From the IMG/VR virus record IMGVR_UViG_3300001505_000001: a DNA stretch of 64,000 nucleotides; one strand, given 5' to 3'. The notes under the pieces were generated by a model. The model was not told the DNA's origin and searched no databases. It saw nothing but the letters and a program-made list of their open reading frames with translations. The stretch is from a virus. A program made the translations under genes and the position numbers. This document shows, one piece after another, positions 1 through 64,000 of the stretch (positions are counted from its first letter, which is position 1; the number at the start of each line of letters is the position of its first letter).

Positions 1-3000
1 AAAAAAGCATCATTTACTAGTAAATTATTTGGCGGTTTGAAAAAAGTTATTGGTCCACTTATCGGAATGGGCGGATTACTTACAGCTGCATTTGAGGCTT
101 TAGCCGCAGTGATAGGAGCTCTTTCAGCGCCGATACTAGCAATTGTAGCCGCAGTTGCCGCAGTAGGTGTTGCATTTGTAGTTGCTTATAAGAAAGTAAA
201 ATGGTTTAGAGACGGAATCAACGGACTTGTTTATGTTCTTAAAGTTTTTGCAGGCGGAATAGTATCAAGTACAGTTAATGGAATTAAGTCTCTTGGACGT
301 TGGTTCGGTTGGCTTGGTGGAATTGTTAAAGATAAAGCAACTTCTGCTATTAAGTCTTGGTGGAAATCTTTACCACAAGACAGCGACATTAAACAACAAG
401 TTAAGGCTGTTCAATCTGTAGGAAACAGTTTTAAAAACGTAATGAAAACATTAGGAACTGCTACACACAAAGCGACGGATGTTTCAAACGTTTTAGGTAA
501 AGGTGTTTCTAAAGGAACTAAACAAGCATTAAATAATTTCGTTGATTATTCAGAGAAATCTGATAAAATATTAGCTGAGATTAAAAATAATCACGGTAGA
601 ATAACAACAGAAGAAAAAAATAAATTATTACAAATACAACAAGATACTACTAAAGATTTAATGTCAGAGTTTGAAAAGAGAGCTAAAGGTCAATTAGATA
701 TAGAACGTAAAGTTTTCTCTCAAAATAGTGGACTTTCAGAGAAACAAGAACAAGCTATCTTACAGAGAACTGAAAAACGTTTCAGTAAAAGTAAACAAAA
801 ATTAACGGAAATCAACAAAGAAATTCAAGAACTTGTTAATAAACAAGCAAGAGATGGCAAATTAAGCGGCAAGGAAATGAAAAGACTTAACCAACTATAC
901 GACGAACAACGTAAGTTAGCTGTCGGAACTCTTTCTTCAACTGACAAAGAACAGAAACGTATTCTTTCAAGAATGTCAGCGAACAGAGAAGCATATAATG
1001 TTAAAGAAGCTCAATCTATAGTAAAAGAAGCTATTAAGGCAAGAGATAATGCTAAAAAAGAAAATAAAAAACGATACGACCAAGAAGTAGACCATATTAA
1101 TAGTATGACAGACTTATCTAAAACTGAAAAAGAAAAAATGTTAAAAGATGCTGATGATAGATATAGAAAAGCTAATAAAAAAGCTGACGATAACCATAAG
1201 AAAGTTTTAGACGGCGTTAAGAAAAGCAACGAAGATATAGAAACAGAAATGGATTTATCTAACGGAAAAGTATACAGTAACGCAGAGAAATGGTGGGAAA
1301 AAACTAAGAAAGGTTTTGGCAATTTCTTTGGCGATATTGGAAAATCCTTCTCTGACATGGGTAAATCATGGAAGAAAAATTGGGATGAAATGATAAGTGA
1401 TATATCTAGCGTTGATTGGTCTGGTATGTGGGACGGTATTAAAAATACCGGTTCCAATATCGGTGGTTGGTTCTCTGAAAAAGGACAAGAATTTGCTAAA
1501 TCATTTAAAGGCGGTTGGGATGAAACTGTCACTAGATTAGGAGATTTATGGTCTAAATTGAAAGGGACTGGTTCAAATCTAGGAACTTGGTTTGCTGAAA
1601 AAGGTCGACAATGGTATACTGACTTTAAAGATAGTTGGGAAACGACTAAACAGACTGCTGGAGACCTTTGGGCTGGTATTAAAAATACTGGTGCTGGACT
1701 AGGCGAGTGGTTTGGTAAAAAAGGCGCACAGTGGTATAATAACTTTAAAAGTCAATGGGACTTAGCTAAATCAACCGCTGGAGATTTATGGAATGGAATC
1801 AAATCCACAGGGGCTAACTTAGGTCAATGGTTTGGTCAAAAAGGTGGTCAATTGTGGGGTGCTCTAAAATCTGGTTGGACTAATGCTGTAAATACTACAG
1901 GAAATCTTTGGGGCACTATTACTGGAAAAATGGCTACCGGTTGGGAATCTGTAAAAGGCTGGTTCGCAACAAAAGGTTCTCAAATGGTGTCTGCTATTGT
2001 ACAAGGTTGGAACTCTACTGTTCATACAGTAGGCACTGCATTTGGTACTCTTTGGGGTACCGTAAAACGAATTTGGTCTGGAATGACTGGAACAATAAGA
2101 TACTGGTCTGGTGTAATTTGGGCTAGAGTTAAGACTGTATTTGGTTGGATTGGCAATAAGATTAGCGGTTCTTTAGGAGCAGCTTGGAAGAGAGTACAAA
2201 TTATTTGGAAGGGTATTAAAGGTACTTTCACTTATTGGACTGGAGTTATCTGGACTAGAGTTAAAACCGTATTTAACTGGATTAAAGGTAAAATAAGTGG
2301 CGCTTTAATGGGTGCATGGAAATCAGTACAAAGAATCTGGAAAGGTATGAAAGGCACATTCTCCTACTGGACTGGAGCTATCTGGAACCGTGTAAAATCA
2401 GTGTTTGGTTGGATTAAAAATAGAATCGGCTCAACACTAAACGACGCTTGGAAAATTGTACGACGTGTTTGGAAAGGTATCAAAGGTACGATAACTTATT
2501 GGACAGGTGCTATTTGGAATAGAATCAAGTCTATTTTTGGCTCAATCAAGAATAGAATAGGTTCTACAATGAATGCCGCATGGAAGATTATGCAAAGAAT
2601 CTGGAAGGGTATTAAAGGTACAGTAACATACTGGACTGGAGCTATACTTGGTAGAGTAAAATCTATTTTTGGAACAATGAAAAATACTATTTCTAAAATA
2701 ATGAATAGAATCAAATCTATTATGTCAAATATTTGGCGTTCTATCAAGAGAAATAGTGTTGATTTAATGACTGGTATGTGGAACAGAATCAAGAGCGTAT
2801 TCAACAATATGGTTGACGGAGTCAAAACTTTCGGTTCATCTGTTAAAAAACATATTGGAGATATGGTTGGTGGCGTTAAAAAAGGTCTTAACGGATTAAT
2901 TAACGGTGTTAACTGGGTCGGAGGAAAATTAGGTATAGATAAAAAAATACCTAAACTTTCTGTTGGTACAGAATCTACTCATACACAAAACTTTGTGAAA

Positions 3001-4854
3001 AATGGAGCTATCAGCACTCCAACACTAGCAACTGTTAACGATAAAGGACCTGGTAATGGTACTGGTAGAAATGGACACCAAGAATTAATTCAACGTAAAA
3101 ACGGTTCATTATTTGCGCCACAAGGAAAAGACGTAGTAGTTCCATTAAATAAAGGCGATAAAGTTATTAATGGTAAAACTACTCAAAGAATGAGTAAACA
3201 AGGTCTTATTCCTAAGTTTTCTCGTGGTACTGATGAGGGAGACCTTGTCAGAAGAAGCATGTTAAAAGACGCAAAAAGAGCAAAACGTAAACAAAAAAGA
3301 AAACATAATCATAGTCATGGTATAGACGCCGGAGAAATGATGGGTCAAGGCGGCATGGGCGGTGCTGCAAAAGAAGCATGGAAATATGTAGAAGACAAAA
3401 CCAAAAATATTGGTAAGAAAACTGGTAAAACAGTTTCATCATTGAGTAACGGCGCACAAAAAATGCTTAACACTTCTAAAGAAGCACTAGGTGCTGCTGG
3501 AGATTGGGCTAAGAAAAAAGCCGGAGACTTAATGGATTATGTTGGACATCCAGGCAAACTTTTACAAAAAGTAATGAGTGAGTTTGGTGCTGACTTTAGT
3601 ATGGTTAAAGGGGAAATCCCTTCTATGCTTTGGGACGCAATGTGGAAACGTCTAAAAGAAGCTGTAGAATCATTATTCAATGACTGGTTAGACGATGCTA
3701 TGGAAGGCGATGGCGACGGTAAATATATCAAATATCTTGATAATATCACTACGCCATATAGTCCTAATGGACCACCACCAGGCTATGCGTTTAATTGGGC
3801 GCATCCTGGTATTGACTTACCTTATATATACGAAAAAGTTCAAACACCATTAGAAGGTAAAGTTCAAACTAAAGATACTGGTAATGTTGGATTCGGTCAT
3901 CATGTCGTTGTTAAAGCGAAGCCTTATGACGCATATTTCGGTCATATGAGTAAATGGTCAGTTAAGAATGGACAACACGTAAAACCAGGAGATGTACTTG
4001 GTATATCTGGTAACACAGGTTCAAGTACAGGACCACACTTACACTATGAAATGAACAAGCACGGAATGGGTTCTATGACTGGTCACTCTATCGACCCTGT
4101 TAAGTGGTTAAAATCACATAACGGAAGTAAAGGTGGACGTGGCGGTGTAAACAAATCTGCAAGCGCTTGGTCTGGAGATATCAGACGTGCTGCTAAACAA
4201 ATGCACACAAGCGTTTCTTCTAGTGATGTTAGCCGAATTGTTAGCCTTATCCAACATGAATCTGGTGGTAACGCTGGAGTAACACAATCTAGTGGATTAC
4301 GAGATATTAACGTATTACAAGGTAATCCAGCGAAAGGTCTATTACAATTTATTCCACAAACATTTAGACACTATGCTGTTCGTGGTCATGGTAACATTAT
4401 GAGTGGTTATGACCAATTACTTGCATTCTTCAATAATAAATATTGGAGAAGCCAATTTAACCCAGGTGGCGGTTGGTCTCCTAGTGGACCTAGAAGATAT
4501 GCAAATGGTGGCATGATTAAGAAACATGGTTTATATGAAGCTGGAGAAGGTAATAGACCAGAAATGGTATTACCACTCACTAAGAAAAATCGTTCTATGC
4601 AATTAATCGAACAAGCCAAATCGTTCATGGGAATTAAAGATGACCCCGTTTCTGTTGATAATGGCAACGGTGCTATAGATATTATAGCAAAACTCTTAGA
4701 ACAAAACAATAGATTATTAGAAACTATTGTTAATGTAGTAGACAATAAGGAATTAGTTGTTGACGGACAGGCTATTACAAATAGTGTCAGTCAGAACTTA
4801 GGTAGTAAATATAATCAGTCTAGCTACCATCGTGGCAAGAAACACAAAAGATAA
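1..4854 (+). CDS. Tail tape measure protein (5' partial; frame is open from nt 1) with C-terminal M23 peptidase and lytic transglycosylase domains
   Basis: Frame of the 37..4854 ORF has no stop back to nt 1. Long helical N-terminal region, then about 25 W/G/K-rich tandem repeats typical of TMPs. M23 motifs HPGIDLPY...GHHVVV...GPHLHYEM; SLT motif IQHESGGNAG...GLLQFIPQTF. Followed by Dit/Tal genes. Confidence 0.85.
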   Translation, partial: KKASFTSKLFGGLKKVIGPLIGMGGLLTAAFEALAAVIGALSAPILAIVAAVAAVGVAFVVAYKKVKWFRDGINGLVYVLKVFAGGIVSSTVNGIKSLGRWFGWLGGIVKDKATSAIKSWWKSLPQDSDIKQQVKAVQSVGNSFKNVMKTLGTATHKATDVSNVLGKGVSKGTKQALNNFVDYSEKSDKILAEIKNNHGRITTEEKNKLLQIQQDTTKDLMSEFEKRAKGQLDIERKVFSQNSGLSEKQEQAILQRTEKRFSKSKQKLTEINKEIQELVNKQARDGKLSGKEMKRLNQLYDEQRKLAVGTLSSTDKEQKRILSRMSANREAYNVKEAQSIVKEAIKARDNAKKENKKRYDQEVDHINSMTDLSKTEKEKMLKDADDRYRKANKKADDNHKKVLDGVKKSNEDIETEMDLSNGKVYSNAEKWWEKTKKGFGNFFGDIGKSFSDMGKSWKKNWDEMISDISSVDWSGMWDGIKNTGSNIGGWFSEKGQEFAKSFKGGWDETVTRLGDLWSKLKGTGSNLGTWFAEKGRQWYTDFKDSWETTKQTAGDLWAGIKNTGAGLGEWFGKKGAQWYNNFKSQWDLAKSTAGDLWNGIKSTGANLGQWFGQKGGQLWGALKSGWTNAVNTTGNLWGTITGKMATGWESVKGWFATKGSQMVSAIVQGWNSTVHTVGTAFGTLWGTVKRIWSGMTGTIRYWSGVIWARVKTVFGWIGNKISGSLGAAWKRVQIIWKGIKGTFTYWTGVIWTRVKTVFNWIKGKISGALMGAWKSVQRIWKGMKGTFSYWTGAIWNRVKSVFGWIKNRIGSTLNDAWKIVRRVWKGIKGTITYWTGAIWNRIKSIFGSIKNRIGSTMNAAWKIMQRIWKGIKGTVTYWTGAILGRVKSIFGTMKNTISKIMNRIKSIMSNIWRSIKRNSVDLMTGMWNRIKSVFNNMVDGVKTFGSSVKKHIGDMVGGVKKGLNGLINGVNWVGGKLGIDKKIPKLSVGTESTHTQNFVKNGAISTPTLATVNDKGPGNGTGRNGHQELIQRKNGSLFAPQGKDVVVPLNKGDKVINGKTTQRMSKQGLIPKFSRGTDEGDLVRRSMLKDAKRAKRKQKRKHNHSHGIDAGEMMGQGGMGGAAKEAWKYVEDKTKNIGKKTGKTVSSLSNGAQKMLNTSKEALGAAGDWAKKKAGDLMDYVGHPGKLLQKVMSEFGADFSMVKGEIPSMLWDAMWKRLKEAVESLFNDWLDDAMEGDGDGKYIKYLDNITTPYSPNGPPPGYAFNWAHPGIDLPYIYEKVQTPLEGKVQTKDTGNVGFGHHVVVKAKPYDAYFGHMSKWSVKNGQHVKPGDVLGISGNTGSSTGPHLHYEMNKHGMGSMTGHSIDPVKWLKSHNGSKGGRGGVNKSASAWSGDIRRAAKQMHTSVSSSDVSRIVSLIQHESGGNAGVTQSSGLRDINVLQGNPAKGLLQFIPQTFRHYAVRGHGNIMSGYDQLLAFFNNKYWRSQFNPGGGWSPSGPRRYANGGMIKKHGLYEAGEGNRPEMVLPLTKKNRSMQLIEQAKSFMGIKDDPVSVDNGNGAIDIIAKLLEQNNRLLETIVNVVDNKELVVDGQAITNSVSQNLGSKYNQSSYHRGKKHKR
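2071..2740 (+). repeat. About five in-frame tandem 132-nt (44-aa) repeats inside the TMP gene; more degenerate roughly 40-aa repeats run from about nt 1390
   Basis: Protein repeats IWKGIKGTFTYWTGVIWTRVKTVFNWIKGKISGALMGAWKSVQR / IWKGMKGTFSYWTGAIWNRVKSVFGWIKNRIGSTLNDAWKIVRR / VWKGIKGTITYWTGAIWNRIKSIFGSIKNRIGSTMNAAWKIMQR etc., read directly from the translation. Confidence 0.7.
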
Positions 4855-4867
4855 GGAGATGTAATTA

Positions 4868-5704
4868 ATGGCAGGAGATAGATGGGTAAAGGTAATTAAG
4901 CCTAATAAAAGTGATATTTTATTAACAGACATTCCAGGTCTCCATTTTCTGGAATGGAATATCCCATCTCCTGTTACTAATTCACAAGAACTAGAATTAA
5001 CAGGCATTGACGGTGTTCTTCCTAGTAGGAACACCTACGGTGCTTTTGATTTAGAATTGTTATTTTATTTTGCTGGAACAGATTCTAAAGATTTGAATTT
5101 ATTCTCTCAAAGAATGAAAAGTCTAGTAAATGAGAGAGACCCTTTTTATATAGTTCATTCTGATATGCCTAGATTTAAATATGCTGTAAATTCAGCTGAA
5201 ATCGAGTATGATAAAATAACAGTAGCAGATATGAATTTCACAATTAAATTTCATTGCTATAAAGGATATGCAGAATCTTTGTACAGTACAAAACATTATA
5301 GTCTGTCAGATGATAATTGGCAATTCCAAAGTGGATTAGTAACTGATGAGGAGATTAAATATACTTTTCATTCAAATGGATTTAAAGTATTTAATGGCGG
5401 AGATGATGAAATCAATCCATTATATAGACATAATTTAAAAATATATATTAATGTAGATGCTCCAAATGGTTTCACTATTAGGAACAAAACTAATGGTACG
5501 TCTTTGACTTATAAAGGTAGCCTTAAAAAGAATAGAACTTTTGTTATAAATGGAATCTATTCTATTATAGATAATAAAAGAGTTGGGAAAGATACTGATT
5601 ATGGTATTATTACTTTAGAACAAGGATATAATGATATTGAAATAGATGGAACTTCAATAGGTTCAGCAAAATGTAGATTTGATTTTAACTTTATTTATAG
5701 ATAA
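4868..5704 (+). CDS. Distal tail protein (Dit, siphovirus-type)
   Basis: Immediately downstream of the TMP, 278 aa, good RBS (AAGGAG). N-terminus MAGDRWVKVIK...LLTDIPGLHFLEWNI has the Dit / phage tail family pattern; the position is conserved. Confidence 0.6.
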   Translation: MAGDRWVKVIKPNKSDILLTDIPGLHFLEWNIPSPVTNSQELELTGIDGVLPSRNTYGAFDLELLFYFAGTDSKDLNLFSQRMKSLVNERDPFYIVHSDMPRFKYAVNSAEIEYDKITVADMNFTIKFHCYKGYAESLYSTKHYSLSDDNWQFQSGLVTDEEIKYTFHSNGFKVFNGGDDEINPLYRHNLKIYINVDAPNGFTIRNKTNGTSLTYKGSLKKNRTFVINGIYSIIDNKRVGKDTDYGIITLEQGYNDIEIDGTSIGSAKCRFDFNFIYR

Positions 5705-5717
5705 GGGAGGTAGAAGA

Positions 5718-7274
5718 ATGCACGAAGAAATTCTAATTATAGAAGATGAAAATAAAAACGTATCAGAACCGTTTATTGATTATTTATATGAATCTTTTAG
5801 CTATGAACATGAAGAAAACGGTGCTCGTTCTATCTCTTTTACTGCCTATAAAACAGATGAAAATCAAGATGTCTATTATTATTTAGTTAATGATAATTAT
5901 ATTATATATGCAGGACAATATTTTGTTATTAAAAATGTAGCTGTAAAATCAGATAATACAAGTATACAAGCTGACATAACTGCTGAACACATAATGTTTG
6001 AATTGCAAAATCATTATATAGAAAAGGAAAATGAAGAAGACGCAACAGTTGAAGTTAGTGATGACACGGAATCCGAAACTGAAAAAGTAATAACAATGAC
6101 GGCAAAAGAATATATAGAAAATGGTTTAAAAGATAATAAATTAGGATATACTTTTGAATTTATTGGTAAACATGATGTTAAGAAAAAAGTTGATTCTCTT
6201 GGAGAAAAGAATGGTATGGAATATTTAACTTCTGGAGCCGAGACATTTGGCTATATTTATTTTGCCGATAATAAAAATATAAAAATATATGACCAAAAAT
6301 CATACGGAACAGTAAGTGACACTGTTATTAGATATAAGTATAATACGTCTAATATGGAGCTTACTATGAACTCTGCGGATGTTAAAACAGCAATTAAAGG
6401 ATATGGTAAAAAAATATCTGATAAGGAATTAAAAAATTACAATGATAAAAAAACTAAAGATATGGAATTAAATGGTAATTTTATAAAAAATGGAACATGG
6501 AGAACAGAAAATATAGGAGATAGTTATTCATACACACTGGATTGTAAGTGGGGAGATGAAACATTAATTTGGACACTTAAAAAAATGTCTAAAGGTGGGA
6601 CATTAGATGTTTATCTTGACAACAAAAAAATAGGTAGTTATGATTGTTATAGTGAAAATGCTAAAACAGAAAAGAAAACACTTACTAAAAACCTTTCAAA
6701 AGGTAAACATACATTTAAAGCAGTGTTTACTGGAAAGAAAAATGGTGTTGATTATAAAAAATCAAAACCTTGTATGTATATAGGAACTGAAAAATCTGTT
6801 GTTCTTAAAACAGAAAGTAAAAGAACACCAGAGAAAACTTATCATGTTGTATCTGAGTATCGTTCTCCTAACTTTAATCCTAAGTTACCAAAATACGCAC
6901 CTTCTGTTTATTCAGAAGATGTAGTTGATAAAAAAGATTTAGATGAAGAATTAAAAGAAACATTACAAGATAAACCAGTTATAGAATTATCCGTTACTTA
7001 TAACGGACTTGAAAAATTTCAAGAAGATAGTATTATAAGATTTATACATGAACCTACAGGAATTAGTGATGATTTAAGAGTTGTTAGTTTCAAAAAGTCT
7101 TTAGACTTAATGAATCAACCATTAGAGATTGGTTTTAGTAATGCTAAGACAGATATTATAAAAATACAACAACAAATAGATAACAATATAAAACTTGCGA
7201 CAACGCCATTGGGATATGGTAATTCAGCGCCGATTTATTCTTCGGTTATAGGGAGTGTATTAGTAGATGAGTAG
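5718..7274 (+). CDS. Tail-associated protein (Tal-like / tail endopeptidase N-terminal domain)
   Basis: ATG at 5718 preceded by GGGAGG; the track ORF 5679 start is upstream of the RBS. Third gene after the TMP; 519 aa. Confidence 0.5.
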   Translation: MHEEILIIEDENKNVSEPFIDYLYESFSYEHEENGARSISFTAYKTDENQDVYYYLVNDNYIIYAGQYFVIKNVAVKSDNTSIQADITAEHIMFELQNHYIEKENEEDATVEVSDDTESETEKVITMTAKEYIENGLKDNKLGYTFEFIGKHDVKKKVDSLGEKNGMEYLTSGAETFGYIYFADNKNIKIYDQKSYGTVSDTVIRYKYNTSNMELTMNSADVKTAIKGYGKKISDKELKNYNDKKTKDMELNGNFIKNGTWRTENIGDSYSYTLDCKWGDETLIWTLKKMSKGGTLDVYLDNKKIGSYDCYSENAKTEKKTLTKNLSKGKHTFKAVFTGKKNGVDYKKSKPCMYIGTEKSVVLKTESKRTPEKTYHVVSEYRSPNFNPKLPKYAPSVYSEDVVDKKDLDEELKETLQDKPVIELSVTYNGLEKFQEDSIIRFIHEPTGISDDLRVVSFKKSLDLMNQPLEIGFSNAKTDIIKIQQQIDNNIKLATTPLGYGNSAPIYSSVIGSVLVDE

Positions 7275-7896
7275 ATATATTGATATAAGGAATTTGCAAG
7301 ATAGTAAAGGAAATGTATATTATCCACAGACACATGCAGAAGCAGTAGAAGGTCTTGATGTGAATGATATTGAGAATTCTATTACTGAGCTTGAAGGTAG
7401 TGTAAACACTATAAATGAAACTTTGTCACAAAAAGCTGATGATTCTCAACAACAAGACGCAATGAATCAGCAACAAGAAAAAATAGATGGTTTAGATAAA
7501 AACATTCAATTCTTAAATTCTGCATTATCAGATGTAGTAGGAGACACTGGTTGGAAAGATTATCAAGTAGCAAAGGGATTCGATAAGAATGGTGGCTTAA
7601 AAAGTGGTTTTGAATGTGGAATTAGAGAGATAAGAATTGGAAACAAACAATCTCCTATAGTGAGAATAAGAACGATAAGAATAAACATAGGACTACTACC
7701 ACATAACCTACCTGTTGCAAAACTCCCAATAGGATTTGTTGATGAAGTCATTCGATTTGTTCCAGGTGTTAGTAGTGGACACACTCCACCAGTAATCGGG
7801 ATTGACCCAGACGGAACGGTAAAAGTATATTTCCCATCAGAAGACAGAGACGGAAATCAATGGGTTTATGGACAGTATACATGGATTGTAAATTAA
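7267..7896 (+). CDS. Baseplate / tail structural protein (hypothetical)
   Basis: 209 aa; overlapping stop/start with the upstream gene; Q-rich coiled segment; position in the tail module. Confidence 0.35.
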   Translation: MSRYIDIRNLQDSKGNVYYPQTHAEAVEGLDVNDIENSITELEGSVNTINETLSQKADDSQQQDAMNQQQEKIDGLDKNIQFLNSALSDVVGDTGWKDYQVAKGFDKNGGLKSGFECGIREIRIGNKQSPIVRIRTIRINIGLLPHNLPVAKLPIGFVDEVIRFVPGVSSGHTPPVIGIDPDGTVKVYFPSEDRDGNQWVYGQYTWIVN

Positions 7897-7908
7897 GAAA
7901 GGTGGTAA

Positions 7909-10587
7909 ATGATTTTGAGATTGTTTTTAGATTTCCCTGTTGAATTAGGGCAAGAGTTTAGATATAAAACAGTAGAAAATTTCAAAAGAATCGTTAATGC
8001 TCATGGGCGTTTAGTTGATGATTTAGAATACCATAGAAAAGAAGAAAAGCACGCACATGATGCTAAACAAATTGATTACACAACAAGTTATTCAAGAAGT
8101 GTTAGTGACGCATTAGATAAACAGAACAATAGAATCAATAATCTAGTAGTCGGTGCAAATGGAGATGCTATGGCAGAGGTTAAAGATAGCCGAGTTGCAT
8201 TAGACGGAACAATAAGTGAATTACTTTCACAAAGACTAGATTATGATTTTGGTAAATTGAATAAAAAAATTGATGATAATTTTAAGTATCTTAACGACAA
8301 AATTGAACGTATTGTTAATGTTAACGATTATGGTGCTGACCCTACAGGTCAAAAAGATTCAACATTAGCATTCCAAAAAGCATTTGGAGAAGGTCATAGA
8401 CATGTTCATATGACAGAAGGTACTTATATTATATCTGGTGTTAAAATGCCTAACTATACGATTTTAAGTGGGGAAGGTAAAGGAATAACATATTTAAGGA
8501 TTGCAGATGATGCGCCAGCTGAAACAATTGGTATAACTAACTTAAATATGGATGGAACAGCTGAATATATTGGTGTTGATAATTTCACAATTGACGGAAA
8601 TAGAACAAGACAAGGGAATACGTTATCTCCAGCTGGTGGTTCACGTTCAAGCAACATTAGATTTGCTGGTGTTAAGCATGGTTTTGCATATTCTGTAGAA
8701 TCATTTAGCAGTTTATTACATGGTATTGATGTAACGTACGCTAGTGATGATTATTTCTATCAAGGAGACGGAATCAGAGTAAAAGAAGCATTAGAAAGTA
8801 AATATATTCATATACAAGAATGTGAAACTTATGATTTCGGAGACGATGGTATTACTACTCATCATAGTAGATACTTAATTCTGCAAAATAACTATTCACA
8901 CGACCCAGTAAAAGATAGTGGGAACCATAACGGGATTGAAGTGGACGATGGTTCACAACATGTGTTTGTAATGGGGAATAAAACAGAAAAATGTTTTGGT
9001 GGTTTAGAGATTAAAGCACATGAACCTACAAGCGCAGCAAGTGATGTTGTTGTAAGTGACCATCTTGATATTAAAAGTATTCGTTCTTATAATATTCGTC
9101 ATATAGGACATCATAGAGCCGGAGATGTACAATCTAAAACAGCCTATAATATTATGTTGAATAACTGTACTTCATTATATCCTCAATATAATGGTTCATA
9201 TGAGAATACAACACCAAGAGCAATGGTTATTTGTGCTTACAGAAATGTGGTTGTTAATAACTTTACAGCTATTGGCGATGGCAATTTTATGGCAAATATG
9301 CCAGTTATCGCTGTCCAATTCAGAGCAGAAAACGTTATGCTTAACAATATTAATGTAAGTGGTTTTAAAAATTCATTAGCTGACGTTAAAGTATTTGGTG
9401 GAGCAAATAGACCTAAAAAAGTATCATTATCTAATATCAATATTGTTAATTCATCTAACAATAGAGGTATTGCAGGCGGTGGAAAAATTTATGATTTAAG
9501 AATTATAAATGCTAACTTGCAAGGTAATGGCACAGGAAATGGCGTTGAATTATATAATAACACAGCTGAAATTGTTGGAGTAAGTGCTGAGAATTATAAA
9601 AGACCAGCAATGATCGCGGGTAAAGAATATTTCTATATGCCCACAAGTCTTAAAGGAGGATTCAGTGGGGGGAGCACAGGTGGTGCAGCTATTGCTGAAA
9701 GAAGTGCTGTTATTGCCTCTACTGGTGGTTCCTTTGCTCATAGTAACCGTTCTTTTGTTATAGGTTCTGGTGCTGGTAGTATTGCTAATGGTTCACGTTC
9801 TGGTGTTATTAGTTCATTGTCATCTGTTATTGAGCCAGGCGGACATACTAGAATGATTATTAATAGTAAAAACATGAAAAACAGTGAAAACTATCACATT
9901 AAAGCTGGTTATGGAGCTGACGGTCCACCAAGTGAATCAAATACTAAACTTGATATTAGTACATTTACTGGTACAATCAAGACAGCAGGACAAGTTCAAT
10001 CTGGACAAAACTTTGGGGACTATGCCGAGTATTTTGAATCACAAAGTGGTATGGCAATTCCTACTGGTAATATAGTTACACTTGATGGTAGATTTATAAG
10101 AAAAGCACAAGTCAATGATATTCCAATCGGTGTTATATCTGAGACAGCAGGAGTTATTTTAGGGGACCAAATGTTCCACCATAAAGACAAATATCTTAAA
10201 AATGAATTTGGCGGAGTTATTACTGAAAATGTCAAAAAAGAATGGCAAGATGATGCTGGTAATTGGTATTCAGATACAGTAGAAATGCCAGTTAAAAATC
10301 CAGATTTTGACGAACGAGACGAAGAAGAATATCTGTCTCGTGCTGAACGACCAGAATGGAACGTTGTAGGTCTTATAGGTCAAGTATATATTAGAATAGA
10401 TGGTACTGTCAAAGAAAATGATTATATTAAGCCAGTAAACGGTGTCGGAACTAAAGATAATATTAATGGTTATTATAGAGTTGAACAAATTACTACCCCA
10501 TATGATAACGATAAAGGTTATGGTGTGGCAATTGCATTTATCCACCCTATTACACCAAGCATAATTAATAAAGGAAGTGTTAAATAA
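7909..10587 (+). CDS. Receptor-binding / tailspike protein with a pectate-lyase-like right-handed beta-helix (possible depolymerase)
   Basis: 892 aa; RBS AAAGGTGG. Motif NVNDYGADPTGQKDSTLAFQKAF is the hallmark start of the Pectate_lyase_3 beta-helix; many G/N/S-rich repetitive strands follow; baseplate-type N-terminal domain. Confidence 0.6.
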   Translation: MILRLFLDFPVELGQEFRYKTVENFKRIVNAHGRLVDDLEYHRKEEKHAHDAKQIDYTTSYSRSVSDALDKQNNRINNLVVGANGDAMAEVKDSRVALDGTISELLSQRLDYDFGKLNKKIDDNFKYLNDKIERIVNVNDYGADPTGQKDSTLAFQKAFGEGHRHVHMTEGTYIISGVKMPNYTILSGEGKGITYLRIADDAPAETIGITNLNMDGTAEYIGVDNFTIDGNRTRQGNTLSPAGGSRSSNIRFAGVKHGFAYSVESFSSLLHGIDVTYASDDYFYQGDGIRVKEALESKYIHIQECETYDFGDDGITTHHSRYLILQNNYSHDPVKDSGNHNGIEVDDGSQHVFVMGNKTEKCFGGLEIKAHEPTSAASDVVVSDHLDIKSIRSYNIRHIGHHRAGDVQSKTAYNIMLNNCTSLYPQYNGSYENTTPRAMVICAYRNVVVNNFTAIGDGNFMANMPVIAVQFRAENVMLNNINVSGFKNSLADVKVFGGANRPKKVSLSNINIVNSSNNRGIAGGGKIYDLRIINANLQGNGTGNGVELYNNTAEIVGVSAENYKRPAMIAGKEYFYMPTSLKGGFSGGSTGGAAIAERSAVIASTGGSFAHSNRSFVIGSGAGSIANGSRSGVISSLSSVIEPGGHTRMIINSKNMKNSENYHIKAGYGADGPPSESNTKLDISTFTGTIKTAGQVQSGQNFGDYAEYFESQSGMAIPTGNIVTLDGRFIRKAQVNDIPIGVISETAGVILGDQMFHHKDKYLKNEFGGVITENVKKEWQDDAGNWYSDTVEMPVKNPDFDERDEEEYLSRAERPEWNVVGLIGQVYIRIDGTVKENDYIKPVNGVGTKDNINGYYRVEQITTPYDNDKGYGVAIAFIHPITPSIINKGSVK

Positions 10588-12335
10588 TGGCATCAGAAGA
10601 AATTAAAAAGACCGCTGTCATTAACATGTATGATTCTCCTTACGCTAAGGCTACCCACGATTCTGGGGTAGTCTTTTATAATTTAGATATAGCTACTGCT
10701 GTATTGGAGTTTCATATTAAAAAAGACAATTTTCCACTACAAATAAGTGATAAGAACGTAGACACTTATGTTTATTTAAAAGGAACTGATAGAAACGGTA
10801 ATCCTTATGGTAGACAATTAGATGTTGAATATATTGACCCATTTAATGGTATTGTATCTTTAACAGTTCCAAATGATTATCTACAAACTGTTAATAATTC
10901 AACTGTAACAGGTCAAATGTATATTAGTTTGCATAGAGATAATAGAGTACCAGAAACAAAATCTGACACAGCAGTATTAAATGAATTTAAATTCAAAGTA
11001 AGGGATTCTCTTATTAACAGCATATCTGGTGTAACTAAGATTGAATATATAAGAATGTTTGATAAGTTAAGAGATGAAATCCAAAAAAGAATTAGTGACA
11101 TTGAAGAAGCTATAGCAAATGGCGAAGATTATGTTGCAGAAATGAAAACAGTTTTATCAGACGGAACAAAACTTATAAAAGACACAGCAGATAAAGCAGT
11201 AGACACTGTTAATACCACTTCAGACAATGCTATTAACACAGTAAACACTACTAAAGATTCAGCAGTTAACACAATAACTAGTGCTCGTGATGAAGTGTTA
11301 AACGCTATTAACGATAATGAAGTAGTAAGAAAAACTGAAATGTCTGGGTACTTTGATGAACAAGATTGGCAAAAATATAAATTAACTAACGATGATGGTA
11401 CTAGTTTTTATGATAGTGATATGCGTATAGACTTTGATAACAACGAACAATTAGACAGTTTACATTGTGATACTAGATATGTTATTAATTCAAAAGGGTT
11501 ACCTAGTAATATACCCTCAAATTCTGGCTGGCTAACTAAATATTCTAGACAGGACGGAAACTCTACACTATTAATATTTAAACCTTATAATTCATCATAT
11601 CTATATACTAAAGAGAAGTTTTATAATACTTGGGGAGATTGGAAAATATTAAACCCAAACTATGAAAAAGATTTAAACTGGCAAAAATATAAGTTTACTG
11701 AAGATGATGGAACAATAAAGTATATATCAAAAGGGTCTATAACAGATGTAAAAACTTTACCGCCAGGTTTTTACGAAACTGTATCTAACGATGATGCATC
11801 AAGTCAAGATATACCTTTAGATAACAGTTATGTACAAATAAAAGTATGGGAAGCTAACGAAGGACGAAAAGAGATAGAGCTTACTTCTACTTATAATAAC
11901 AAAAAATACTTTAGACTGCTCCATACAAACGGCGATAGAGATTCGGGCTGGATAGAAGTAGGTCCTACACAAGAAGACACAGGTTGGATTCCATTCCAAC
12001 TATTAAACGGCGCTCAATCAAATACTGAATATAGCGATAGTTTAGGGAATGGTTTTAAATGTTCTTATAGAACTGTTGTTAACGGTAGTCTTGTTACGAA
12101 CTATTTAAGAATAAATGGTAGAAATATACAAACTGATACTGTTATTGCAAAAATACCAGAAAAAATGGTAAAACATGCTCAAACATTTATACCTAGAACG
12201 CCTACAAATAGACCTATGGGATATATTATATTATATACTAATGGAGAAGTTAAGTTTTTTGTAAACGGTGGTACTGGAACAGCTTCTTGGGACAGTAGTG
12301 CATATATGTATGGAGAGTTTAGTTGGACTAATTAA
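10587..12335 (+). CDS. Tail fiber / baseplate protein
   Basis: 582 aa, start overlaps the upstream stop (TAATGG); repeated T/N/S-rich segments (VDTVNTTSDNAINTVNTTKDSAVNTI); tail module context. Confidence 0.4.
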   Translation: MASEEIKKTAVINMYDSPYAKATHDSGVVFYNLDIATAVLEFHIKKDNFPLQISDKNVDTYVYLKGTDRNGNPYGRQLDVEYIDPFNGIVSLTVPNDYLQTVNNSTVTGQMYISLHRDNRVPETKSDTAVLNEFKFKVRDSLINSISGVTKIEYIRMFDKLRDEIQKRISDIEEAIANGEDYVAEMKTVLSDGTKLIKDTADKAVDTVNTTSDNAINTVNTTKDSAVNTITSARDEVLNAINDNEVVRKTEMSGYFDEQDWQKYKLTNDDGTSFYDSDMRIDFDNNEQLDSLHCDTRYVINSKGLPSNIPSNSGWLTKYSRQDGNSTLLIFKPYNSSYLYTKEKFYNTWGDWKILNPNYEKDLNWQKYKFTEDDGTIKYISKGSITDVKTLPPGFYETVSNDDASSQDIPLDNSYVQIKVWEANEGRKEIELTSTYNNKKYFRLLHTNGDRDSGWIEVGPTQEDTGWIPFQLLNGAQSNTEYSDSLGNGFKCSYRTVVNGSLVTNYLRINGRNIQTDTVIAKIPEKMVKHAQTFIPRTPTNRPMGYIILYTNGEVKFFVNGGTGTASWDSSAYMYGEFSWTN

Positions 12336-12348
12336 GGAGGGTTATATA

Positions 12349-12777
12349 ATGGATTTTAAACAAGTTTTTTTATATGATGGAACACCATATTTAGCATTTC
12401 GTGGCTCCGATGGGGAATATGATTATCCTAATGACGAGTGGACAGAAACTCCACCACCAGAAGGATTATATGAGCCTATATATTTTAATGGGAATGAGTG
12501 GAAAGGTGCAAGTAAAGAAGAATGGGAAAAGTCTATACAAAAGAAGAAGGAAGAAGAGTTATCTAAACTTCCACCGTATGAACCAACACCTATAGAACGT
12601 TTAGCTGCAACGTCACAGTTACAAACTGCTAAAACAGCAAGAAGACTACAGACATTAGAACAGACACAAGCAAAAAGTTTAGTCAACGATGCCGAAAAAG
12701 ACAGAAAGATAAAAGTTTTAGAAGAGCAAGTGGCTAAATTGATGCTTGAATTAACTAAAAAAGGAAGTGTTGAATAA
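12349..12777 (+). CDS. Hypothetical structural or assembly protein
   Basis: ATG at 12349 with RBS AAGGAGG; the track ORF 12268 start lies inside the upstream gene. 142 aa, coiled-coil C-terminus. Confidence 0.35.
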   Translation: MDFKQVFLYDGTPYLAFRGSDGEYDYPNDEWTETPPPEGLYEPIYFNGNEWKGASKEEWEKSIQKKKEEELSKLPPYEPTPIERLAATSQLQTAKTARRLQTLEQTQAKSLVNDAEKDRKIKVLEEQVAKLMLELTKKGSVE

Positions 12778-12929
12778 TGTATCCAGGTTTTGACGCTATT
12801 AAATATTTTTATGATATTAATTGCTATACTAATGAAGATATTCAAACATATGTAGAATTAGGTTGTATTAATAAAGAAGAATATAAAAAAATCACTAAAG
12901 AAGACTATCCAGAAGACACTGAATTATAG
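12777..12929 (+). CDS. XkdX-family small protein
   Basis: 50-aa ORF not in the track (under 60 aa), ATG overlapping the upstream stop. MYPGFDAIKYFYDINCYTNEDIQTYVELGCINKEEYKKITKEDY matches the PBSX XkdX pattern (..YYD.G.WT.E.V...V.KG.IT.EEYKEITGEEY). Confidence 0.5.
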   Translation: MYPGFDAIKYFYDINCYTNEDIQTYVELGCINKEEYKKITKEDYPEDTEL

Positions 12930-12940
12930 TAGGTGTTATT

Positions 12941-13144
12941 ATGATAATTAAATTAAAAGATAATAAAAATTTATCTGATTTAGACGCTACTATTTATATA
13001 ATTATAAATGGTGGCGTTTTTAAATATAGAACTTTTGTTCATAATGATAATGTGATTTTTATTGAAAAATATTTCGACAATATATATAAATTATATATAG
13101 ATACGAAAGAATTTAACGTAGAAAATATAGAAATAGGAGAGTAA
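12941..13144 (+). CDS. Hypothetical small protein
   Basis: 67-aa ORF, AT-rich, weak RBS (GTAGG); between XkdX-like and the fiber gene. Confidence 0.3.
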   Translation: MIIKLKDNKNLSDLDATIYIIINGGVFKYRTFVHNDNVIFIEKYFDNIYKLYIDTKEFNVENIEIGE

Positions 13145-13148
13145 TATA

Positions 13149-13724
13149 ATGGAAAAGAAACTAAGACTTTTTTCTAAAGACGGTAAAGTATTAAAAACAT
13201 CAAATGCTATTGAAGATAAGACAGGACAAATAGTAATTGATGAATTAACTCCTAATACACAATATAACGATGGAGACTTTAAAGTTGCTTGGGTTATAGA
13301 TGGTAAAGAAACAGGTAAAACAGATGTTCCATCATTTAAAACTTTAGATAATCCAGAAAGAATTGTTGTTGTTACGTTCAACGGATTAGACGAACTAGAC
13401 ATAGAAGCACTAAAAGGACAAGACGGTACTGATGGAGAAGATGGGAAATCTATCACAGTTACTAGTTCTGATTTAGATGAGCAGGGGAACACGGTAATCA
13501 CTTTTAGTGACAATACTAAAGTAACAGTTAACAAAGGTAAAGATGGTCAAGACGGAAAATCATTTAATGTTTCAGATTTAACAGAAGATGATTATAAAAA
13601 AATACTTGATTATGGTGTAGCAAATGGTTATTTTAAAGAACAAGTAAATGCTGAAAATATTGTTATGAGTGAAACCGAACCAGAAGACAAATCAAAAATT
13701 TGGATAGATACTAGTAATCAATAA
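13149..13724 (+). CDS. Tail fiber protein with collagen-like G-X-Y repeats
   Basis: RBS GGAGAG; the translation contains GQDGTDGEDGKS and GKDGQDGKS collagen-like triplet runs. Confidence 0.5.
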   Translation: MEKKLRLFSKDGKVLKTSNAIEDKTGQIVIDELTPNTQYNDGDFKVAWVIDGKETGKTDVPSFKTLDNPERIVVVTFNGLDELDIEALKGQDGTDGEDGKSITVTSSDLDEQGNTVITFSDNTKVTVNKGKDGQDGKSFNVSDLTEDDYKKILDYGVANGYFKEQVNAENIVMSETEPEDKSKIWIDTSNQ

Positions 13725-13748
13725 AAGATAAAAGGAGTATAAAAAATA

Positions 13749-14186
13749 ATGAAGAATGGAATATTTTCTGATTCAGAAAAACTATCTACTATTCTTCTTA
13801 TCATTCTTGGTTTAATACCGGCTTCAAGAGGTGTTTATTGGATAACAAACAGTCAAGTGGCTATTGATGATTCTCCTTTATATGAAAAATTAGATAGTAT
13901 AGCTCCTTTATTTGTGTGGGGGCTACCTATTTTAATAGGAGGATTATTCTTAATAGTAGCGAGTATATTTATAGTATCGCCCAAAACAAGAACTCATTAT
14001 TATATATTTCTTATAATTGGAGGATTGTTATGTGGTCTAGGTTCTATTGTAATAGCTGCTGCGTCAGTTGAGAACAACTTAAATTGGCTGACGCCAGTTC
14101 ATAACACGTGTTTATCTATAGGCTTTTTTGCAATAACTTGGATAGGGATTAGTTCTCTGTGGAACCAGAAAAAAGAAAAGACTTAG
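13749..14186 (+). CDS. Membrane protein (about 4 TM helices), lysis-cassette associated
   Basis: RBS AAAGGAG; hydrophobic segments LSTILLIILGLIPA, LFVWGLPILIGGLFLIVASIFIV, YIFLIIGGLLCGLGSIVIAAA, LSIGFFAITWIGISSLW. Confidence 0.4.
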   Translation: MKNGIFSDSEKLSTILLIILGLIPASRGVYWITNSQVAIDDSPLYEKLDSIAPLFVWGLPILIGGLFLIVASIFIVSPKTRTHYYIFLIIGGLLCGLGSIVIAAASVENNLNWLTPVHNTCLSIGFFAITWIGISSLWNQKKEKT

Positions 14187-14614
14187 ACTATTCTTATTAC
14201 GTTCCTAGACATGAATTTGAGATTGAAAAAAATGAAATTTATAAGGATTTAAACAAAAAAGCCGAAACACTTAGAGATAAAATTGAAGAAGTTGATGATA
14301 AGCATTTACAAAACTTTCATCAAATACAAAGAAATTTAGACCAATATGTAAGAAGTACAGATAGCTTAAATGAAAGTGTTAGAGAACTTAATCAAAGTTT
14401 TAATACAATGTCTAAAACGATAAATGAAAATATCGGAGACATTAAAGATGTTAAAACTAGAGTAGAAAAAACAGAATCAACTATAACTGAAAAAGAATTA
14501 TTAAAAGAACAAAGAAGAATAGAAATAATAAAATCATTCTTTGCTCTCATTACTACTCTATTAGGTGCTGGTGGATTAATTTCATGGCTAGGTCCTTTAA
14601 TATTTGGAAAATAA
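14159..14614 (+). CDS. XhlA-like protein (coiled coil plus C-terminal TM), lysis accessory
   Basis: GTG start overlapping the upstream gene; long coiled coil then C-terminal TM FFALITTLLGAGGLISWLGPLIFGK. Sits immediately upstream of the holin as in the PBSX xhlA-xhlB-xlyA arrangement. Confidence 0.35.
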   Translation: MEPEKRKDLDYSYYVPRHEFEIEKNEIYKDLNKKAETLRDKIEEVDDKHLQNFHQIQRNLDQYVRSTDSLNESVRELNQSFNTMSKTINENIGDIKDVKTRVEKTESTITEKELLKEQRRIEIIKSFFALITTLLGAGGLISWLGPLIFGK

Positions 14615-14635
14615 TTATAGAAAGGAATTAATAAA

Positions 14636-15115
14636 ATGTCAAAAATTAATTGGAAAGTAAGAGCTAAAAAGAAATCATTTTGGGTTGCTATTGTATCAGC
14701 AGTCGCTCTTTTCATTAACAATATTACTGGTGCGTTTGGGTTAGATTATTCAGCGCAAGTTCAAACTGGTGTTGATATTGTTAGTACAATTTTAACATTG
14801 TTAGCAGGTCTTGGTATTGTTACTGATATGACTACTAAAGGAATTGGAGATAGTGAGATTGCGCAAACTTATTCTAAACCACGTAACTCCAAAGACCCAG
14901 AGCAATATGTTGATTGGATGAAAAATAACGCAACAGATATTACACCAGAAAGACAAGAAAAAGAAGCAGAGGAATATGATACTAGCAAACCTTTTACTGA
15001 TGATAGCGATGAAGTAGAATTTGACGTATCTGATTATGAACATGAAGATATTGGTATTCATGGTAAAAGTGGAATGCACGATGAAAAAATAAACGAAAAA
15101 GAAGTAGATAAGTAG
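14636..15115 (+). CDS. Holin (Phage_holin_1 / XhlB / phi-LC3 family)
   Basis: MSKINWKVRAKKKSFWVAIVSAVALFINNITGAFGLDYSAQVQTGVDIVSTILTLLAGLGIV matches the phi-LC3/SPP1 holin N-terminus; two TM segments; charged C-terminus. Confidence 0.7.
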   Translation: MSKINWKVRAKKKSFWVAIVSAVALFINNITGAFGLDYSAQVQTGVDIVSTILTLLAGLGIVTDMTTKGIGDSEIAQTYSKPRNSKDPEQYVDWMKNNATDITPERQEKEAEEYDTSKPFTDDSDEVEFDVSDYEHEDIGIHGKSGMHDEKINEKEVDK

Positions 15116-15122
15116 AGTTACA

Positions 15123-15160
15123 GAGCAGACTAGTTTTATACTAGTCTGTCTTATTTATTA
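15123..15160 (+). terminator. Rho-independent terminator after the holin gene
   Basis: cagactag-ttttata-ctagtctg hairpin followed by tcttatttatta. Confidence 0.5.
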
Positions 15161-15178
15161 TAAAAAAGGAGACAGATT

Positions 15179-15703
15179 ATGGCTATTATTAAAACATTTG
15201 ACAAAGAAAAACAACAATGGTTAGAAGTTTTTGCTAGACCAGTTGCTGAAGAAGTAGTTAAGATAATGAAAGATGATTGGTTATCTAATAAGAAAACAAT
15301 TGACTATTGGTTATTACAATATACAGAGGGGGTAGCCGAGCCTATACAAGTTGCTATATTTACTGATGGCAATGAAGTTGATGATACGCTAAAAAGTAAT
15401 TTAGAATGGGCTTTTAACGATTATATATCTGGCTTGGAAAATAAGAAATTATTTAACTTACAAGATTTTATAAATGATTGTCATAGCAGAAAAATAGATT
15501 TGCCTAAACAATTTAAAGTTAATGCCACAGTTCAATTTGACAGTTTAGACTATCCTATTCATTTGCAAGAAATAGACAATATGACTACTAATGTTGATGT
15601 AATAGGTATGTTAGATGAATCTTCTAAAGGTTCAATTGAAGTGAAATATATTTACAATGACCACCCTATAGAAGATAAAAAATTAGTAAAAGAAAATAAA
15701 TAG
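15179..15703 (+). CDS. Hypothetical protein between holin and endolysin
   Basis: 174 aa, RBS AAAGGAG; no recognisable motif. Confidence 0.4.
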   Translation: MAIIKTFDKEKQQWLEVFARPVAEEVVKIMKDDWLSNKKTIDYWLLQYTEGVAEPIQVAIFTDGNEVDDTLKSNLEWAFNDYISGLENKKLFNLQDFINDCHSRKIDLPKQFKVNATVQFDSLDYPIHLQEIDNMTTNVDVIGMLDESSKGSIEVKYIYNDHPIEDKKLVKENK

Positions 15704-15715
15704 GAGGGGTAATAT

Positions 15716-15803
15716 ATGGTGGCAACTTTAACGCATAAAGAAGCCGTAGAATATGTTAAATCATTAGAAGGAAAATATGTTGACTTTGATGGTTGGTATG
15801 GGT
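15716..15803 (+). CDS. Endolysin exon 1 (N-terminus of the CHAP domain)
   Basis: RBS AGGAGGGG then ATG. MVATLTHKEAVEYVKSLEGKYVDFDGWYG matches the PlyTW/LysK-type CHAP N-terminus (..DFDGLYGYQCMDL); the reading frame then hits a stop inside intron 1. The exon ends with U, which pairs with G of the intron IGS. Confidence 0.6.
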
Positions 15804-16119
15804 TAATTGGTAGCCCATGTAAAACTTTTTGAATTGCTGGAAACCCCTAACGTAAAGACGAGGGCAATCAGCAGCGAAGCTCACATGGTAACAGTGTGTG
15901 AACGTTCAACGACTATGTACTATCAATTGATAGGCAGCGGAAAGCGTTTGACAAATATATACTCCTGTGATATAATGTTTTAATATGAAAATTTTGTCAA
16001 ATAATGATATAGTCTGGTCTCATATGAAAATATGAGGCTTTCTTTATGAAAGCTATTAAATGTTATACAATATTATATAGAAATATATAATAGGAAAGGC
16101 ATTTAATAAAACAAAAAAC
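15804..16119 (+). other. Group I intron 1 (ORF-less, about 316 nt) in the endolysin gene
   Basis: P1: exon atgggt (15798-15803) pairs with the intron IGS gcccat (15813-15818), with a U.G wobble at the splice site. P10: intron tggt pairs with the exon-2 start acca. Core elements gaacgttcaacgacta...atagtctgg are shared with intron 2. The intron ends in G (16119). Splicing restores DFDGWYG|YQCFDL. Confidence 0.6.
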
Positions 16120-16633
16120 GACCAATGTTTTGATTTAGCTAACAAATATTGGAATAAATTATTTGGTGGACAATTAAAAGGTCAAGGCGCAGCTGATATT
16201 CCTAATGTTAATGATTTTAGTGGAAAAGCTACTGTTTATCAAAATACAACAAGTTTCTTAGCAAAACCAGGCGACATTGTTGTATGGGGTAGAAACTTTG
16301 GTCAAGGATATGGTCATGTAGCAGTTGTTGTTGAAGCAACATTGGATTACATTGTTGTAATTGAGAATAACTGGTTAGGTGGTGGATGGACTAGTGGACC
16401 GGCACAAGGTGGTACTGGTTGGGAAAAAGCAACTAGACGCCGTCACAATTACGAGTTTCCTATGTGGTTCATCAGACCAAAATACAAAGACGAGAAAAAA
16501 ACTACTAATTATTCTGCTAAAACTAAAACGAAAAAACCAGCTGCTAAAAAGAAAAAAGCTAAAGAAATAAAACACATTAAAGATACAGTTAACGGTTATA
16601 AATTACCAAAACGTAACGGTAAATTAAAAGGTG
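16120..16633 (+). CDS. Endolysin exon 2 (CHAP catalytic core plus linker)
   Basis: (Y)QCFDLANKYW...GDIVVW...GYGHVAVVVE...VVIENNW gives the Cys, His and Asn residues of the CHAP triad; K-rich linker; frame closed by TAA inside intron 2. The 3' boundary is approximate (16631-16634). The track lists only the 3' part, as 16342..16641. Confidence 0.6.
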
Positions 16634-17594
16634 TCGTGTAAAATGCCTATAAATTAATTGACTTTTTTATTTCTTTATGATATAATGACTATATATTTAT
16701 ATATATAGGAGGATATTATATGAAAGAAATTTGGAAAGATGTTCCTAATTATGAAGGAAAATATCAAGTGTCTAATAAAGGAAGAGTTAAATCAATTAAA
16801 AGAACAGTAAAACATAACGGGAGTAAAACTAGGACATTTCCAGAGAAGATTTTAAAACCAAACAAAGTGTCTTTTGATTATTTACAGGTCACATTATATA
16901 ATAATGGTAAAAGAAAATGTAGATATATACACAATTTAGTTATGGAATCTTTTATTGGTAAGAAGCCAAACGGTTATGAAGTTAACCATATAGACGAAGA
17001 TAAATCTAATAATCAATTAGAAAATTTAGAATATATAACAAGAAAAGAAAACAATAATTATGGAACTCGAATAGAACGGATGATTAAATCAAACGTTAAT
17101 GGTAAAAAGAGTAAAAAAGTCAAAGGGACCCATTTAAAAACAGGAGAAATAGTTATTTTTCCATCAATATCCGAAGCGCAAAGACAAGGATATGGACCAA
17201 AAATATCAGAAGTTTGCAATGGAAATAGAAATCATTCCGGTGGTTATAAATGGGAATTTATAAAATAGCACTGCATAGAAAGGAAACTACTATGTACTAA
17301 AAACATAAATTGCTTAGAAGAACCTTAGAGCCTTAATGCCACAATATAGCTGAAAAGACTGTATGAAGGATTAAAAAGTTTAAGGATTGGTTTGTTTAGC
17401 ATCGCTACTCCTAAGTCTTTTAGATATGGAGAACGTTCAACGACTAGACGATTGGCTCGTCGTAGGGTTTAAGTAAACTCGAAAGAAGAACTACCTAAGT
17501 ATTTTATATATGGTAGAAAGATATAGTCTGGACACGCCTTTAATAGGGGTGCTAGGAATCGACCTAGAATTAGATTAACGACCTAATGAAACGT
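16634..17594 (+). other. Group I intron 2 (about 0.96 kb) in the endolysin gene, carrying an HNH homing endonuclease ORF
   Basis: Separates the CHAP-linker exon from the amidase_2 exon at the conserved VIHNDAGS motif. Contains the same P7-type core (ggagaacgttcaacgactag ... gatatagtctggac) as intron 1. Boundaries are approximate (5' splice site 16631-16634; 3' splice site 17594-17598). Confidence 0.55.
16720..17268 (+). CDS. Intron-encoded HNH homing endonuclease (NUMOD4 plus HNH_3 type)
   Basis: EIWKDVPNYEGKYQVSNKGRVKS (NUMOD4 motif) and VNHIDEDKSNNQLENLEYITRKENN (HNH_3 motif); own RBS AGGAGG; located inside the lysin intron. Confidence 0.75.
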   Translation: MKEIWKDVPNYEGKYQVSNKGRVKSIKRTVKHNGSKTRTFPEKILKPNKVSFDYLQVTLYNNGKRKCRYIHNLVMESFIGKKPNGYEVNHIDEDKSNNQLENLEYITRKENNNYGTRIERMIKSNVNGKKSKKVKGTHLKTGEIVIFPSISEAQRQGYGPKISEVCNGNRNHSGGYKWEFIK

Positions 17595-18441
17595 TTCGAT
17601 ACACAATGATGCCGGAAGTAAATATGCTACAGCAGAAGCTTATCGTAATGGATTAGTTAATGCTCCATTATCAAGACTTGAAGCCGGTATTGCGCATGCT
17701 TACGGCTCCGGTAATACAATTTGGCAAGCATTAGATAAATTACAAGTAGGCTGGCACACAGCAAATCCTGTTGGTAACAACGGTTATTATGGTTATGAAG
17801 TTTGTCAATCTATGGGTGCAGATGACAAAACATTCTTAGCAAATGAACAACTAGTATTCCAAGATGCTGCTAGACTTTTAAAAGAAGAAGGACTACCAGC
17901 AAACAGAAATACTGTTCGTCTACATTGTGAATTTGTTCGTACTTCATGTCCACATAGAAGTGCTAAACTACACACAGGATTTGACCCTGTTACTCAAGGT
18001 TTATTACCTAAAGACAAACAGTTACAATTAAAAGATTATTTCATTAAACAAATCAGACAATATATGGATGGTAAAATACCTACTGCAACAGTTGTTAAAA
18101 GTACAAGTGCTTCTAGTAACACTGTTAAACCAGTAGCATCTGGTTGGAAACGTAATAATTACGGCACTTATTATAAATCAGAAAATGCAACTTATAGCAA
18201 TGGTAACACACCAATTATCACACGTACAGTAGGACCATTTAGAAGCTGTCCTCAAGCAGGATTGTTACCAGCTGGAGCAACTATTGTATATGATACAGTT
18301 TGTTTACAAGACTATCATGTTTGGGTAAGTTATGTAACTAACAAAGGTTACAGAGTATGGCTACCTATTAGAACATGGAATGGTGTAGCTCCTGGAAACG
18401 CAGGATATGCTGTAGGACCATTATGGGGATATATCAGCTAA
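17595..18441 (+). CDS. Endolysin exon 3 (amidase_2 domain plus C-terminal SH3b cell-wall-binding domain)
   Basis: [46 protein letters not shown]...GWHTAN...EVCQSM...[17 protein letters not shown] are amidase_2 motifs. The C-terminal ...[51 protein letters not shown]...GPLWGYIS is a staphylococcal-type SH3b domain. The track shows only 17812..18441. Confidence 0.7.
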
Positions 18442-18560
18442 AATAAAAGACAGGTTTTATTCTGTATAAAAGTCGTCAACCATGCGCTTTATAAGCGTTT
18501 TGTTAGGCGCACCTAAATTTTTTACCCTCTACTTTTTATGTAGGGGGTGTTTACATATTA

Positions 18561-19556
18561 ATGGAGGTTATTATAATGGAAAGAAACAATATTTATAGTG
18601 AAGAAATATATAAAAAAGTAAATGATGAATCAAAAGAGCTTTTAAATGATTATATATTAGAGTTAAAGGTTCGTAATCGAGCAGAAAAGACAATTACACA
18701 ATATGAATTTGATTGTAAAATGTTTATGTGTTATGTTTATGATAACATGAACAACAAATCATTACTTGATTTAAAACGCCGAGATTTTAGGAATTTCTTT
18801 TTATTCTTAAAAGAGAGTGGAAAATCAGCAGCAAGAATCAACCGTGTTCAATCTTCAATAAGAAATCTCTTACAGTTTGCCGAAGACGACGAAGAAATAT
18901 ACGAAGATTATGAAGTTAATCCTATGAGAAAAATTAAATCAGTTGAGAAAGAACCTGTTAGAGAGATTGTGTTCTTAACAGATGAACAAGTTACTTATTT
19001 AATTGATTATTTATTAGAGAAAGGTAAAACACAAAAAGCATTGTTTGTTAGTTTTGCTTATGATAGCGTAGCTCGTAGAAATGAAATATCACAAGTTCAA
19101 AAATATAGTTTCCAAGACACAACTAAATCAAGCACTAACGAAGTTGTGGGTAAACGTGGAAAGAGATTTAAGTTAATGTATTCTCAGCGTACTAAAGACC
19201 TTGCTAAAGAATGGCTGGCTGAACGTGGAGAAGATGATGTTGATAGCTTGTGGATAAGTTACTATAATGGTAAACCACGTGCTATTGTATATGACACATT
19301 TTATTCTTGGGCTATATCATTTAGAAGTATATTAGAAGAAAAATACGATGTAGATTTACCATTAAATGCTCACTCGTTCCGTCATAGTGGAGCTGAGAAT
19401 TATGAAAATGGTACACATAGCTCATTACAATTTATGGGTAAAGATAGCTTAAACATAAACGAACTAAAAATATTAATGAATCATGAAAGTATTGATATTA
19501 CTAATAGTTATTTAAGAAATAAAGACCAAGAAATATTGGAAAATTTATTCTCATAA
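18561..19556 (+). CDS. Tyrosine recombinase / phage integrase family protein
   Basis: RBS AGGGGG. C-terminal catalytic motifs LNAHSFRHSGAENYENG (HxxR) and NSYLRN (Tyr); N-terminal SAM-like domain. Confidence 0.7.
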   Translation: MEVIIMERNNIYSEEIYKKVNDESKELLNDYILELKVRNRAEKTITQYEFDCKMFMCYVYDNMNNKSLLDLKRRDFRNFFLFLKESGKSAARINRVQSSIRNLLQFAEDDEEIYEDYEVNPMRKIKSVEKEPVREIVFLTDEQVTYLIDYLLEKGKTQKALFVSFAYDSVARRNEISQVQKYSFQDTTKSSTNEVVGKRGKRFKLMYSQRTKDLAKEWLAERGEDDVDSLWISYYNGKPRAIVYDTFYSWAISFRSILEEKYDVDLPLNAHSFRHSGAENYENGTHSSLQFMGKDSLNINELKILMNHESIDITNSYLRNKDQEILENLFS

Positions 19557-19557
19557 A

Positions 19558-19590
19558 AAACAAGACTACTGTAACAGTAGTCTTTATACA
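19558..19590. terminator. Bidirectional rho-independent terminator at the point of convergent transcription
   Basis: aaaaaacaagactactgt-aa-cagtagtctttatacat: 10-bp perfect stem with A-run on one side and T-rich tail on the other. It sits between the + recombinase gene and the - gene ending at 19593. Confidence 0.55.
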
Positions 19591-19592
19591 TA

Positions 19593-19913
19593 TTATTCTA
19601 GTTCTAAATAGGAGCCTATTATTTTAATATCTTTTGAATCGAAGTTAGCTAGACTTTCAACAATATTAGCATTCAATCCTCTAATATTAGCTACACCATC
19701 TATAATTTCATCAACGTAGAACATAAGACCATCAATTTCTAACATATCAAATGTAAATATATTATTATTATTCTTGTCCACTTTTCCTACTGTTACACAT
19801 GTAGTACAATGAATATTGTGATGTAGTCTACCAAAATTCCATTTATCATCATCAATAAGTTCTGCATTGTGATACATTATTTTATTAGCATTATCCCAAA
19901 TTTTAAATTCCAT
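19593..19913 (-). CDS. YopX-like phage protein
   Basis: N-terminus MEFKIWDNANKIMYH matches the YopX family start (M.EIKFRAWDK..KKMIY). Confidence 0.4.
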   Translation of the reverse strand: MEFKIWDNANKIMYHNAELIDDDKWNFGRLHHNIHCTTCVTVGKVDKNNNNIFTFDMLEIDGLMFYVDEIIDGVANIRGLNANIVESLANFDSKDIKIIGSYLELE

Positions 19914-20144
19914 TCATTCATCAACCTTTTCTAATTTTACTTTAGATAATACAGAATAATCTACTTCTCCTAGTTCAACTAAATCTAATAACATTTCGTC
20001 ATAAGATACATTGTTCATTATATATGAATACCTTTTAGCAATGAATTTTCTTAGTTGTTGAATAAATGTGTTAAATGACACTCTTCTATTTATTTGGTGG
20101 TGCAATTGAGCAAACCACTCTTTACTAGTTATTTGTTGCTCCAT
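19914..20144 (-). CDS. Hypothetical protein
   Basis: 76-aa ORF tightly packed with its neighbours. Confidence 0.35.
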   Translation of the reverse strand: MEQQITSKEWFAQLHHQINRRVSFNTFIQQLRKFIAKRYSYIMNNVSYDEMLLDLVELGEVDYSVLSKVKLEKVDE

Positions 20145-20428
20145 ACATCCTCCTTAAGTGAATAGTAGTCTTCTGATATATTGTTTAAAATATATTCTTT
20201 GATTAAATTATATTTTAAATTTTGATAACTATACCATCTTTCTAACATATCATAAGGGAAATAGATATAGTGTTTTTGTTTTGTTATCATATTGGTAATT
20301 TCAGCTTCTACCATATCTGGTAAATTATTATCTATTTCAGTTACTTTAAAATACTCAAAAGTCATTCTCTTTAGAATATTAGTGATTCTCTCTTTTATCA
20401 TTAATAAATTCCTCCGGATAACTTGCAA
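20129..20428 (-). CDS. Hypothetical protein
   Basis: 99-aa ORF, operon packing. Confidence 0.35.
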   Translation of the reverse strand: MQVIRRNLLMIKERITNILKRMTFEYFKVTEIDNNLPDMVEAEITNMITKQKHYIYFPYDMLERWYSYQNLKYNLIKEYILNNISEDYYSLKEDVWSNK

Positions 20429-20633
20429 TTGTTTTTACTGATGTTTCATATGGCGCTTTTAATGATAATGTTACTTGCGCTCCTAAAAATTCTTTATTTA
20501 AACTAGTGTAATGAGATTTAACATTTACATTTAACACTTTATATCGTGGATAATTTTCAACAAACTCATTTAATCTATCGTTTAATTCTAAAATATCATT
20601 ACCATATATTTCATCAATAATTATTTTTTCCAT
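20379..20633 (-). CDS. Hypothetical protein
   Basis: 84-aa ORF; the real start may be further downstream to avoid the overlap. Confidence 0.3.
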   Translation of the reverse strand: MEKIIIDEIYGNDILELNDRLNEFVENYPRYKVLNVNVKSHYTSLNKEFLGAQVTLSLKAPYETSVKTIASYPEEFINDKRENH

Positions 20634-20899
20634 TGTTTTTCCTCCTGTAAATTAACATCAATCTTAGTTGCCATATCTAATTTAATAAACATGCTTTGTA
20701 GTTCGAATTTAATTTTCTTTCCAATTATTTTGTTTTTTACTCCTTTTAATTTTCCTATTAAGGATATAGTTTCAAAAATCATATAACAAATATCATTATA
20801 ATCAGAAAGATATATGGCTTTTCTTTTTTTATTATAACATCTATTAAATTCAAAGTCAATCTGTCGTTTTAATTGTTTGATTTCTTCTAATAGCTCCAT
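20621..20899 (-). CDS. Hypothetical protein
   Basis: 92-aa ORF. Confidence 0.35.
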   Translation of the reverse strand: MELLEEIKQLKRQIDFEFNRCYNKKRKAIYLSDYNDICYMIFETISLIGKLKGVKNKIIGKKIKFELQSMFIKLDMATKIDVNLQEEKQWKK

Positions 20900-20902
20900 T
20901 TA

Positions 20903-21436
20903 TCATTCTCCTTTTATCTCATTACACATATATTGTAACATATCTTGACTGTCTGCGTCAAGTACAATATCAGCAAAATATGGAGCCGAAACAAATAAAT
21001 CTCTGTCAACTGATAATCTTCTATTTACTTCATCAATAGAATCTCCACGTTCTTTTGCTCTCTGTCTGATTAAATCTTCAGAAGCATTTATATAAACGGA
21101 GGTTACTAAACTCCCAAACTCATCTTTAATAGCTCTAAGACCTTCTGGGTCAGTTATAACTATTTTTTCTTGTATTGGAATTAAATCTTCTTTTTTCATT
21201 GCATAAATAAATGGTTCTTCTCTGTATTTAGTATAAAAATATCTATGTCCAAAGTATTGTGGATTTTCTAATTCTTTTGTTGAAACAAAATGATAATCTT
21301 TGCCATTAATTTCTCCATCTCTCATAGGTCTGTTGGTATATGTTGTTACTTGCTCAATTCCTGTAGATGTTACCAAATCTTTTACTAAAGTTGTTTTCCC
21401 ACTAAGTGTTTGTCCAACTATTGCATATATTTTCAT
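20903..21436 (-). CDS. Guanylate kinase-like nucleoside monophosphate kinase
   Basis: P-loop GQTLSGKTT and TTYTNRPMRDGEINGKDYHFVSTKELE (the GMK TTRxPRxGExxGxDYxFVS motif). Confidence 0.55.
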   Translation of the reverse strand: MKIYAIVGQTLSGKTTLVKDLVTSTGIEQVTTYTNRPMRDGEINGKDYHFVSTKELENPQYFGHRYFYTKYREEPFIYAMKKEDLIPIQEKIVITDPEGLRAIKDEFGSLVTSVYINASEDLIRQRAKERGDSIDEVNRRLSVDRDLFVSAPYFADIVLDADSQDMLQYMCNEIKGE

Positions 21437-21459
21437 AAATAACTTCCTCCTTTGATTAT

Positions 21460-21489
21460 ATTATATAATAAAAAGAAAAGTCCTGTCAA
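21460..21489 (-). promoter_or_regulatory. Sigma-A-type promoter (TTGACA-18-TATAAT) for the guanylate-kinase-like operon
   Basis: Minus strand reads TTGACAggacttttctttttattaTATAAT. Confidence 0.5.
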
Positions 21490-21494
21490 GGACT
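21479..21494 (-). terminator. Terminator hairpin after the Pnkp gene; its loop carries the -35 of the next promoter
   Basis: agtcc-tgtcaa-ggact; on the minus strand it is followed by ttttctttttatt. Confidence 0.45.
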
Positions 21495-23793
21495 AATCTT
21501 GTGTTTCTTTGTAATAATCATTTCTTAAAGTAATAATGTCATTCTCTAAACATTCTTTATCTTGTTGTTTCGCCCAATAGTAGAAATTAGTAAGCGTTTT
21601 GTCTTTTTGTAAAATCGCTTGAATAGGTCTTCTCTGTAAATTGCCTTTTGATAATGATTCTACTAAGCTACGCATATATTTCCAGTTATTATAATATGGT
21701 GTTTTATATTTTAACATAAAGCCACTATTATCCTCAAACACAAACCCCTCTATTGCAATTGAGCTGTCTCTTTCCAAATCTTTATAGAAATTAAACAAAT
21801 CATTCCAATTAGAGAAAGAAAAATGAGGTGTAGATATATTTTTATCAATACCAATAATATTTACTGCAACGTAAACAAGAGTTTCATTAAATAATTTGTT
21901 GAATTTAAGAGTATTATCAATAGCGTCTAATAAAACCACTCTTCTTTTACCTGCCTCATAGATAATATGTGGGTCATTAATGTTGTCTATTACCTCAAAC
22001 AGCAGTGTTCTATTCATGTCTTTTAAATACTCTTTTGCAGATTCAATTTGCTCATTATTCCATGTTTCTTCAACAATTTCTTTAAATAATAAAGCAAAAT
22101 CATTATCATATTGTGATAAATGAGTTCTTGATTTACTAGCATAAATTAACTTATCTCGATTACTATCATAAAACATTAATCCTAAGAATCCATTATATTT
22201 TAATGAAGCAGTAACTGGGAATTTTAAAGTGTCGGGCAAATTCTCTAAATTGGTCTCGGGTCTTTCATTAATATTGAAAAATTTATTATAACCTCTGCCA
22301 ACAATTTCATTCGTGCTTTCATCAATAAACAATCCTCTAGCAGTAACAGATAATTGATTCCAATGTTTTCTTTTAAATGCTCTTTTAGTGAAGTTCACAG
22401 ATACTACATTATCATATTGTGGAACTACTTTAATATATTTATCTTCTTTTGCAAGTCTTAAATACTCTTCAACTGTTAAATTGGTGTCAATATCTTTTGT
22501 ATAATCATTATTTAATAGAAATTTGGAATTAAATATTTCATTTTTAATTTCGTGTGGCGTTAAAGTATTATCACTATTAATTGTAACAGCTCTTAAGGAA
22601 CCACCTTTTTCAACTCTGCCTTCTAAATTGATAGATTGTTTTGTTATATTTAATGGTTCTCTATAAAGATTTCTGTGTCCATGAATTTGTATAGTGTCTG
22701 AATTTTCCCATTGTTCATCAATTTGATATTCATATCCACCTACGCCATTAATAATTTGATGTGTAGATACTAAATTAATATCATCTAACATATTAGGCAA
22801 AATACCACCATGATTAATCATATAGTATTGACCTTTGTAATTAAAGTATAACATTTGTTGTAAACTATGAACGATACGTCTTACTCTTTTTTGACTAACA
22901 CCATAATTCAAAAATTCTTTAAGAGTAGGAACAAACCCTCTAGCATGAAACAATTCTATTGCAGTATCAAAAAATGTTTCATTTGTAGTATTTGAATCGT
23001 CTAATGCGTTATTTAATTTTAGATATTTATCTTCATCTAAAAAAGCGTATCTTCTTAAATGTTTTTCATGATTACCTTCCAACAATACTACATTAGGTTG
23101 TTTGTAAATTAGTTCTAAATAGTCAAACATCTCTTTGGTTTCTAAACCTCTATCAAAGTAATCTCCAACAAAAATAAATAGTTCATTTGGATTATCAATA
23201 ATTTTTTGGTAACTTGCAAATTGATTAATTGCTGTAAAGCATGAGTGAATATCTCCAATAACATGTATTTTATCATAATTGTCGGTATCAAGGAAGTCTT
23301 TATCCCATTTAATCTCATTCATTAATTTATTTGGTTTAATTTCTGTAGCATAACTAGGGATATGTTCATGCTGTAATCTTTCATAAATATTATAAATTAC
23401 TTCTTCTGGAACTTTCTTTAACTCTTCTCTTTGGTTATTGCGTTCAATTAATGTGTCTAAATCTTGTTCAACAGTTACTACATAAGTACGATAACGATAT
23501 TTACGTGCTAATGTTTCATATTTTTTAATTAATTTTCCTGTAGAATGTGTAGCGTCAATAACAGTAAAATCCCCATTAATCATCCTTTCTTCAAGAATTT
23601 CCATTAGATTATCCCAAACTTGATTATCGTGTTTTTGTGAGATAACTCTCATTCCTTGTTCATTATACACAGGGCTTGTGTGCATTTGTCTAAGTTCATC
23701 TGGAGATATTGTGTATGGCTCTAAACCATTCTCCTTAATAAAAGTAGACTTACCAGCCCCTGGTACGCCTCTCATTAATACTAATTGTTTCAT
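21493..23793 (-). CDS. Pnkp-like polynucleotide kinase-phosphatase (RNA/DNA end-healing enzyme) with a C-terminal nucleotidyltransferase/ligase-like region
   Basis: Start moved to ATG at 23793 (RBS AAAGGAG); the track start 23829 lacks an RBS. P-loop GVPGAGKST. Calcineurin-type metallophosphatase motifs GDIHS, GDYFDRG and GNHE. C-terminal region with a KYNG lysine motif like the Pnkp ligase motif I. Domain order kinase-phosphatase-ligase as in bacterial Pnkp. Confidence 0.6.
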   Translation of the reverse strand: MKQLVLMRGVPGAGKSTFIKENGLEPYTISPDELRQMHTSPVYNEQGMRVISQKHDNQVWDNLMEILEERMINGDFTVIDATHSTGKLIKKYETLARKYRYRTYVVTVEQDLDTLIERNNQREELKKVPEEVIYNIYERLQHEHIPSYATEIKPNKLMNEIKWDKDFLDTDNYDKIHVIGDIHSCFTAINQFASYQKIIDNPNELFIFVGDYFDRGLETKEMFDYLELIYKQPNVVLLEGNHEKHLRRYAFLDEDKYLKLNNALDDSNTTNETFFDTAIELFHARGFVPTLKEFLNYGVSQKRVRRIVHSLQQMLYFNYKGQYYMINHGGILPNMLDDINLVSTHQIINGVGGYEYQIDEQWENSDTIQIHGHRNLYREPLNITKQSINLEGRVEKGGSLRAVTINSDNTLTPHEIKNEIFNSKFLLNNDYTKDIDTNLTVEEYLRLAKEDKYIKVVPQYDNVVSVNFTKRAFKRKHWNQLSVTARGLFIDESTNEIVGRGYNKFFNINERPETNLENLPDTLKFPVTASLKYNGFLGLMFYDSNRDKLIYASKSRTHLSQYDNDFALLFKEIVEETWNNEQIESAKEYLKDMNRTLLFEVIDNINDPHIIYEAGKRRVVLLDAIDNTLKFNKLFNETLVYVAVNIIGIDKNISTPHFSFSNWNDLFNFYKDLERDSSIAIEGFVFEDNSGFMLKYKTPYYNNWKYMRSLVESLSKGNLQRRPIQAILQKDKTLTNFYYWAKQQDKECLENDIITLRNDYYKETQD

Positions 23794-23806
23794 AATAATT
23801 TCTCCT

Positions 23807-24154
23807 TTATTTTTTAATGTATACATCATATTTAGTATCTAATTCTCTATAACCTGTTAGGAAATAGAGTTTACTTTTCTTTGATACTGTATATATTGTT
23901 TTCTTTACATAACTTTTATTACTCTCATGTACTTTCACATCAACAGAAGATACTGCTGCTGTCTCATTAAATTGTTCTGTTGAAATTACTGTGCTATTAC
24001 TTTCTCTTAAAGCTACTGCTTTAGGTAAATATAAAATGAGTATTAATGTTATAAAACCTACAGTAGCTAAAATATAAAATAAATTATTAGACCTAGTTAT
24101 ACCTATATAAAATGATACCACTGTTAAAACTAAAATAATAAAATTAAAAACCAT
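23807..24154 (-). CDS. Small membrane protein
   Basis: N-terminal TM helices MVFNFIILVLTVVSFYIGI...ATVGFITLILILYL. Confidence 0.4.
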   Translation of the reverse strand: MVFNFIILVLTVVSFYIGITRSNNLFYILATVGFITLILILYLPKAVALRESNSTVISTEQFNETAAVSSVDVKVHESNKSYVKKTIYTVSKKSKLYFLTGYRELDTKYDVYIKK

Positions 24155-24450
24155 TAATTTTCTCCTTGTTTAAAATATTCATTAGATAGAAATGCTAATT
24201 TTTTTATTTCTTTTCTATTGGTTAAACTTAAATGTTTCTTTTTGTTACCTTTTATAATGTCTATTTCATATAACCAACCATCAAAATACGGTTTACTCAA
24301 ATATTTCATTATTTCTCTTTCTAAATATATAGGATAATCCGCTTTAATGTATATACATTTTGAACTAGGTAAGTACATTGAATATCTAAGTTGTTGTTTA
24401 GTCTTTTTTTCTGGTATATCATTAAACCAGTTTACAATATGATGCCACAT
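24154..24450 (-). CDS. Hypothetical protein
   Basis: 98-aa ORF, overlapping stop/start with its neighbour. Confidence 0.35.
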   Translation of the reverse strand: MWHHIVNWFNDIPEKKTKQQLRYSMYLPSSKCIYIKADYPIYLEREIMKYLSKPYFDGWLYEIDIIKGNKKKHLSLTNRKEIKKLAFLSNEYFKQGEN

Positions 24451-24467
24451 TTATTATTTACACTCCT

Positions 24468-24668
24468 TTAAATTATTCTATTAGCTTTCTCTAATGCTAT
24501 CAACAATTCAGTCATTACATCTCTTTTTTCAGAATTAGAGACTGGTAAATCAAGGTATTCCTTAATAATTTTATGTGCTTGGACATAACTTAGGTCATCA
24601 ATACTTTCTGATTTACTTACTACTTTGTTTGCTTCATCATGTAAATTTTTAATTTGTTTATTATTCAT
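24468..24668 (-). CDS. Hypothetical small protein
   Basis: 66-aa ORF with RBS GGAGAA. Confidence 0.35.
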   Translation of the reverse strand: MNNKQIKNLHDEANKVVSKSESIDDLSYVQAHKIIKEYLDLPVSNSEKRDVMTELLIALEKANRII

Positions 24669-24745
24669 AATAAATTCTCCTTTATCCTTTTGTTATATTA
24701 TACTTTACGTTATACCTGTATATTTGTCAAGGTTTTTATCGTTGT

Positions 24746-25141
24746 TTATTTTAGATTGTCTATTGTTTCTTTAATTAAATAACCTTCTGGATTTGTTATT
24801 TCTTGAATACTCATAGGTATTCCTAGAATTACAGCACCTAGTAAAAGAAGAGTAAGAAAACCACTAACAATAAGAGCTATATAACCCAAATAAGTAGGGT
24901 CTACGTTTGAATTATAATCTTTTTCAAATAACATTGAAACATTACATTTAACACATTTTTTATAAGATTTATATAAAACAATCCACGATATAATTGTAAC
25001 AATTAAAATTGCTATAATAGATATTAAATCAAAAATCCCTTGCATAACGGTGTGTTTAATTAAACTTTCATATCCATGTGAACCAACTTTTTCTAACTTT
25101 TCCCCTAATTGATTAAAACTTTCTAATGTTTCTTTATTCAA
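24746..25141 (-). CDS. Membrane protein
   Basis: 131 aa; two long TM segments (IFDLISIIAILIVTIISWIVL; GYIALIVSGFLTLLLLGAVILGI). Confidence 0.4.
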   Translation of the reverse strand: MNKETLESFNQLGEKLEKVGSHGYESLIKHTVMQGIFDLISIIAILIVTIISWIVLYKSYKKCVKCNVSMLFEKDYNSNVDPTYLGYIALIVSGFLTLLLLGAVILGIPMSIQEITNPEGYLIKETIDNLK

Positions 25142-25151
25142 AATAATTACC

Positions 25152-25652
25152 TCACTTTTTTATTATGCTAATATCTAAAAAATCATTATCTCTTATTTTA
25201 CGGTTCTCAATATTAATATTTTTATTATTTTCAAGATTAATTTTATCTCCTGATTCTATGTTTTTACTGTGTCTAGAATTAATAACATACAATTCATTTT
25301 TAGTATCTTTAAAGTATATTTTTTGCTCTATTGCATCTCTATCATCTACTTTTGGTTTAAAGTTTTCTACTTCTGTTACTTTAGTATAGCCTTTTGTTTC
25401 ATAAATTTTATCTTTGACAAGTAAATAATTCATTGTTAAACCAAAGATAGTAACACCAAATACTAATGGAGGTATAACTATAGAATGAAGTATAAAAGAT
25501 GAAGATAATTTTATTTTTTCTACACTTAAAAAGAATATTGAAAAAACAATAACAGCAAATATAGATACAGTAATACCTGTTACAATAAGGTCAGCATTAA
25601 ATTTTTCTTTTAAAAACTCAAAATAACCTATATCTACTTTATTTATACTCAT
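25152..25652 (-). CDS. Membrane protein
   Basis: 166 aa; two N-terminal TM segments then a soluble domain. Confidence 0.4.
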   Translation of the reverse strand: MSINKVDIGYFEFLKEKFNADLIVTGITVSIFAVIVFSIFFLSVEKIKLSSSFILHSIVIPPLVFGVTIFGLTMNYLLVKDKIYETKGYTKVTEVENFKPKVDDRDAIEQKIYFKDTKNELYVINSRHSKNIESGDKINLENNKNINIENRKIRDNDFLDISIIKK

Positions 25653-25653
25653 A

Positions 25654-26136
25654 TTAAATCCCCTTTATACTTTTTAGTAACTCATTATACTCATAAACAT
25701 ATCCTTTAACTTTTGAATGTTCTAATAACGATACAATATAATTTGAACTAGACCCACTTTCAAAGTCTTCTGTTGAAACATCTGTATGATTAATTCTAAA
25801 ATCAGATAAATAGATGCGTTCTTTTCCACCTACTAAATCAACATTAACTACAGCTCTATTAATAATACTTGAAGCACTCTCTGAATCATTTATATTTAAA
25901 AGTACTTCATCTTCAAATTCAATAATTGCTTTATCATAAATTTCTTTATTATCTATATCGTTAACACCACTATAAAATAAAATATTTACATGGTCTGTAA
26001 CATCTGCAAGCATACCTGATTCTTCATCATAATTTAAATCTCCAGCAAGTACAGTACCATTAGGAAGTAAGCAAACATCACAGTAATCAATGAATTCTTT
26101 GTTCATTGTATTCCAAACTATATATTTAAAAGTCAT
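25654..26136 (-). CDS. Hypothetical protein
   Basis: 160-aa ORF. Confidence 0.35.
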   Translation of the reverse strand: MTFKYIVWNTMNKEFIDYCDVCLLPNGTVLAGDLNYDEESGMLADVTDHVNILFYSGVNDIDNKEIYDKAIIEFEDEVLLNINDSESASSIINRAVVNVDLVGGKERIYLSDFRINHTDVSTEDFESGSSSNYIVSLLEHSKVKGYVYEYNELLKSIKGI

Positions 26137-26160
26137 TTATATTTAACTCCTTTTTAATTA

Positions 26161-26361
26161 TTACTGATTAGGTAAACCAGCTTCTAGACATTCATTATAT
26201 GCTCTTTCGTTATCAATTTCTGTTCTATAATAATCAATGATTTGTCCTATTTCAAGATGTGTCATTCTATTAATTTCACTTGCTTTATATATTTCATCAT
26301 TTTTTAATCCGTATTCTTTTTGTAATCCTTGTACATACTTAATTTGTTTCTTTGTAGCCAT
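26161..26361 (-). CDS. Hypothetical small protein
   Basis: 66 aa. Confidence 0.35.
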   Translation of the reverse strand: MATKKQIKYVQGLQKEYGLKNDEIYKASEINRMTHLEIGQIIDYYRTEIDNERAYNECLEAGLPNQ

Positions 26362-26376
26362 TATAAACTACCTCCT

Positions 26377-26922
26377 TTACAAATTTAATTTGTTCATAAG
26401 TTTTTCGAAATCATTTAAACCATCTAATTTATCCATATTCTTAATATCTTGTTCTAAAATATTTAAAGTTCTTTCCACTGGTTGAGCTACATAGCTAAAA
26501 TCTTCTACTTCTTCTAATTTCTTGTAGCCATATTTATAAGCATCTATTTTTTCCTTTTTATACTTAAACCATATATCTTTATACTTATTATTTTCTTCTT
26601 TGTCATTATTTCTTTCATATAATAGTTCCTTAATGATTTGTTCATAGTCTAAAATTGAATAATCATTTGAAAAGCTAGTTAAAGAATCATTGTTGATTTC
26701 ATTAACATCTATATTTTTTGTTATTTCTAACCAATCTTCCTTACTCAATGTTGTGGTATATTCCCTGCTTTTATCTCCCATTGAATTTGGCGGCTCTATA
26801 ATATGACAAAATCTACAATCTTTATTCATACATACTAAATAAGTTACGCTTGTTGTCACACTTTCTACTTTATTATACCCACAATTAGGACAATAACTAT
26901 AATATCTTACCATTTTCATCAT
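26377..26922 (-). CDS. Zinc-ribbon protein
   Basis: N-terminal CPNCGY...C..KDCRFC four-Cys motif. Confidence 0.4.
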   Translation of the reverse strand: MMKMVRYYSYCPNCGYNKVESVTTSVTYLVCMNKDCRFCHIIEPPNSMGDKSREYTTTLSKEDWLEITKNIDVNEINNDSLTSFSNDYSILDYEQIIKELLYERNNDKEENNKYKDIWFKYKKEKIDAYKYGYKKLEEVEDFSYVAQPVERTLNILEQDIKNMDKLDGLNDFEKLMNKLNL

Positions 26923-27329
26923 TCCTTTATTGTTTTAATTATTATTACTATAACACCTATCACAATAATTGTCAATATAATATATAAAAATAATATTGGA
27001 TGAATAAAACATAGTGCTAATATTGAAAATATACAACCACCTAATATACCACACAACAATAACTTATACCATTTAACTTTTTCTTCTTGATTGAAATCAT
27101 TAAGAAAGATAATAACTATACTAAATACAGAAAAAAACCAAATCATAGCGGGTGTGGTTAAAATATATGATTGAATATTGAAATGGTTTAATATTAAACT
27201 AGGAAGTATTGCAATAAAAGATATTACACCAATTATAATAACAATTCCAGACAAAACTAATAACACTAATATTATAGGTAATAGTAAGTATTCCCACAAA
27301 TTTTTAAATAGTTTTTTAATAAAATTCAT
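26919..27329 (-). CDS. Polytopic membrane protein
   Basis: 136 aa, four hydrophobic helices. Confidence 0.4.
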   Translation of the reverse strand: MNFIKKLFKNLWEYLLLPIILVLLVLSGIVIIIGVISFIAILPSLILNHFNIQSYILTTPAMIWFFSVFSIVIIFLNDFNQEEKVKWYKLLLCGILGGCIFSILALCFIHPILFLYIILTIIVIGVIVIIIKTIKE

Positions 27330-27348
27330 TAATTTTTTCTCCTTTAAT

Positions 27349-27540
27349 TTATTTATATCCTATCATAAGAGATTGAGAAATAAAAGAAAATAAAGTAATA
27401 ACTTGTCTTTCAGTTAGGTCAGGGTGGGTAAAATTAATTTTATTAATATATTCAACTACATCATTAAAGCTATTAAACGTAATCCCATCTACATAAATTT
27501 CTTTCTCTACTAAACTTTCTAAAGCGTCTTCATAATACAT
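27349..27540 (-). CDS. Hypothetical small protein
   Basis: 63 aa. Confidence 0.3.
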   Translation of the reverse strand: MYYEDALESLVEKEIYVDGITFNSFNDVVEYINKINFTHPDLTERQVITLFSFISQSLMIGYK

Positions 27541-27568
27541 AATTAATTCCTCCTATAAAATTTATGTT

Positions 27569-27805
27569 TTAACCCGCATCATAATGGTTATCATTTAAAT
27601 CATAATCTGTATTTACAGGTCTAACTCTATCCCAGTCTATACTTGCTTTAAACTTAGGTCTAAAATCTCCATCTCCATCGGCATATATAGAAACTGTTCT
27701 TGATGCACCTAAATTACCTAAATATTCCATTTTATCTAACATTGACATAAAATCATTAACCCATCTTTCTTCCATTTCAACTTCAATTGTAAATTTCTTT
27801 TTCAT
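27569..27805 (-). CDS. Hypothetical small protein
   Basis: 78 aa with RBS. Confidence 0.35.
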   Translation of the reverse strand: MKKKFTIEVEMEERWVNDFMSMLDKMEYLGNLGASRTVSIYADGDGDFRPKFKASIDWDRVRPVNTDYDLNDNHYDAG

Positions 27806-27834
27806 AATATTTCCTCCTATATAAATTGTATGTT

Positions 27835-28344
27835 TTAAATTCTTTCAATTGTATCAGTGTTTAAATTCAAACAATATTTTACCTTTTTATCTAGTCCTCC
27901 TTTAGTGAAACCCTCGGATGTTCCTTGCCCTTGCATATAAAAATACTTAAACAGTTCATTATTGTATCGTAAGTATATATCCATACCGAAATATGTTTCA
28001 ATATAAAATGGAGGATATTCCATCACATTATCATTGTAAAAGTTATTGATATACTTACAAATAGATTCTAACTCTTGATGCATAAACTCTTCACTTGAAT
28101 ATAGATGTTTATACTTATCGTTATAGAGATACAGAATATCTTCTGTTGAGATACTTCCGAGTATCTCAATTGTCTCAGTAAACATTTTATTTAAATCAAA
28201 ATCTTTGTTTTTGGCTTTCTTTAAAATTAAATTTCTTCTATTTTCTTTTTCTTTTAATCCATTATTAATGCTTTCTATTTGTTCATCAGTCATATTTGAT
28301 ATATTTTTCAATATTTTATCAAATTTGTCATCTATATTACTCAT
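27835..28344 (-). CDS. Hypothetical protein
   Basis: 169 aa; RBS AAGGAG; long structured leader containing the GC-rich element cgacgaagcccgtcg. Confidence 0.4.
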   Translation of the reverse strand: MSNIDDKFDKILKNISNMTDEQIESINNGLKEKENRRNLILKKAKNKDFDLNKMFTETIEILGSISTEDILYLYNDKYKHLYSSEEFMHQELESICKYINNFYNDNVMEYPPFYIETYFGMDIYLRYNNELFKYFYMQGQGTSEGFTKGGLDKKVKYCLNLNTDTIERI

Positions 28345-28576
28345 ATAGTATCGCTCCTTATAAAATGATTCTTTTATTCTGTAATTTTAACGTCAACGAC
28401 GGGCTTCGTCGATTATTATTTAGGCTTGCCTAACTTTTATGAGCTACTTGTCTTTCTTTATGATATTTTTACTATAATTTTTGTTGCTATTAAACTGCAA
28501 ATTACTTTTATCTTTTAAACTTTCTTTTTTCTTATCTTTTTCCATATTTAAAACTCCTTTACTTTATTATAGTTTG

Positions 28577-28605
28577 ATTATATAATAAAAAACACCCCTT
28601 GTCAA
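28577..28605 (-). promoter_or_regulatory. Sigma-A-type promoter TTGACA-17-TATAAT embedded in a terminator hairpin
   Basis: Minus strand reads TTGACAaggggtgttttttattaTATAAT; the hairpin acacccc-ttgtcaa-gggtgt overlaps the -35 and also terminates the upstream gene (28602..29744). Confidence 0.5.
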
Positions 28606-29744
28606 GGGTGTTTTAAAAATTCTGTTGGGTTTTTATAACTTGGTTTTTGAACCTCTAATTTACCTTCTAAATTGTTATAGGTAAGAGTAGGAGTATTTTC
28701 AACGTCAAAAGGAATAATCTCTTTACTTTTATTCAATATTTCATCTATCTCGCTCATTAAGTGAGAAAAATCCGCAAATGACGATTCAACTTTGTTTAAA
28801 TTGTTTTTACGGAAGCTATAAGTTTTTCTAAAAGGCTTAATAATAAAATGATATACGTTGTTTTTTCTTACATAATCAAATTCTAAAGAATAATCATCGT
28901 GAACCTTTAAACTTTTCTCTTGTAAAATATATCCATTAATTGGTATTTTTGTAATACTATCAAAAGCATCTTGAAAGTTTGAAAGGTCATACAATAATTC
29001 ATTAGTATATGATTCTAGTTTTTCTAAAATATTATTATTTACTACTTTATAATTAGGGACAGCAGAATAAAAAGACATTCTGTCTAAAGATATTGCTCTT
29101 CCTTTTGATTCATTGGCTCTTAATGATGAAAAATTATTATAATCATTTTCTGTTAATAGTAATATTTTTAACTCATTTGATAAATTAAATAAACTAATAA
29201 CAAACGGGATATTTGAATATTCAAAATGTGTAGATAGTAATTCATCTTTATTAATATATTTATTGATTTTTTGTTTTGTGTCGTTAAAAATATCAATATT
29301 TTTGTTTAAATTGTAAATACTATTTTGAATATCTTTAATTATAAATGGTACTGTTTCTTTAAATTCTTCTTTGTATAGTTCATTTTTACTTAAGGTCTTC
29401 GTATAAGAATAATGTAAATCGTATTTTTTATTACATATAGTAATTTCAATCACACCGAAAAAACCTGTATAAGAAAAGTCTATATATGCTGATACTTTAT
29501 ATTCGTCAGATATATTATAAGTAAATTTAGATAGTTTTAATTTTGTATTGTTTTCATCAAATGAATAATTAGGAAATATTTTTTCTAATTGCTTACCTAT
29601 CTCTTTGTACATATACTCTCTTGATACTTCTTCTTTTTTATTAACAACATTATCAACTTTGTTTTTCATTATATCTGAATGATACACATACATTAACACT
29701 AAAGCAATAACAATTAGTAATAAACCAATTAATAAAAATAGCAT
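28602..29744 (-). CDS. Membrane-anchored protein (N-terminal TM, large extracytoplasmic or cytoplasmic domain)
   Basis: 380 aa; N-terminus MLFLLIGLLLIVIALVLMYVY. Confidence 0.4.
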   Translation of the reverse strand: MLFLLIGLLLIVIALVLMYVYHSDIMKNKVDNVVNKKEEVSREYMYKEIGKQLEKIFPNYSFDENNTKLKLSKFTYNISDEYKVSAYIDFSYTGFFGVIEITICNKKYDLHYSYTKTLSKNELYKEEFKETVPFIIKDIQNSIYNLNKNIDIFNDTKQKINKYINKDELLSTHFEYSNIPFVISLFNLSNELKILLLTENDYNNFSSLRANESKGRAISLDRMSFYSAVPNYKVVNNNILEKLESYTNELLYDLSNFQDAFDSITKIPINGYILQEKSLKVHDDYSLEFDYVRKNNVYHFIIKPFRKTYSFRKNNLNKVESSFADFSHLMSEIDEILNKSKEIIPFDVENTPTLTYNNLEGKLEVQKPSYKNPTEFLKHP

Positions 29745-29762
29745 TATAATTAATCTCTCCTT

Positions 29763-30116
29763 TTATTTTTTAAGAAACTCTTCGATTTTATTTTGTTTTT
29801 CTATACTTTCGTTTCGTTTTTTCTGTTTTTCATTTACATACTCTTCATAATAAACATCAATTAAATCAAATACATTGTCAGACTTATAAATTCTTGCATT
29901 CGCTATATCTATACTAAAATCAGTGGTTAAGTCGATATATGTCGTCAATGTGTTATTTTTTACAAATACTAAAGTTGAAATTATATCATTTTCGATATAA
30001 CGTATTTCATAACCATCTCTTAAACTATATATTTTATCGTTACTTTGAGTTTTCGACGACCCATGTGTTTTAATATATTGTGCTAAATCTAAAATATTAA
30101 AATCCATTCTTATCAA
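29763..30116 (-). CDS. Hypothetical protein
   Basis: 117 aa; own promoter upstream. Confidence 0.35.
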   Translation of the reverse strand: MIRMDFNILDLAQYIKTHGSSKTQSNDKIYSLRDGYEIRYIENDIISTLVFVKNNTLTTYIDLTTDFSIDIANARIYKSDNVFDLIDVYYEEYVNEKQKKRNESIEKQNKIEEFLKK

Positions 30117-30138
30117 TCTCCTTATTTATTATATATAA

Positions 30139-30175
30139 ACTATAACATAGAAAAAGACCCCTGTCAATAGGGGTC
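30139..30175 (-). promoter_or_regulatory. Terminator hairpin (gacccc-tgtcaata-ggggtc) overlapping a TTGACA-17-TATAGT promoter
   Basis: Minus strand reads TTGACAggggtctttttctatgtTATAGT; the hairpin lies downstream of the SPFH gene. Confidence 0.45.
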
Positions 30176-30220
30176 AAGTCAAAAGTTTAACATTTTTTTC
30201 ATTTTCAATAATTAATTACA

Positions 30221-31015
30221 TTACTTTAAGTTAACAATAGGGTCTCCACCAATATTAATTGGTTGGTCGCCCTTCCATTTTTCAATAAGTTGTTTTTGTA
30301 ATAACTCATCACTTAATGATTGTTCTACGATTTCATTTGCTTTCTTAGTACCTTTTGCTTCAATTTCTTTACGTTCAGCTTCTTCCTTAGCAATTTGTTT
30401 GTCTACTTTTTTACGTTCTAATTCTTGATTTGCTTTAACACGACTGTCAATTGCTTTTTGAGTGTTCTTGTCAGCTTTTGGAGAACTTAAAGCAATATCC
30501 TCAACAATAAATCCTTGACCTTTAAGATTCTCTTCAAGTTTATCTAAAGTAGATTTTTTAATTTCACTTGTTTTAACACCGAAAGCATCAATTACTGAAT
30601 ACTTAGAAACAGATTGACGTACGTTATCTTGTACTCTTGAACGTAGATAACCTTTTTCTAGTTGTTCAATATCTGCACTACCGAATCGATTAAACAATTC
30701 AACAGCTTTTGAACTATCAACTTTATAGTTTACATCAATATCTAAATTAAGATTTTTACCATCTGACGTTGATACATTCATGTCTTTGTAACTAATGGTT
30801 TGTGTTCTTGTCGGATATTCATTAACTCTATTCATTGGTGCTACTACATGCCAACCAGGACTTAAAGTATTGTCTTTGACCCCTTTAGGAGAGTATACAA
30901 CACCTACTGTTCCTTGTGGAACTCTTTCAATACATAAGATTGCTATAACAAACAATACAATAACTCCCACCACTAATGCTGATAAGATACCACCTGCTTT
31001 AATTTTACTATTCAT
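30221..31015 (-). CDS. SPFH / band-7 (prohibitin-stomatin-HflK/C) domain membrane protein
   Basis: N-terminal TM then IERVPQGTVGVVYSPKG..., the typical SPFH start; C-terminal coiled coil (E/K-rich). Confidence 0.55.
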   Translation of the reverse strand: MNSKIKAGGILSALVVGVIVLFVIAILCIERVPQGTVGVVYSPKGVKDNTLSPGWHVVAPMNRVNEYPTRTQTISYKDMNVSTSDGKNLNLDIDVNYKVDSSKAVELFNRFGSADIEQLEKGYLRSRVQDNVRQSVSKYSVIDAFGVKTSEIKKSTLDKLEENLKGQGFIVEDIALSSPKADKNTQKAIDSRVKANQELERKKVDKQIAKEEAERKEIEAKGTKKANEIVEQSLSDELLQKQLIEKWKGDQPINIGGDPIVNLK

Positions 31016-31017
31016 AA

Positions 31018-31293
31018 TTAATCTTCTCCTCTTCTAATATCATCATGTAGTTTTTCTAATTCCTCAATATCATTGTCTAATTGTGCGACCTCTGATTCAT
31101 AACCAGTGATTTTTTGTAGGGCGTTTCTTTTATGCTGTTTAAAATTTATTTCACGTTCTATCCATGTTATTTCTCTGTCAGTTTCATTTTTTTTAATATG
31201 TTCTGTTACATAAGGAATTGTCTTTCTTATGAAAATATATGAAACCATAAATATAATGCTAAACACTAACAAAAAAATTAATATCCATACCAT
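31018..31293 (-). CDS. Small membrane protein (TM plus coiled coil), translationally coupled to the SPFH gene
   Basis: 91 aa; stop/start overlap with the SPFH gene. Confidence 0.4.
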   Translation of the reverse strand: MVWILIFLLVFSIIFMVSYIFIRKTIPYVTEHIKKNETDREITWIEREINFKQHKRNALQKITGYESEVAQLDNDIEELEKLHDDIRRGED

Positions 31294-31304
31294 TTATAGC
31301 ACCT

Positions 31305-31997
31305 CTATGTTAATATTGTTAATGCTGATTTAGACCAATTTTCTAAATCTAGTTTTTCAATCTCTTCTTTTGTTTTAAATGAACCTTCTAAAGTATCGGT
31401 TTCTTTAGATTCAACTGTCCAATTTTCTGGAATAACAATAACATTTAATACTCCTAAATGAACAGAATCAACCTCTGTTTTTTCGTTATATAATAAACCA
31501 ATAATAGCTGATTCTTTAGTGATTTCATAATGATTAGTAATTTCAATACCGTCGTCAGTTTTAATAGTAACTTCTTCTTCAAGTTCTCTTGAGTTATTTA
31601 CTGCTAAAATATGTTCAAAATTCCAAGCGTGCTCTACCTCATTTTGATGTCCACCTATACCTATTGAAGATTTACCATGTAATCTAGATTCTCCACTGCC
31701 TTCAAGTCTAGTATAAGTAAAATATTTATCTCCTTGCGCAATAATTGTGTAGGGAATTGGTTGAACGAAATCAAAATTCTCTTCTAAGTCTCCACGTCTA
31801 CCAACAACCCCTGCAATTTCCCATAAATTATTTAAAGTATTAATCATTGCATCATAGTCTTCTAAGTTAGTAGGAGCCAACACTTCTACATTTAACATAT
31901 CTTGAATTAAATTAATTTTTTCTAGTGCTGACTTATTAAGTGCTAAAATTTGTTCATCATTTTTATTCATAAATAATTTCTCCTTTTTAATATTCAA
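31305..31997 (-). CDS. Hypothetical protein
   Basis: 230 aa. Confidence 0.35.
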   Translation of the reverse strand: MNIKKEKLFMNKNDEQILALNKSALEKINLIQDMLNVEVLAPTNLEDYDAMINTLNNLWEIAGVVGRRGDLEENFDFVQPIPYTIIAQGDKYFTYTRLEGSGESRLHGKSSIGIGGHQNEVEHAWNFEHILAVNNSRELEEEVTIKTDDGIEITNHYEITKESAIIGLLYNEKTEVDSVHLGVLNVIVIPENWTVESKETDTLEGSFKTKEEIEKLDLENWSKSALTILT

Positions 31998-32256
31998 ATT
32001 TTAATTCAGCATTTTCTGTATCAGAGATTAGTACATAGTCATCTGATACAGTGCTTAAATCAATAGGCTCATCAAAAGCTAGTACAATAGATTTTTCGTT
32101 AGGTTCATATTTTTGGAATTTAACCAAGTTGTATTTATCAGCGTGTTTAACTACCATCATAATGTGGTGTTCATCATTTTTGGATAACTTGTGTTTAACC
32201 AAATCTCCCACCTTCAAATCTAATTTACGATTTCCTTCTTGAAAAATAAACTTCAT
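31987..32256 (-). CDS. Hypothetical protein
   Basis: 89 aa; promoter upstream. Confidence 0.35.
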   Translation of the reverse strand: MKFIFQEGNRKLDLKVGDLVKHKLSKNDEHHIMMVVKHADKYNLVKFQKYEPNEKSIVLAFDEPIDLSTVSDDYVLISDTENAELKFEY

Positions 32257-32287
32257 AATATTTTCTCCTTTCTAACAATCTAATTAT

Positions 32288-32316
32288 AGTATAACAGATG
32301 AAAAATCATCTGTCAA
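32288..32316 (-). promoter_or_regulatory. Promoter TTGACA-17-TATACT overlapping the hairpin cagatga-aaaa-tcatctg downstream of the polymerase gene
   Basis: Minus strand reads TTGACAgatgatttttcatctgtTATACT. Confidence 0.45.
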
Positions 32317-32319
32317 CTA

Positions 32320-35300
32320 TTATTTTTGTAATTTATAAATATAATTTTTGTTGCATTCTTCTATTTTAATAACTGGATTCCTATATATATTATTACCTTT
32401 TACATTAAATGCTTCTCCATTTTTATATCCTAATAACACCAGCTTTGTACCACGTTCCCACCAAGACTTCTCATTTTCAGTCTCTTCTTGGTATTTTGTA
32501 TACATTCGTCTAGTAAGTTTTGCAGTAACTACACCAGAATCTTTAGTTAATATATAAACTAGTTTCTTTTGATTGACATATCCAACAACTACTCCAGTAA
32601 TAGCGCTAATTTCATATTCTTTAAAACCACGTGAATTAGTTTTCAAATAAGGTAAATTCTTTAGTTGTTTAAACTCGGATATGTCATGTTTTTCTGCGAC
32701 TTTATCAGTATCAATGACAAATTCATCAGAATTGAATAATATAGTATCAATTTCCCATTCTGGAATAGTGCCTTGACATTCTTTTACCCAATATTCTTGT
32801 CGTTTTTTCTTAGTAAATTCTTTAGCGTATTGTGGTTTTTTAATTTCTTCTTTTAAAGGTTTTATTTCTTTATTGTAATATTTTTCAAATGATTTAATGT
32901 CTATTACTAACTCATCTTCTAAAGTGTAATCAACATGTTTAGAATAGTTTTGTATAAATATTTTTTCTATTTCTTCGTTCATCGGTTCTTTATTTCTGCC
33001 TTTAATTCTACTTCTAAAATCATGCAGCGCCAATAGTTTATTGTATTTATCTGGTATTATATCCCTATAATAATCTAATTGAGACATTGTTACTTTTTCT
33101 TTTTGTGGTATTTCTAGCTTTACTAATTTAGCCATTATATGGCGTCTATCTAATTCTTCTAATGAATCCATAGCACCAGATTTAATTAATGAAATAGTTT
33201 TTTTAGTGCTTGTTAGTTTAGTATCAACCATTTTTTCATAATAATCTTTTAATGATTTAAATGGTCTGTTTTCAATAATAGCATCTAATGTGTTAGTATC
33301 TAAACCTAGTATTGGTTTTAATCCATATAAAACTTTTCCGTTCTGTGCAGTAAATTTAAGTTGAGATTTATTAATGTCTGGTAAAATAATATCATCACTC
33401 ATACTGTTTACTGCTATAGAAACTTCTGCATAGTCAGTGCCTTTAGTTAAATTACCTTCAAGACCAGAGTTAATATTGAGACAGGCTGTTTTCCAATAAC
33501 CTAAACCATATTTATACGCAATATTCATTTCCACCATTAAAACTAGTGTATATGCTACCACGTGCGGTAATGAAAATGCGTAATTAAATTGTAACGCAAA
33601 CTGTTCTTCAAGTATATATTTAGCAAACTCTTCTCGTTGATTGTTATTTTTCATAACTTGCATAAATTCTTTAGACGCATTCTCGATTTTTTTCTCATCT
33701 TTTTTTCCTACTGATTTTCTAAACTTATTTGCAAAAGTTAATCCACCATTGGCTATTTTAGGGTCAATAATAATATTCATAAGTATTTCTTGTGTGTCAC
33801 AAATACCAGTTCTTGGCAGCAAGTGTTTTTCCATAAGCTCTTGTTCATGTTTAGTCAGTCCATATTTATCCATGTCTTGATACCATTCATTGATGTTTTG
33901 TTTATATCTTACAAACTTGTCAATTGGTTGTTCTCCTTCTGTTTGTAAACGAATAATTGTGTTAGTAATAGCCACTTCGTCAAAAGTGTTAGGTTTAATT
34001 TTGCGCATCGCATTTCTTGCAACTAGAGACGACATTTGGAAAGCATCAAATATATCTCCTTTTGAAAGCATATCAAACATTCCATTAGAAGTCAAGTCTA
34101 ATACGTCTGGGTGGAAATATTTATTATATGTTTCTCTTAATGAGCCTTGCCATTTAATTTTACCATCTTCTAAAAGTAAGTCCATTGCTTCTCTGATTCT
34201 ACCTAGAGCTGAAATTGAAAGAAAATCCTCTTTTAATTCTCCACAATATTCTCCGTCTTCTGCGTTAAATTGTGTAACTGTTAATCCTTTTGTTGTTTTC
34301 ATCATTGCATTTTCTTTTAGAAAACTATGTGGATAAAAAATAACAGAACTTGCATGTTGAGAACGACCACTAATCAATCCCTCTATAGATAACATAACAT
34401 CTTTTAATCCGTCGTGTTTCTCCACACGTTCAATAAATTCTTTAACAGGTTTTCTTTCTTTTTTTTCATTACCAAAGAAACAGTCTGATACAGACCATAA
34501 AGAAGCTCCTTCTGATGGTATTAAGTTTGCAATATTATGTTGTTCAGCAACGTCTAATCCATATCCACGTGTAGCAGTTATAACTGTAGACTTAGGTCCT
34601 TCTGTAGTGAAAGTACAACTATTAAGGATTTTGTCATTACCATATCTCTTTCTTGCCAATTCAACAATTTGTTCACGTTTAGAAGCCTCAGCATCGATGT
34701 CGATGTCGGGTAATGATTGTCTTTCTTTACTTAAGAAACGATAGTATGGTAAGTCATAATCTAGTGGATTAAATTGAACAATATCTAGTAGATAGTTCGT
34801 ATAATAACAAGCAGCTGAACCACGTGCAGGTCCTACTAAACTAACTTCCCACATCATGTCAATAATATCTTGTGTTAGTACAAAATAACTTGATAATGGT
34901 TGTCCTAATCCTTCTGATATTTCCCATATTTGCTCTAATTCAATCTCTATTCTATCTAAATGTTCCTTATTAAACTCTTGATTATGTGATAGCATACCTT
35001 CTCCAATAAGGTGTAGATAGTATCTATCCATATCTCTTTCAGAGTTTTTAAATTTATTAATATAAATATAGTCATCAAGATAATTTTCGAACAAGTTTTT
35101 ATCATTATATCTTGGTATATCAATATTTGGGACTTGAGTTTTTTGTTTAAAATTAATAGGCTCTAGCCTTTTCATTAAATCATGTGTGTTTTGAATTAAT
35201 TCTTCTAATAATTCTTCATTAAAATATTCTAGCAGTTCGGTTCTGTCCATGATATATGTCGTATTATAAAAACTGTCTACTTCACGTTCTCCGTTACTTG

Positions 35301-36072
35301 CCTGTAGATAAGTCTTGTGCGCAAAAGCCTGTTTTTTATTTAAATAATGAGCATCTGTAGTTATGATTGGAGTTAAATCATACACTTTACAAAGTTGTAG
35401 TAGCATATCATTTACAATTTGTTGTTCCTGTTTCACATCAGTATTTGATTTATCATGTTTAATTGCTGGTTGTAACTCAAGATAAAAGTTCTCTTTGCCT
35501 ACTAAGTTAATAAAGAACATAATAAATTCATGAATTGCTTTTTTATATGTCTTTGATTTAGTTTCATTGTAATTTAAAATTAAATGTGATAAAGGACTAC
35601 CTAAGCACGCACTTGTAAAAATAACGTCATTTTCATAACCTTTAATAAGCTCTTCTAAGTCCTCATAATACGTTGGTACACGCTCCATTCCTCTATGAAA
35701 GAAACTATTTTCCCATTCTCTAGTTGTCAATTTCTTTAAAAACTCATATCCATGTTGATTTTTAGCAAGGACTAGAAAGTGATGGTACTGTATTTTTTCG
35801 TTCTTTTCTCTAGCCCATAATACAGAATCTTTATTAAGTAAATAAAATTCATCGCCATATCCTAAAACAAAATCTTTAAATTTATCCTTATTATCTTCAA
35901 TGTATCTGTGCGCCCTTACGTGATTACTAATTGTCGCATGGTCTGTAATAGCTATACCTGGTAGACCTAATTCTAAAGCGTAATCTAAAAGGTCTTCCGG
36001 TCTATTAATTGCATCACGTAAACGAAAGTTACTCGCATCTGTGTGATTATGAATAAGAAAAGGTTGATTCAT
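32320..36072 (-). CDS. DNA polymerase III alpha-subunit-like (family C, DnaE-type) replicative polymerase with N-terminal PHP domain
   Basis: 1250 aa. N-terminus LIHNHTDASNFRLRDAINRPEDLLDYALELGLPGIAITDHATISN matches the DnaE PHP-domain start (HLHVHSEYSLLDG...TDH). Confidence 0.6.
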   Translation of the reverse strand: MNQPFLIHNHTDASNFRLRDAINRPEDLLDYALELGLPGIAITDHATISNHVRAHRYIEDNKDKFKDFVLGYGDEFYLLNKDSVLWAREKNEKIQYHHFLVLAKNQHGYEFLKKLTTREWENSFFHRGMERVPTYYEDLEELIKGYENDVIFTSACLGSPLSHLILNYNETKSKTYKKAIHEFIMFFINLVGKENFYLELQPAIKHDKSNTDVKQEQQIVNDMLLQLCKVYDLTPIITTDAHYLNKKQAFAHKTYLQASNGEREVDSFYNTTYIMDRTELLEYFNEELLEELIQNTHDLMKRLEPINFKQKTQVPNIDIPRYNDKNLFENYLDDYIYINKFKNSERDMDRYYLHLIGEGMLSHNQEFNKEHLDRIEIELEQIWEISEGLGQPLSSYFVLTQDIIDMMWEVSLVGPARGSAACYYTNYLLDIVQFNPLDYDLPYYRFLSKERQSLPDIDIDAEASKREQIVELARKRYGNDKILNSCTFTTEGPKSTVITATRGYGLDVAEQHNIANLIPSEGASLWSVSDCFFGNEKKERKPVKEFIERVEKHDGLKDVMLSIEGLISGRSQHASSVIFYPHSFLKENAMMKTTKGLTVTQFNAEDGEYCGELKEDFLSISALGRIREAMDLLLEDGKIKWQGSLRETYNKYFHPDVLDLTSNGMFDMLSKGDIFDAFQMSSLVARNAMRKIKPNTFDEVAITNTIIRLQTEGEQPIDKFVRYKQNINEWYQDMDKYGLTKHEQELMEKHLLPRTGICDTQEILMNIIIDPKIANGGLTFANKFRKSVGKKDEKKIENASKEFMQVMKNNNQREEFAKYILEEQFALQFNYAFSLPHVVAYTLVLMVEMNIAYKYGLGYWKTACLNINSGLEGNLTKGTDYAEVSIAVNSMSDDIILPDINKSQLKFTAQNGKVLYGLKPILGLDTNTLDAIIENRPFKSLKDYYEKMVDTKLTSTKKTISLIKSGAMDSLEELDRRHIMAKLVKLEIPQKEKVTMSQLDYYRDIIPDKYNKLLALHDFRSRIKGRNKEPMNEEIEKIFIQNYSKHVDYTLEDELVIDIKSFEKYYNKEIKPLKEEIKKPQYAKEFTKKKRQEYWVKECQGTIPEWEIDTILFNSDEFVIDTDKVAEKHDISEFKQLKNLPYLKTNSRGFKEYEISAITGVVVGYVNQKKLVYILTKDSGVVTAKLTRRMYTKYQEETENEKSWWERGTKLVLLGYKNGEAFNVKGNNIYRNPVIKIEECNKNYIYKLQK

Positions 36073-36076
36073 TTTA

Positions 36077-36415
36077 TTATTCCTCCATTTCTTTTAAAAC
36101 TTCTATAAACTCTTTATTAATCTTATCAGAATCAACAATCTGTTTCATCTTTTCTTTTATGAAACCATTTATTTCATCCTTGTTATTAATTTCACTGTCT
36201 ATGATTGGTTCATAAATGTTTGGTCTTGAAGTTATATCTATAATATCCTCTTGTGAAACTATATGTTTTACCCCTTTTACTTTATCTGTTACATGCCACA
36301 TTTTGAACATTAGATAATGATTTACTTTATTATCTCTCATGCCGTATGATAATTGAATTTCAAATAATTCGTTTTCATATTCTCTTGCAAATTCTATTTG
36401 TTTTATTAAACTCAT
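36077..36415 (-). CDS. Hypothetical protein
   Basis: 112 aa. Confidence 0.35.
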   Translation of the reverse strand: MSLIKQIEFAREYENELFEIQLSYGMRDNKVNHYLMFKMWHVTDKVKGVKHIVSQEDIIDITSRPNIYEPIIDSEINNKDEINGFIKEKMKQIVDSDKINKEFIEVLKEMEE

Positions 36416-36480
36416 AATACTTCCTCCTACTAAAAAACTTGTTAAGTATATTATAGCATACTCAACAAGTTCTGTAAAGT

Positions 36481-37065
36481 CTAATTTAATTTTTTGTTTA
36501 AAATAATTGTTATCAACGTAGCAATCCCCATCATAACAAGGTTTACTGATTCTGTAATAATAGCACTTAAAGGCGCATGAGTTACACTCATATTAATAAT
36601 CATAATACCTAATCCAGCGCTAAATCCTACATAAAGCAAATAGTTAACACCTTGAGCTGTCTTTTTATACATAAGATGTGCGATTTGTTCTAAATATGCA
36701 AATGCAATTAGAAATGATGACCAATGTTGAACAATGTCATTTGGAACCCAATATATAAGTACACTAGAAGCAAATGCAAACATCATTAAATATACCCATA
36801 AACCATATACTTTATGTTTTTTAAATGATACTAATAACAGTATCAATAATGCAATTACTGCATTAATACATTGTGGCACTATAACATACCAAACAGATTG
36901 TTCTTCTATAAGCGTTGACGCTGTAATTGTAGTAGCTAAAGCTATACATAACCAAAATACTTTAGAAACTCCCCTTATATTTTTAACTGAAAACAACGTT
37001 TTTATCTGTGGTATATATGCTAAAATAAATAACACAGATACTATTAAACCAAGAATAGCTTGCAT
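36481..37065 (-). CDS. Polytopic membrane transporter-like protein (PQ-loop / PnuC-like, tentative)
   Basis: 194 aa, 6-7 predicted TM helices; PQ motif in TM1 (AYIPQIKT). Confidence 0.3.
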   Translation of the reverse strand: MQAILGLIVSVLFILAYIPQIKTLFSVKNIRGVSKVFWLCIALATTITASTLIEEQSVWYVIVPQCINAVIALLILLLVSFKKHKVYGLWVYLMMFAFASSVLIYWVPNDIVQHWSSFLIAFAYLEQIAHLMYKKTAQGVNYLLYVGFSAGLGIMIINMSVTHAPLSAIITESVNLVMMGIATLITIILNKKLN

Positions 37066-37127
37066 ACAACATTCCTCCTATTTATAAAATTAGAGCAAGT
37101 AAAAACCTGCCCTTTAAAAGTTAAGTT

Positions 37128-37916
37128 TTATTCTTTAATTAATTTTAAATCATCCTCTGCATGGAACCACATTGTCGAAAATATTCCTGTTTCATCAAAT
37201 CCAGCTAAATTTACATCTCCATCTGAATCATATCCTAAAACAATCCCATAATTTCCCTCTTTGACTCCACCACTATAAATACTGTCTAATACTTCTACAA
37301 TATTTCCTCTTTCAAATTTCGTTTGATTTTCTTCTGTTTCTTCGAGTTTTGGAATCAATTTGACATTTTTTAATTGTTCTTCAAAATCATTAGTTTTCAT
37401 AACAACGGGAAGTATACTTTCTTTACTATCAATACGTACTAACCCTTCATTAATTTTGTTAGTTATTTCAACATGTTCATTTTGGACAAAGTCGCCAAAT
37501 TGGTCTTCTATTTTACCTTCGATAAAGTAAGTTCCATCTTTTAAGTCTTCAATTTTTAATTCAGTGTCGAATTCGTCATCTTCATAAAACTCAATTTCAT
37601 TAATTTTGTCAATATCATCAAAATAAACTAATACCATATTTCTAGTCTCTTCCTCAATGAATAAATAACTAATTTCATCAATACTTAGTCTTACAGCTCC
37701 AGAAACCTTATCAGTATCATCTCTTAGTGGTTTAATATAATAAATCTTATCATCTTCTAAGTTTAAAGGATTCTTTTCCTGTTCTACATTATCTTCTTTT
37801 TTATTTACAAGTTCATCTTGGTCGTCTTCTTTAATTTTTCGTAAAAAATCACATACTTCTTCAATAGTACCTTCTGTCGTAACTTCATTTCCATTAATAG
37901 TTGTTGTAATTTTCAT
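37128..37916 (-). CDS. Highly acidic protein (paralog A)
   Basis: 262 aa, about 30% D+E; N-terminal motif GNEVTTEGTIEEVCDF shared with 38029..38607. Confidence 0.4.
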   Translation of the reverse strand: MKITTTINGNEVTTEGTIEEVCDFLRKIKEDDQDELVNKKEDNVEQEKNPLNLEDDKIYYIKPLRDDTDKVSGAVRLSIDEISYLFIEEETRNMVLVYFDDIDKINEIEFYEDDEFDTELKIEDLKDGTYFIEGKIEDQFGDFVQNEHVEITNKINEGLVRIDSKESILPVVMKTNDFEEQLKNVKLIPKLEETEENQTKFERGNIVEVLDSIYSGGVKEGNYGIVLGYDSDGDVNLAGFDETGIFSTMWFHAEDDLKLIKE

Positions 37917-37950
37917 AATAATTATTCTCCTTTTTTATTAATCTAATATT

Positions 37951-37979
37951 ATTATATCGTATGACTAATGATTTGTCAA
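37951..37979 (-). promoter_or_regulatory. Consensus sigma-A promoter TTGACA-17-TATAAT for paralog A
   Basis: Minus strand reads TTGACAaatcattagtcatacgaTATAAT; the terminator hairpin ggtggaa-tt-ttccacc of the upstream gene is just before it. Confidence 0.55.
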
Positions 37980-38028
37980 GCGTTTTATAAAAATCAAAGG
38001 TGGAATTTTCCACCAATGATTGATATAA

Positions 38029-38607
38029 TTATAATTCTTTAATATCTCCTTCTTCAACATAACAAAAACTAATTAAATAAGAATCGTTTTCATCGTCTTC
38101 ATCAACAAACAAATAAGATGTTTTGTCAATATTTTCTAGGATTAATTCTCTTTCAATTGATTCCCCTTTGTAGCTTGATAAGAAATATCTTTCTCCTTCA
38201 TAAAGATTTAAAGGGTTGTCATCACTAATACTACCTACTACTTTTACAATATCTCTAACATCTTCTAATTCTGCGACAAATAGATTTTCTGCTGCATGTA
38301 CTAAATACTCTCCGTCTACATTAATAACACAGCCTCTATCGCCTTTCTTAAAATTATTTTTATCGTCGAAAGCAAAGAAAAAGTGTGTTGGTATAATACT
38401 GTCAAAATCATCTAAAAATTCTACTACATCATGTTCTTTAATATTTTGTGTACTAGTATCACAGTTGTTATTAGTAGTTACATTGTCATAATCAGAAATG
38501 GTTAAAACATTTGATTCTTTTAAATCTTTGTTATTCTCAATAAATTCTTTTATTTCTTCAATCGTTCCTTCTAATTCTACTCCATCATCTAAAATAAGTT
38601 TTGCCAT
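38029..38607 (-). CDS. Highly acidic protein (paralog B)
   Basis: 192 aa; GVELEGTIEEIKEF N-terminal motif; SYLFVDEDDEND segment matches SYLFIEEETRN of paralog A. Confidence 0.4.
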   Translation of the reverse strand: MAKLILDDGVELEGTIEEIKEFIENNKDLKESNVLTISDYDNVTTNNNCDTSTQNIKEHDVVEFLDDFDSIIPTHFFFAFDDKNNFKKGDRGCVINVDGEYLVHAAENLFVAELEDVRDIVKVVGSISDDNPLNLYEGERYFLSSYKGESIERELILENIDKTSYLFVDEDDENDSYLISFCYVEEGDIKEL

Positions 38608-38687
38608 AAATAATCTCTCCTAATGATTTATTTTTTATTACATATACAATATATCATATCAGTATACGTATTGTCAATAATATATAA

Positions 38688-39302
38688 TTAATTTCCTAAT
38701 TTTTCTAATTCGTCTTTAACTTCTTCCCAAGACATAAACCCTTTTCCATTTGTCAATTCTAGTATAACGCCATATAAAAATTGATTAAATGAAACTTCTG
38801 TCCTATAAGGGTCACTATAAACATGACCATTACCTTCTCGAATATCAGAAGAATAGATAAGTACAGGTTTATCAATAATTTTTTGCTGTTCTTTAATTTC
38901 ATCTTCTAATGTTTCAGCCACTTCTGTAATATTACCTTCCACATCACAATAATTAATATCTAAAATCTCTTTCAATCTATCAATTGTAATTTGTGCTTGC
39001 CTTTTCATACCAAGTAAAATACTTAATTCTGAAATTGTGCCAGTAGCATGATTTAGTATATCGAATGTAAAAATGTCACACTCTAGCATTGCATTATAAT
39101 CATTATTTAATATTCTTTCAGCTAATCCTTCTTGTACAGCTTTAGATTTATCATTAATTGATTTATCATCACTAGGAGAATATGCTTCAATGCCGACAAT
39201 CCCATTTAATTCATCACGTTGTTTATTTCTGTATTCCACCATAGGTGTAGAGAGCAAGTCTCCTCCAAGATATATTTTTTTATCTTTAATCTCATTTACC
39301 AT
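38688..39302 (-). CDS. Nucleoside 2-deoxyribosyltransferase (NDT)-like protein
   Basis: KIYLGGDL start (the NDT IYFAG/IYLAG motif) and GTISELSILLGM (the GxxxELGyA catalytic-Glu motif). Confidence 0.45.
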   Translation of the reverse strand: MVNEIKDKKIYLGGDLLSTPMVEYRNKQRDELNGIVGIEAYSPSDDKSINDKSKAVQEGLAERILNNDYNAMLECDIFTFDILNHATGTISELSILLGMKRQAQITIDRLKEILDINYCDVEGNITEVAETLEDEIKEQQKIIDKPVLIYSSDIREGNGHVYSDPYRTEVSFNQFLYGVILELTNGKGFMSWEEVKDELEKLGN

Positions 39303-39315
39303 ATTTTATTCTCCT

Positions 39316-39576
39316 TTATAAATATTTTCTTGTATACTCTGAATACTCGTTTGCTTCTTTTACTCTAGGATATTTTACAATACTAAAAGCAATAATACCT
39401 AAAGCCACTATAGGACTAATACATAACAATCCTATTGTACCTACAGTTGTCTGTAAAAAGAAACCAATACTCTTAATTACACACCAACCAACAATTAAAG
39501 ACAGTGTTATCCCAACAATCCATAATAATTTACTCCAAAAATTACCTTTTTGAAAACTGTATGATAGTTTTTTCAT
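39316..39576 (-). CDS. Small membrane protein
   Basis: 86 aa, two TM helices. Confidence 0.4.
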   Translation of the reverse strand: MKKLSYSFQKGNFWSKLLWIVGITLSLIVGWCVIKSIGFFLQTTVGTIGLLCISPIVALGIIAFSIVKYPRVKEANEYSEYTRKYL

Positions 39577-39627
39577 AATTTTATTCTCCTTTATTATTTA
39601 TATGCTAACTATAACACTTTGATATAT

Positions 39628-39656
39628 ATTATATATTAATAAATAGAATTTGTCAA
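39628..39656 (-). promoter_or_regulatory. Consensus sigma-A promoter TTGACA-17-TATAAT
   Basis: Minus strand reads TTGACAaattctatttattaataTATAAT. Confidence 0.55.
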
Positions 39657-39663
39657 CTATTTT

Positions 39664-40170
39664 CTATAAAAAATCTTCATCTATTTCATCTGTAATTTTC
39701 TTATATGTTCTTTTGCTCTTAATGTTCCAAATTGTCTGATTAGATATATTATACTCTTTAGATATTTCTGATACTCCTCGTTCATCTAAATATATATCTA
39801 TAACATCTAACCTTTCTACTCTTTTATATTTGTTATCTTTATTTTCTAAGTATGATGTTATATTGTTATAATGTATACCTTTTTTAATACGCCATACAGT
39901 TGTTCTATTTACATTATATTTCTTAGCAATATTGTTAACAGATTCATTACATTTAAAAATATTAATAACAGTTTGTTTAGGTATCTTTGGCTCATAGTTG
40001 TATTTATTTCTAATAGGTTTTTTTAGACCTCCTGTTACTTTTATATGTGATTTTCTATTCATTATATCACTAATATGTGAAATAGACACATTATATTGTT
40101 TTGCTAACTCTTTTTGTGTTTTAGTGCTTATATATATTTGTTTAACTTCTTCTTGTGTTAGTTTATTCAT
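39664..40170 (-). CDS. DNA-binding protein with three tandem helix-turn-helix modules
   Basis: Three repeats of about 50 aa, each K.E.AK.YNVS/NR.TI..I; basic; sigma-70 region-4 / resolvase-HTH-like. Confidence 0.45.
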   Translation of the reverse strand: MNKLTQEEVKQIYISTKTQKELAKQYNVSISHISDIMNRKSHIKVTGGLKKPIRNKYNYEPKIPKQTVINIFKCNESVNNIAKKYNVNRTTVWRIKKGIHYNNITSYLENKDNKYKRVERLDVIDIYLDERGVSEISKEYNISNQTIWNIKSKRTYKKITDEIDEDFL

Positions 40171-40242
40171 AATAAAAACCTCCCTGTATGATATATTGTA
40201 TAACAGGGAGATATAAATGTCAATATACTTTTTTAATGTTTT

Positions 40243-40998
40243 TTATTTCCAATTAAAATTATCTGCAAACTGTGCTATTTTACTTCTAAAGTTAGTTGTA
40301 AAGTGGTGGTATGCTGCACCTTGATAGTCTTCTGATTTAAAATAATTTACATAAGGCTCAAATCCCGATTTACTATTTTGTTTTAAATCAATCTGTCTAT
40401 AGTTACCTTCAACAATACATTTAGAATTAGAATGTAATCTTGTTAAAACTTTCTTTAACTCAGAACGTTTGAAATTCTGCGCTTCATTTATAACTACTGT
40501 AACGTTTTTTAAATTTCCACCACGTAAAAATAAATGAGATATTTGAGACACCCAGCAATCTAACAATTTATTTTCTTCATGGTTTTCATCCATTAACAAC
40601 ATTTCCGTTATGACTTGCTCTGGAACCATATTTAATTCTGTAATAGCATCGTGCAATCCCATAAAATATGCCATTTCTTTTTCTGTTTGATTTCCTGGTC
40701 TGCTACCTAAATCTTCTGAAACTGGTGCAATAATAAACACTAATTTCTTACCTTTGTTTAGCCAATCTGCATAAGCACATGCAACACTACACATGGTCTT
40801 CCCTGTACCTGCTGGACTTTCGTTAAACAAAATCTCTATATCATCATTAAAAAAGTCTTCACAAAATTGTAATTGTTCTTGTGTAGCCTTATTTAAAAAA
40901 TCATCAAATACTGTATGTTCTAGCATGTTGTATTGTACTAACGGAAAATTTTGTAATTTATATTTTAACTCTTTATCCATTTTTGCCAAAGTTATCAT
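40243..40998 (-). CDS. phoH: PhoH-like ATPase
   Basis: Walker A SPAGTGKT and Walker B/DE region VVINEAQN, typical of PhoH family proteins common in phages. Confidence 0.6.
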   Translation of the reverse strand: MITLAKMDKELKYKLQNFPLVQYNMLEHTVFDDFLNKATQEQLQFCEDFFNDDIEILFNESPAGTGKTMCSVACAYADWLNKGKKLVFIIAPVSEDLGSRPGNQTEKEMAYFMGLHDAITELNMVPEQVITEMLLMDENHEENKLLDCWVSQISHLFLRGGNLKNVTVVINEAQNFKRSELKKVLTRLHSNSKCIVEGNYRQIDLKQNSKSGFEPYVNYFKSEDYQGAAYHHFTTNFRSKIAQFADNFNWK

Positions 40999-41529
40999 CC
41001 TTTATATATGTTCTCATAATAGTATACATTGAGAGCAATAGCATCTGCTACGTCATCAAGTAACTTACCTCTTTCTGTGTATATTTCTGGCATATCACTT
41101 GAAAAATAAGCCTTTAAAAATTCTGCTACTATTTCTTTTTTATTGAATTGTTTTAACTCTTCTTTTGTATAAAAACATTTATTAATTAAATACTTTTTAC
41201 AATATGCTTTTAATGTCGCATTATGAATATCTATAGCTTCACTGTTATTATTATATAAGTAATATTCAAGTATCGCATGTGAATATAGTACATTTTGCGC
41301 TGTTGCAGAACGTCCAACAAATGGCTCTTCTTTACATATAACATTTGGATTATAATTGTCTATTTTTGATATTATATCTGATATATGTCTATCTATGCGT
41401 TCTATTGTATCTTTTTTCTTGTCTGAAACCATTAATTCACACAATAAAACATTGATTTTACTAGAACTGTATTCAGCGACACAAATGCCTGTCTTAGCGA
41501 AATGAATAGTCTAAACTTACAACAATCAT
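40995..41529 (-). CDS. RuvC-like Holliday junction resolvase with an N-terminal +1 frameshift
   Basis: Strong RBS GGAGGAG followed by ATG at 41529 gives MIVVSLDYSF then a stop. The +1 frame continues (F)AKTGICVAEY... to a RuvC-like C-terminus LDDVADAIALNVYY. The track ORF (40995..41444) starts at an internal TTG and lacks the first catalytic Asp. Confidence 0.5.
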
Positions 41530-41568
41530 GGTAGACTTCTCCTCCCTGTCTATAATTTTCCAAAACTT

Positions 41569-41802
41569 TTATTTATAAAACACATCATATCCTACAATAA
41601 ATTTAGGAACTATTATTGAATACCCCTCTTCATTTCTATGTGGTATCTTAATAAGGTTATGTCTATTTTCCAAACCTTTTTCTATTTTGTCCAATACTTC
41701 TTTTAAAGGCGTACTAGTAAATTCATTAGTAATACATAGTATTCCACCATCTTTAAAATTTGCACAATCTGTTATTACAATTATTGCTTTTATCTTATCC
41801 AT
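41569..41802 (-). CDS. Hypothetical protein
   Basis: 77 aa. Confidence 0.35.
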   Translation of the reverse strand: MDKIKAIIVITDCANFKDGGILCITNEFTSTPLKEVLDKIEKGLENRHNLIKIPHRNEEGYSIIVPKFIVGYDVFYK

Positions 41803-41819
41803 TATTACTTCTCCCCTTT

Positions 41820-42059
41820 TTATAAATCCTCATTATTTTTTATTTCCTTAAGCGTTGAATTTACTATAATTTCAGTATAATTTTTTACTATAAAGATAGT
41901 ATAAACAATAAATGTTACCAACCAAATATTAATATCTCCTTTAAATAACAAATTTACTAGCCACATAAAACCAAAAATAAAAAAGAATGATACGATTTGG
42001 TGGATTATTGTCACTACATAAGCAAATAATTTAATTACTTTAAATCTTGTATCTTCCAA
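41820..42059 (-). CDS. Small membrane protein
   Basis: 79 aa, two TM helices. Confidence 0.4.
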   Translation of the reverse strand: MEDTRFKVIKLFAYVVTIIHQIVSFFFIFGFMWLVNLLFKGDINIWLVTFIVYTIFIVKNYTEIIVNSTLKEIKNNEDL

Positions 42060-42085
42060 TGTTATTTCTCCTTTTTAAAAATTTA

Positions 42086-42103
42086 AAGGGGAAATATCCC
42101 CTT
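42086..42103 (-). terminator. Terminator hairpin aagggga-aata-tcccctt after the AAA+ gene
   Basis: 7-bp GC-rich stem; a T-rich tract follows on the minus strand. Confidence 0.45.
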
Positions 42104-42105
42104 GT

Positions 42106-43215
42106 TTAAACTTTAATCGCATATTCATCTTGTTCTGCAATTGGCTCCATAATAATATATTCAATCTTTACGTCGTTGTTTATTGTTTCCCAATCAGAAA
42201 TTAAATCTTTTTTCAACTGGATTTCTGATAATCTATGTTCTGGATTTCTAATAATCAATCCATTATTCAATTCTTCTAATTTTGTATAATCTAATTCTAA
42301 AGAATCTACTTCTAAATCATAAAATTCTTTCCCAATCTTATCTGGTTTGGCACTAAAAGTAGCGTCAAAGACTTCTTTTTCATCAAGCAAGTTTAAGTAT
42401 ACTTTATCAGTATATACCTTATCATCTCCTTTAGCCTTAGCTGTTAAGGTATATGATTGTCCTTCATCAGTGTTTATAATGTTTAAGTCTTGTAGAGCAT
42501 TTTTTAGAGCTGTGCCTGTATTTAACTCAAAAGCAATCGCTCTCAAATAATCATAGTTTAATTTCATGCGTTTTGATAATAGCACAGCCTTATCAATTTG
42601 TTCTTTATATTTACTATCAACCTTATCTTCTAAATATTCTCTAACTTCTTGAGGGCTTGGATATGAAAAACGAAAATGATAATGGAATCTTCCTGGTCTG
42701 TTAACCATAAATTCACTAAGTTTGTTAACATGATTAATTGTAATTGCATATAATTTTTTCTTAGTTGAATAACCGTCAAATAAACTTAATAATTTATCTT
42801 GTTCACTAAACACCTTCTCAAACTCATCAAATAATACTAAACATTCTTGGTCAATACTATCTAAGAAATATGACAAGTTTGGAGTTTCTTTATTTACAAT
42901 TAAAACAGGATAACCTTCTTTAAGCGCCCTTTGTGATAATAGTTTAGTGAATAATGATTTTCCAATACCTTTATCTCCAGACAAGATAATTCCCATAGAG
43001 CGCTCAAATAATTTATAAGAATCCATAATTTTGTCAAGTTTATCGGTATTTTTCCCATAAATTTTTTCAGTAATGTCAAAATTATCTACTTTAACTAATG
43101 AATAACCACTCATTGGGTCAAAATTTACTCTATAAGTTTGTAATGGTAATTCTTTATGAGTTTTAATTTCATCTGCAAAAATTTCAAATTGTTTTCCATG
43201 TTCAATAATATTCAT
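42106..43215 (-). CDS. AAA+ ATPase
   Basis: Walker A GDKGIGKS and Walker B LVLFDEFEK. Confidence 0.5.
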   Translation of the reverse strand: MNIIEHGKQFEIFADEIKTHKELPLQTYRVNFDPMSGYSLVKVDNFDITEKIYGKNTDKLDKIMDSYKLFERSMGIILSGDKGIGKSLFTKLLSQRALKEGYPVLIVNKETPNLSYFLDSIDQECLVLFDEFEKVFSEQDKLLSLFDGYSTKKKLYAITINHVNKLSEFMVNRPGRFHYHFRFSYPSPQEVREYLEDKVDSKYKEQIDKAVLLSKRMKLNYDYLRAIAFELNTGTALKNALQDLNIINTDEGQSYTLTAKAKGDDKVYTDKVYLNLLDEKEVFDATFSAKPDKIGKEFYDLEVDSLELDYTKLEELNNGLIIRNPEHRLSEIQLKKDLISDWETINNDVKIEYIIMEPIAEQDEYAIKV

Positions 43216-43261
43216 AATAATTATTTTCTCCTTCTTGATTGATATTTTTTATTACATATAC

Positions 43262-43291
43262 ATAATATCATGTGTTGTGTAGTGTTGTCAA
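43262..43291 (-). promoter_or_regulatory. Promoter TTGACA-18-TATTAT
   Basis: Minus strand reads TTGACAacactacacaacacatgaTATTAT. Confidence 0.4.
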
Positions 43292-43297
43292 TATACT

Positions 43298-43726
43298 TTA
43301 TGATATTGTTTTAAAAAATATATCGTCATTATTTAATGTATAAAGTATTGTAGTATTTTTCACACTCGTACACATCTTTACTTCTTCACGATGGGTATGA
43401 TATGAAAATTCCAAATCCTTATATATTGCTTTACCATATCTATGCAAAGAAGTTGATTCTATATTATCAATATTTATAAACAGACCATTAATATTGATAT
43501 AACCTTTTGTCTTAGATTTTTCAAATTCTTCTTGGTATTTATCAAAATATATAAATTCAGTTTTACCAGAAACCATATTAATTTCTATCTTTTTATTATC
43601 TTCTATAAAGTTCACATCTTCTAATTTTATTCGTTTAGGATATTTTCGTGTTCTTTTATATATAGATATATTCATAAATGAGGGGATAATAAAACACGAT
43701 GCTATTAATGCTAAAATTATACCCAT
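43298..43726 (-). CDS. Membrane-anchored hypothetical protein
   Basis: 142 aa with N-terminal TM. Confidence 0.35.
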   Translation of the reverse strand: MGIILALIASCFIIPSFMNISIYKRTRKYPKRIKLEDVNFIEDNKKIEINMVSGKTEFIYFDKYQEEFEKSKTKGYININGLFINIDNIESTSLHRYGKAIYKDLEFSYHTHREEVKMCTSVKNTTILYTLNNDDIFFKTIS

Positions 43727-45465
43727 TAAAAATCAATCCCCCACTCATTAGCAATAGTTATGTCATCTTCGTTTTCCAAAAACTCATAATCTTTAATTAC
43801 AATTTGAGATTGCTGCTTGTTACCAAAGTAGTTTATACGTGGCTCTCCTACAATATTCATTGTGATTTTATTATTTACAATGTGATTATCAATAATATTT
43901 TTAATGTCTTCTGGTGCATTGAATAAAATAAATGTTACATTATTATCAAAGAAAGATAGCACAGAACCTCTTATATTGATACAAGCCTTATTAAACGTAA
44001 TTTCTTCATAACCAAATAAAGGATATACTACGTCTCCTCCTAGCACGTCTTTTTCTAACTCTACTCTAATAATATCTTGTTCATTAGGTCTGTTAGTTAA
44101 AACATCAACCTCATATACGTTAGATGTTTTAAACTTATATTCTTCTATATATTCATATAGACTGTTTAAATATCCTTTTGGAATACTAAAACCAGCTGCT
44201 TGACTATGACCTTGTACAAAATAAAATAATTCACTTTTTGCTAGAATAGACTTAAAGTCTATATTTTGTGCTCTTATAGAACCAGAAAAATAATCATTTT
44301 TAAATTTACCAACCATCACTGGCTTTCTATATTTGTCTGCTAGTTTCATAGCAACTAAACCATTAATAGATGATGGAGAATTGTCATCAGATACAGCTAC
44401 GATAATTTTTTCGTTATATAAAAATTCAATATTCTTAATAGCATCTTTAACAATCTTGTCTTGTTTAGTTTTAATACTTTCACATTGTTTTGCTACAATT
44501 TCTGGTAATGTCATTTCTGTAGGAATCTTATCAAACTTGCCAGTTTTTCTGTTTTTCTTTCTAACCTCAATTGTTTCAGTTTCTTTTGAATCTGTAATCA
44601 TAGCTTCAAATAACCTTTGCTTCTCTTCTAGTGTACCAATACGAGTAACAGCATTAATCATTGATATAATACTGAAAGACCAGTCTCTTGTCGTTGGATT
44701 ATCAATTCCTTTACGTTCCATTACTGCTTTAATAAATGGGTTGTTTATATTTCTTACTCCTGTATATGTTAAGTATCTAATTTCTGGGTCAGCAATATTA
44801 CTAACATCCCCAGTTTGACCTAGAGTAACCAAGTCTAAATATTTATCAACCAATTCTTTGGAGTATATTTTATTATTAAAATTAAAACGATACAATGCAC
44901 ATTTACAGAACAAATAAACCATTCCTACACCAGTAAAATTTTTATTAATATCAGAAATAATTTGATTATTAAAAACATTTTCGTGAACATTTTTAACATT
45001 GATTTCGTGGTGGTCTAACACCAGTGTTTCAATATTCTCTGAATTAAGTTCTTCTAATTGTTTTGTATCGTTTGAAGCAGCGTCGGGTATTACTACTAAC
45101 GTAGAATCATTACTCATATTTTTTAGTTCTGTCATTACTTCGGTAGTTAATCCATGTGTTTTACCGTCTGGAATCATAAAATTAATATTGTCGTACTCTA
45201 AATCATTTTTAATAAATCTATATAATAATGCCGAAGCTGAAAAGCCGTCCATATCTTGGTCAATTAAAATTATAATATTTTTATTTTCTTTTAAAGCATT
45301 GTGTAATATGTTTGTTGCTTGAGAAAACTCTTCTGGAATATTTTTCATAATAGTTAACATTCTTTTATCTGGATTCTTATGATATTCTAAATCACTAACC
45401 CCACCTCTAATCAGAATATCATCTATTAAATCTCCAGTAATACTTTCCTTTAATTCAAATTCCAT
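43726..45465 (-). CDS. DHH/DHHA1 family phosphoesterase (RecJ-like exonuclease or oligoribonuclease-type)
   Basis: DHH motifs IDQDMDG, VLDHHEINV and the DHHA1 GGH-type motif QGHSQAAGFS. Confidence 0.5.
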   Translation of the reverse strand: MEFELKESITGDLIDDILIRGGVSDLEYHKNPDKRMLTIMKNIPEEFSQATNILHNALKENKNIIILIDQDMDGFSASALLYRFIKNDLEYDNINFMIPDGKTHGLTTEVMTELKNMSNDSTLVVIPDAASNDTKQLEELNSENIETLVLDHHEINVKNVHENVFNNQIISDINKNFTGVGMVYLFCKCALYRFNFNNKIYSKELVDKYLDLVTLGQTGDVSNIADPEIRYLTYTGVRNINNPFIKAVMERKGIDNPTTRDWSFSIISMINAVTRIGTLEEKQRLFEAMITDSKETETIEVRKKNRKTGKFDKIPTEMTLPEIVAKQCESIKTKQDKIVKDAIKNIEFLYNEKIIVAVSDDNSPSSINGLVAMKLADKYRKPVMVGKFKNDYFSGSIRAQNIDFKSILAKSELFYFVQGHSQAAGFSIPKGYLNSLYEYIEEYKFKTSNVYEVDVLTNRPNEQDIIRVELEKDVLGGDVVYPLFGYEEITFNKACINIRGSVLSFFDNNVTFILFNAPEDIKNIIDNHIVNNKITMNIVGEPRINYFGNKQQSQIVIKDYEFLENEDDITIANEWGIDF

Positions 45466-45476
45466 ATAATCTCTCC

Positions 45477-45932
45477 TTATTTAATATTATTATTTTCCCA
45501 TAAATCCATAGCTCTGTTTACTTCAAAATCAGCCATTTCATTAAGTTCGTCTCCATTGTGCCCTTTAACTTTGACATATTTAACATTCATTTCTTTATCT
45601 AACTCAATTAATTCTTGCCATAGTTCTTTGTTTTTTACAGGTTCTTTCTTAGAGTTTAACCATTTATTTAATACCCATTTATCAAACCATCTTTGATTCA
45701 TTCCGTTTACACAATATGCACTATCTGATAATATCCCAATCTCTTCATTAGGAAAATTATTTTTTGCATATTTTAAAGCCTCAATAATTGCTTTTAATTC
45801 CATTTTTTGATTAGTTGTCCCTTCTTCTGTACCAAAATCTACTATAGAAATATCTCCTTCAACTACAAAAGCCCAAGCTCCAATATTAGTTGAAGAACGA
45901 TAACCTCCATCTGTAGCTATAAAACGTATCAT
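45477..45932 (-). CDS. Ribonuclease H (RNase HI type)
   Basis: TDGGYR...GAWAFVV...MELKAIIEAL...SDSAY...VKGHNGDELNEMAD matches the RNase H catalytic DEDD pattern. Confidence 0.6.
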   Translation of the reverse strand: MIRFIATDGGYRSSTNIGAWAFVVEGDISIVDFGTEEGTTNQKMELKAIIEALKYAKNNFPNEEIGILSDSAYCVNGMNQRWFDKWVLNKWLNSKKEPVKNKELWQELIELDKEMNVKYVKVKGHNGDELNEMADFEVNRAMDLWENNNIK

Positions 45933-45944
45933 AAAAATCTCTCC

Positions 45945-46991
45945 TTATCTAATTAAACTTATTCTATTTTTAAACAATTCTAACCAAATACTCTTTCCTC
46001 TATCTGTGGGGGAATCCTTCATATCTAACAATCCTTTTTTATCCCATATTACACTAACTGAAAAATATGGTTTCAATTTATTGGCTATTGTTTTTTCAAC
46101 TTTTTCTGCATAATATTTTTCCAATGTATCTCCTATATTTTCAAATTCCTTATCAACAGCAATAATAACTTCTTCAATTGGTAAATTCTTTATTAAATTT
46201 AATTGTCTATCACTAAAAGCACTACCAGACATACATACACCTATACCATGTCCATTATAAAAACTATCTAATTGTAATACAGATTTCTCAGATTCAAATA
46301 AAACAAGTTTTTTTGTAGACATTATATTATCCATGTTTTCATATAAACCATATAAAGTAGCTCCCGTAGGGTGGTTAAGAAAAACATTTTTTTGTTTTAC
46401 AGGTGTGTACTTTAATCCTTTATCCACAAGCAATGGGTCAAGATTTCTTGCCCTTACACCAACAATATATCCATCTTCATTTCTATGTGGTATTATTATT
46501 TGTTTATTTTCTATAGACATTTTAATATCAAACTTTTTCATTGTGCTAGGCATGATTCCTTCTTTTACCCAAGATATATGATATTTGTCGTCGTATCTAT
46601 TCAAAACACTGTCAGATAAAGTTTTTAATGGCTCATAATAAATTACTTTATTAAATTTATTAAAGAAAGATAAATCTATTATATCATCATAATTATATTC
46701 TATCAATTCATCTTCATAACCAAAATAATCTTTAATATATTTAAATGCTTCTGAAAATTCAATGTTTTTTAATTTTTGGATTAATTCAAATATATCCATA
46801 GAACCACAATTAGTGTAACAATGTATCATTTTAGTATCATCATAATAATACATTTTATGTGAATGACCATTATGACAAATCGTACGTGCTATTATTTGAC
46901 CATTCTGTTCATAAGGTTCAGCACCTAACTGTGTTAGGAGGGTTATTATATCATTAGGACTAAGCTGTTCCTTTAGGCTTTGAGCATCCAA
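45945..46991 (-). CDS. DnaG-like DNA primase
   Basis: N-terminal CHC2 zinc finger (CHNGHSHKMYYYDDTKMIHCYTNCGSMDIFE); TOPRIM-like acidic residues (EEVIIAVDKE); adjacent to the helicase gene. Confidence 0.55.
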   Translation of the reverse strand: MDAQSLKEQLSPNDIITLLTQLGAEPYEQNGQIIARTICHNGHSHKMYYYDDTKMIHCYTNCGSMDIFELIQKLKNIEFSEAFKYIKDYFGYEDELIEYNYDDIIDLSFFNKFNKVIYYEPLKTLSDSVLNRYDDKYHISWVKEGIMPSTMKKFDIKMSIENKQIIIPHRNEDGYIVGVRARNLDPLLVDKGLKYTPVKQKNVFLNHPTGATLYGLYENMDNIMSTKKLVLFESEKSVLQLDSFYNGHGIGVCMSGSAFSDRQLNLIKNLPIEEVIIAVDKEFENIGDTLEKYYAEKVEKTIANKLKPYFSVSVIWDKKGLLDMKDSPTDRGKSIWLELFKNRISLIR

Positions 46992-47002
46992 AACAATCCC
47001 CC

Positions 47003-48640
47003 CTAAAAATCAATATCGCTATTATCGTTACTTCTGTCTACAACGTCCCCAAAAACGCCATCCTTAGAATAATATTTTTCTCGTTTAAAATCTTTTTCGG
47101 TTTTTCCTTCTGTAAATTCATATTGTAAATCTGTAATGTCTTCAATAATATTATAATCATAATCTGTTGCAAACAAACACTCTTCTCTAATTGTTGACTT
47201 GTCTAAATGTGTAAAAAGAATAACTTCTGGTATACCATCACGGTTTTTATATAAAAATCTTAACATATTTGGTTCTTTTCCAAACCCATTTTCTTCAACA
47301 ATATCTTTTACATTCTCTAAATCACGTTCTCTTGCTTTGTGTAAAATCATACCATAGTCAACCTTATCGGCTACTGCTGAACTACCACGTAAAGCATTAC
47401 TATTCATTTCGGCATCTTTACCTACACCACTTCTGTTTAGTTGTGTAGCAGATTGCATGGCAATATTATATTTTTCTGCAATAGCTCTAAGACTATCAGA
47501 TAAATATAGTAGAACTTGGTCTTCACGTTGAACGGAACCATACAATTCATTGATACTTCTTTGCAATGAGCTTCTATTTTGAATATAGTCAAACGCAACA
47601 TATTGAACATCATGGTCTAAAATATGTCTTTCTATAGTATCTTCCATGTCACTAATTGTAAAATTAGGCATATGAACTAAATATAAAGGACTTTCTTCTA
47701 ATATGTTTCCAGCTTGTTCTAGTAGCTTTCTCTGCTCCATATTGAATAATCCATTTTTTATTACTTTTCTACTAATACCAGTTAAATAACTTAATGCCAT
47801 ATAGTTAAGGTCTGCTTCATCTAATTCAGTAGAAATAAATAAACTAGGAATTGATACACCATGACTAACCCATTCTCCATTTAAGTAAATCTTATCAACT
47901 GCAACGTCTATCATATCTCTAATTTGTAATGATGATTTCATAGAACCTGTGCTACCAGAACGTAAAAGCAATTTACCTTTTTTCAGTCCACCAAATGAAC
48001 TATTTTCAAAACCACAAGCTGTAGGATAACCAAACCCCATACCTTCTCTCGTTTCATCAAGTAATTGGCTAATATTTTGACCTGCTTTAAAACTTTTAAT
48101 ATCAGTTTCAATGTTGAAGTCATCTTTTACTCTGAGATTTTTTAAAGTAAAATGTTCAAAAATATCTTTCATATCTTTTTTTCTTAATTCTTTTATTGAT
48201 TTCTCTCTAGCTAAAAAGTCCTCAGATTCCCAATCATATAAATCAGACACGTCAAAGCCTTCTAATACATAAGCTCTCAATATAGACATTTTCTTTAATA
48301 GGTCATATGATTGCCAAAATGTTTCTTTGTTAGCATGTTCTAAACAATTTTGAATATATTCATAACCTTTTTGCTCGTTCCATACTTTGTATTGTGTAGG
48401 ATATGAACTTAAATAGTTATCAATGTCTACTGCTGTAATATTTGTTACTCTGTCTCCACTAGCATTAAACACAATATTATTTATAGCCTTAAACACAATT
48501 CTATGCAATGATTGCATAAAATCTTCTGACTTTAATTGACAATCATTATGTCTTAATAATTCTGTGTCTTGACATATTGAGCCAATTACAGTATATACAC
48601 TTCTAACTGGATTTAAATTAGATAAATTCCTATTTTCCAT
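47003..48640 (-). CDS. Replicative DNA helicase (DnaB family-like)
   Basis: 545 aa; degenerate P-loop RSGSTGSMKSS; Walker B-like YVAFDYIQN; gene order helicase then primase. Confidence 0.45.
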   Translation of the reverse strand: MENRNLSNLNPVRSVYTVIGSICQDTELLRHNDCQLKSEDFMQSLHRIVFKAINNIVFNASGDRVTNITAVDIDNYLSSYPTQYKVWNEQKGYEYIQNCLEHANKETFWQSYDLLKKMSILRAYVLEGFDVSDLYDWESEDFLAREKSIKELRKKDMKDIFEHFTLKNLRVKDDFNIETDIKSFKAGQNISQLLDETREGMGFGYPTACGFENSSFGGLKKGKLLLRSGSTGSMKSSLQIRDMIDVAVDKIYLNGEWVSHGVSIPSLFISTELDEADLNYMALSYLTGISRKVIKNGLFNMEQRKLLEQAGNILEESPLYLVHMPNFTISDMEDTIERHILDHDVQYVAFDYIQNRSSLQRSINELYGSVQREDQVLLYLSDSLRAIAEKYNIAMQSATQLNRSGVGKDAEMNSNALRGSSAVADKVDYGMILHKARERDLENVKDIVEENGFGKEPNMLRFLYKNRDGIPEVILFTHLDKSTIREECLFATDYDYNIIEDITDLQYEFTEGKTEKDFKREKYYSKDGVFGDVVDRSNDNSDIDF

Positions 48641-49041
48641 TATTCATTCTCCTTATCAACGTTGTTTAATTTTTTCATCATAGCATCAATAATATAAGCC
48701 TCTTTTGAGAAAGCGTCAACACTTGTACCCCTTATATTAAACTCTTTGTGTAACTCTTTTTCTTTTTGTTTCTTACTTTTTTTCTTGTTTTGTTCTTGTT
48801 TTACCCATGAAACAAAACTCTCTGCTGCGTTGTTTTTTATATCATTTAAAAAATTAGAAACATTATCCCAATCACTAATACTATCTAAAAAATCACGTGC
48901 ATATTGTTTATAAACCAATCTTGTTAGTATATATTTATCGTCTGTAACAAAGTATGCTTTTATTTTTTTATTATTATATTTAAATTTTGTCTTTTTATCA
49001 TGTAATAATTTTCCATATTCTTCCATTTTATAATCATTCAT
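48640..49041 (-). CDS. Hypothetical protein (possible helicase-loader partner)
   Basis: 133 aa, directly upstream of and overlapping the helicase start; function not visible from sequence. Confidence 0.3.
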   Translation of the reverse strand: MNDYKMEEYGKLLHDKKTKFKYNNKKIKAYFVTDDKYILTRLVYKQYARDFLDSISDWDNVSNFLNDIKNNAAESFVSWVKQEQNKKKSKKQKEKELHKEFNIRGTSVDAFSKEAYIIDAMMKKLNNVDKENE

Positions 49042-49043
49042 AT

Positions 49044-49526
49044 TTATTCCTCCATATCATATAACATATCATTTTTATATTTATTTTTATTAAAAAGTTC
49101 ACTATTAACTATTATAGTTTCTTTTTTATTCTCTTTTCCTTTATTGTTGTTTTTATTTTCTTTTCGTTGTTTTATATAATCAATAAATTCTTTGTATGAG
49201 TTTTGATATAATGTTAACCCATATTTCATATCATATTTACGTTTTTCGATATTAATAGTGAATTTTATAAGAGCTTCTATTCTTTTGTAACTCCAGCCAT
49301 TACTATTGTGCATTTCTTTTGCATGTTTTTTCATTAAAGGTGTTACAAAACCATATTCATTAGTTAAGTATTTATACAAACTTTCTCGTTCTTCTTTTTC
49401 TTTAATGACTATTTCGTAACACTCTGGACAATAATTCTTTCCAGATATTTTTTTCATGTTTTCTTTTTCATGTTTAATTCCATATGGTTCACAATAAGGA
49501 CCATAACATTTTACTTTACGTGACAT
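49044..49526 (-). CDS. Zinc-ribbon DNA-binding protein
   Basis: CYGPYC...CPEC four-Cys motif at the N-terminus; K/N-rich basic tail. Confidence 0.4.
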   Translation of the reverse strand: MSRKVKCYGPYCEPYGIKHEKENMKKISGKNYCPECYEIVIKEKEERESLYKYLTNEYGFVTPLMKKHAKEMHNSNGWSYKRIEALIKFTINIEKRKYDMKYGLTLYQNSYKEFIDYIKQRKENKNNNKGKENKKETIIVNSELFNKNKYKNDMLYDMEE

Positions 49527-49557
49527 GTTCTCACTTCCCTATATAATGTATGTATAT

Positions 49558-49587
49558 ATTATATCATAAGACTATGTCTTTTGTCAA
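49558..49587 (-). promoter_or_regulatory. Consensus sigma-A promoter TTGACA-18-TATAAT; the terminator hairpin aagactag-aattaaat-ctagtctt is immediately upstream
   Basis: Minus strand reads TTGACAaaagacatagtcttatgaTATAAT. Confidence 0.55.
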
Positions 49588-49616
49588 TAAAAATAAGACT
49601 AGAATTAAATCTAGTC

Positions 49617-49814
49617 TTACAATCTAAAACTACTTAACAGTAATTCTATAAGAAAAACAACTCCTACACAAGCCCAAAAACTAACATATTTACCTGTAAA
49701 CGCACCAATTACTCCCCATAATACCCATGCAGGAATAAAAATCGCCGCTAATACAACTAATACAATCAATAATATAATCAATAAAACAGTCCCAATCGCT
49801 TTAAATAATTCCAT
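49617..49814 (-). CDS. Small hydrophobic membrane protein
   Basis: 65 aa, almost entirely TM. Confidence 0.4.
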   Translation of the reverse strand: MELFKAIGTVLLIILLIVLVVLAAIFIPAWVLWGVIGAFTGKYVSFWACVGVVFLIELLLSSFRL

Positions 49815-49819
49815 AATGT

Positions 49820-49969
49820 TATCTCTCCTTTTTGTTTTTTAATTTTTTATTACTATCTTCTGCTGTTTTCTTCATTTCTTCTATATTTTGTTTAATCTCT
49901 AGTGTGTTTTGTTTAATCTCTTTATCTTTTTGATATATTTTATAACACATATCATCTCTATCTGTCATA
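49820..49969 (-). CDS. Small unannotated ORF (about 49 aa)
   Basis: RBS AAGGGG then ATG. Translates as MTDRDDMCYKIYQKDKEIKQNTLEIKQNIEEMKKTAEDSNKKLKNKKER, containing a direct nucleotide repeat ttttgtttaatctct x2. Coordinates +/-1. Confidence 0.3.
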
Positions 49970-49986
49970 TTGCTTGCCCCTTATAA

Positions 49987-50409
49987 TTATACTATATGAT
50001 AAAAACCATCGACTTTTTCTTTTAAATCTTCTCTAAAATTTTTATAGTATTTTATGTCTCTATAATATTTCTTATCTTTTTTAAACTCTTTGTCTTGTTT
50101 AACTTTCTTAAAATCAAGAGCTTTTTCATATCTAATATATTGTTCTTCTCCTCCTAATACTTCAAATTGAATTTTCATTTCTTCTATTTGAGCTTTTAAC
50201 AATCTTCTTTCTTGTAAAAAATCCTGTAACTTTTTGTAGATTTCCACAGACTGTTCAACATTAAAGTTTGTGTCTCTTATATCTATTAATATATTTTCAA
50301 ATTTATTATTTATTGTTTTCATTTCTAATTGTAGGATATTTATAGTTCCTTTTAAATCTGACATTTCACTATATATTTTCTCAATGTAATTCATATACAT
50401 CCACTCCAA
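49987..50409 (-). CDS. Hypothetical coiled-coil protein
   Basis: 140 aa. Confidence 0.35.
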   Translation of the reverse strand: MEWMYMNYIEKIYSEMSDLKGTINILQLEMKTINNKFENILIDIRDTNFNVEQSVEIYKKLQDFLQERRLLKAQIEEMKIQFEVLGGEEQYIRYEKALDFKKVKQDKEFKKDKKYYRDIKYYKNFREDLKEKVDGFYHIV

Positions 50410-50959
50410 TATCTGTTAAATAATTCTTCAATCTTAAATATAATTGAATACCACCTAAAGAATCAAAATGATTCTTAATATTTTCTTGTTTTCTTTCAAT
50501 TTTTTCTTTCTTGTGAAGTTTCAATTGATATTGTAAAGCATGTATCATGTTGTACATATCACACCCGTTCATATTCTCTGTTTCTATAGTATGATATATT
50601 TCTTTTATTATTTTTTTGGAAAATGGCACTTTATTAGAATCTATCGAATCTACACATTTCTCCATTTGTTTTTTAGCTTCATATAGATGTTTATATTTAT
50701 TTTTTAAAGCATTAATAGATTTATTTGATATATCATATTGTGTTGTGTTTTTTCTTTTATTTTTATTAACGTTATTATCAAAATCATATTTATTTTCTAA
50801 TCCTTTTAATACTTTTTGTCTTTGTCTCCTTTTGTTTAATCTTTTTTGTAGTATCTCATCTGTAGGATTATCTCTATAATCATTTAATTTTAACGATTGT
50901 AAGATTGAATTTCTTTGTTGTTTTATTTCCTTTGTTGGCATTTTTTTCATATTATTCAT
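50381..50959 (-). CDS. Hypothetical basic protein
   Basis: 192 aa, K/R-rich. Confidence 0.35.
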   Translation of the reverse strand: MNNMKKMPTKEIKQQRNSILQSLKLNDYRDNPTDEILQKRLNKRRQRQKVLKGLENKYDFDNNVNKNKRKNTTQYDISNKSINALKNKYKHLYEAKKQMEKCVDSIDSNKVPFSKKIIKEIYHTIETENMNGCDMYNMIHALQYQLKLHKKEKIERKQENIKNHFDSLGGIQLYLRLKNYLTDIGVDVYELH

Positions 50960-50982
50960 TCCTTTATATCTAAGATACTTAT

Positions 50983-51011
50983 ATTATATATGTATGCCCC
51001 CTTAATGTCAA
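50983..51011 (-). promoter_or_regulatory. Consensus sigma-A promoter TTGACA-17-TATAAT inside the hairpin ccccctt-aatgtc-aaggggg
   Basis: Minus strand reads TTGACAttaagggggcatacataTATAAT. Confidence 0.55.
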
Positions 51012-51024
51012 GGGGGTTTAGATA

Positions 51025-51984
51025 TTATTCAAAATAAAAATCTTCGTCTTTAATAGCAACCACTGTAGCTTTCTTATAAGAATCCCCTTTAACACTAAAG
51101 AAATCATGTGTTTTCTTACCAACATTTAAGCCATTTAACACAATAGGATTAGGGTCATCATGCTCATAACGTGATTCATAACCTAAATTATTTAATGCTT
51201 TATTTGCATTGTATTTAACGAAATCTAATACATCAATTGTTAAATCAACTTGGTCATATAAATATCTAGTATATCCAATTTCATTTTCTAATAATTCATC
51301 AAATAAATTAATAGTAAATTCTTCCAAACCTTTGATTTGTTCATCAGTTAAATCTTTTAATAACTCTTGGTAATTCAACCCTGTGTACACGCCGTGTATC
51401 GACTCATCTCTTATTATTAAATTAATAATCTCTCCTGCTCCAACTAGTTTTCCTTGTCCTGCCATATATAATGGATAGTAAAATCCAGAATAGAATAGAA
51501 ATGTTTCTAATGCAACCGATGCTGACATTGCTTTTGCTAATGTGTAATCATCTACGATTTCATCATAATATTTTTTGATAATTAATCCTTTTTTCTGTAG
51601 ATGAGGATTTTCTTTTACCCATTCAAACAGTTCGTTAATACGTTTAGACGATTCTAAAGTTAGAAAAATATTAGAATATGAGCGAGCATGAACCGCTGTC
51701 TCCATACCGCCCATAAACGTAAACACTGCTTTCTTTTGGTGTGAATTTACATGGCGTGCAATGTCTGGCATACCAACGTCCCCTTGTAAGGAATCTAGCA
51801 AGGTTAGACCTGCTAGAACTTTTGAATAAGTTTCTTTCTCGTCTTCTGTTAATTTTTTCCATGTTAATGTATCATTAGACAAACTTACCTCTTCTGGCAG
51901 CCAAAATTGTTTTAAATTTTGTAACATAAACATTTCTGAAAAGTCGTCATCTTTTTTATTCCAATTACCTGCTGTTAATACCAA
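51025..51984 (-). CDS. nrdF: Ribonucleotide reductase class Ib small subunit
   Basis: 319 aa; di-iron/tyrosyl-radical protein pattern including [10 protein letters not shown]; follows nrdE. Confidence 0.7.
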
Positions 51985-52000
51985 TATAATTTCCTCCTAT

Positions 52001-54121
52001 TTACACTGCACAACTTAAACATTCTGCTTGTTGATAATCTTTTTGTCTAGTATAATATAATGTTTTAATACCTTTGTGATGAGCATATAGATAAATTCTA
52101 GTCAATTGTCTAGTATCTACACTATCCTTAACAAACAACGTAAAACTAATACCTTGATGAACGTGTTTTTGAATAGTAGCAATTAAATCCACTACTTTAA
52201 ACATATCCATATCGTATGCTTCTTTGTAATAGAACCATGTAGAATTATTTAAACCAGGCATAGGATAGAATGTTCTACTATCTCCATAAGTTCTTTCTTC
52301 TACTCTATCAGTGATTGGCATTACTGATGCTGTGGCTGATTGAACATACGAGATGCTGCCGGTAGGTGCAATTGCTGATAAATATGAATGATACATACCA
52401 TCTTCTTTTACTTTTTGAGCTAATGCTTTCCAATCATCTTTTGTAGGAATATGAATACCTTCAAATAATGCTTTCACTTTGTCAGATTTAATCTCAAAAT
52501 CTTCATTATAACGCTCAAAATATTTACCAGTTTGATAGTCTGAACCTTCAAAGCCTTTAAAAGTTTTATTTCTTTCTTTAGCAATGTCAGTTGATTCCAT
52601 AATAGTCCAATAGTTTACAGTTCTAAAGAATGCGTCTACAAACTCAATAGCGTCTTTTGATTCATAAGCAATACCGTTTTGTGCTAAATATCCATGTAGA
52701 CCTAAAGCCCCCAACCCAACAGAGTGCATTTCATCATTGGCTTTTTTAACTGCTGGTGCATTTTTAATGTTTGTTTCATCAGACACTCTTGTTAATGCTT
52801 TGATTGAGTATCTTACTGTTGTTTCAAAGTCTTTTTGTTTCATGACATTTCCAATATTTAATGAACCTAAATTACATGAAATATCTTGACCGATATTATC
52901 TGGTTCTTCATAGTCTGTATACTCTGATACTTCGCTGTATTGTAAAATTTCACTACAAAGATTAGAGAATTTTACTTTACCTAAATTATTTAATGCGTGG
53001 TCTTTGTTAACATTATCTTCAAACATAATATAAGGATAGCCACTTTCTATTTGAGTTACAGAAATTTGCTCTAATAAATCTCTAGGGTCAATTTTTTGCT
53101 TTCTAATTTCTGGGTCGTTAATTAGTTTATCGTACCATTCTTCCATATCAATTTCATCAATAGTAACGCCATATTTATCCCATAAATTTTTAGGATAGAA
53201 TAAGTACATAGGTTCATTGTTTCTTGCTAACTCAATAAACTTGTCTGGAATAACTACTCCAATAGATAATGTTTTAACACGTACGTCTTCGTCAGCACTA
53301 ATTTTTTTAGTGTCTAAGAAATCGTAAATATCAGCATGGAACACATTTAAATAAGTAGCAAAGCTACCTTGACGTTTACCGCCTTGATTAATATGTCTTT
53401 GTGATTGGTCTAAGTTTTTCATAATAGGTACTACACCCATTGTTTTATTATCGTTACCCATTAAATCTTCGTTCTTAGCACGTGTTTTAGTTAAATTAAT
53501 GGAGATTCCACCTCCAAGTTTACTTAACTGTCTTGCTGTACTATTCATCATATTAATATCATTTAGTGAATCTCCAGTTTCTAATAAGAAACAAGAAACC
53601 ATTTCTCCTGCTTTAAATAACCCAGCATTTAACATTGTCGGTGTTGCAGGTTGGTATTGTTGTGTCATTAATAAATCAATATATTTCAACGCTTCGTCTA
53701 TATCGCCGTTACCAAAGAACAACGCTACTACTGATAATCTATCTTCATAGCGCTCTAAGAAATGTTGGTTATCATGTGTTTTTAGTGCGTAAGAATCATA
53801 GAATTTTTTAGCCGACATGTAAGACGGGAATCTAAACTTATAGTTATAAGCACGTTTAAATACTTTTTTAATCTCTGAAAACTTGTATTTATCAAATAAT
53901 TCTTTACTATAATATCTATTTTCTAAAAGATAATTAATTTTTTCTTTTAAGTCATGGAACCAAACCATGTTCATATTTACATAATCTACAAAATACTTCT
54001 TAACTGCCTCTTTATCTTTTTCAATTTGTAATTCTCCTTGAGCAGAAATTACTTCATTGTTCAATTCAATGTGTCCTTTTTCTTTAACCAACAGAATCAA
54101 CCTTTCTAATAATGTCTTCAA
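52001..54121 (-). CDS. nrdE: Ribonucleotide reductase class Ib large subunit
   Basis: 706 aa. N-terminal region aligns with NrdE (KKFYDSYALKTHDNQHFLERYEDRLSVVAL); active-site region SNLCSEI; C-terminal CLSCAV. Confidence 0.75.
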   Translation of the reverse strand: MKTLLERLILLVKEKGHIELNNEVISAQGELQIEKDKEAVKKYFVDYVNMNMVWFHDLKEKINYLLENRYYSKELFDKYKFSEIKKVFKRAYNYKFRFPSYMSAKKFYDSYALKTHDNQHFLERYEDRLSVVALFFGNGDIDEALKYIDLLMTQQYQPATPTMLNAGLFKAGEMVSCFLLETGDSLNDINMMNSTARQLSKLGGGISINLTKTRAKNEDLMGNDNKTMGVVPIMKNLDQSQRHINQGGKRQGSFATYLNVFHADIYDFLDTKKISADEDVRVKTLSIGVVIPDKFIELARNNEPMYLFYPKNLWDKYGVTIDEIDMEEWYDKLINDPEIRKQKIDPRDLLEQISVTQIESGYPYIMFEDNVNKDHALNNLGKVKFSNLCSEILQYSEVSEYTDYEEPDNIGQDISCNLGSLNIGNVMKQKDFETTVRYSIKALTRVSDETNIKNAPAVKKANDEMHSVGLGALGLHGYLAQNGIAYESKDAIEFVDAFFRTVNYWTIMESTDIAKERNKTFKGFEGSDYQTGKYFERYNEDFEIKSDKVKALFEGIHIPTKDDWKALAQKVKEDGMYHSYLSAIAPTGSISYVQSATASVMPITDRVEERTYGDSRTFYPMPGLNNSTWFYYKEAYDMDMFKVVDLIATIQKHVHQGISFTLFVKDSVDTRQLTRIYLYAHHKGIKTLYYTRQKDYQQAECLSCAV

Positions 54122-54446
54122 TTTTTTGTTTATCTTTTTTAGTCCCAGACAACTCTAATTTGCAATATAGTGGAACACCGTATTCGTCAGATATTTTTTC
54201 TCCTGCAACTGCAAATAATGAGCCCCAATTTCTATTACCAAAAGATACTACACCTATCATTTTATTAGAATGTTTGTCTAAAAAATTTTGCACAGGTTCT
54301 GGTATCTGTCCAAAATTATAAGTAGGAGTAAACAATATATAATTATCTTTAGGCTCTGAATCTATATTATGTTTCTCTAAGTCTGTATCTAAACTATCAA
54401 TAAATCTTTTAGTATTATTTGACTTGGAGTAATATATTAATTCCAA
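54084..54446 (-). CDS. nrdI: NrdI flavodoxin-like protein
   Basis: 120 aa; LIYYSKSNNTKRF matches the NrdI N-terminus (VYFSSKSGNT.RF); precedes nrdE. Confidence 0.65.
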   Translation of the reverse strand: MELIYYSKSNNTKRFIDSLDTDLEKHNIDSEPKDNYILFTPTYNFGQIPEPVQNFLDKHSNKMIGVVSFGNRNWGSLFAVAGEKISDEYGVPLYCKLELSGTKKDKQKIEDIIRKVDSVG

Positions 54447-54479
54447 TTTTATTACCTCCCAAATTCTAGCTCAATATAT

Positions 54480-54508
54480 ATTATATCATAAAAGAACAGT
54501 TTTGTCAA
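54480..54508 (-). promoter_or_regulatory. Consensus sigma-A promoter TTGACA-17-TATAAT for the nrdIEF operon, embedded in the palindrome agaacagtt-ttgtc-aactgttct
   Basis: Minus strand reads TTGACAaaactgttcttttatgaTATAAT. The palindrome also forms the terminator of the upstream gene, with a T-run on the minus strand. Confidence 0.6.
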
Positions 54509-54528
54509 CTGTTCTTGTAAAATAATTA

Positions 54529-54762
54529 TTATTTTTTGCCACTTCTAAATGTAATTAAATCTTCATGTAAAACAACTTTAACAAGGGCTGGAACCCCATC
54601 TTTTGTTTCTTCTATAATTTCTACATTGTTATATATCTTACATAACCTAGTTATATGTGGAATATTGGAACTATATATAATCCATCTATTTAATTCTTTA
54701 TCGTAGGAGCATGTTGTTTCTGCTTCGTATTTAGAATATCTACTGTCTACTATTTTAGCCAT
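54529..54762 (-). CDS. Hypothetical small protein
   Basis: 77 aa; no CxxC motif. Confidence 0.35.
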   Translation of the reverse strand: MAKIVDSRYSKYEAETTCSYDKELNRWIIYSSNIPHITRLCKIYNNVEIIEETKDGVPALVKVVLHEDLITFRSGKK

Positions 54763-54923
54763 TTATCAATCTCTTTATTTACTTCGATTTTAGCAAAACC
54801 TTTAAGATTTTTATGTTTGGAAATAACCTTATCTTTTAATGCTTCAGTAGAAACTGCTCCCATATAGTCCCCGTCTTTATTAAAAATCGCATAAACTGTA
54901 TATTGTGGTAATTTATTATCCAT
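54750..54923 (-). CDS. Small unannotated ORF (57 aa)
   Basis: RBS GAGGGA then ATG. Translates as MDNKLPQYTVYAIFNKDGDYMGAVSTEALKDKVISKHKNLKGFAKIEVNKEIDKWLK; overlaps the downstream start by 13 nt. Confidence 0.35.
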   Translation of the reverse strand: MDNKLPQYTVYAIFNKDGDYMGAVSTEALKDKVISKHKNLKGFAKIEVNKEIDKWLK

Positions 54924-55404
54924 GCTTTAATCCCTCATTTCTTATTAATGAATCAATTTGTGTAACTTTGTCTCTAATATCATCAAATCTTATATTATTT
55001 TCAATATCTCTATTACCATATATCTTTTCATATAATCTTATTTTATCAAGTAATGAATCTAACTCATTATTTGCCATACCTATATCTTTATTTATCTCGT
55101 CTACTAAATGTCGTTTCTTTCTCTTTATTTCAGTGTTGTTTGCTAGTTCTTGTAGTTTAGTTTCTGGGTAGTAGCTCAATTCTATGAGGTTTTCAATTAC
55201 CTTTATTTTATTAAGAGAGCTAGTTTTAATTACTTCATCATTATAAACATAGTTGACAACTAATAAACCAGCTATCCCTTGTGTTTTTTTGACATCTATA
55301 TAATTTCCTCCGCCTAAATCTACACCTACAAATTCATTCATTTTATGTTCTTCTAACTCATAATAGCTTTCTTCAAATTTCTCTCTTAATCCATCGTTTA
55401 CCAT
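54916..55404 (-). CDS. Hypothetical protein
   Basis: 162 aa. Confidence 0.35.
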   Translation of the reverse strand: MVNDGLREKFEESYYELEEHKMNEFVGVDLGGGNYIDVKKTQGIAGLLVVNYVYNDEVIKTSSLNKIKVIENLIELSYYPETKLQELANNTEIKRKKRHLVDEINKDIGMANNELDSLLDKIRLYEKIYGNRDIENNIRFDDIRDKVTQIDSLIRNEGLKHG

Positions 55405-55424
55405 AAATAACCTCTCCTTTTATA

Positions 55425-55790
55425 TTATTCATTATCCCAACGAACAGACACCATAACACCATCTTGTAAATCTTCATATACTGTATGGAAACCTTCATTG
55501 TCTAATTCTTTAAGAACTGCTAATATTTCTTGTTTATTATACCCTTCTATAGGTTCTTTAAACTTAAATATTTTATAATACAATATACAACTAAACCTAC
55601 CTTTTTCACTGGCTATTTTAATATCTGATTTAGCTTGTTTTAAAAATTCATTAATATTTTTCTTTTTAGGTTTAGCTGTATTAAAGTCATTTCTTGTTCC
55701 TTGAAACCAACGTTTTGCTTTAATAGTATTATCATAGGTTCGTTGTGCTAAATTTTTCTTTGCCATTACACTAATTCGCCATCTTTCCAA
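55425..55790 (-). CDS. Hypothetical protein
   Basis: 121 aa. Confidence 0.35.
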   Translation of the reverse strand: MERWRISVMAKKNLAQRTYDNTIKAKRWFQGTRNDFNTAKPKKKNINEFLKQAKSDIKIASEKGRFSCILYYKIFKFKEPIEGYNKQEILAVLKELDNEGFHTVYEDLQDGVMVSVRWDNE

Positions 55791-56173
55791 ATAAGCGTCA
55801 TTGTCATGTCATCATTTAAGATGTAAATAGAAACGCTATGTTCATTTTTAACTTCCGAAACAGTGCGGTTACCGTACATATAAGATTTTAATATTTTTAA
55901 GTCTTTCCAACCTTCCTCTTTTGAAGGTATTGCATTTCTAACTTCTAAAAGTCTAGGAATTGCCGTTTCTTCTGTGATTGATTCTTCAATTTCTACTGTG
56001 AAAGTCTCGTTCACAGCAATTTCATGCTCTATTGATATATTTTGAAGCATATCGAAATACACAGAACCACCATCGAGATTACTATAAAACGCTTTTTCTG
56101 TAATACGGTTCTTCCAACCCCACTGAATTAATTCCGGTAGTGTCATTTCAACTTCCTTTTTAATGTTTACCAT
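55766..56173 (-). CDS. Hypothetical protein
   Basis: 135 aa. Confidence 0.35.
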   Translation of the reverse strand: MVNIKKEVEMTLPELIQWGWKNRITEKAFYSNLDGGSVYFDMLQNISIEHEIAVNETFTVEIEESITEETAIPRLLEVRNAIPSKEEGWKDLKILKSYMYGNRTVSEVKNEHSVSIYILNDDMTMTLIWKDGELV

Positions 56174-56188
56174 AATATCTCTCCTTAT

Positions 56189-56323
56189 TTACTTATCCTT
56201 TACATAATCTAAAGGAATATCAATATCATCCTCTGATTCCATCTTAACAAATAGATTTCTTAAAGTCAAGTATAATATATAAATAATACCACATAAAACC
56301 GTTATTTTAGCTAGTATTTTCAT
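56189..56323 (-). CDS. Small membrane protein (44 aa; start moved to the second Met)
   Basis: MKILAKITVLCGIIYILYLTL... preceded by GAAAGGG. The track start at 56371 would translate the GC-rich leader element. Confidence 0.35.
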   Translation of the reverse strand: MKILAKITVLCGIIYILYLTLRNLFVKMESEDDIDIPLDYVKDK

Positions 56324-56483
56324 TTTTAAAACCCTTTCATGACGGGCTTCGTGACACCCGCCTATTTTCAAAAAATATTTTTATCCATTTCTTTAATAAA
56401 AAAACCTATAACGACGCGGTTTATAGCACTTTATTTATTCTTGGATTAGCTTTTATTGTGTATTTTAACCTTAAAATGTTCAA

Positions 56484-56684
56484 TTATTTTTCATCCATGA
56501 CTTCTTCAACTTCTACAATTTCTCTTTGTAATTTCACATTGTTTGGATGGCTATTAAATACCTCTTGTGCTTTCTCTTTAGCTTCTTCAACGTTATTTGC
56601 TTCAACTACATAACATGGATGAAAGAAAAAGGCTGGATGAACAAAAGTTTCAAACATCACTCTATATTTTTCCATCACTACCAC
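56484..56684 (-). CDS. Hypothetical small protein
   Basis: 66 aa. Confidence 0.35.
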   Translation of the reverse strand: MVVMEKYRVMFETFVHPAFFFHPCYVVEANNVEEAKEKAQEVFNSHPNNVKLQREIVEVEEVMDEK

Positions 56685-56708
56685 ACTCCAATAAGTTATT
56701 TTTTAATA

Positions 56709-56867
56709 CTAACTAGAAATCCATTCTTGAATAACATCATTTACTTTTTTAATATATTCTTCACTAAGAAGTTCATCTTTATCTATATTAATGTCTAAAA
56801 TTTTATCAAATGCCTTCGCTTTTTCTTTTACTGGAGTAATAATTTCTTCTACTTTAATTTTTGTCAT
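56709..56867 (-). CDS. Small unannotated ORF (52 aa)
   Basis: Strong RBS GGAGGAG then ATG. Translates as MTKIKVEEIITPVKEKAKAFDKILDINIDKDELLSEEYIKKVNDVIQEWISS. Confidence 0.4.
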   Translation of the reverse strand: MTKIKVEEIITPVKEKAKAFDKILDINIDKDELLSEEYIKKVNDVIQEWISS

Positions 56868-57084
56868 TGTTTAACTCCTCCTTATATAAATCCATTAATT
56901 TTTTTGAACGATTGCTAGATTCTTCTATTAAAAACCTATCTTCAAATGTCATTCTGTCTAATAATTCTTGTGTTGTCTTTTCTTGATAGTTATTTACATT
57001 AATAGTGCTATCATACTTTTGTAAAATTTCCATAACCTTTACTTGTTCGTTTAAAATCTCTGAAATTAATTCTTTTTTATTCAT
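56854..57084 (-). CDS. Hypothetical small protein
   Basis: 76 aa; promoter upstream. Confidence 0.35.
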   Translation of the reverse strand: MNKKELISEILNEQVKVMEILQKYDSTINVNNYQEKTTQELLDRMTFEDRFLIEESSNRSKKLMDLYKEELNNDKN

Positions 57085-57114
57085 TCTATTTCTCCTCCTT
57101 ATTTCTATAATTCA

Positions 57115-57143
57115 ATATTAACATATGTATAAACCAAAGTCAA
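57115..57143 (-). promoter_or_regulatory. Promoter TTGACT-17-TAATAT with the upstream terminator hairpin ctagag-aaaaaa-ctctag (57171-57188)
   Basis: Minus strand reads TTGACTttggtttatacatatgtTAATAT. Confidence 0.45.
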
Positions 57144-57199
57144 CAATATATTAATAAAGACTAGAGAAAAAACTCTAGCCTTAACATATTTTTATCTTA

Positions 57200-58243
57200 T
57201 TAAGCAATCTCTTTTAATTTATCTACTAATACTGATAAAATTTCTGCTTGACTTTCGTCTAAGTCTTTTACTTTTCTTCCATTTCCTAAGACATCTTCAA
57301 TGACTTTATTACGCTCTTCTGTTTTACCGTCTTTTTGTAGTTTTTTTCCTAGTGCAGCTGTTTCTTTCATTAAAGCATCAAAGTCATATTCTACACCTTT
57401 AGACTGTTCTCGTTTTCCTTCTGTAATATTATCTTTTCCTTCTGATTCAATAGCTTTCTTCACTACTTTTTGATAAGAGTCTGATGATAATTCAGATGTT
57501 TCTGGCATAAATCTAAAAGTAGCTCCTGCTAAATGTGTTAGTGAATCTCTGTAAAATATTTTACGATGTTCTACACCATTATTATCTACAGTTAAGTCTA
57601 AAAATAGAATATTATCTGCTATACGATTAATCATATTAAAGAATTTTGTTTTTACATCTGGAACTGTTTTTTGATATTCTACGTATTCTTTGCCATCTTT
57701 TTCACGAGTAGTAGTAGCACCTTCTACATTTTTTTCTTCTTCTGTAGCGTCTTTAACTAAAACTTTTTTAGTTTCTGTTTTAGCGTGTGAAATAAATACA
57801 GGTGTATATCCAGACTTTTCAATCAAAGAAAGACCTTTTTCTAACTCTTTATTATATTCACTGAAGCCTTTACCCCAAGCAGCGTCTGATAAATCATCAA
57901 TTTGTAAATTAGATAAAACATAAGTTTCACAATAGGTTTCAAATCGTGATACAGTATCTAAAGCAATTGCATCGTATTTTTCTTGTAATTTAGGGTCTTT
58001 AAGCAATTTCATAATACGTAAAAACTCCGCCCAAGAATCAATATTAATAACATGAGCATTAGGAATTGCGTCGTGACGACGTTCAGTTGCTAAAAATAAT
58101 ACTTTCTCTCCGTATAAATCATTAATAAATGTTGTTTTACCAGTTTTAGGAAAACCATAAACAAATGTAGAATATGTTTTTGCGTCAGTTGGTACTTTAT
58201 TCCCCTCGATATTCAATAAATCATCTACTGTAATTTTTGCCAT
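57200..58243 (-). CDS. AAA_24-family / RecA-like ATPase (Sak4-like recombination protein candidate)
   Basis: N-terminal Walker A VYGFPKTGKTTF; hydrophobic Walker B-like IALDTVS; size and placement next to SSB-like and replication genes. Confidence 0.4.
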   Translation of the reverse strand: MAKITVDDLLNIEGNKVPTDAKTYSTFVYGFPKTGKTTFINDLYGEKVLFLATERRHDAIPNAHVINIDSWAEFLRIMKLLKDPKLQEKYDAIALDTVSRFETYCETYVLSNLQIDDLSDAAWGKGFSEYNKELEKGLSLIEKSGYTPVFISHAKTETKKVLVKDATEEEKNVEGATTTREKDGKEYVEYQKTVPDVKTKFFNMINRIADNILFLDLTVDNNGVEHRKIFYRDSLTHLAGATFRFMPETSELSSDSYQKVVKKAIESEGKDNITEGKREQSKGVEYDFDALMKETAALGKKLQKDGKTEERNKVIEDVLGNGRKVKDLDESQAEILSVLVDKLKEIA

Positions 58244-58295
58244 AATTAATTTCTCCTTTGATTTTATAATGTTTTACGATTTTTTATATTGCTAA

Positions 58296-58559
58296 TTAAT
58301 TAAATGGTTTTAATTCTTCAACAGAGTTATCTAGTGTATCTAAGACTTCTTCTGATAATGCAATTAAAGTTTCTGACGTATCTAATGATGAACCTTTTTC
58401 ATATACTGTGTCCATAACAGAAAAAAGATATTTTCTTATTTCTCCTACTGTACCATCTGTGTTGTTAATTGCATTCTGTAATAAATGATTTCCTAATGTT
58501 GTTAATTGTTCTTTAATTTGTTCAACACTCATTAAATCATCTAATTTAATCTCTTTCAT
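58296..58559 (-). CDS. Hypothetical protein
   Basis: 87 aa. Confidence 0.35.
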   Translation of the reverse strand: MKEIKLDDLMSVEQIKEQLTTLGNHLLQNAINNTDGTVGEIRKYLFSVMDTVYEKGSSLDTSETLIALSEEVLDTLDNSVEELKPFN

Positions 58560-58581
58560 AAATATTTTCTCCTTTATTACA

Positions 58582-58806
58582 TTATACTAATTTTGTTTTA
58601 TCAAGTCTAAACTCTAATTCATTTTCAGCTTCAATCAAGAAACCCTGCATTAAAAAATTATTATCTTCATCTAATCTATGTTTGTGCAGCTCTAAAGCAT
58701 GTTTAATTTTGCCATAAGTTTCATGTTCAAAGATTAAATTATCAATATATTCTTCTACTTTCTCTTCAAATAGTTCAGCATAATGTGTATAATAATCAAA
58801 ATCCAT
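58582..58806 (-). CDS. Hypothetical protein
   Basis: 74 aa. Confidence 0.35.
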   Translation of the reverse strand: MDFDYYTHYAELFEEKVEEYIDNLIFEHETYGKIKHALELHKHRLDEDNNFLMQGFLIEAENELEFRLDKTKLV

Positions 58807-58818
58807 AATTATTCCTCC

Positions 58819-59205
58819 TTATCCGTGTTCTGCTTCTGATACCTCTGTATCATCATCTAGTACGTCATCCGTATCATCTTCTGGCTCATTTACTTCAGAT
58901 GTTTTATCTGTATCTGCAAAAGGTTTTACATTCTGCATCTTATTATCTAGTTTAGTAATTGCATCGTTTACTACTTGGATAGTAATTAAAGTTTGTGTCT
59001 GAGAATCTTCTTCTAATTCTGATTCTGTTACAGTATCCATACCTTCATCATTTTTAGTCAACTCTTGTTGATATTCATATAATTTATTTCTAATTTGATT
59101 ATAAGTTCCATTATTAGTTTCTGATACTGCTTGTTCTAAAACTCTGTCTGAGTATTGTTCTAATTCTTCTTTAAGTTCATCTAAAAACATATTATGTTCC
59201 TCCAT
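58819..59205 (-). CDS. Hypothetical acidic protein
   Basis: 128 aa, D/E-rich C-terminus. Confidence 0.35.
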   Translation of the reverse strand: MEEHNMFLDELKEELEQYSDRVLEQAVSETNNGTYNQIRNKLYEYQQELTKNDEGMDTVTESELEEDSQTQTLITIQVVNDAITKLDNKMQNVKPFADTDKTSEVNEPEDDTDDVLDDDTEVSEAEHG

Positions 59206-59216
59206 TATTTATTGTA

Positions 59217-60098
59217 TTAATTTTTTTCAATAATATCCTTTGAGTCCCAACCTCTTAAATATCTTTTGTAAAGTTTGTCTTTAGATACTTTTAGTTCTAC
59301 CGCCCATTCTGAAATAGTTTTGGTTTTATCGTTGTAAGTTAGTTTTATTTCTCTATCTTTAGTGCTTTTGTTTAGAATATCTTTCACATTCCAACCTTTT
59401 TCTAACCTATAATGAATAATATATTTTGGCAATCCTGTATATTTACTCCAATCAGATATAGATTTTTTATCTCCATTATATGTTAAATATATTTCATTGT
59501 CTGTTCTAGGAGTAGTCATTATTTTCTCATCTGACCAACCACGTTTTTTCCTACTTCTAACACTATTTTCATCCATATTTAAAATTTTACCTGCTTCTTT
59601 GAAAGTATATTTTTTATTGTTATACTCTATAAACACATTATTTCTTTTATTGTTGGCTTGAACATACAAATCAACCCATCTACAATTCTCCGGATTATAA
59701 TTTCCATCATTATTTATCCTGTCTATAGTCAAATTAGGATTATACCCGTTTTCTAAAGACCAATTATAAAAAGATTCAAAGGAGTTTCTCCAAGCATCGC
59801 AAACTTTAATCCCTCTTCCTCCATAGTTATTAAATGATATGTTCTCTCTATTGTAACATCTGTCAATTATTTTATACCATCTATTATACAAATTTCTTCT
59901 TATAACATCCCTAGAATTTAAACAACCACAAGATTTAGTCTTTTTTAAAGAGTCTAAACGGACAGTTTGTTTTTTGCCACATTTACATATAGTATTATAA
60001 TATTTCCTTCCTTCATCATCTATTTTAGAAAGAGAGAGAGCCAATCTCTCTCCAAAATATTTTCCTACGTTATCATCTTTAAAAGTCAAGCTCTTCAA
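59217..60098 (-). CDS. Freestanding HNH homing endonuclease with three C-terminal DNA-binding repeats
   Basis: HNH motif IDRINNDGNYNPENCRWV; zinc-finger CKCGKK...CGC; three repeats of about 45 aa (KYTFKEAGKILNMDENSVRSRKKRGWSDEKI / KKSISDWSKYTGLPKYIIHYRLEKGWNVKDI / TKTISEWAVELKVSKDKLYKRYLRGWDSKDI). Start is probably MMRSLKSL (about 60098) rather than the track start 60182. Confidence 0.55.
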   Translation of the reverse strand: MKSLTFKDDNVGKYFGERLALSLSKIDDEGRKYYNTICKCGKKQTVRLDSLKKTKSCGCLNSRDVIRRNLYNRWYKIIDRCYNRENISFNNYGGRGIKVCDAWRNSFESFYNWSLENGYNPNLTIDRINNDGNYNPENCRWVDLYVQANNKRNNVFIEYNNKKYTFKEAGKILNMDENSVRSRKKRGWSDEKIMTTPRTDNEIYLTYNGDKKSISDWSKYTGLPKYIIHYRLEKGWNVKDILNKSTKDREIKLTYNDKTKTISEWAVELKVSKDKLYKRYLRGWDSKDIIEKN

Positions 60099-61068
60099 GC
60101 TCCTCATCATCAATATCAGATTTAACATTATTATCTTCTTTTTTTTCAAAAGCATTGCCGTCTGGTGTATCTGATGGAACATAATTTTGTTCTAATTGTT
60201 CTAATGCTCTTTTTCTGTATTTATGAGCTAATTTAATTTGTTCTTCATCATATTCTCTACCATCAGCATAAGGCGTAGTACCCCCTACAACTTCAAAGTT
60301 ATTAACAAAATTACGTTTAACTTCTGCTAAATCTTCTGTATCTCCGAAACCATCAATCTCTTCTTGCAATTCTTCTGGTTCAGCATCTACTGCGTAATTA
60401 TTAATTTTTAATGTAAATTTACCAGTGTCGCCTTCGTCATATAATTCTTCAAATTTTTCAGCAATATCAGATGGAACAATAGCTTCAATAGGAATGATTG
60501 GTCTAGCATTGTCACGTAATTGTTTGTAGAAATCAACATTAAAGAACTCTAATTTTTTATCGTCTGTTGGTAGTCCGTCGTCATCATTAATATCTTTAAT
60601 ACCAGTAACGATACCTTCGACTACTACTTTAGCTTTAGGTCCTTTGGCTTTCTTAACCTGTTCCTCTGTTAATCTATTAAAGAATTTTGCACTAACATTA
60701 TTGTGACGTCTAACATTTCCGTCTTGACCAATATATTCGTTCAATTCTACTGAACCGTCAACTCTAACTAAATCTGCTTCTTTCTTGTTACCTGTATCTT
60801 CAATTGATTTGTATTCATCTAATACTGTTTTAAACCCTTTATATAAACCGTTCTCGTTCCCGTCCTGTTTAAATCTATTAGAATAAACACGTGCTCTAAT
60901 ATCATGAGAACGTACTTCTCCATTAACTGATTCTTCTACAAGAATAGTTACAGAACCTTTAATATTTTCTTTGCCATCTTTTGTTTCTCCTAATTCAAGG
61001 TCTACTGATTTAACACGACCAATAACCTCTGCCTCATTCTTTAATGCTTTTAATGTTGTATCTGCCAT
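60079..61068 (-). CDS. Single-stranded-DNA-binding-like protein with acidic C-terminal tail (tentative)
   Basis: 329 aa; C-terminus DIDDEELEELDF resembles SSB acidic tails (..DDDIPF). Confidence 0.35.
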   Translation of the reverse strand: MADTTLKALKNEAEVIGRVKSVDLELGETKDGKENIKGSVTILVEESVNGEVRSHDIRARVYSNRFKQDGNENGLYKGFKTVLDEYKSIEDTGNKKEADLVRVDGSVELNEYIGQDGNVRRHNNVSAKFFNRLTEEQVKKAKGPKAKVVVEGIVTGIKDINDDDGLPTDDKKLEFFNVDFYKQLRDNARPIIPIEAIVPSDIAEKFEELYDEGDTGKFTLKINNYAVDAEPEELQEEIDGFGDTEDLAEVKRNFVNNFEVVGGTTPYADGREYDEEQIKLAHKYRKRALEQLEQNYVPSDTPDGNAFEKKEDNNVKSDIDDEELEELDF

Positions 61069-61103
61069 AAATAATTTCTCCTTCTTTTTTTAATCTGTTA
61101 TTC

Positions 61104-61133
61104 ATTATAACATGACACCCCTAAAGGTATCAA
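61104..61133 (-). promoter_or_regulatory. Promoter TTGATA-18-TATAAT
   Basis: Minus strand reads TTGATAcctttaggggtgtcatgtTATAAT. Confidence 0.45.
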
Positions 61134-61162
61134 GTAAAAGTTAATTATTTTTGATAAAAATG

Positions 61163-61423
61163 TTATCCTAATGTTCCAACAAATTGCATACATTCCATTT
61201 GACCTTTGTATACAGTGTCGTCTCCTTGTCGATTATCAATGATAGCTGGAACCTGCATCAAATCATGACCAATCGCCAGTGTTGGGTCTTCTTCTACATC
61301 AACATATTCAACATCAACATTCTTGTCAGCTAATTGATTTTTTACAATAGGGCATTTTGTGCAGCTCTGTGTACTCAACATGTAAATTTTATTTTCCATA
61401 ATTAAAAACTCCTTTATCTCCAT
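61163..61423 (-). CDS. NrdH-like glutaredoxin / thioredoxin-fold redoxin
   Basis: 86 aa; MLSTQSCTKCPIVKNQL contains the CxxC active site. Confidence 0.5.
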   Translation of the reverse strand: MEIKEFLIMENKIYMLSTQSCTKCPIVKNQLADKNVDVEYVDVEEDPTLAIGHDLMQVPAIIDNRQGDDTVYKGQMECMQFVGTLG

Positions 61424-62397
61424 CTTAATTCCATAGCTTTATGGTTTACTTTTTTGATTGCGGCTTCTATTGATTGTCTAACAGAAGATTCATCATTTCC
61501 TATTATATCAGCTATAGCAACATTTGTCAAGTCATTTCTATAAAATTTTAAACATTCTCTTTCACGTTCTGTCATTTCAGTACGTTCTATAAGATTATCT
61601 AAATCATATAATATACATTGAAAATCATTTTGGAAATCCCCATTAAATTTAAATCTCAATAATCCGTCTACTCTATTAAAGTGTGGATTACTATAATCTA
61701 ATGAATACCCCTTTAAATGATTATAATTTGCAAAATCAATTACATCTAAATTTGGCTGTGTCGATTCACTAAAATATCTTAATGAATAGCCGTGAATTTT
61801 CATTAGACTATCTTTTGCCAATATCATATCTTTTTTAACTTCGCCTTTGATTCTATCTACTTTAAACTTTTGACCTTCTTCTGATTTTCTTTTCAATACA
61901 TTAAGATAAGTGTCATAATCTCTAAGAACTGAGCCCAACCAATCCCCACGTCTTAAGTCTTTAGCTGTTATTTTTTGGTCTTTACTTTTTTTATAATTAC
62001 TCTGACCTGCCAAAAGAAAATCTATTACTTCTGGTTCTTGGTCTTGATATAATTTTTCTTTATTAACTGCTTTTCTAAAAGCATCTTCATCATAATAAAA
62101 CTTATAATTCACGTCGTTATCTTCTCTTGTATCAGCAGAATTAAGCATATATGTTGCATAATTCTCTAATACTTTACAAACATTATTATCCATAGAAAGA
62201 TAATCATTTTGAGAAGCTACTGGATTATAGTAATCTTTAAAATATTCTTCAAAGAATGATGTCCCCTCTAATGTTTGATTAATACAATCTAATCTATCGT
62301 TATAATTAAGAAGACTTCTATCCATAACTTTATTTAATTTAATAGCATTAGTTCCGTCTAATGTTGCTGTAAAATTTTGTTGTGTTGTAAAAGCCAC
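61414..62397 (-). CDS. Sigma-factor-like transcription regulator (C-terminal sigma-70 region-4-like HTH)
   Basis: C-terminus LTERERECLKFYRNDLTNVAIADIIGNDESSVRQSIEAAIKKV resembles sigma region 4.2; it is the first gene of the leftward early region. Confidence 0.4.
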   Translation of the reverse strand: MAFTTQQNFTATLDGTNAIKLNKVMDRSLLNYNDRLDCINQTLEGTSFFEEYFKDYYNPVASQNDYLSMDNNVCKVLENYATYMLNSADTREDNDVNYKFYYDEDAFRKAVNKEKLYQDQEPEVIDFLLAGQSNYKKSKDQKITAKDLRRGDWLGSVLRDYDTYLNVLKRKSEEGQKFKVDRIKGEVKKDMILAKDSLMKIHGYSLRYFSESTQPNLDVIDFANYNHLKGYSLDYSNPHFNRVDGLLRFKFNGDFQNDFQCILYDLDNLIERTEMTERERECLKFYRNDLTNVAIADIIGNDESSVRQSIEAAIKKVNHKAMELRWR

Positions 62398-62456
62398 TAT
62401 TTCTCAACTCCTATATTCTGTTTCATAAATAATACCTCCAATTATTTCGTATAATT

Positions 62457-62486
62457 ATTATAACATATGCGTAGTGTTCTTGTCAA
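62457..62486 (-). promoter_or_regulatory. Perfect consensus sigma-A promoter TTGACA-17-TATAAT for the sigma-like gene
   Basis: Minus strand reads TTGACAagaacactacgcatatgtTATAAT, read directly from the sequence. Confidence 0.6.
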
Positions 62487-62526
62487 TTATTATTTTTAAA
62501 AAAGATACATATTCATCCCTTTTTAT

Positions 62527-62700
62527 AATACCCCTGTCATTTTTGAACAAAAAATTTTTAAAGCTAGTGTAAAAATAACCCCCCTTATAGCTACAACAAA
62601 TGTATATTAATAAGTCGGTAAAAATTAAGCCCCCTATCTGACAACAAAATCATTTATAAAAAGGCGGCAAAATTGAACCCTACCTATCTGTAGAAAAACG
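62527..62700. repeat. Four iteron-like direct repeats (about 23 bp, spacing 46-53 bp) in an AT-rich non-coding region
   Basis: CCCCTGTCATTTTTGAACAAAAAA / CCCCCCTTATAGCTACAACAAATG / CCCCCTATCTGACAACAAAATC / CCCTACCTATCTGTAGAAAAACG. Each is a C-tract followed by (A)TNNNNAC/GAACAAAA. Confidence 0.5.
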
Positions 62701-63166
62701 TTTTTATTTTTGGGGTAAAATCAGAGTGTTTTTGTTTAGGTTTGATGGTATATGACTATAGTATAATCTAATAGATAGGTTTCTTTTAGGTTTAAGTCAT
62801 GTTCTATACAACAGTATTATATACATCTAATAGTTGTAATATACACAACATTCTCATAATTCATGTCAGTGTTTGTGCCTTAATAAATACTATAATATAG
62901 TATTGATTGTTATTATTCTTATAGCATTTCTCAAAACTGTTTATTTTCAATAAATCTTCATTCTATTATATACTTTATATAATATATTTATAATTATAGT
63001 GTCGTAATATATATTACATTTAATTATTATAGAATGTTCTCCAAAGGAATGTTTTTAGATCCCCTATATGTTGAAAAGTGTATCTATCTTTAAAACTATA
63101 TTCCACTATATATTTAATTGATATAATCGATTAATTATTTGCTGTCATTTATAGTATGTTTCATTA

Positions 63167-63703
63167 TTAATCTATATGCTTCCATTGTTTTCTTGTAACA
63201 ACATCACTAATTGTTCGTGGACTAACATTAAACATTTTAGCCAATTCCACTTGTTTATATTCTTTAAGCTCCCATAATATCCTTATTTCTATAACTTCTT
63301 CGGGAGTAAGTTTACTGCCATTGACATCTTCTCCTTTGGAATGCTTAGAATCTTTAATAGATTCTTCTTTCTTTTTATATTTTAATAAGCCTGTCTCAAT
63401 AGCATGTCTAATATTTTCTTTAGGTGTAACCCATTCTAAATTTTCAGCTCTATTATCTCCTTTTATTCCATTTATATGATTGACCTGGGCTTTATCATAT
63501 TCGTTTTCAACAAATGATTCAGCTACAATTCTATGAATATATTTATAATGCTGTTTTTTATTCTTGGAAAGACATGTCGCTACATAGCCGTCGTCTTTAA
63601 CAAATGTTTTTTTATCTTCTAATGTTTCTACTATTTTTACTCTTCCTTTATTACTAATTAAATAATTAGAAAATCCTTCAATTACTTTCCATTTCTCTTT
63701 CAT
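63167..63703 (-). CDS. Freestanding HNH homing endonuclease (NUMOD4 plus HNH_3 plus C-terminal HTH)
   Basis: KEKWKVIEGFSNYLISNKGRVKI (NUMOD4), VNHINGIKGDNRAENLEWVTPKEN (HNH_3), and a C-terminal HTH LAKMFNVSPRTISDVV. Confidence 0.7.
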   Translation of the reverse strand: MKEKWKVIEGFSNYLISNKGRVKIVETLEDKKTFVKDDGYVATCLSKNKKQHYKYIHRIVAESFVENEYDKAQVNHINGIKGDNRAENLEWVTPKENIRHAIETGLLKYKKKEESIKDSKHSKGEDVNGSKLTPEEVIEIRILWELKEYKQVELAKMFNVSPRTISDVVTRKQWKHID

Positions 63704-64000
63704 ATTTATATTTCTCCTTTTTGTTGTTTATATATTATATACTCTGCGGGATTTTCAAAAAACTCTACAATCATGAATACTCCATTTTTATGTTCAAAAA
63801 AGTTCCCCGGGTTTTTGAAAAATCGCTTCTATCATAACTCTTTCTCATTTTTTACGAAAAAAAGTTGTCGATTTTTTTGCGATTTGTCTACCGTCTAACG
63901 ACTGTATTATAAAATAATTTTTTTATATAATAATAAATATATAATATAAAATTTTAATACAATATAATAAATATTTAATAAAATTTTTATACAATAATTT

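Follow-up and report, generated by a model that had tools for sequence, protein, structure and literature searches.

The window, i.e., the whole 64-kb stretch of viral DNA that was analysed, contains an endolysin locus that is interrupted twice. In all likelihood, it represents a single gene for a CHAP–Amidase_2–SH3_5 endolysin whose three exons are separated by two group I introns; Table 1 gives intron 2 in its preferred register. The three exon peptides described in the original prediction were all recovered. The reading frame of exon 1, which starts at ATG 15716, encodes MVATLTHKEAVEYVKSLEGKYVDFDGWYG and, with its last nucleotide, the start of a Tyr codon. Its product has homologues in the N-termini of staphylococcal lysins without interruption, and exon 1 is contiguous with exon 2 in phage S-CoN_Ph10. 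The lysin gene ends with TAA 18439-18441. No further introns were found in the 64-kb window, where a search of Rfam, run both with the gathering threshold and with E<=0.01, returned only intron 1 and S808. The source phage is, by its sequence, a 6ec-like siphovirus of Staphylococcus epidermidis (genus Sextaecvirus) and not one of the K-like phages with which it had been compared: it shares 99.6% nucleotide identity with Staphylococcus phage 6ec over 3.2 kb. The insertion site of the lysin intron of phage K (WHTG|D; LysK residue 266, corresponding to 17762|17763 in the window) is empty.

Table 1. Predicted features of the lysin locus (positions in the window)
Feature	Start	End	Strand	Remarks
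Ribosome-binding site of the lysin gene (AGGAGG)	15702	15707	+	Read in the sequence; 8 nt 5' of ATG 15716
Lysin exon 1	15716	15803	+	29 codons and position 1 of the Tyr30 codon
Intron 1, ORF-less group I intron, 317 nt	15804	16120	+	RF00028 match, P1/P10, empty site
Sigma-70-type promoter, perfect (TTGACA-17-TATAAT, with TG)	15948	15976	+	12/12 match; in P8 stem-loop of intron 1
Lysin exon 2 (remaining CHAP including Cys32, and linker)	16121	16638	+	Alternative register ends at 16633
Intron 2 (960 nt), group I, lysin-intron family of phages 85, X2, and StB20	16639	17598	+	Alternative 16634-17593
Promoter-like site for the HNH gene (TTGACT-17-TATAAT, with TG)	16658	16686	+	11/12 match
HNH homing-endonuclease gene, 182 aa (NUMOD4, HNH_3, and I-HmuI-like NUMOD)	16720	17268	+	
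Ribozyme core of intron 2	17269	17598	+	Guide GCAC 17268-17271, P2 through P9, 12-nt 3' tail ending with G17598
Lysin exon 3 (Amidase_2 from Ile203/His204, SH3_5)	17599	18441	+	Alternative start at 17594

Joining 15716-15803, 16121-16638, and 17599-18441 yields an endolysin of 482 aa (~54 kDa), in which all three domains exceed their Pfam cut-offs (CHAP, 40.5 bits; Amidase_2, 34.4 bits; SH3_5, 70.6 bits). As expected for the gene structure originally proposed, the joined protein is colinear with 120 uninterrupted homologues, with no gaps at either junction column, and the residues Q31, C32, H204, N205, D206, A207, and G208 are invariant or nearly so (118-120 of the 120 homologues). The CHAP part carries Cys32 and His95, and His204, His311, and Cys319 align with H214, H324, and C332 of LysK and LysGH15; the catalytic and metal-binding roles of these residues are presumably those assigned in the published LysK/LysGH15 structures. 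The alignment to the amidase domain of LysGH15 (4OLS, E=6e-60) and to CHAP structures is likewise gapless across both junctions. The introns, which had been placed at the active-site codons, adjoin these but do not lie in them: intron 1 splits the codon of Tyr30 (T|AC), two codons 5' of Cys32, and intron 2, in the preferred register, is located between Val202 and Ile203, one codon 5' of His204.

Intron 1 is, judged by sequence and predicted structure, a clear group I intron. The full-length covariance model RF00028, whose gathering score is 50, matches it at 15794-16036 with 109.1 bits (E=1.9e-27). The 5' exon forms P1 by pairing of AUGGGU (15798-15803) with GCCCAU (15813-15818), which places a U15803·G15813 wobble at the 5' splice site; P10 is formed by pairing of ACCAAU (16121-16126) with AUUGGU (15806-15811) in all six positions (6/6), and the last base of the intron is G16120. 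The predicted start at 15804 was correct, but the end at 16119 was not, because literal removal of this segment generates a stop codon (GGG TGA); with the end at 16120, exons 1 and 2 are in frame and encode GYQCFDL (predicted junction peptide, YVDFDGWYGYQCFDLANK). Phage S-CoN_Ph10 represents a natural intron-1-less allele: precisely these 317 nt are missing, and its protein has GWYGMQCFDL at the site where the joined protein of the window reads GWYGYQCFDL. Between the window and phage SEP9, intron 1 is 98.9% identical, and the flanking exons are 93% identical.

Intron 1 has no ORF, as originally noted, but contains a perfect promoter in its P8 stem-loop. The homologous intron of phage Golestan101-M carries an ORF of 364 aa in P8, directly 3' of the same TTGACAAAT...TATAAT, whereas SEP9-type copies of intron 1 lack the 42-nt segment that bears the promoter. 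This suggests that the promoter in intron 1 is probably a vestige of a lost endonuclease gene.

On the basis of sequence similarity, intron 2 belongs to a family of lysin introns already known from phages 85, X2, and StB20. Its ribozyme part is 83% identical to that of phages 85 and X2, 81% to that of StB20, and 82% to that of phage OPT-SC01. Although phages 85, X2, and StB20 are temperate siphoviruses unrelated to the phage in the window, their introns share with intron 2 an ORF directly 3' of the 5' splice site and an insertion at the start of the amidase_2 domain, adjoining the codon of the zinc-ligand His. The covariance-model search that readily identified intron 1 fell short for intron 2, which scores only 25.8 bits against RF00028, below the gathering score of 50 (17305-17551; E=3e-4 in a search of 1.1 kb), and remained unmatched in the Rfam search of the whole window. 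Its two P1 strands are parted by an ORF cassette of 630 nt, whereas RF00028 expects a contiguous P1. The ORF-less copy in OPT-SC01 also has no match in Rfam and therefore does not help in fixing P1 or the 3' end. Introns 1 and 2 have the core motifs GTTCAACGACTA and GATATAGTCTGG in common, including motifs of P7. The subgroup IA2 suggested originally would be recognized by peripheral helices (P7.1/P7.2) and signatures of the core sequence; in both introns, extra hairpins are present in the segment that separates P7 from the 3' strand of P3. In the intron 2 family, the two strands of P7 (GACUA/UAGUC) do not vary, and compensatory changes are present in 11 of the 87 predicted pairs, a count based on only five closely related sequences. 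S-CoN_Ph17, which harbors the most divergent copy, could not be used for covariation because of many indels that are apparently assembly errors. RNAalifold proposed a helix (GUGUA/UACAC) between the 5' splice region and the beginning of the 3' exon, which was rejected because it is disrupted in phage 85 and lacks covariation. A scan of genomes and viral contigs with a 20-nt core motif detected only identical copies of the phage 85 type and one chance match in a MAG of Ignavibacteriaceae, and did not increase the diversity of the family. The intron 2 site is empty in phages BE02 and SEP9; BE02 reads KLKGIVIHNDAGS, and its uninterrupted sequence at the site is AAAGGAATAGTTATACAC.

The prediction of an HNH gene in intron 2 was confirmed by the matches of its product to NUMOD4 (62.8 bits; cut-off, 23.4) and HNH_3 (55.5 bits; cut-off, 24.8) in Pfam; the I-HmuI NUMOD-like domain scores 19.2 bits, which is below its cut-off. 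The protein is 71% identical to the intron-encoded HNH protein of phage 85 and 69% to that of StB20. Its gene separates the 5' strand of P1 from the internal guide sequence of intron 2 and is preceded by a ribosome-binding site (AGGAGG, 16707-16712) 7 nt 5' of ATG 16720.

The exact junctions of intron 2 are ambiguous by 5 nt. In the preferred register (16639-17598), the predicted junction is GUCGUG|AUACAC and the protein reads ...KGVVIHND. This register fits the relatives better because the intron opens with UAAAA, as in other members of the family, because the 3' tail after the last helix comprises 12 nt (OPT-SC01, 12; StB20, 12; phage 85, 11), and because residue 202 becomes Val (V 95, T 24, I 1, and S 0 among the 120 homologues). 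The original prediction had placed the intron at about 16634-17594; the end at 17594 does not hold, but removal of 16634-17593 is also in frame and would yield ...KGVSIHND (junction GGUG|UUUCG; predicted junction GGUG|UUUCGAUACAC), so that the start of exon 3 with VSIHND is one of two possible registers, albeit the less favored one. That intron 2 of the same two-intron gene occupies 16634-17593 is a possible alternative. In this case, the intron would also end in G, the exon end (AAAGGUG|U) would be identical to that of StB20, P1 would be one pair longer, and the insertion would take the same position in the protein alignment as those of phages 85 and StB20, whose HNH proteins are closely related; in the preferred register, the insertion points of the latter are 5 nt upstream and their 3' tail sequence differs. 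Moreover, the U/C variation at 17595 (CF9, Ph10, and Ph11) would be synonymous, which has, however, a probability of ~40% by chance. By contrast, the 3' tail would be reduced to 7 nt (11-12 nt in all relatives), the intron would open with UCGUG instead of UAAAA, and residue 202 would be Ser, which is absent from this position in the 120 homologues. P10 is weak in all members of the intron 2 family and cannot separate the two registers.

The last base of the 5' exon in group I introns is almost universally U. In the intron 2 family, however, every in-frame solution that keeps the terminal intron G has G as the last base of the 5' exon, including the only in-frame solution common to the window, phage 85, StB20, and OPT-SC01; the conserved U·G of the family sits one base inside the intron, and the terminal G is retained. 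It is conceivable, although rather unlikely, that the introns of phage 85, 6ec, and OPT-SC01 splice after a G–C pair and that the copies located 5 nt apart reflect intron sliding; the window, which offers both registers (GGUGU|CGUGU and AAACG|UUUCG), could then give rise to Val202 and Ser202 isoforms or represent an intermediate of the slide. A still less probable explanation is cleavage after U16639 and after G17593, the only fully canonical pair of sites, which is in frame, pairs a terminal exon U to G, and has an intron ending in G. The predicted junction (GUGU|UUUCG) would contain an extra UUUUCG, i.e., a Phe-Ser insertion, and extend the protein by two residues (...KGVVFSIHND). Such an insertion is present at the junction columns in 0 of the 120 homologues, the tail would again be only 7 nt, and use of the corresponding sites would put the lysins of phage 85, StB20, and OPT-SC01 out of frame.

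With the preferred register, the lysin gene would be transcribed as one pre-mRNA, in which each intron folds as a group I ribozyme and is self-excised in two transesterification steps initiated by GTP. Splicing would join 15803 to 16121, and 16638 to 17599 (less likely 16633 to 17594), and the mature mRNA would encode the 482-aa lysin. On unspliced RNA, ribosomes would be halted by the in-frame stop codons that had been correctly located just inside each intron, namely TGA 15830-15832, 27 nt into intron 1, and TAA 16639-16641, the first codon of intron 2 at its boundary with exon 2. Since there is no in-frame start codon 5' of Cys32 within exon 2 or 5' of His204 within exon 3, an active enzyme should need both splicing events, and it is reasonable to infer that lysis depends on splicing. 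Intron 2 would bring its own promoter, ribosome-binding site, and I-HmuI-like HNH gene, whose product would serve in homing, whereas intron 1 would have retained only the promoter of such a gene in its P8 loop. Both splicing and homing are predictions from the sequence.

That the gene is not spliced at all, and that the lysin is broken by a free-standing endonuclease gene and junk DNA into fragments that are either separate polypeptides or dead, is highly improbable: separate ORFs are indeed annotated in GenBank, and some staphylococcal phages encode their lysin as two adjacent genes (PMC6507118), but intron 1 is a high-scoring ribozyme match with fitting P1 and P10 and is better conserved than the exons, removal of both insertions restores the frame exactly, the fragments that contain the CHAP Cys and the amidase His have no upstream start codon, and the split arrangement has been kept in 27 lytic Sextaecvirus phages without any other endolysin annotated in the lysin module. 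Nor are the insertions a matter of chance, because intron 1 matches Rfam with E=1.9e-27 and natural alleles without each of the insertions exist in near-identical phages.

Of the 27 Sextaecvirus genomes, 15 have the same pair of lysin introns as the window, which makes this arrangement, originally considered unusual, the most frequent one in the genus; two lysin introns occur also in the K-like phage OPT-SC01. Intron 1 is combined with the K-site intron in eight of the 27 genomes, and two of the 27 have all three lysin introns; an intron-free lysin gene was found in none of the 27. Intron presence is patchy among near-identical genomes, and substitutions are clustered at the insertion sites. 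The HNH enzyme of intron 2 presumably drives homing into intron-less lysin alleles in mixed infection, and Sextaecvirus offers a handy natural system for studies of intron homing and loss.

The closest counterparts are the endolysin region of phage 6ec (NC_024355, PHAGE6E_51 to _54) and those of other Sextaecvirus phages; the region of 6ec comprises the same exons, introns, and HNH gene as the window, which differs from 6ec by few substitutions. In the public annotation of 6ec, the region consists of separate ORFs in GenBank without a joined CDS. A recent preprint (bioRxiv 10.1101/2025.02.06.636829) reports 'two different insertion events' in the 6ec endolysin (A0A060AB53; region shown in its Supplementary Figure S2), so that the two insertions as such are already known. 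An earlier survey (Oliveira et al. 2019; PMC6507118, supplementary file 8) concatenated two ORFs of 6ec to a protein of 308 aa ('CHAP??') and listed the SEP9 lysin as a single 428-aa gene without the catalytic Cys. A search of proteins for a fully spliced Sextaecvirus lysin was negative; its best match (P0001) is a gene call that begins inside intron 1. Candidate enzymes against S. epidermidis include the endolysins of 6ec, SEP9, and their relatives, but every public record and the 2019 survey contain truncated lysins in which the catalytic Cys or the zinc-binding His is missing; to obtain the correct 482-aa product, cDNA or a synthetic fusion of the exons would be required.

The picture of lysin introns that emerges contains nothing conceptually new. 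The lysin intron of phages K, G1, and A5W (lys-I1, with I-KsaI) likewise belongs to group I, carries an HNH gene, and interrupts a CHAP–Amidase_2–SH3b lysin, but it represents a different family and is inserted at a different site; its homologue, whose HNH protein shares 53% identity with I-KsaI, occurs as the third intron in BE02, CF9, and BE22. Staphylococcal lysin genes have three separate intron sites, each with its own intron family and all adjoining conserved active-site codons. Siphoviruses, temperate phages, and myoviruses that are not related to one another share these families, and a single genus shows them in every combination. Several group I introns per essential phage gene have been described for orf142 of phage Twort (three introns) and the terminase of SEP1 (two introns), as cited in PMC11265418 and in the references of the preprint on 6ec; both genes and introns differ from those in the window. 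Phage PH15, which is listed in the literature as having a lysin intron that splices in vivo, was dropped as a precedent, since the lysin region analysed contains no intron signal and only its upstream ORF matches the window.

A parallel among the myoviruses is provided by the K-like phages OPT-SC01 and Golestan101-M. Their first lysin intron is a homologue of intron 1, with ~70% identity over 81% of its length and similar 5' and 3' ends, and likewise interrupts the CHAP domain shortly before the catalytic Cys, albeit 9 nt (three codons) further upstream and in a different CHAP subfamily. The second lysin intron of OPT-SC01 is the ORF-less copy of intron 2. In the OPT-SC01 homologue of intron 1, P1 with its guide sequence and P10 have changed together with the different exon sequence of this phage.

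The lysin region of the window reads as a single endolysin gene with three exons and two group I introns, as the original prediction held: the three coding pieces were found at the positions it gave, and both junctions of the joined frame are free of gaps against 120 uninterrupted homologues. Joining 15716–15803, 16121–16638, and 17599–18441 yields 1449 nt encoding 482 amino acids, and the junctions are likewise gap-free when the protein is aligned to known structures of CHAP domains and of the LysGH15 amidase. Residues Q31, C32, H204, N205, D206, A207, and G208 are conserved in 118–120 of the 120 homologues; Cys32 and His204 are equivalent to Cys54 and His214 of LysK. Reading on from exon 1 meets a TGA at 15830–15832 and from exon 2 a TAA at 16639–16641. 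Because no in-frame start codon was found ahead of Cys32 in exon 2 or ahead of His204 in exon 3, a functional lysin should depend on both splicing events.

Features of the lysin gene and its product (nucleotide positions in the window; domains as residues of the joined lysin)
Feature	Position	Strand	Remark
Exon 1 start (ATG)	15716	+	AGGAGG upstream
CHAP	residues 28–113		above Pfam cut-off
Amidase_2	residues 196–321		above Pfam cut-off
SH3_5	residues 393–459		above Pfam cut-off
Promoter in P8 stem-loop of intron 1	15948–15976	+	perfect sigma-70 TTGACA-17-TATAAT, extended -10
Promoter-like site in intron 2	16658–16686	+	followed by AGGAGG ribosome-binding site
NUMOD4/HNH_3 endonuclease gene, 182 aa	16720–17268	+	domains detected

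The peptide across the junction of the first intron (G-Y-Q-C) agrees with the one quoted in the original prediction, but the literal removal of 15804–16119 leaves a stop (GGG TGA). Removal of 15804–16120 gives GGG T/AC CAA TGT in frame and an intron of 317 nt that ends in G16120 and contains no ORF. A covariance-model search bears out its assignment to group I: the Rfam model RF00028 matches 15794–16036 with 109 bits (gathering score 50, E = 1.9e-27). P1 pairs AUGGGU with GCCCAU and has the wobble U15803·G15813 at the splice site; in P10, exon 2 pairs through its six leading bases (ACCAAU), without a mismatch, with AUUGGU (15806–15811). In phage S-CoN_Ph10 precisely this stretch is missing and the protein reads GWYGMQCFDL; the flanks of that phage are 97.5% identical to the window, with four substitutions grouped within 5 nt at the junction. 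A homologue of intron 1 in OPT-SC01 and Golestan101-M, both K-like myoviruses, is inserted 9 nt closer to the 5' end, in another CHAP subfamily, and its guide sequence is altered to match that site (AUGGAU/GUUCAU).

The intron of Golestan101-M (locus L009:880–2018) carries a 364-aa ORF at the P8 position, directly behind the same promoter as in the window; Pfam gives a weak HTH_28 match alone for its product. In SEP9-type copies of intron 1, P8 is 42 nt shorter and the promoter is absent. The promoter is probably the remnant of a lost endonuclease gene and could start transcripts without exon 1. Between the window and SEP9 (L002:1805–2079), intron 1 is 98.9% identical, the flanking exons 93%, and exon 3 89.6%, which fits either a recent lateral spread of the intron or a ribozyme under tighter constraint than the coding sequence. 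At the P1 and P9 hairpins of intron 1 (15796–15820 and 16016–16039, + strand), a simple scan picks out two terminator-like hairpins that carry T-runs; they are probably artefacts of that scan, though they may cause premature termination within the intron.

Intron 2 is 960 nt long, and its ribozyme part (330 nt) follows the HNH gene. This part matches an unannotated stretch of the lysin gene in phages 85 and X2 at 83% identity, the corresponding stretch in StB20 at 81%, and an ORF-less copy in OPT-SC01 at 82%; the HNH protein shares 71% identity with that of phage 85 and 69% with that of StB20. In phages 85 and StB20, the two that were fetched, the ribozyme segment likewise comes after the HNH gene, between two ‘endolysin’ ORFs, and Oliveira et al. 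(2019, PMC6507118) include phage 85 in their list of 20 staphylococcal phages whose lysin gene contains group I introns. The score of intron 2 with RF00028 is only 25.8 bits (gathering score 50), partly because the ORF cassette separates the 5' strand of P1 from the guide sequence. Its core motifs GUUCAACGACUA and GAUAUAGUCUGG are common to both introns, and a five-sequence alignment contains compensatory changes at 11 predicted pairs. Natural alleles without intron 2 are present in BE02 (KLKGIVIHNDAGS) and SEP9.

A 5-nt near-repeat at both ends of intron 2 (GGUGU/CGUGU and AAACG/UUUCG; 16630–16641 and 17588–17600) allows two registers 5 nt apart, each in frame and each ending in G. Splicing at 16639–17598 (GVV/IH) is the probable choice because of the length of the 3' tail, the start of the intron, and the Val at residue 202. 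The tail after the last helix measures 12 nt, as in OPT-SC01 and StB20 (11 nt in phage 85), the intron begins with UAAAA like its relatives, and residue 202 is Val in 95 of the 120 homologues and Ser in none. The register of the original prediction, 16634–17593 (GV/SIH), is also in frame and ends in G, and it shares its P1 with StB20 and its insertion position with phages 85 and StB20, but with a tail of 7 nt and Ser202 it is the less likely solution. The insertion points of the homologues themselves differ by 5 nt between phages 85 and StB20 on the one hand and OPT-SC01 on the other. In the putative P1, exon G(U/C)G and the U after it pair with G-C(A/G)C, which lies just 3' of the ORF; phage 85 has one compensatory change (GCG/CGC). 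Only one pair of splice sites puts the window, 85, StB20, and OPT-SC01 all back in frame with a terminal intron G, and it makes the last exon base G instead of U, so that the conserved U·G falls one base inside the intron. The window also offers a fully canonical choice, U16639/G17593, which lengthens the protein by two residues and would break the frame in the other three phages.

Judged from these sequences, ordinary group I self-splicing is the best-supported mechanism. Both introns would splice themselves out of the late lysin transcript, the early in-frame stops would keep ribosomes from the ribozyme cores, and the HNH enzyme would be made from its own promoter and mediate homing. Substitutions cluster at both insertion sites (GGA ATG to GGG TAC; GGA ATA GTT to GGT GTC GTG), which fits co-conversion or guide-sequence matching.

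Introns occupy three sites in staphylococcal CHAP–Amidase_2–SH3b lysin genes, and each site has its own intron family. Site 1, before the CHAP Cys, is occupied in the window, nearly all Sextaecvirus phages, OPT-SC01, and Golestan101-M; site 2, before the amidase His, in the window and phages 85, X2, StB20, and OPT-SC01; and site 3, after WHT(A/G), in phages K/G1/A5W (lys-I1 with I-KsaI) and in BE02, CF9, and BE22. The group I intron of the latter three encodes an HNH protein 53% identical to I-KsaI (loci L003:2808–3683 and L004:3765–4656) and lies at the same codon position as the lysK intron of phage K, whereas this position is vacant in the window (WHTA/NPVG, 17762/17763). Seven more Sextaecvirus phages have a site 3 intron, judged by match spans only. 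Of the 27 Sextaecvirus phages that the collection contains, 15 carry introns 1 and 2, eight introns 1 and 3, two all three (CF9, BE22), one intron 2 only (S-CoN_Ph10), and one intron 1 only (SEP9); none has an intron-free lysin gene. Most of these calls derive from match spans, and 11 were checked by sequence, annotation, or a 275-nt intron 1 match (6ec, SEP9, BE02, CF9, BE22, and S-CoN_Ph3, Ph9, Ph10, Ph11, Ph14, and Ph17). The two-intron lysin, thought to be unusual, is thus the commonest state.

Nor is the window K-like: the 3.2 kb around the lysin gene are 99.6% identical to Staphylococcus phage 6ec and 91–98% identical to 25 other Sextaecvirus members, which identifies the source by sequence as a 6ec-type phage of this genus, a lytic siphovirus of S. 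epidermidis. A tyrosine recombinase gene lies directly 3' of the lysin (18561–19556, + strand), although the phage is reported to be strictly lytic, a neighbourhood already commented on (PMC6507118). Numerous frameshifts and indels in the lysin region of several S-CoN_Ph records, such as those throughout the HNH gene and ribozyme of S-CoN_Ph17 (L011) and the frame shift within a poly-A run of S-CoN_Ph10 (L010), look like assembly errors rather than biology.

The two-intron lysin is real and already known in outline. The annotation of 6ec has four separate ORFs (‘hypothetical protein similar to amidase’, ‘endolysin’, ‘HNH endonuclease’, ‘endolysin’) and no joined CDS, and its genome announcement does not mention introns. 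Oliveira et al. (2019, PMC6507118) recorded 6ec as ‘two genes spliced’, concatenating two annotated ORFs to 308 aa marked ‘CHAP??’, and treated the SEP9 lysin as one gene of 428 aa that lacks the catalytic Cys. A 2025 preprint (10.1101/2025.02.06.636829) cites the 6ec fragment A0A060AB53 as an example ‘with two different insertion events’ and reproduces precisely this stretch (GTG at 15719 through the stop) but still tabulates the protein as [Amidase]:[intron]:SH3b_P1. The corrected exon structure remains of use, as does the question of splice-site chemistry and register in intron 2.

The spliced lysin of the Sextaecvirus clade was not found in the protein collection searched; the best match (P0001, from an ENA metagenome contig) is a gene call beginning within intron 1. 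Metagenomic calls for the clade use an ATG in the 3' part of the intron (16056–16120 in the window) and read on into exon 2 (MLYNIIQKYIIGKAFNKTKND-QCFDL...), so that database ‘endolysins’ of SEP9-like phages have intron-encoded N-termini. Wholly within exon 3, in the region of the amidase–SH3b linker, RF02897 (‘Staphylococcus sRNA 808’) matches 17997–18251 (+ strand) with 212 bits. Eight homologous lysin genes that were fetched also score above the model's gathering threshold of 76 (189–260 bits, with 260 in phage 85), and StB20, A5W, and Golestan101-M score below it (28–42 bits); this Rfam family seems to represent part of a prophage lysin mRNA and not an sRNA gene in its own right.

Follow-up and report, generated by a model that had tools for sequence, protein, structure and literature searches.

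On the minus strand of a 64-kb stretch of Staphylococcus phage DNA (the window), the gene at 21493..23793 is predicted to encode a single chain of 766 residues that unites a P-loop 5'-kinase, which is intact, with a metallophosphoesterase of the binuclear kind and an RNA ligase that uses a covalent lysine. The protein brings together parts of two textbook systems, since its healing domains belong to the bacterial Pnkp type and its sealing domain resembles Trl1, the fungal tRNA-splicing ligase (Rnl6 type), and carries the C-terminal module characteristic of that group; the same holds for its family. The function that these assignments make probable is the autonomous heal-and-seal repair, by one polypeptide, of RNA, probably tRNA, that has been cut by host ribonucleases. 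The match to PHROG 8238 extends over the whole length of the protein (E = 0), and the family that this represents in Bacillota and their phages is large and catalogued but apparently uncharacterised.

The Gene and Its Start

The first-pass annotation described an open reading frame at 21493..23829 (minus strand, 778 aa), and precisely this frame was found, but of the range of lengths proposed for the protein, 766–778 aa, only the shorter stands. A Shine-Dalgarno sequence, AAGGAG, can be read at 23802..23807 (minus strand), where it overlaps the stop codon of an upstream membrane-protein ORF (23807-24154); because it precedes, by 8 nt, the ATG at 23793, the 778-aa form represents a false upstream start. 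Every homologue starts with the corresponding M(K/R)QLVL, and in Staphylococcus phage S-CoN_Ph10, which is 98.5% identical at the nucleotide level, the deposited start of CDS0083 ("RNA ligase") is the equivalent of the same ATG. The start at 23829 was therefore dropped on the basis of the AAGGAG spacing and the homologue N termini, and translation almost certainly begins at the ATG at 23793, for a product of 766 aa followed by the stop codon. Directly past the stop codon, a pattern scan placed a putative terminator-like hairpin and T-run at 21479..21494 (minus strand); the scan returned 3 such sites versus 0.7 expected.

Three Pfam domains match the protein far beyond chance, AAA_33 (1.9e-19), Metallophos (2.4e-15) and RNA_lig_T4_1 (3.3e-39), and all of the motifs quoted in the first-pass annotation are present, their coordinates in the window having been verified. 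As had been proposed, a kinase, a calcineurin-type phosphatase and a lysine-nucleotidyltransferase ligase follow one another in a single polypeptide in the N- to C-terminal order of bacterial Pnkp.

The Healing Domains

The N-terminal P-loop kinase is supported by sequence and structure comparisons. The predicted 5'-OH polynucleotide kinase domain occupies approximately residues 1-165 (23299..23793, minus strand) and corresponds to AAA_33, with the P-loop GVPGAGKST (G9-T17) at 23743-23769; Lys15, Asp32, Arg35 and Arg122 are invariant in 119 homologues, and Ser/Thr16 is conserved. Sequence matches in the PDB include T4 Pnk (1ly1, 1e-5) and the kinase of Clostridium thermocellum Pnkp (CthPnkp; 4gp6, 5e-4), and the best Foldseek match is again the CthPnkp kinase (4gp7, TMt 0.73, 26% identity).

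The central domain, approximately residues 175-430 (22504..23271, minus strand), likewise has the calcineurin/lambda-phosphatase fold that had been assigned to it, as indicated by the Metallophos and Foldseek matches and by the motifs GDIHS (23242-23256), GDYFDRG (23146-23166), GNHE (23065-23076), HGG (22804-22812) and HGHR (22672-22683), all on the minus strand. The residues essential for the CthPnkp phosphatase are Asp187, His189, Asp233, Arg237, Asn263, His264, His323, His376 and Asp392 (PMC3675462). By motif, eight of these nine have near-invariant counterparts in Asp181, His183, Asp211, Arg215, Asn241, His242, His328 and His373, the equivalent of the ninth, Asp392, not being mappable with confidence. 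The closest structures by Foldseek are lambda phosphatase (1g5b, 9e-9) and the CthPnkp phosphatase (4j6o, 3.2e-8, with the best TMq among the phosphatases). This equality of lambda phosphatase with the CthPnkp enzyme as a fold match, the naming of several homologue records as "putative serine/threonine protein phosphatase" and a match to PHROG 246 ("NinI-like," 7e-22) would also accord with a protein Ser/Thr phosphatase of the NinI/lambda-phosphatase type, fused to its neighbors without forming a coherent RNA repair pathway, but the domain is flanked by a polynucleotide kinase-type domain and an RNA ligase across hundreds of clusters, which makes this explanation highly improbable. A role of the phosphatase in RNA end healing is preferred.

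The kinase and phosphatase of CthPnkp are thus the closest solved homologues of the phage healing domains, the equivalent of His189 is kept, and the order of kinase, binuclear metallophosphoesterase and ligase is common to the two proteins. The first-pass annotation went further in assigning the whole bacterial Pnkp architecture to the phage protein; the types of kinase and phosphatase and their order agree with this, but the ligase is not of the Pnkp type. TIGR04075, the equivalog model for bacterial Pnkp, is the best NCBIfam match, but scores 69.9 bits versus a cutoff of 750 in an alignment limited to residues 13-263, and the C-terminal region does not have the Rnl4-type ligase module of bacterial Pnkp. 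We consequently regard it as extremely unlikely that the phage protein belongs to the Pnkp family, as the healing component of a Pnkp/Hen1 system with a Pnkp-type ligase-like adenylyltransferase working without Hen1, even though the domain order is identical and the kinase and phosphatase are nearest to the CthPnkp modules; for the ligase module this has already been refuted. The combination of Pnkp-type healing with a Trl1-like ligase remains the preferred description.

The reported lack of Hen1 holds in the contexts that could be surveyed. None is annotated in the entire 89-kb complete genome of the 98.5%-identical sister phage or within 8–10 kb of homologues in six other contexts, and Pfam found no methyltransferase domain in the large and mid-sized hypothetical ORFs of the sister genome, a scan that covered ORFs of about 150 aa and more. 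Nothing relevant to Hen1, Tpt1/KptA or 2H genes was present in the annotation of that genome or in the Pfam results for 19 poorly annotated ORFs and the downstream kinase. The distinction that had been drawn from the arrangement in T4 also proved correct: the T4 Pnkp phosphatase is an acylphosphatase of the HAD/DxDxT type, whereas that of the phage protein is a calcineurin-type metallophosphoesterase, and activities that are split between T4 Pnkp and Rnl1 are here fused.

The Ligase Domain and Its Relationship to Trl1

A nucleotidyltransferase fold is present in the predicted structure of the C-terminal region (pLDDT 94), so the observation that the first-pass annotation had named as contradicting it, the absence of such a fold, was not made. 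The adenylyltransferase module extends over approximately residues 441-698 (21700..22473, minus strand) and includes Arg486 and Lys504-Phe505, motif I (K532-Y-N-G, within LKYNGFLGL; 22189-22200), motif III (F599-E600), motif IV (E682-G-F-V, 21739-21750) and motif V (K695-Y-K697, 21703-21711), all on the minus strand. It is followed by an all-helical module of approximately residues 699-766 (21496..21699, minus strand) that is common to Trl1-LIG and ends in the motif IITLRNDYY. A distinctive C-terminal module of this kind defines the Rnl6 clade (PMC6379707), and the phage protein has both this module and the clade's adenylyltransferase, whose N sub-domain is Rnl1-like and in which motifs I (KxNG), III, IV and V are present.

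Profiles align with Trl1-LIG from end to end (E 5e-32 to 8e-21). In these alignments Arg486, Lys504, Phe505, Lys532-x-Asn534-Gly and Glu600 correspond to Arg99, Lys120, Phe121, Lys148/Asn150 and Glu218 of CthTrl1, and Glu682 and Lys695/Lys697 correspond to its motifs IV and V. The aligned adenylyltransferase residues are invariant in the 119 homologues, and position 534 is Asn in 140 of 145 of the more distant representatives. Identity to the fungal ligase domains of known structure (Chaetomium 6N0T/6N67/8RBJ and Candida glabrata 9QW7) is nevertheless only about 21%, and the adenine-stacking His241 of Trl1 is replaced by Leu (Leu622). The proteins also differ in domain order, which in Trl1 runs from the ligase through the kinase to a 2H cyclic phosphodiesterase but in the phage protein from the kinase through the metallophosphoesterase to the ligase, in their 3'-healing domains, which have unrelated folds, and in distribution: the Trl1 proteins compared are from fungi, whereas the present family is found in bacteria and phages, without a tRNA-splicing role for such a ligase.

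The adenylyltransferase core is also homologous to that of T4 Rnl1, but the alignments stop at T4 residue 249–252 of 374 and cover the C-domain of neither protein, and a structural superposition includes only 247 residues. Neither approach found a T4 Rnl1-type C-terminal tRNA-specificity domain in the phage protein. The C-terminal domain of T4 Rnl1 is of another kind, and the protein has neither a KxxR motif nor equivalents of Asn534 and His609.

Chemistry of the Ends to Be Joined

In Chaetomium Trl1, His227, Arg334 and Arg337 enforce a requirement for a 2'-PO4, which Asn150 contacts (PMC6379707, PMC11404444, PMC12440814). These residues align with His609 (in D607-P-H609-I, 21964-21975, minus strand), Lys705 and Arg708 (in K705-Y-M-R708 of the helical module, 21670-21681, minus strand) and Asn534, which do not vary among the 119 homologues and hardly vary among 146 more distant representatives. 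Within the triad, His609 and Arg708 are identical to their Trl1 counterparts, but the first Arg of Trl1 is replaced by Lys, and position 705 is Lys in 143 of the 146 representatives and Arg in 3, so that the charge is conserved and the residue is not. The near-invariance of the four residues includes the 39 short proteins (≤460 aa), mostly stand-alone ligases, that are among the 146. Two of the four positions are occupied by Asp and Ile in T4 Rnl1, in which no KxxR can be aligned.

The reaction of CthPnkp runs through a 2'-phosphomonoester, and the motif-I mutation H189D leads to a 2'-PO4 end product that can be sealed only by the yeast ligase (PMC1920235, PMC3675462). Gln occurs naturally at the motif-I His in one-third of the representatives with a phosphatase domain (33 of 98), for example in the GDxQG of a Paenibacillus alvei protein; the window protein has His (His183, in GDIHS), as does wild-type CthPnkp. 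By analogy, the family phosphatase should make 2'-OH ends. The end chemistries predicted from the two halves conflict, His183 of the phosphatase predicting 2'-OH ends while the ligase keeps the putative 2'-PO4 site of Trl1, and this counts against the proposed heal-and-seal function.

It is conceivable, although we consider it the less probable course, that ends of the yeast type are used, the phosphoesterase passing 3'-OH,2'-PO4 termini to the Trl1-like ligase, through a slow monoesterase step or capture of the intermediate by the ligase, and the junction keeping a 2'-PO4 that blocks re-cleavage by transesterifying RNases. Such a junction would be a one-protein analogue of the "repair with immunity" conferred by 2'-O-methylation by Hen1. 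The invariance of the four residues aligned with those of Trl1, the CthPnkp intermediate, the H189D product and the natural Gln all point in this direction. However, the window protein has the His of a 2'-OH producer; no Tpt1/KptA 2'-phosphotransferase, the enzyme type that in yeast (Tpt1) removes the junction 2'-PO4, was found in the phage genome or the neighborhoods examined; and there is no 2H cyclic phosphodiesterase fusion among the variant members examined. The triad, in which position 705 is in any case not Arg, is an imperfect predictor, because plant Trl1 requires a 2'-PO4 though it lacks both arginines and fungal LIG keeps some activity on 2'-OH ends.

An extension of this proposal, which we regard as doubtful, is that the family constitutes a prokaryotic and phage branch of Trl1 (Rnl6) in which the His-Lys-Arg pocket would seal 3'-OH,2'-PO4 ends. 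Phage repair would therefore leave a 2'-phosphate at the junction, the tRNA so marked would resist re-cleavage, and the family would become a candidate source, by descent or by transfer, of the eukaryotic tRNA-splicing ligase. If this were true, the Gln sub-clade would contain the clearest 2'-PO4 producers. Only fungal members of the Rnl6 clade are described in the literature searched, which contained no prokaryotic Rnl6.

Proposed Function and Biological Role

Heal-and-seal repair of RNA remains the function that we favor. No assayed family member was found in the literature searched, and we therefore infer all three activities from homology and the intact active sites. The N-terminal kinase would phosphorylate the 5'-OH, the central Mn2+-type binuclear phosphoesterase would open, and probably remove, a 2',3'-cyclic phosphate, and the C-terminal ATP-dependent ligase, adenylylated on Lys532, would transfer AMP to the 5'-PO4 and join it to the 3'-OH, with no need of a Hen1 partner. 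A biochemical precedent is the sealing by T4 Rnl1 of tRNA ends that have been healed by CthPnkp (PMC1920235). Less confidently, the role in the phage may be the reversal of damage by host RNases, with breaks in the anticodon loops of tRNA as the most plausible kind, comparable to the action of T4 Pnkp and Rnl1 against PrrC; T4 rnlA is annotated as working with PseT in repairing tRNA in restrictive prr hosts. The T4 restriction-repair system consists of two proteins, Pnkp (PseT) and Rnl1 (gene 63), as opposed to one chain. The baculovirus AcNPV enzyme reportedly described by Martins and Shuman in 2004 is, like the phage enzyme, a viral single chain with an Rnl1-like ligase, a 5'-kinase and a 3'-phosphatase, but its order is said to be ligase, kinase and HAD phosphatase, with a healing module of the T4 type.

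Because heal-and-seal repair is already known from T4 Pnkp/Rnl1, bacterial Pnkp/Hen1 and fungal Trl1, the gene opens no new category. The fusion of Pnkp-type healing with a Trl1-type ligase is undescribed in the literature searched, outside which lies Burroughs and Aravind 2016 (NAR 44:8525). If the analysis holds, bacteria and phages contain close structural relatives of the Trl1/Rnl6 architecture, which has been regarded as an antifungal target specific to fungi; these relatives bear on the origin of the ligase and on its specificity as a target, and the family, with its natural His-to-Gln switch, offers a natural experiment on the matching of 3'-end chemistry between healing and sealing modules. 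It would also predict an RNA-cleaving defense in staphylococci and other Bacillota that phages must reverse; a literature search found no staphylococcal tRNA-cleaving defense, which counts against the proposed role. The family includes Staphylococcus phages of the therapeutic type, and a compact single-chain enzyme that converts RNA>p/5'-OH breaks to intact RNA could serve as a reagent.

Conservation and Genomic Context

The PHROG 8238-type family comprises 511 representative clusters at E ≤ 1e-30. Catalytic residues of all three active sites are invariant or nearly so in the 119 full-length homologues (37–95% identity) and are kept, or nearly, in the 146 more distant representatives, and this joint conservation shows selection on the three activities together. 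The domains remain fused over hundreds of clusters, with 85 of the best 150 representatives being of tri-domain length, and the variants examined differ only by added inteins or homing endonucleases, C-terminal extensions or the loss of one healing domain. No 2H cyclic phosphodiesterase domain is present in the phage protein or in 20 variant architectures.

In some sister phage records the gene is interrupted by deletions of one base within A-runs, which could be sequencing errors or a sign of dispensability in culture. The split of "RNA ligase x2" in S-CoN_Ph8 was considered as a two-gene design but, being due to 1-nt deletions in A-runs, is not evidence for one.

In the phage genome, as in the contexts from Bacillus, Thermoactinomyces, Paenibacillus and metagenomic phages, the gene stands alone and is not accompanied by Hen1, and no recurrent RNA repair partner was found in neighborhoods from these three genera and two metagenomic phage contigs. 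An "RNA-binding protein" of the phage genome, considered as a Ro/TROVE repair partner, matches only DUF2828/DUF7788 and has no PDB match. There are no tRNA genes in the window, and the whole phage genome, as represented by the 98.5%-identical sister, has only one tRNA-Pro, which likewise counts against the proposed role. The surroundings are those of replication and nucleotide metabolism, with a DNA polymerase upstream and a guanylate kinase-like gene downstream, and CthPnkp phosphorylates 5'-OH termini of DNA as well as RNA (PMC1920235). These observations would fit a function in DNA or general phage nucleic acid metabolism, for example the healing of 3'-phosphate/5'-OH nicks during replication or after attack by host nucleases, which we consider improbable relative to a function in RNA repair. 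A guanylate kinase-like gene is 3' of the ligase gene in a Paenibacillus prophage as well as in the window.

Domain Architecture of the Predicted Repair Protein

The repair protein is a Pnkp-type healing module fused to a Trl1-type ligase, encoded without Hen1, and it belongs to a large family that has already been catalogued. Its gene occupies an uninterrupted ORF of 778 codons on the minus strand (window 21493-23829), in DNA with a G+C content of ~28%. The first-pass annotation had proposed a single protein of 766-778 aa; the single ORF stands, but the start that gives 778 aa does not, and from the sequence translation almost certainly begins at the second of the candidate starts, an ATG at 23793, to give 766 aa. 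This choice follows from an AAGGAG sequence 8 nt 5' of that ATG, from the N termini of the homologues, all of which begin at the equivalent of M(K/R)QLVL, and from the database record of the nearest relative, which is annotated with the same start. Residues are numbered here in the 766-aa form. The motifs noted previously, GVPGAGKST, GDIHS, GDYFDRG, GNHE, and LKYNGFLGL, are all present in the ORF, with their coordinates confirmed.

Pfam identifies AAA_33 (residues 16-147, E 1.9e-19), Metallophos (residues 187-389, E 2.4e-15), and RNA_lig_T4_1 (residues 497-713, E 3.3e-39, with the whole profile covered). PHROG 8238 (“RNA ligase,” 737 positions) matches the protein end to end (E = 0), so that, by sequence, a phage protein family with this complete architecture has already been catalogued. 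With TIGR04075, the equivalog model for bacterial Pnkp, the score is only 69.9 bits (cutoff, 750), and the alignment is confined to residues 13-263. By sequence, the kinase domain matches T4 polynucleotide kinase (1ly1, E 1e-5) and the kinase of C. thermocellum Pnkp (CthPnkp; 4gp6, E 5e-4). When residues 1-440 were modeled by AlphaFold (pLDDT 91.0) and searched with Foldseek, the top match was the CthPnkp kinase (4gp7, E 8.5e-9, 26% identity, TMt 0.73), with lambda phosphatase (1g5b, E 9e-9) and the CthPnkp phosphatase (4j6o, E 3.2e-8) also matched, the latter having the top query TM-score among phosphatases. Kinase residues Lys15, Ser/Thr16, Asp32, Arg35, and Arg122 and phosphatase residues Asp181, His183, Asp211, Arg215, Asn241, His242, His328, and His373 are conserved in 119 full-length homologues of 37-95% identity. 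By motif, these phosphatase residues correspond to eight of the nine residues that are essential in CthPnkp (PMC3675462); the ninth, Asp392, has no confidently mapped counterpart. As judged from sequence and model, the healing half is Pnkp-like, and the earlier assignment of a Pnkp-type kinase and phosphatase is upheld.

Relationship of the Ligase Domain to Trl1

The C-terminal region had also been attributed to the Pnkp lineage, and this attribution is not sustained. In a single-sequence search of the PDB with the C-terminal 326 residues, the ligase domains of fungal tRNA ligase (Trl1-LIG) were the only matches. A profile built from 15 sequences of the domain matches Trl1-LIG of Candida glabrata (E 4.7e-32) and Chaetomium (E 2.8e-22) in alignments that span the whole of Trl1-LIG, including the C-terminal helical module and a common terminal IIxLRN(D/E)F motif, whereas the match to T4 Rnl1 (E 6e-9) is limited to the adenylyltransferase core; Pnkp ligase chains are absent from the matches even at E ≤ 10. 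Structure prediction, which had been proposed as a check against Pnkp ligase and Rnl folds, gave a ligase fold as expected (pLDDT 94.1, pTM 0.90), but one nearest to Trl1-LIG and not to Pnkp. Foldseek places Trl1-LIG first (E ∼2e-15, TMq 0.71-0.77) and T4 Rnl1 second (∼3e-13, TMq 0.61), followed by Rnl3, Rnl2, and Rnl5. In a separate structure comparison, the scores were 28.7 for Trl1-LIG (6n0t, 307 residues superposed), 25.2 for T4 Rnl1 (9do4, 247 residues), 16.7-17.8 for Rnl3 exemplars (253-259 residues), 8.3 for Pnkp-C/Hen1-N (4drf, rank 25, 201 residues), and 6.5 for the Rnl of Pnkp1-Rnl-Hen1 (4xrp, 182 residues).

What defines an RNA ligase family is the set of domains added to the nucleotidyltransferase core; for the Rnl6 clade, the founding feature was the C-terminal module that distinguishes Trl1-LIG (PMC6379707). 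By that criterion, since the modeled domain shares this module, it would belong with Rnl6 or be its closest relative. In the literature searched (PMC6379707 among the sources), “Rnl6” refers to fungal enzymes only, apart from speculation on kinetoplastids. The catalytic set is complete and invariant (Arg486, Lys504-Phe505, Lys532, Asn534, Glu600, Glu682, and Lys695/Lys697); the KxNG-type lysine recognized in the first-pass annotation is Lys532, the motif I nucleophile, and is accompanied by the invariant Asn534.

Proposed Reaction and the 2' Position

The best-supported model, which draws on homology and on the conservation of the active sites, has a single chain carry out heal-and-seal repair autonomously: the kinase would make the 5'-PO4, the metallophosphoesterase would open a 2',3'-cyclic phosphate, and the ligase would join the ends via Lys532-AMP and AppRNA intermediates. 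Wild-type CthPnkp forms a 2'-phosphomonoester intermediate and then removes it, leaving 2'-OH ends that are sealed by T4 Rnl1, whereas the reaction of its H189D mutant stops at 3'-OH,2'-PO4 ends, which yeast tRNA ligase alone seals (PMC1920235, PMC3675462). The presence of His183, the counterpart of the CthPnkp histidine, predicts by analogy with the wild-type enzyme that the phage protein generates 2'-OH ends.

Yeast-type chemistry, in which 3'-OH,2'-PO4 ends are used, seems unlikely for this protein, yet several features of the family point to it. In Chaetomium Trl1, His227, Arg334, and Arg337 enforce the 2'-PO4 requirement and Asn150 contacts a phosphate mimic (PMC6379707, PMC11404444, PMC12440814); these residues align with His609, Lys705, Arg708, and Asn534, respectively, which are invariant in the 119 homologues and near-invariant in 146 more distant representatives, including short ligase-only proteins. 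T4 Rnl1, which does not carry out 2'-PO4 ligation, differs at two of the four positions, where it has Asp and Ile, and its alignment stops before the KxxR. Furthermore, one-third of the phosphatase-bearing representatives (33 of 98) have Gln at the His183 position (GDxQG), with the other active site residues intact; in CthPnkp, Asn or Gln in place of essential histidines left the phosphomonoesterase activities unrestored, the stated exception being His264 to Gln (PMC3675462). These features suggest that at least part of the family works with 2'-PO4 ends. A strict requirement is harder to accommodate: no 2'-phosphotransferase was found among the phage genome ORFs scanned or the neighborhoods examined, plant Trl1 needs the 2'-PO4 without having the arginines, fungal LIG keeps some activity on 2'-OH ends, and residue 705 is Lys rather than Arg. 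The phage enzyme would be of greater interest if its ligase turned out to use 2'-PO4 ends.

Hen1 and Partner Genes

The earlier view that the phage enzyme acts without Hen1 agrees with the searches conducted here. No methyltransferase is annotated in the complete genome of the sister phage S-CoN_Ph10, and Pfam detected none in those of its unannotated ORFs that are large or mid-sized. In Bacillus haynesii and Thermoactinomyces, the homologues are chromosomal genes that stand alone, and no Hen1, Tpt1/KptA, or other RNA repair neighbor is present within 8-10 kb in these two, in a Paenibacillus SPbeta-like prophage, or in two phage-sized metagenomic contigs. Pnkp/Hen1 depends on Hen1 because the Rnl4 ligase site stays blocked by an insertion for as long as the N-domain of Hen1 is not bound (PMC4411300). 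Unlike that ligase, Trl1/Rnl1-type ligases have no Hen1 dependence, and Hen1 is therefore not expected for the repair protein.

The B. haynesii homologue lies between ppiB-like and ypuD/rib-operon genes and adjoins a Rap family (RapH_N/TPR) gene and a small ORF, possibly a Phr partner. Because its 8-kb flanks contain no phage structural genes, the locus resembles a small inserted island more than a prophage.

Family Size and Variants

A word-index search gave 1957 matches at E ≤ 1e-5, with the three domains present in all 120 matches listed, and an exhaustive search with only the ligase domain as query gave 511 representative clusters at E ≤ 1e-30, a number that rose to 952 when the threshold was relaxed to E ≤ 1e-10. 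Of the 150 top-ranking representatives, 85 are of tri-domain length, 39 are of ≤460 aa and are mostly stand-alone ligases, and the remainder are variants. Twenty of the members of atypical length were checked and have the same domains, differing by an inserted intein or homing endonuclease, a C-terminal extension, a truncation, or the absence of one healing domain; no 2H phosphodiesterase, Tpt1, or Hen1 is present in any of the twenty. No assayed member of the family was found in the literature searched. In P0204 and P0242, a NUMOD-type homing endonuclease or intein lies within or just before the phosphatase domain. In phage S-CoN_Ph8, 1-nt deletions in A-runs at codons 301 and 751 break the gene up, and it is annotated as two “RNA ligase” CDSs; the cluster of the ligase-only product, P0017, contains 13 sequences. 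Such deletions in some sister phage records are probably sequencing or slippage artifacts, although they could reflect dispensability in culture; in S-CoN_Ph8, they are due either to an assembly error or to real inactivation.

Genomic Setting and Likely Biological Role

The gene has 98.5% DNA identity with CDS0083 (“RNA ligase”) of Staphylococcus phage S-CoN_Ph10, a Sextaecvirus siphovirus of 89 kb with coagulase-negative staphylococci as hosts, and is 84-94% identical to counterparts in other Sextaecvirus phages and Twort-like myoviruses. It lies within an extended run of genes on the same strand, made up of early, replication, and nucleotide metabolism genes. Its likely role, by analogy with T4 and with the phage RNA repair systems surveyed in the literature (PMC7824862), is to undo the damage that host RNases do to tRNA or other structured RNAs. 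No tRNA-cleaving defense in staphylococci is described in the literature searched, and the window has no tRNA genes. The ends left by HEPN RNases, among them Csm6, which serves S. epidermidis as a type III-A CRISPR effector, have suitable chemistry. Ligases use random breaks in transcripts poorly, however, unless RNA structure keeps the two ends together.

The gene is flanked by a small membrane protein ORF upstream and, directly 3', by a guanylate kinase-like ORF (window 20903-21436, minus strand; Pfam Guanylate_kin 2.6e-12), with another such ORF at 12421-12957 in locus L012. The two genes also occur side by side in sister phages and in a distantly related SPbeta-like prophage of Paenibacillus alvei and may be a conserved gene pair, nucleotide supply being one possibility. 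Just past the stop codon of the repair gene, the segment at window 21460-21494 (minus strand) contains a terminator-like hairpin, AGTCCTTGACAGGACT, with a T-run. The hairpin is overlapped by a 12/12 σ70 consensus promoter (TTGACA, 18 nt, TATAAT) that points at the guanylate kinase ORF and whose −35 hexamer falls within the hairpin.

Other Genes of the Phage

A 331-aa ORF (window 18561-19556, plus strand), “hypothetical” in the sister genome, has tyrosine recombinase/integrase domains (Phage_integrase 3.9e-10, Phage_int_SAM_1 2e-8) and is at the strand switch between the structural/lysis and early gene blocks. Outside the window, S-CoN_Ph10 encodes a 503-aa “RNA-binding protein” with DUF2828 and DUF7788 (80668-82179; 18969-20480 in record L003), which has no PDB match by sequence; its gene is ∼1.7 kb from the single tRNA-Pro gene of that genome, and it could be another RNA-handling factor. 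Many core genes of S-CoN_Ph10, much of whose genome corresponds to the window, are annotated as fragments beside HNH/homing endonucleases: the DnaB-like helicase is in three CDSs and the RNR small subunit in two, the terminase large subunit is split by a homing endonuclease, and the endolysin is split by an HNH gene, which suggests that introns, inteins, or mobile endonucleases are numerous in this genome.

Follow-up and report, generated by a model that had tools for sequence, protein, structure and literature searches.

Codons of the form UUU_Ynn make up a +1 shift-prone class in bacteria, and influenza A virus uses UCC_UUU_CGU to produce PA-X through a shift that has a low efficiency, yet is biologically meaningful, and that proceeds without stimulators (PMC5009743). 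In amalgaviruses, the +1 motif is UUU_CGN, where CGN is described as a rare arginine codon and tRNA-Phe re-pairs from UUU to UUC in the +1 frame (PMC5052127). Here, we analyzed a resolvase gene that is split between two frames, located within a 64,000-nt stretch of viral DNA (the window). The gene comes from a Staphylococcus phage of the SEP9-like group. Its proposed shift site shares with the PA-X and amalgavirus sites the form UCN_UUU_CGY and the predicted movement of the P-site tRNA-Phe from UUU to UUC (PMC5009743, PMC5052127), together with a rare CGN arginine codon in the 0-frame A site and the lack of an RNA stimulator. In those eukaryotic RNA viruses, an N-terminal protein that is already functional gains a second C-terminal domain through the shift. 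In contrast, the resolvase has a bacterial host, and its shift would take place at codon 10 and be obligatory, with an 11-mer as the unshifted product.

On bacterial ribosomes, the Yersinia YopN-TyeA fusion and the UUU site of the rhizobial ICE activator FseA combine UUU with a pyrimidine and need no adjacent stop codon, as is the case here (PMC5009743). The resolvase shift differs from both in that, within a phage gene for DNA metabolism, it would restore a single enzyme close to the 5′ end, and in that it is conserved in only part of the family. The prfB site (CUU_UGA_C) resembles the resolvase in its architecture, whereby a short ORF1 (25 codons in prfB, 11–12 here) leads into the main ORF through a +1 shift that is obligatory. 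Such an architecture is typical of regulatory shifts. However, the prfB shift takes place at a stop codon and depends on a Shine-Dalgarno-like stimulator 3 nt upstream, whereas at the resolvase site no stop codon would be in the A site and no Shine-Dalgarno-like element precedes the shift codon by about 3 nt; one lineage has its stop a codon further downstream. The feedback logic of prfB has no evident counterpart for a resolvase.

The G-run 'savior' indel of the HSV thymidine kinase is likewise a one-base indel in a viral gene; as is proposed here, that gene keeps its function by means of low-level frameshifting, and its unshifted product is useless (PMC5009743). That indel is recent, drug-selected and located in a homopolymer, whereas the resolvase indel has persisted while synonymous sites diverged to saturation, and its location is UUU_C rather than a run. 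Among phages of Gram-positive bacteria, the capsid and tail genes of Listeria phage PSA contain +1 frameshifts. The 'shifty stop' CCC.UAG of mtp/TpeX in lactococcal 936-group phages is a further example of +1 recoding in Gram-positive siphophages (PMC6105707). The 936-group and PSA shifts take place on a stop codon at the 3′ end of structural genes and yield an extended second product, while the shift in the resolvase, a nuclease gene, would be obligatory and located at its 5′ end.

A resolvase gene split between two frames

The features of the locus, all on the minus strand of the window, are as follows.

41546-41539, minus strand: Shine-Dalgarno sequence GGGAGGAG, 9 nt 5′ of the ATG, read directly
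41494..41529, minus strand: ORF1 in frame 0, ATG to TAA, MIVVSLDYSFR*, containing beta-1 and the invariant catalytic Asp7 (GAC 41511-41509)
40995..41498, minus strand: ORF2 in frame +1, AKTGICVAEY...DDVADAIALNVYYYENIYKG, the body of the RuvC-like resolvase, 167 codons and TGA, containing G14, E67, D159 and D162
41497..41505, minus strand: proposed +1 shift site UCA_UUU_CGC ('extra' C at 41499; UUU 41502-41500; UUC 41501-41499; GCU 41498-41496)
40995..41444, minus strand: truncated ORF called by gene callers, 149 aa from TTG 41444 (in public records, 145 aa from ATG 41432)

The original prediction described a ribosome binding site and an ATG at 41529 that open a frame of 12 codons, which we find to be 11 sense codons and a stop (ATG ATT GTT GTA AGT TTA GAC TAT TCA TTT CGC TAA; ATG 41529-41527, stop 41496-41494). 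Its +1 continuation into a resolvase C-terminus was also borne out on reading the sequence: from GCT 41498, the +1 frame encodes AKTGICVAEY...LDDVADAIALNVYYYENIYKG* over 167 codons and ends at TGA 40997-40995, where the stop overlaps the ATG of a PhoH-like gene (ATGA, 40998-40995). The first 10 resolvase codons are therefore in one frame and the remaining 167 are in the +1 frame, with a single additional C behind the Phe-10 codon as the cause of the split. Skipping the C at 41499 joins them into a 177-aa protein, MIVVSLDYSF-AKTG..., whose catalytic residues are otherwise divided between frame 0 (D7) and frame +1 (E67, D159 and D162). In homologues, the protein joined from these two overlapping ORFs, the second in +1, is encoded within a single frame. 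As had been noticed at the outset, the ORF caller lists just the 149-aa frame from the TTG.

The in-frame homologues start with M(xx)IIMSLDYSFA(N/K)(S/T)G and align with the joined protein end to end; about 100 of them are matched from residue 1, and they read ...SLDYSFA(K/N)(T/S)G..., the predicted sequence across the junction. The joined protein matches the phrog_159 family 'RuvC-like Holliday junction resolvase' (E = 1.2e-14, residues 1-174), and the family profile aligns with D. radiodurans RuvC (7w8d) from residue 1, placing the D7 column on 'GID' and DDvaDA on 'nhaADA'. Similarity to the Pfam RuvC profile is below its gathering score (18.1 bits versus a cutoff of 22.2; E = 0.0026, residues 4-77), the match to Pox_A22 has an E-value of 0.012, and many homologues carry a precomputed PF02075 match.

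An AlphaFold2 model of the joined protein (pLDDT 94, pTM 0.90) has strands at residues 2-7 (beta-1), 12-20, 25-34, 63-67 and 98-101. The best Foldseek match in the PDB is the RuvC 4ld0 (E = 8.6e-9, TM 0.69/0.77), followed by 7w8d, 1hjr, 6p7b and 4ktw; the top matches comprise RuvC of T. thermophilus, D. radiodurans and E. coli, poxvirus resolvases and the RuvC of Lactococcus phage 67. The model and its matches contain the RNase H-like beta-beta-beta-alpha-beta-alpha-beta-alpha core. The RuvC set of catalytic acids is present, with an Asp at the end of beta-1, a Glu on beta-4 and two Asp in the C-terminal helix, and D7, E67, D159 and D162 are invariant in 33 homologues. Together, the phrog_159 and D. 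radiodurans RuvC profile matches, the model and the four invariant acids support the original assignment: the gene is predicted to encode a RuvC-family Holliday-junction resolvase.

The structural neighbors of the model include Lactococcus phage bIL67 RuvC (PDB 4ktw) and the A22-type resolvases of fowlpox and canarypox, which have in common with it the RNase H-like fold, the N-terminal beta-1 Asp and the C-terminal DDxxDA acidic pair, but are encoded in one frame. The resolvase family studied here differs from them by a conserved insertion (NATLKAYC...YTKEELKQF) of some 30 residues.

Recurrence and constraint at the junction

We compared the locus in isolates and metagenomes. All 26 SEP9-type phage records align with the window in a single uninterrupted block of 801 nt, which covers exactly 801 bases of each record, and none of these 26 isolates has the in-frame length at the resolvase locus. 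The isolates sharing this C come from Portugal, Switzerland, the UK and elsewhere, and it is also found in metagenome assemblies derived from the SRA and ENA. We read the junction directly in SEP9, CF9, S-CoN_Ph10, BE02 and the metagenome contig L132, and a tblastn search of SEP9-type records with the joined protein gives a match that begins at residue 10.

Three further diverged versions of the gene start carry the same split, one in PMBT8 and PT94 and two in metagenomic groups. The junction reads TCG TTT C GCT AAG in PMBT8, PT94 and L019, TCA TTT C GCT AAA in the metagenomic group L015-18, and TCA TTT C GCA AAT AGT in the metagenomic group L020-26 (group D), where the start codon is TTG and the 0-frame continues as CGC AAA TAG. 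All four diverged 5′ modules have TC(A/G) TTT CGC in common, at a position where in-frame homologues have TTT GCT. The Phe codon before the C is never TTC; TTT C is found in all frameshifted alleles. The UAA stop directly follows CGC in three of the four lineages, and a Shine-Dalgarno-like purine run is located at the same position in every frameshifted allele.

Between frameshifted groups, the resolvase bodies are only 43–69% identical, while each frameshifted allele yields an intact ORF of 175–181 aa when the C is skipped, and no second lesion is present in the 10 distinct frameshifted alleles. The N-terminally truncated protein clusters P0001, P0049, P0091, P0092, P0094, P0095, P0096, P0103 and P0110 have the same lesion, and 6ec and CF1 have ATA where others have ATG. 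Scattered lesions are absent from the truncated clusters whose DNA was read, all of which have either the same C or the ATA start. The comparison of orthologues suggested in the original prediction shows that the two-frame versions keep the N-terminal SLD, the start codon and the Shine-Dalgarno sequence in frame 0, and that a conserved independent start downstream is absent.

A scan of IMG/VR with the exact pattern GAYTAYTCNTTTCGCTAAGACNGG returned no match, and a looser pattern, GAYTAYTCNTTTCGCNAANAS, returned 101 matches in metagenome contigs and 76 in genome contigs. By tblastn of the loci, these were chance matches in unrelated organisms, except for the SEP9-type contig L132, and the looser pattern is too degenerate for such a scan. 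The two-frame arrangement is far beyond chance: the joined protein aligns end to end with in-frame homologues, and identical TTT-C-GC junctions are found in independent genomes and diverged lineages.

Selection on the protein is visible on both sides of the junction. Within codons 5-10, all sites that vary among the four groups (AGT/TCT, TTA/TTG/CTA, GAC/GAT, TAT/TAC and TCA/TCG) do so without altering the frame-0 peptide; downstream of the C, the changes GCT/GCA, AAG/AAA and GGC/GGT/GGG are synonymous in frame +1, with conservative K/N and T/S changes in addition. Over codons 2-10, the window and PMBT8 differ by 4 synonymous changes in 5.8 sites and 4 non-synonymous changes in 21.2 sites. The 5′ modules are saturated at synonymous sites, yet they have kept the Shine-Dalgarno sequence, the start codon and the peptide M-I-(I/V)-x-S-L-D-Y-S-F. 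These substitution patterns show that the coding constraint switches frame at the C, where the nucleotides of the shift site are themselves kept across diverged relatives.

In the bodies, dN/dS between frameshifted alleles is 0.10–0.27. However, the gene is a mosaic, in which frameshifted 5′ modules are joined to bodies nearly identical to those of in-frame alleles (PT94 versus PT1-1, 98% aa identity), so the purifying selection seen in the body cannot be attributed to the period in which the alleles were frameshifted. The sister phages RQ1, L030 and F1 have in-frame resolvase genes with a good Shine-Dalgarno sequence and ATG. In-frame and disrupted alleles coexist in one genus.

Proposed ribosomal slippage and its alternatives

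At the junction, the proposed P-site codon lies in UUU_C, and its tRNA can re-pair in the +1 frame: tRNA-Phe (anticodon GAA) re-pairs perfectly with UUC, whereas a tRNA-Arg leaving CGC would be unable to pair with GCU or GCA. CGC is rare, accounting for 12 of 16,729 codons in the ORFs of the window (0.72 per 1000, compared to 23.6 for AGA and 7.2 for CGT), and TTT_CGC does not appear in frame elsewhere in the window. In-frame TTT_CGT is present inside ordinary long ORFs of this phage, indicating that the motif alone is not strongly disruptive. We found no other UUU_CGN recoding site in the window, where the resolvase alone combines a short 0-frame ORF and a long +1 ORF with a Shine-Dalgarno sequence and start upstream.

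Our search for stimulators was negative. We folded the 67 nt downstream in seven frameshifted and five in-frame alleles and obtained ordinary energies that were no better than those of shuffles (z-scores from −1.8 to +1.0). A single hairpin (AUAAAAU...AUUUUAU) recurs, but in-frame genes have it as well, and it is thus not specific to the frameshift. An Rfam search gave no match, no internal Shine-Dalgarno sequence was found near the slip site, and a GGAGG-like run is absent from the 12 nt before the TTT (AGT TTA GAC TAT TCA and its variants). We found no phage tRNA for Phe or Arg: the window has no tRNA at all and the whole SEP9 genome has only tRNA-Pro(UGG), a content that rules out a phage-encoded suppressor tRNA.

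The same split, found in four diverged gene starts at a sequence of known slippery type, indicates that ribosomes most likely slip by +1, which is what the original prediction had placed at UCA UUU C GCU; the comparative data and the published motif class all fit such a shift. We consider it likely that active resolvase depends on low-efficiency +1 frameshifting by tRNA-Phe from UUU to UUC. Ribosomes would start at the strong Shine-Dalgarno sequence and the ATG at 41529 and proceed until UUU (Phe10) occupies the P site, with the rare CGC in the A site, when a fraction of the peptidyl-tRNA-Phe would slip one base to UUC. Slipped ribosomes would resume at GCU AAG ACA... and yield the full 177-aa enzyme, while unslipped ribosomes would stop two codons later and release the 11-residue peptide. 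A slip at UUU_C predicts the N-terminal tryptic peptide MIVVSLDYSFAK. With no stimulator in sight, the efficiency is probably only a few per cent, and with no internal Shine-Dalgarno sequence either, it may be at the level of translational error.

Alternatively, the frameshifted alleles could be null or decaying. The resolvase would then be dispensable, for example due to another nuclease or the host RecU, and the C would hitch-hike and spread by recombination. Several observations are compatible with such a decay, including the coexistence of in-frame and disrupted alleles within a genus, the ATA start of 6ec and CF1 as a possible other lesion of this kind, and the missing stimulator, while exchange of 5′ modules by recombination could refresh the bodies and mask their decay. 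Even so, a single identical base is found at the same place in four synonymously saturated 5′ modules that keep the Shine-Dalgarno sequence, the start and the frame-0 peptide, which a dead gene would not keep. Neither the 10 distinct frameshifted alleles nor any examined truncated cluster has a second lesion, and the extra base creates the known shift-prone tetranucleotide UUU_C. We therefore regard gene decay as unlikely.

A shift one codon later is a quite improbable variant. CGC would be decoded and, as in prfB, tRNA-Arg would shift from the P site with UAA in the A site, giving ...DYSFRKTG... with Arg in place of Ala11. The UAA that directly follows CGC in three of four lineages would suit this step, and some in-frame homologues do have R at this position (DYSFRKSG in P0057; DYSMRKTG in P0087 and P0088). 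In group D, however, the 0-frame reads CGC AAA UAG and offers no A-site stop; re-pairing with GCU or GCA is closed to tRNA-Arg, but tRNA-Phe can re-pair with UUC; and the Shine-Dalgarno-like stimulator that prfB has 3 nt upstream is absent. Moreover, in a measured frameshift library, P-site CGC was associated with low and UUU with high frameshifting (bioRxiv 10.1101/2025.10.02.679949).

It is highly improbable that the protein starting at the internal TTG 41444 or ATG 41432 is the functional product and that the 11-codon ORF is a leader peptide. Although the public records examined are annotated in this way, and phrog_34902 was built from such 149-aa entries, neither start is preceded by a Shine-Dalgarno sequence or GGAGG-like run, and the start's codon and position vary between lineages. 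The upstream codons are conserved as a +1-frame protein (AKTGICV...), which would not be required of an untranslated leader. Judging from the alignment and the model, the 149- or 145-aa product is not plausible as an enzyme with an RNase H-like fold, as it would be missing beta-1, beta-2, most of beta-3 and the catalytic D7.

Finally, there is next to no chance that the extra C, although a single-base difference beside a T3 run, is a sequencing or assembly error, or an indel that is phase-variable between virions: the original prediction had considered both at a 'ttt/aaa run', but the junction is T3 followed by C with no true homopolymer, too short for polymerase or DNA slippage (which also rules out transcriptional slippage), and 26 phage genomes, the work of several laboratories, have this C in common with a metagenome contig, with SRA- and ENA-derived assemblies and with three other diverged lineages, with no isolate differing.

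Annotation and biological meaning

Our literature searches turned up no account of a frameshifted resolvase gene in Sextaecvirus, SEP9 or 6ec. In the PRFect paper, 'RusA/RuvC' appears in a list of genes 'known to contain a frameshift', with Sharples & Lloyd 1991 as the source. The split is missing from the annotation of every SEP9-type, PMBT8 and PT94 record examined; these records call either a truncated resolvase devoid of the catalytic Asp or an N-terminus that is wrong and out of frame. The match of PHROG family 34902 is confined to residues 31-177, the truncated portion. These annotations should carry a ribosomal-slippage join. As these phages are under development for S. epidermidis therapy, it is relevant which nucleases they actually make.

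The biological rationale is the weakest step. The split may serve to limit the amount of a junction-cutting nuclease to a low level; alternatively, it may be a 'leaky' indel that is tolerated and rescued by a shift-prone site. As a general rule, a need to keep a toxic nuclease at low expression is not evident, because the sister phages have in-frame genes with a good Shine-Dalgarno sequence and ATG. A more speculative and distinctly unlikely reading is that UC(A/G)_UUU_CGC is a regulatory gate, like those of prfB and antizyme, where the decoding of CGC would set the shift and the state of the infected cell would time or dose the resolvase. The speed of CGC decoding would then depend, for example, on charged tRNA-Arg, on polyamines or on changes that the phage induces in the translation apparatus, and the PhoH-like gene that overlaps the resolvase stop may be gated likewise. 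The exchangeable 5′ module would act as a portable 'expression dimmer', swapped between phages by recombination. If such a gate is real, it would be the first PA-X-type motif in a bacterial virus that acts as an obligatory switch.

If +1 slippage at UUU_C is confirmed, the locus would provide a compact, stimulator-free natural cassette for +1 slippage in Staphylococcus, with the in-frame alleles of the sister phages as built-in controls. It would also be a rare case of an obligatory +1 frameshift in a non-structural gene of a bacteriophage, and one where the UCN_UUU_CGN motif operates on bacterial ribosomes.

Anatomy of the resolvase gene and identity of its product

The resolvase locus carries, on the minus strand, all elements of the two-frame anatomy in the original prediction (an SD, an ATG, a short frame 0, a +1 continuation and a truncated ORF call):

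42106-43215, minus strand: AAA ATPase gene, first in the local gene order
between the AAA ATPase and resolvase genes, minus strand: two small ORFs
41546-41539, minus strand: SD sequence GGGAGGAG, read directly
41529-41527, minus strand: resolvase start ATG, read directly
ATG 41529 to stop TAA 41496-41494, minus strand: frame 0 ORF, MIVVSLDYSFR and stop
GCT 41498 to TGA 40997-40995, minus strand: +1-frame ORF of 167 codons, AKTGICVAEY...DDVADAIALNVYYYENIYKG
40243-40998, minus strand: PhoH-like gene, after the resolvase gene
39664-40170, minus strand: gene for a protein with three helix-turn-helix repeats, after the PhoH-like gene

Frame 0 reads ATG ATT GTT GTA AGT TTA GAC TAT TCA TTT CGC TAA, and skipping C 41499 joins the frame 0 and frame +1 parts as a 177-aa protein; a mechanical ORF list holds only a 149-aa TTG ORF at this locus. 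The homopolymer once suspected at the break is a run of T3 and then C, which hardly counts as one. A terminator-like hairpin, AAGGGGATATTTCCCCTT, then a T-rich tail (42085-42103, minus strand; three overlapping calls versus 0.2 expected from shuffles), separates the AAA ATPase gene from the small ORFs that precede the resolvase. The 168-aa protein of 39664-40170 (minus strand) consists of three helix-turn-helix repeats that resemble one another (..AKQYNVSISHISDI.., ..AKKYNVNRTTVWRI.., ..SKEYNISNQTIWNI..) with weak matches to many HTH families.

Profile and structure comparisons agree with the RuvC-like assignment made at the outset. The joined protein matches PHROG 159 ('RuvC-like Holliday junction resolvase') over residues 1-174 (E 1.2e-14); PHROG 34902 covers only residues 31-177 and appears to have been built from truncated annotations, and matches to Pfam RuvC and Pox_A22 are weak and below threshold. 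Among 5.8 billion proteins searched, 118 homologue clusters were found, most of them 175-190 aa long, in a single frame and starting M(xx)IIMSLDYSFA(N/K)(S/T)G. A 33-sequence alignment has invariant D7, G14, E67, D159 and D162, and its profile matches D. radiodurans RuvC from residue 1. The AlphaFold2 model run on the alignment (pLDDT 94, pTM 0.90) has predicted strands 2-7, 12-20 and 25-34 that open an RNase H-like core; Foldseek returned bacterial RuvC structures at the top, then the fowlpox resolvase and Lactococcus phage 67 RuvC. This strand layout places the frame junction in the loop between beta-1 and beta-2. The codon for catalytic Asp7 is located in the short frame 0.

None of the public records examined (SEP9, CF9, S-CoN_Ph10, BE02, PMBT8, PT94) carries a join annotation: the first four call a 145-aa ORF, and the ORF called in PMBT8 and PT94 begins at a TTG that is out of frame, MRLWTTRFAKTG.... 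S-CoN_Ph10 also annotates a 43-aa 'hypothetical protein', a TTG ORF (MENYRQGGEVYHDCC...) in the third frame over the resolvase 5′ end (window 41432-41563, minus strand; locus L213, 238-369), which is almost certainly a gene-calling artefact due to the frame break.

Conservation of the extra C and of the short frame

The extra C is real. Region 40900-41700 is at least 99% identical to the genomes of 26 SEP9-group siphophages (genus Sextaecvirus) of Staphylococcus epidermidis, with more distant matches in 6ec, CF1 and PMBT8. Each of these 26 SEP9-type records gives one unbroken alignment to the window that covers exactly 801 bases of the record, and their match to the joined protein starts at residue 10; we inspected the junction sequence itself in SEP9, CF9, S-CoN_Ph10, BE02 and one metagenome contig. 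The same C in SEP9-type records, the metagenome contig and diverged relatives disposes of the sequencing indel offered earlier, and error or phase variation is left with a vanishingly small probability.

Among diverged alleles, PMBT8 (an S. hyicus phage), PT94 (an S. chromogenes phage) and contig L019 read ATG ATT ATT GCG TCT TTG GAC TAC TCG TTT C GCT AAG ACA, contigs L015-18 read ...TCA TTT C GCT AAA ACA, and contigs L020-26 (group D) have a TTG start and ...TCA TTT C GCA AAT AGT GGG, where the 0-frame CGC AAA TAG puts the stop one codon further on. Body protein identity between the four frameshifted groups is 43-69%, and each of the 10 distinct frameshifted alleles gives an intact 175-181-aa ORF once the C is skipped. 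In-frame relatives have TTT GCT AAC (RQ1, contig L030), TTT AGT AAG (PT1-1) or TAT GCT AAG (6ec) at this position.

All N-terminally truncated clusters inspected at the DNA level carry the extra C, except the 6ec/CF1 type, in which the gene is in frame but ATA replaces the ATG of other alleles. This ATA (1361-1363 in both L002, the 6ec locus, and L003, that of CF1) stands behind a normal SD and is followed by ATT ATT; it is either a weak non-canonical start or a second lesion type at the resolvase 5′ end, and the gene is annotated as a 149-aa truncated ORF. In L020-L026, the TTG start lies some 15 nt 5′ of the CTA GAT motif and overlaps the TGA stop of an upstream 237-aa gene (cTTGAtt), so that group D alleles combine a putatively weak, coupled start with the frameshift.

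Within codons 5-10, every site that varies among the four frameshifted groups does so synonymously in frame 0 (AGT/TCT, TTA/TTG/CTA, GAC/GAT, TAT/TAC, TCA/TCG) and TTT-C-GC is invariant; 3′ of it, in frame +1, GCT/GCA, AAG/AAA and GGC/GGT/GGG are synonymous and the K/N and T/S changes conservative. By the Nei-Gojobori method, the window and PMBT8 have 4 synonymous differences in 5.8 sites and 4 non-synonymous in 21.2 sites over codons 2-10, and the bodies of frameshifted alleles have dN/dS of 0.10-0.27 with saturated dS. Therefore, in the ortholog comparison proposed with the original prediction, the two-frame alleles preserve the peptide of the short frame 0 and, with it, the SD and the start codon. 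Such conservation, as read from the alleles compared, is the comparative signature of recoding and not of a dead gene. That the frameshifted resolvase is a null allele is unlikely, as all broken alleles conserve the frame-0 peptide, SD and start codon.

The gene is mosaic. DNA identity between PT94 (L005, frameshifted) and PT1-1 (L006, in frame) is 93-100% beyond roughly codon 15 and only 77% over the first 15 codons, and their upstream genes differ. Frameshifted L025 and in-frame L030 repeat this pattern in weaker form, with identity of 80% over the first 15 codons, 88-100% across the four blocks that follow and 68-88% beyond them. The 5′ module with the extra C behaves like an exchangeable cassette. 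Because of this mosaicism, selection on the body is not attributable to time spent frameshifted, and the argument for putative recoding rests on the 5′ modules themselves.

A candidate +1 shift at UUU_CGC

Restoring the frame requires a +1 shift, and the sole element common to all frameshifted alleles is UC(A/G)_UUU_CGC. When UUU occupies the P site, its tRNA-Phe (anticodon GAA) can re-pair with UUC one nucleotide further on, and the next codon would be GCN (Ala); the shifted product, ...DYSFAK/N..., would equal the sequence of the in-frame homologues. CGC, the codon in the 0-frame A site, ranks second-rarest among the Arg codons of the phage (12 of 16,729 codons in window ORFs versus 394 AGA), and the resolvase site is the only in-frame TTT_CGC in the window. 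In-frame TTT_CGT occurs inside ordinary long ORFs at 42675 (minus strand, AAA ATPase), 36027 (minus strand, ORF of ~1250 codons) and 12397 (plus strand, 170-codon ORF); normal genes thus tolerate UUU_CGN by itself.

By analogy, the site belongs to a +1 shift class already described in the literature. The influenza A PA-X site, UCC_UUU_CGU, shifts at a low level without stimulators (Atkins et al. 2016, PMC5009743), with a measured efficiency of ~1-2%, and the amalgavirus motif is UUU_CGN, 'CGN, a rare Arg codon' (PMC5052127). The efficiency of the resolvase shift would probably be a few per cent. Folding comparison with in-frame alleles found no downstream RNA structure specific to frameshifted alleles, no internal SD was found, and Rfam gave no match. 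There are no tRNA genes in the window and only tRNA-Pro in the whole SEP9 genome; any shift would fall to the host machinery alone.

Alternatively, the ribosome could decode CGC and then shift on the stop codon. Among 165 10-mers measured in a 2025 preprint (bioRxiv 10.1101/2025.10.02.679949), P-site UUU is among the most shift-prone and CGC among the least; this ranking, and group D alleles without an adjacent stop, make a shift after CGC quite improbable. Independent initiation of the truncated protein is less credible still: its internal starts have no SD in front of them, and the annotated truncated ORF would, on the structural model, lack Asp7 as well as two and a half strands of the core.

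Slippage from UUU, the likeliest reading, is of a mechanism class already known. Full-text literature searches returned no description of the resolvase frame split; a list in the PRFect paper (PMC10885494) names 'RusA/RuvC' among genes 'known to contain a frameshift', via an older reference. What is new is that a phage RuvC gene would use a +1 shift of this class at its codon 10, with the site kept from one exchangeable 5′ module to another.

Possible role of the shift

Low amounts of a junction-cutting nuclease may be what is wanted; if so, the 6ec/CF1 ATA start would be another route to them. Sister phages have in-frame resolvase genes behind good ribosome-binding sites; a need for low amounts is therefore not a general rule. 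A regulatory role, with the shift sensing CGC decoding, is conceivable, at low probability. On the minus strand, the resolvase stop TGA (40997-40995) overlaps the PhoH-like ATG (40998-40996) in the sequence ATGA, and this ATG lacks a good SD. Because of the overlap, the frameshift may also set translation of the PhoH-like gene, possibly through coupling to ribosomes already shifted into the resolvase body.
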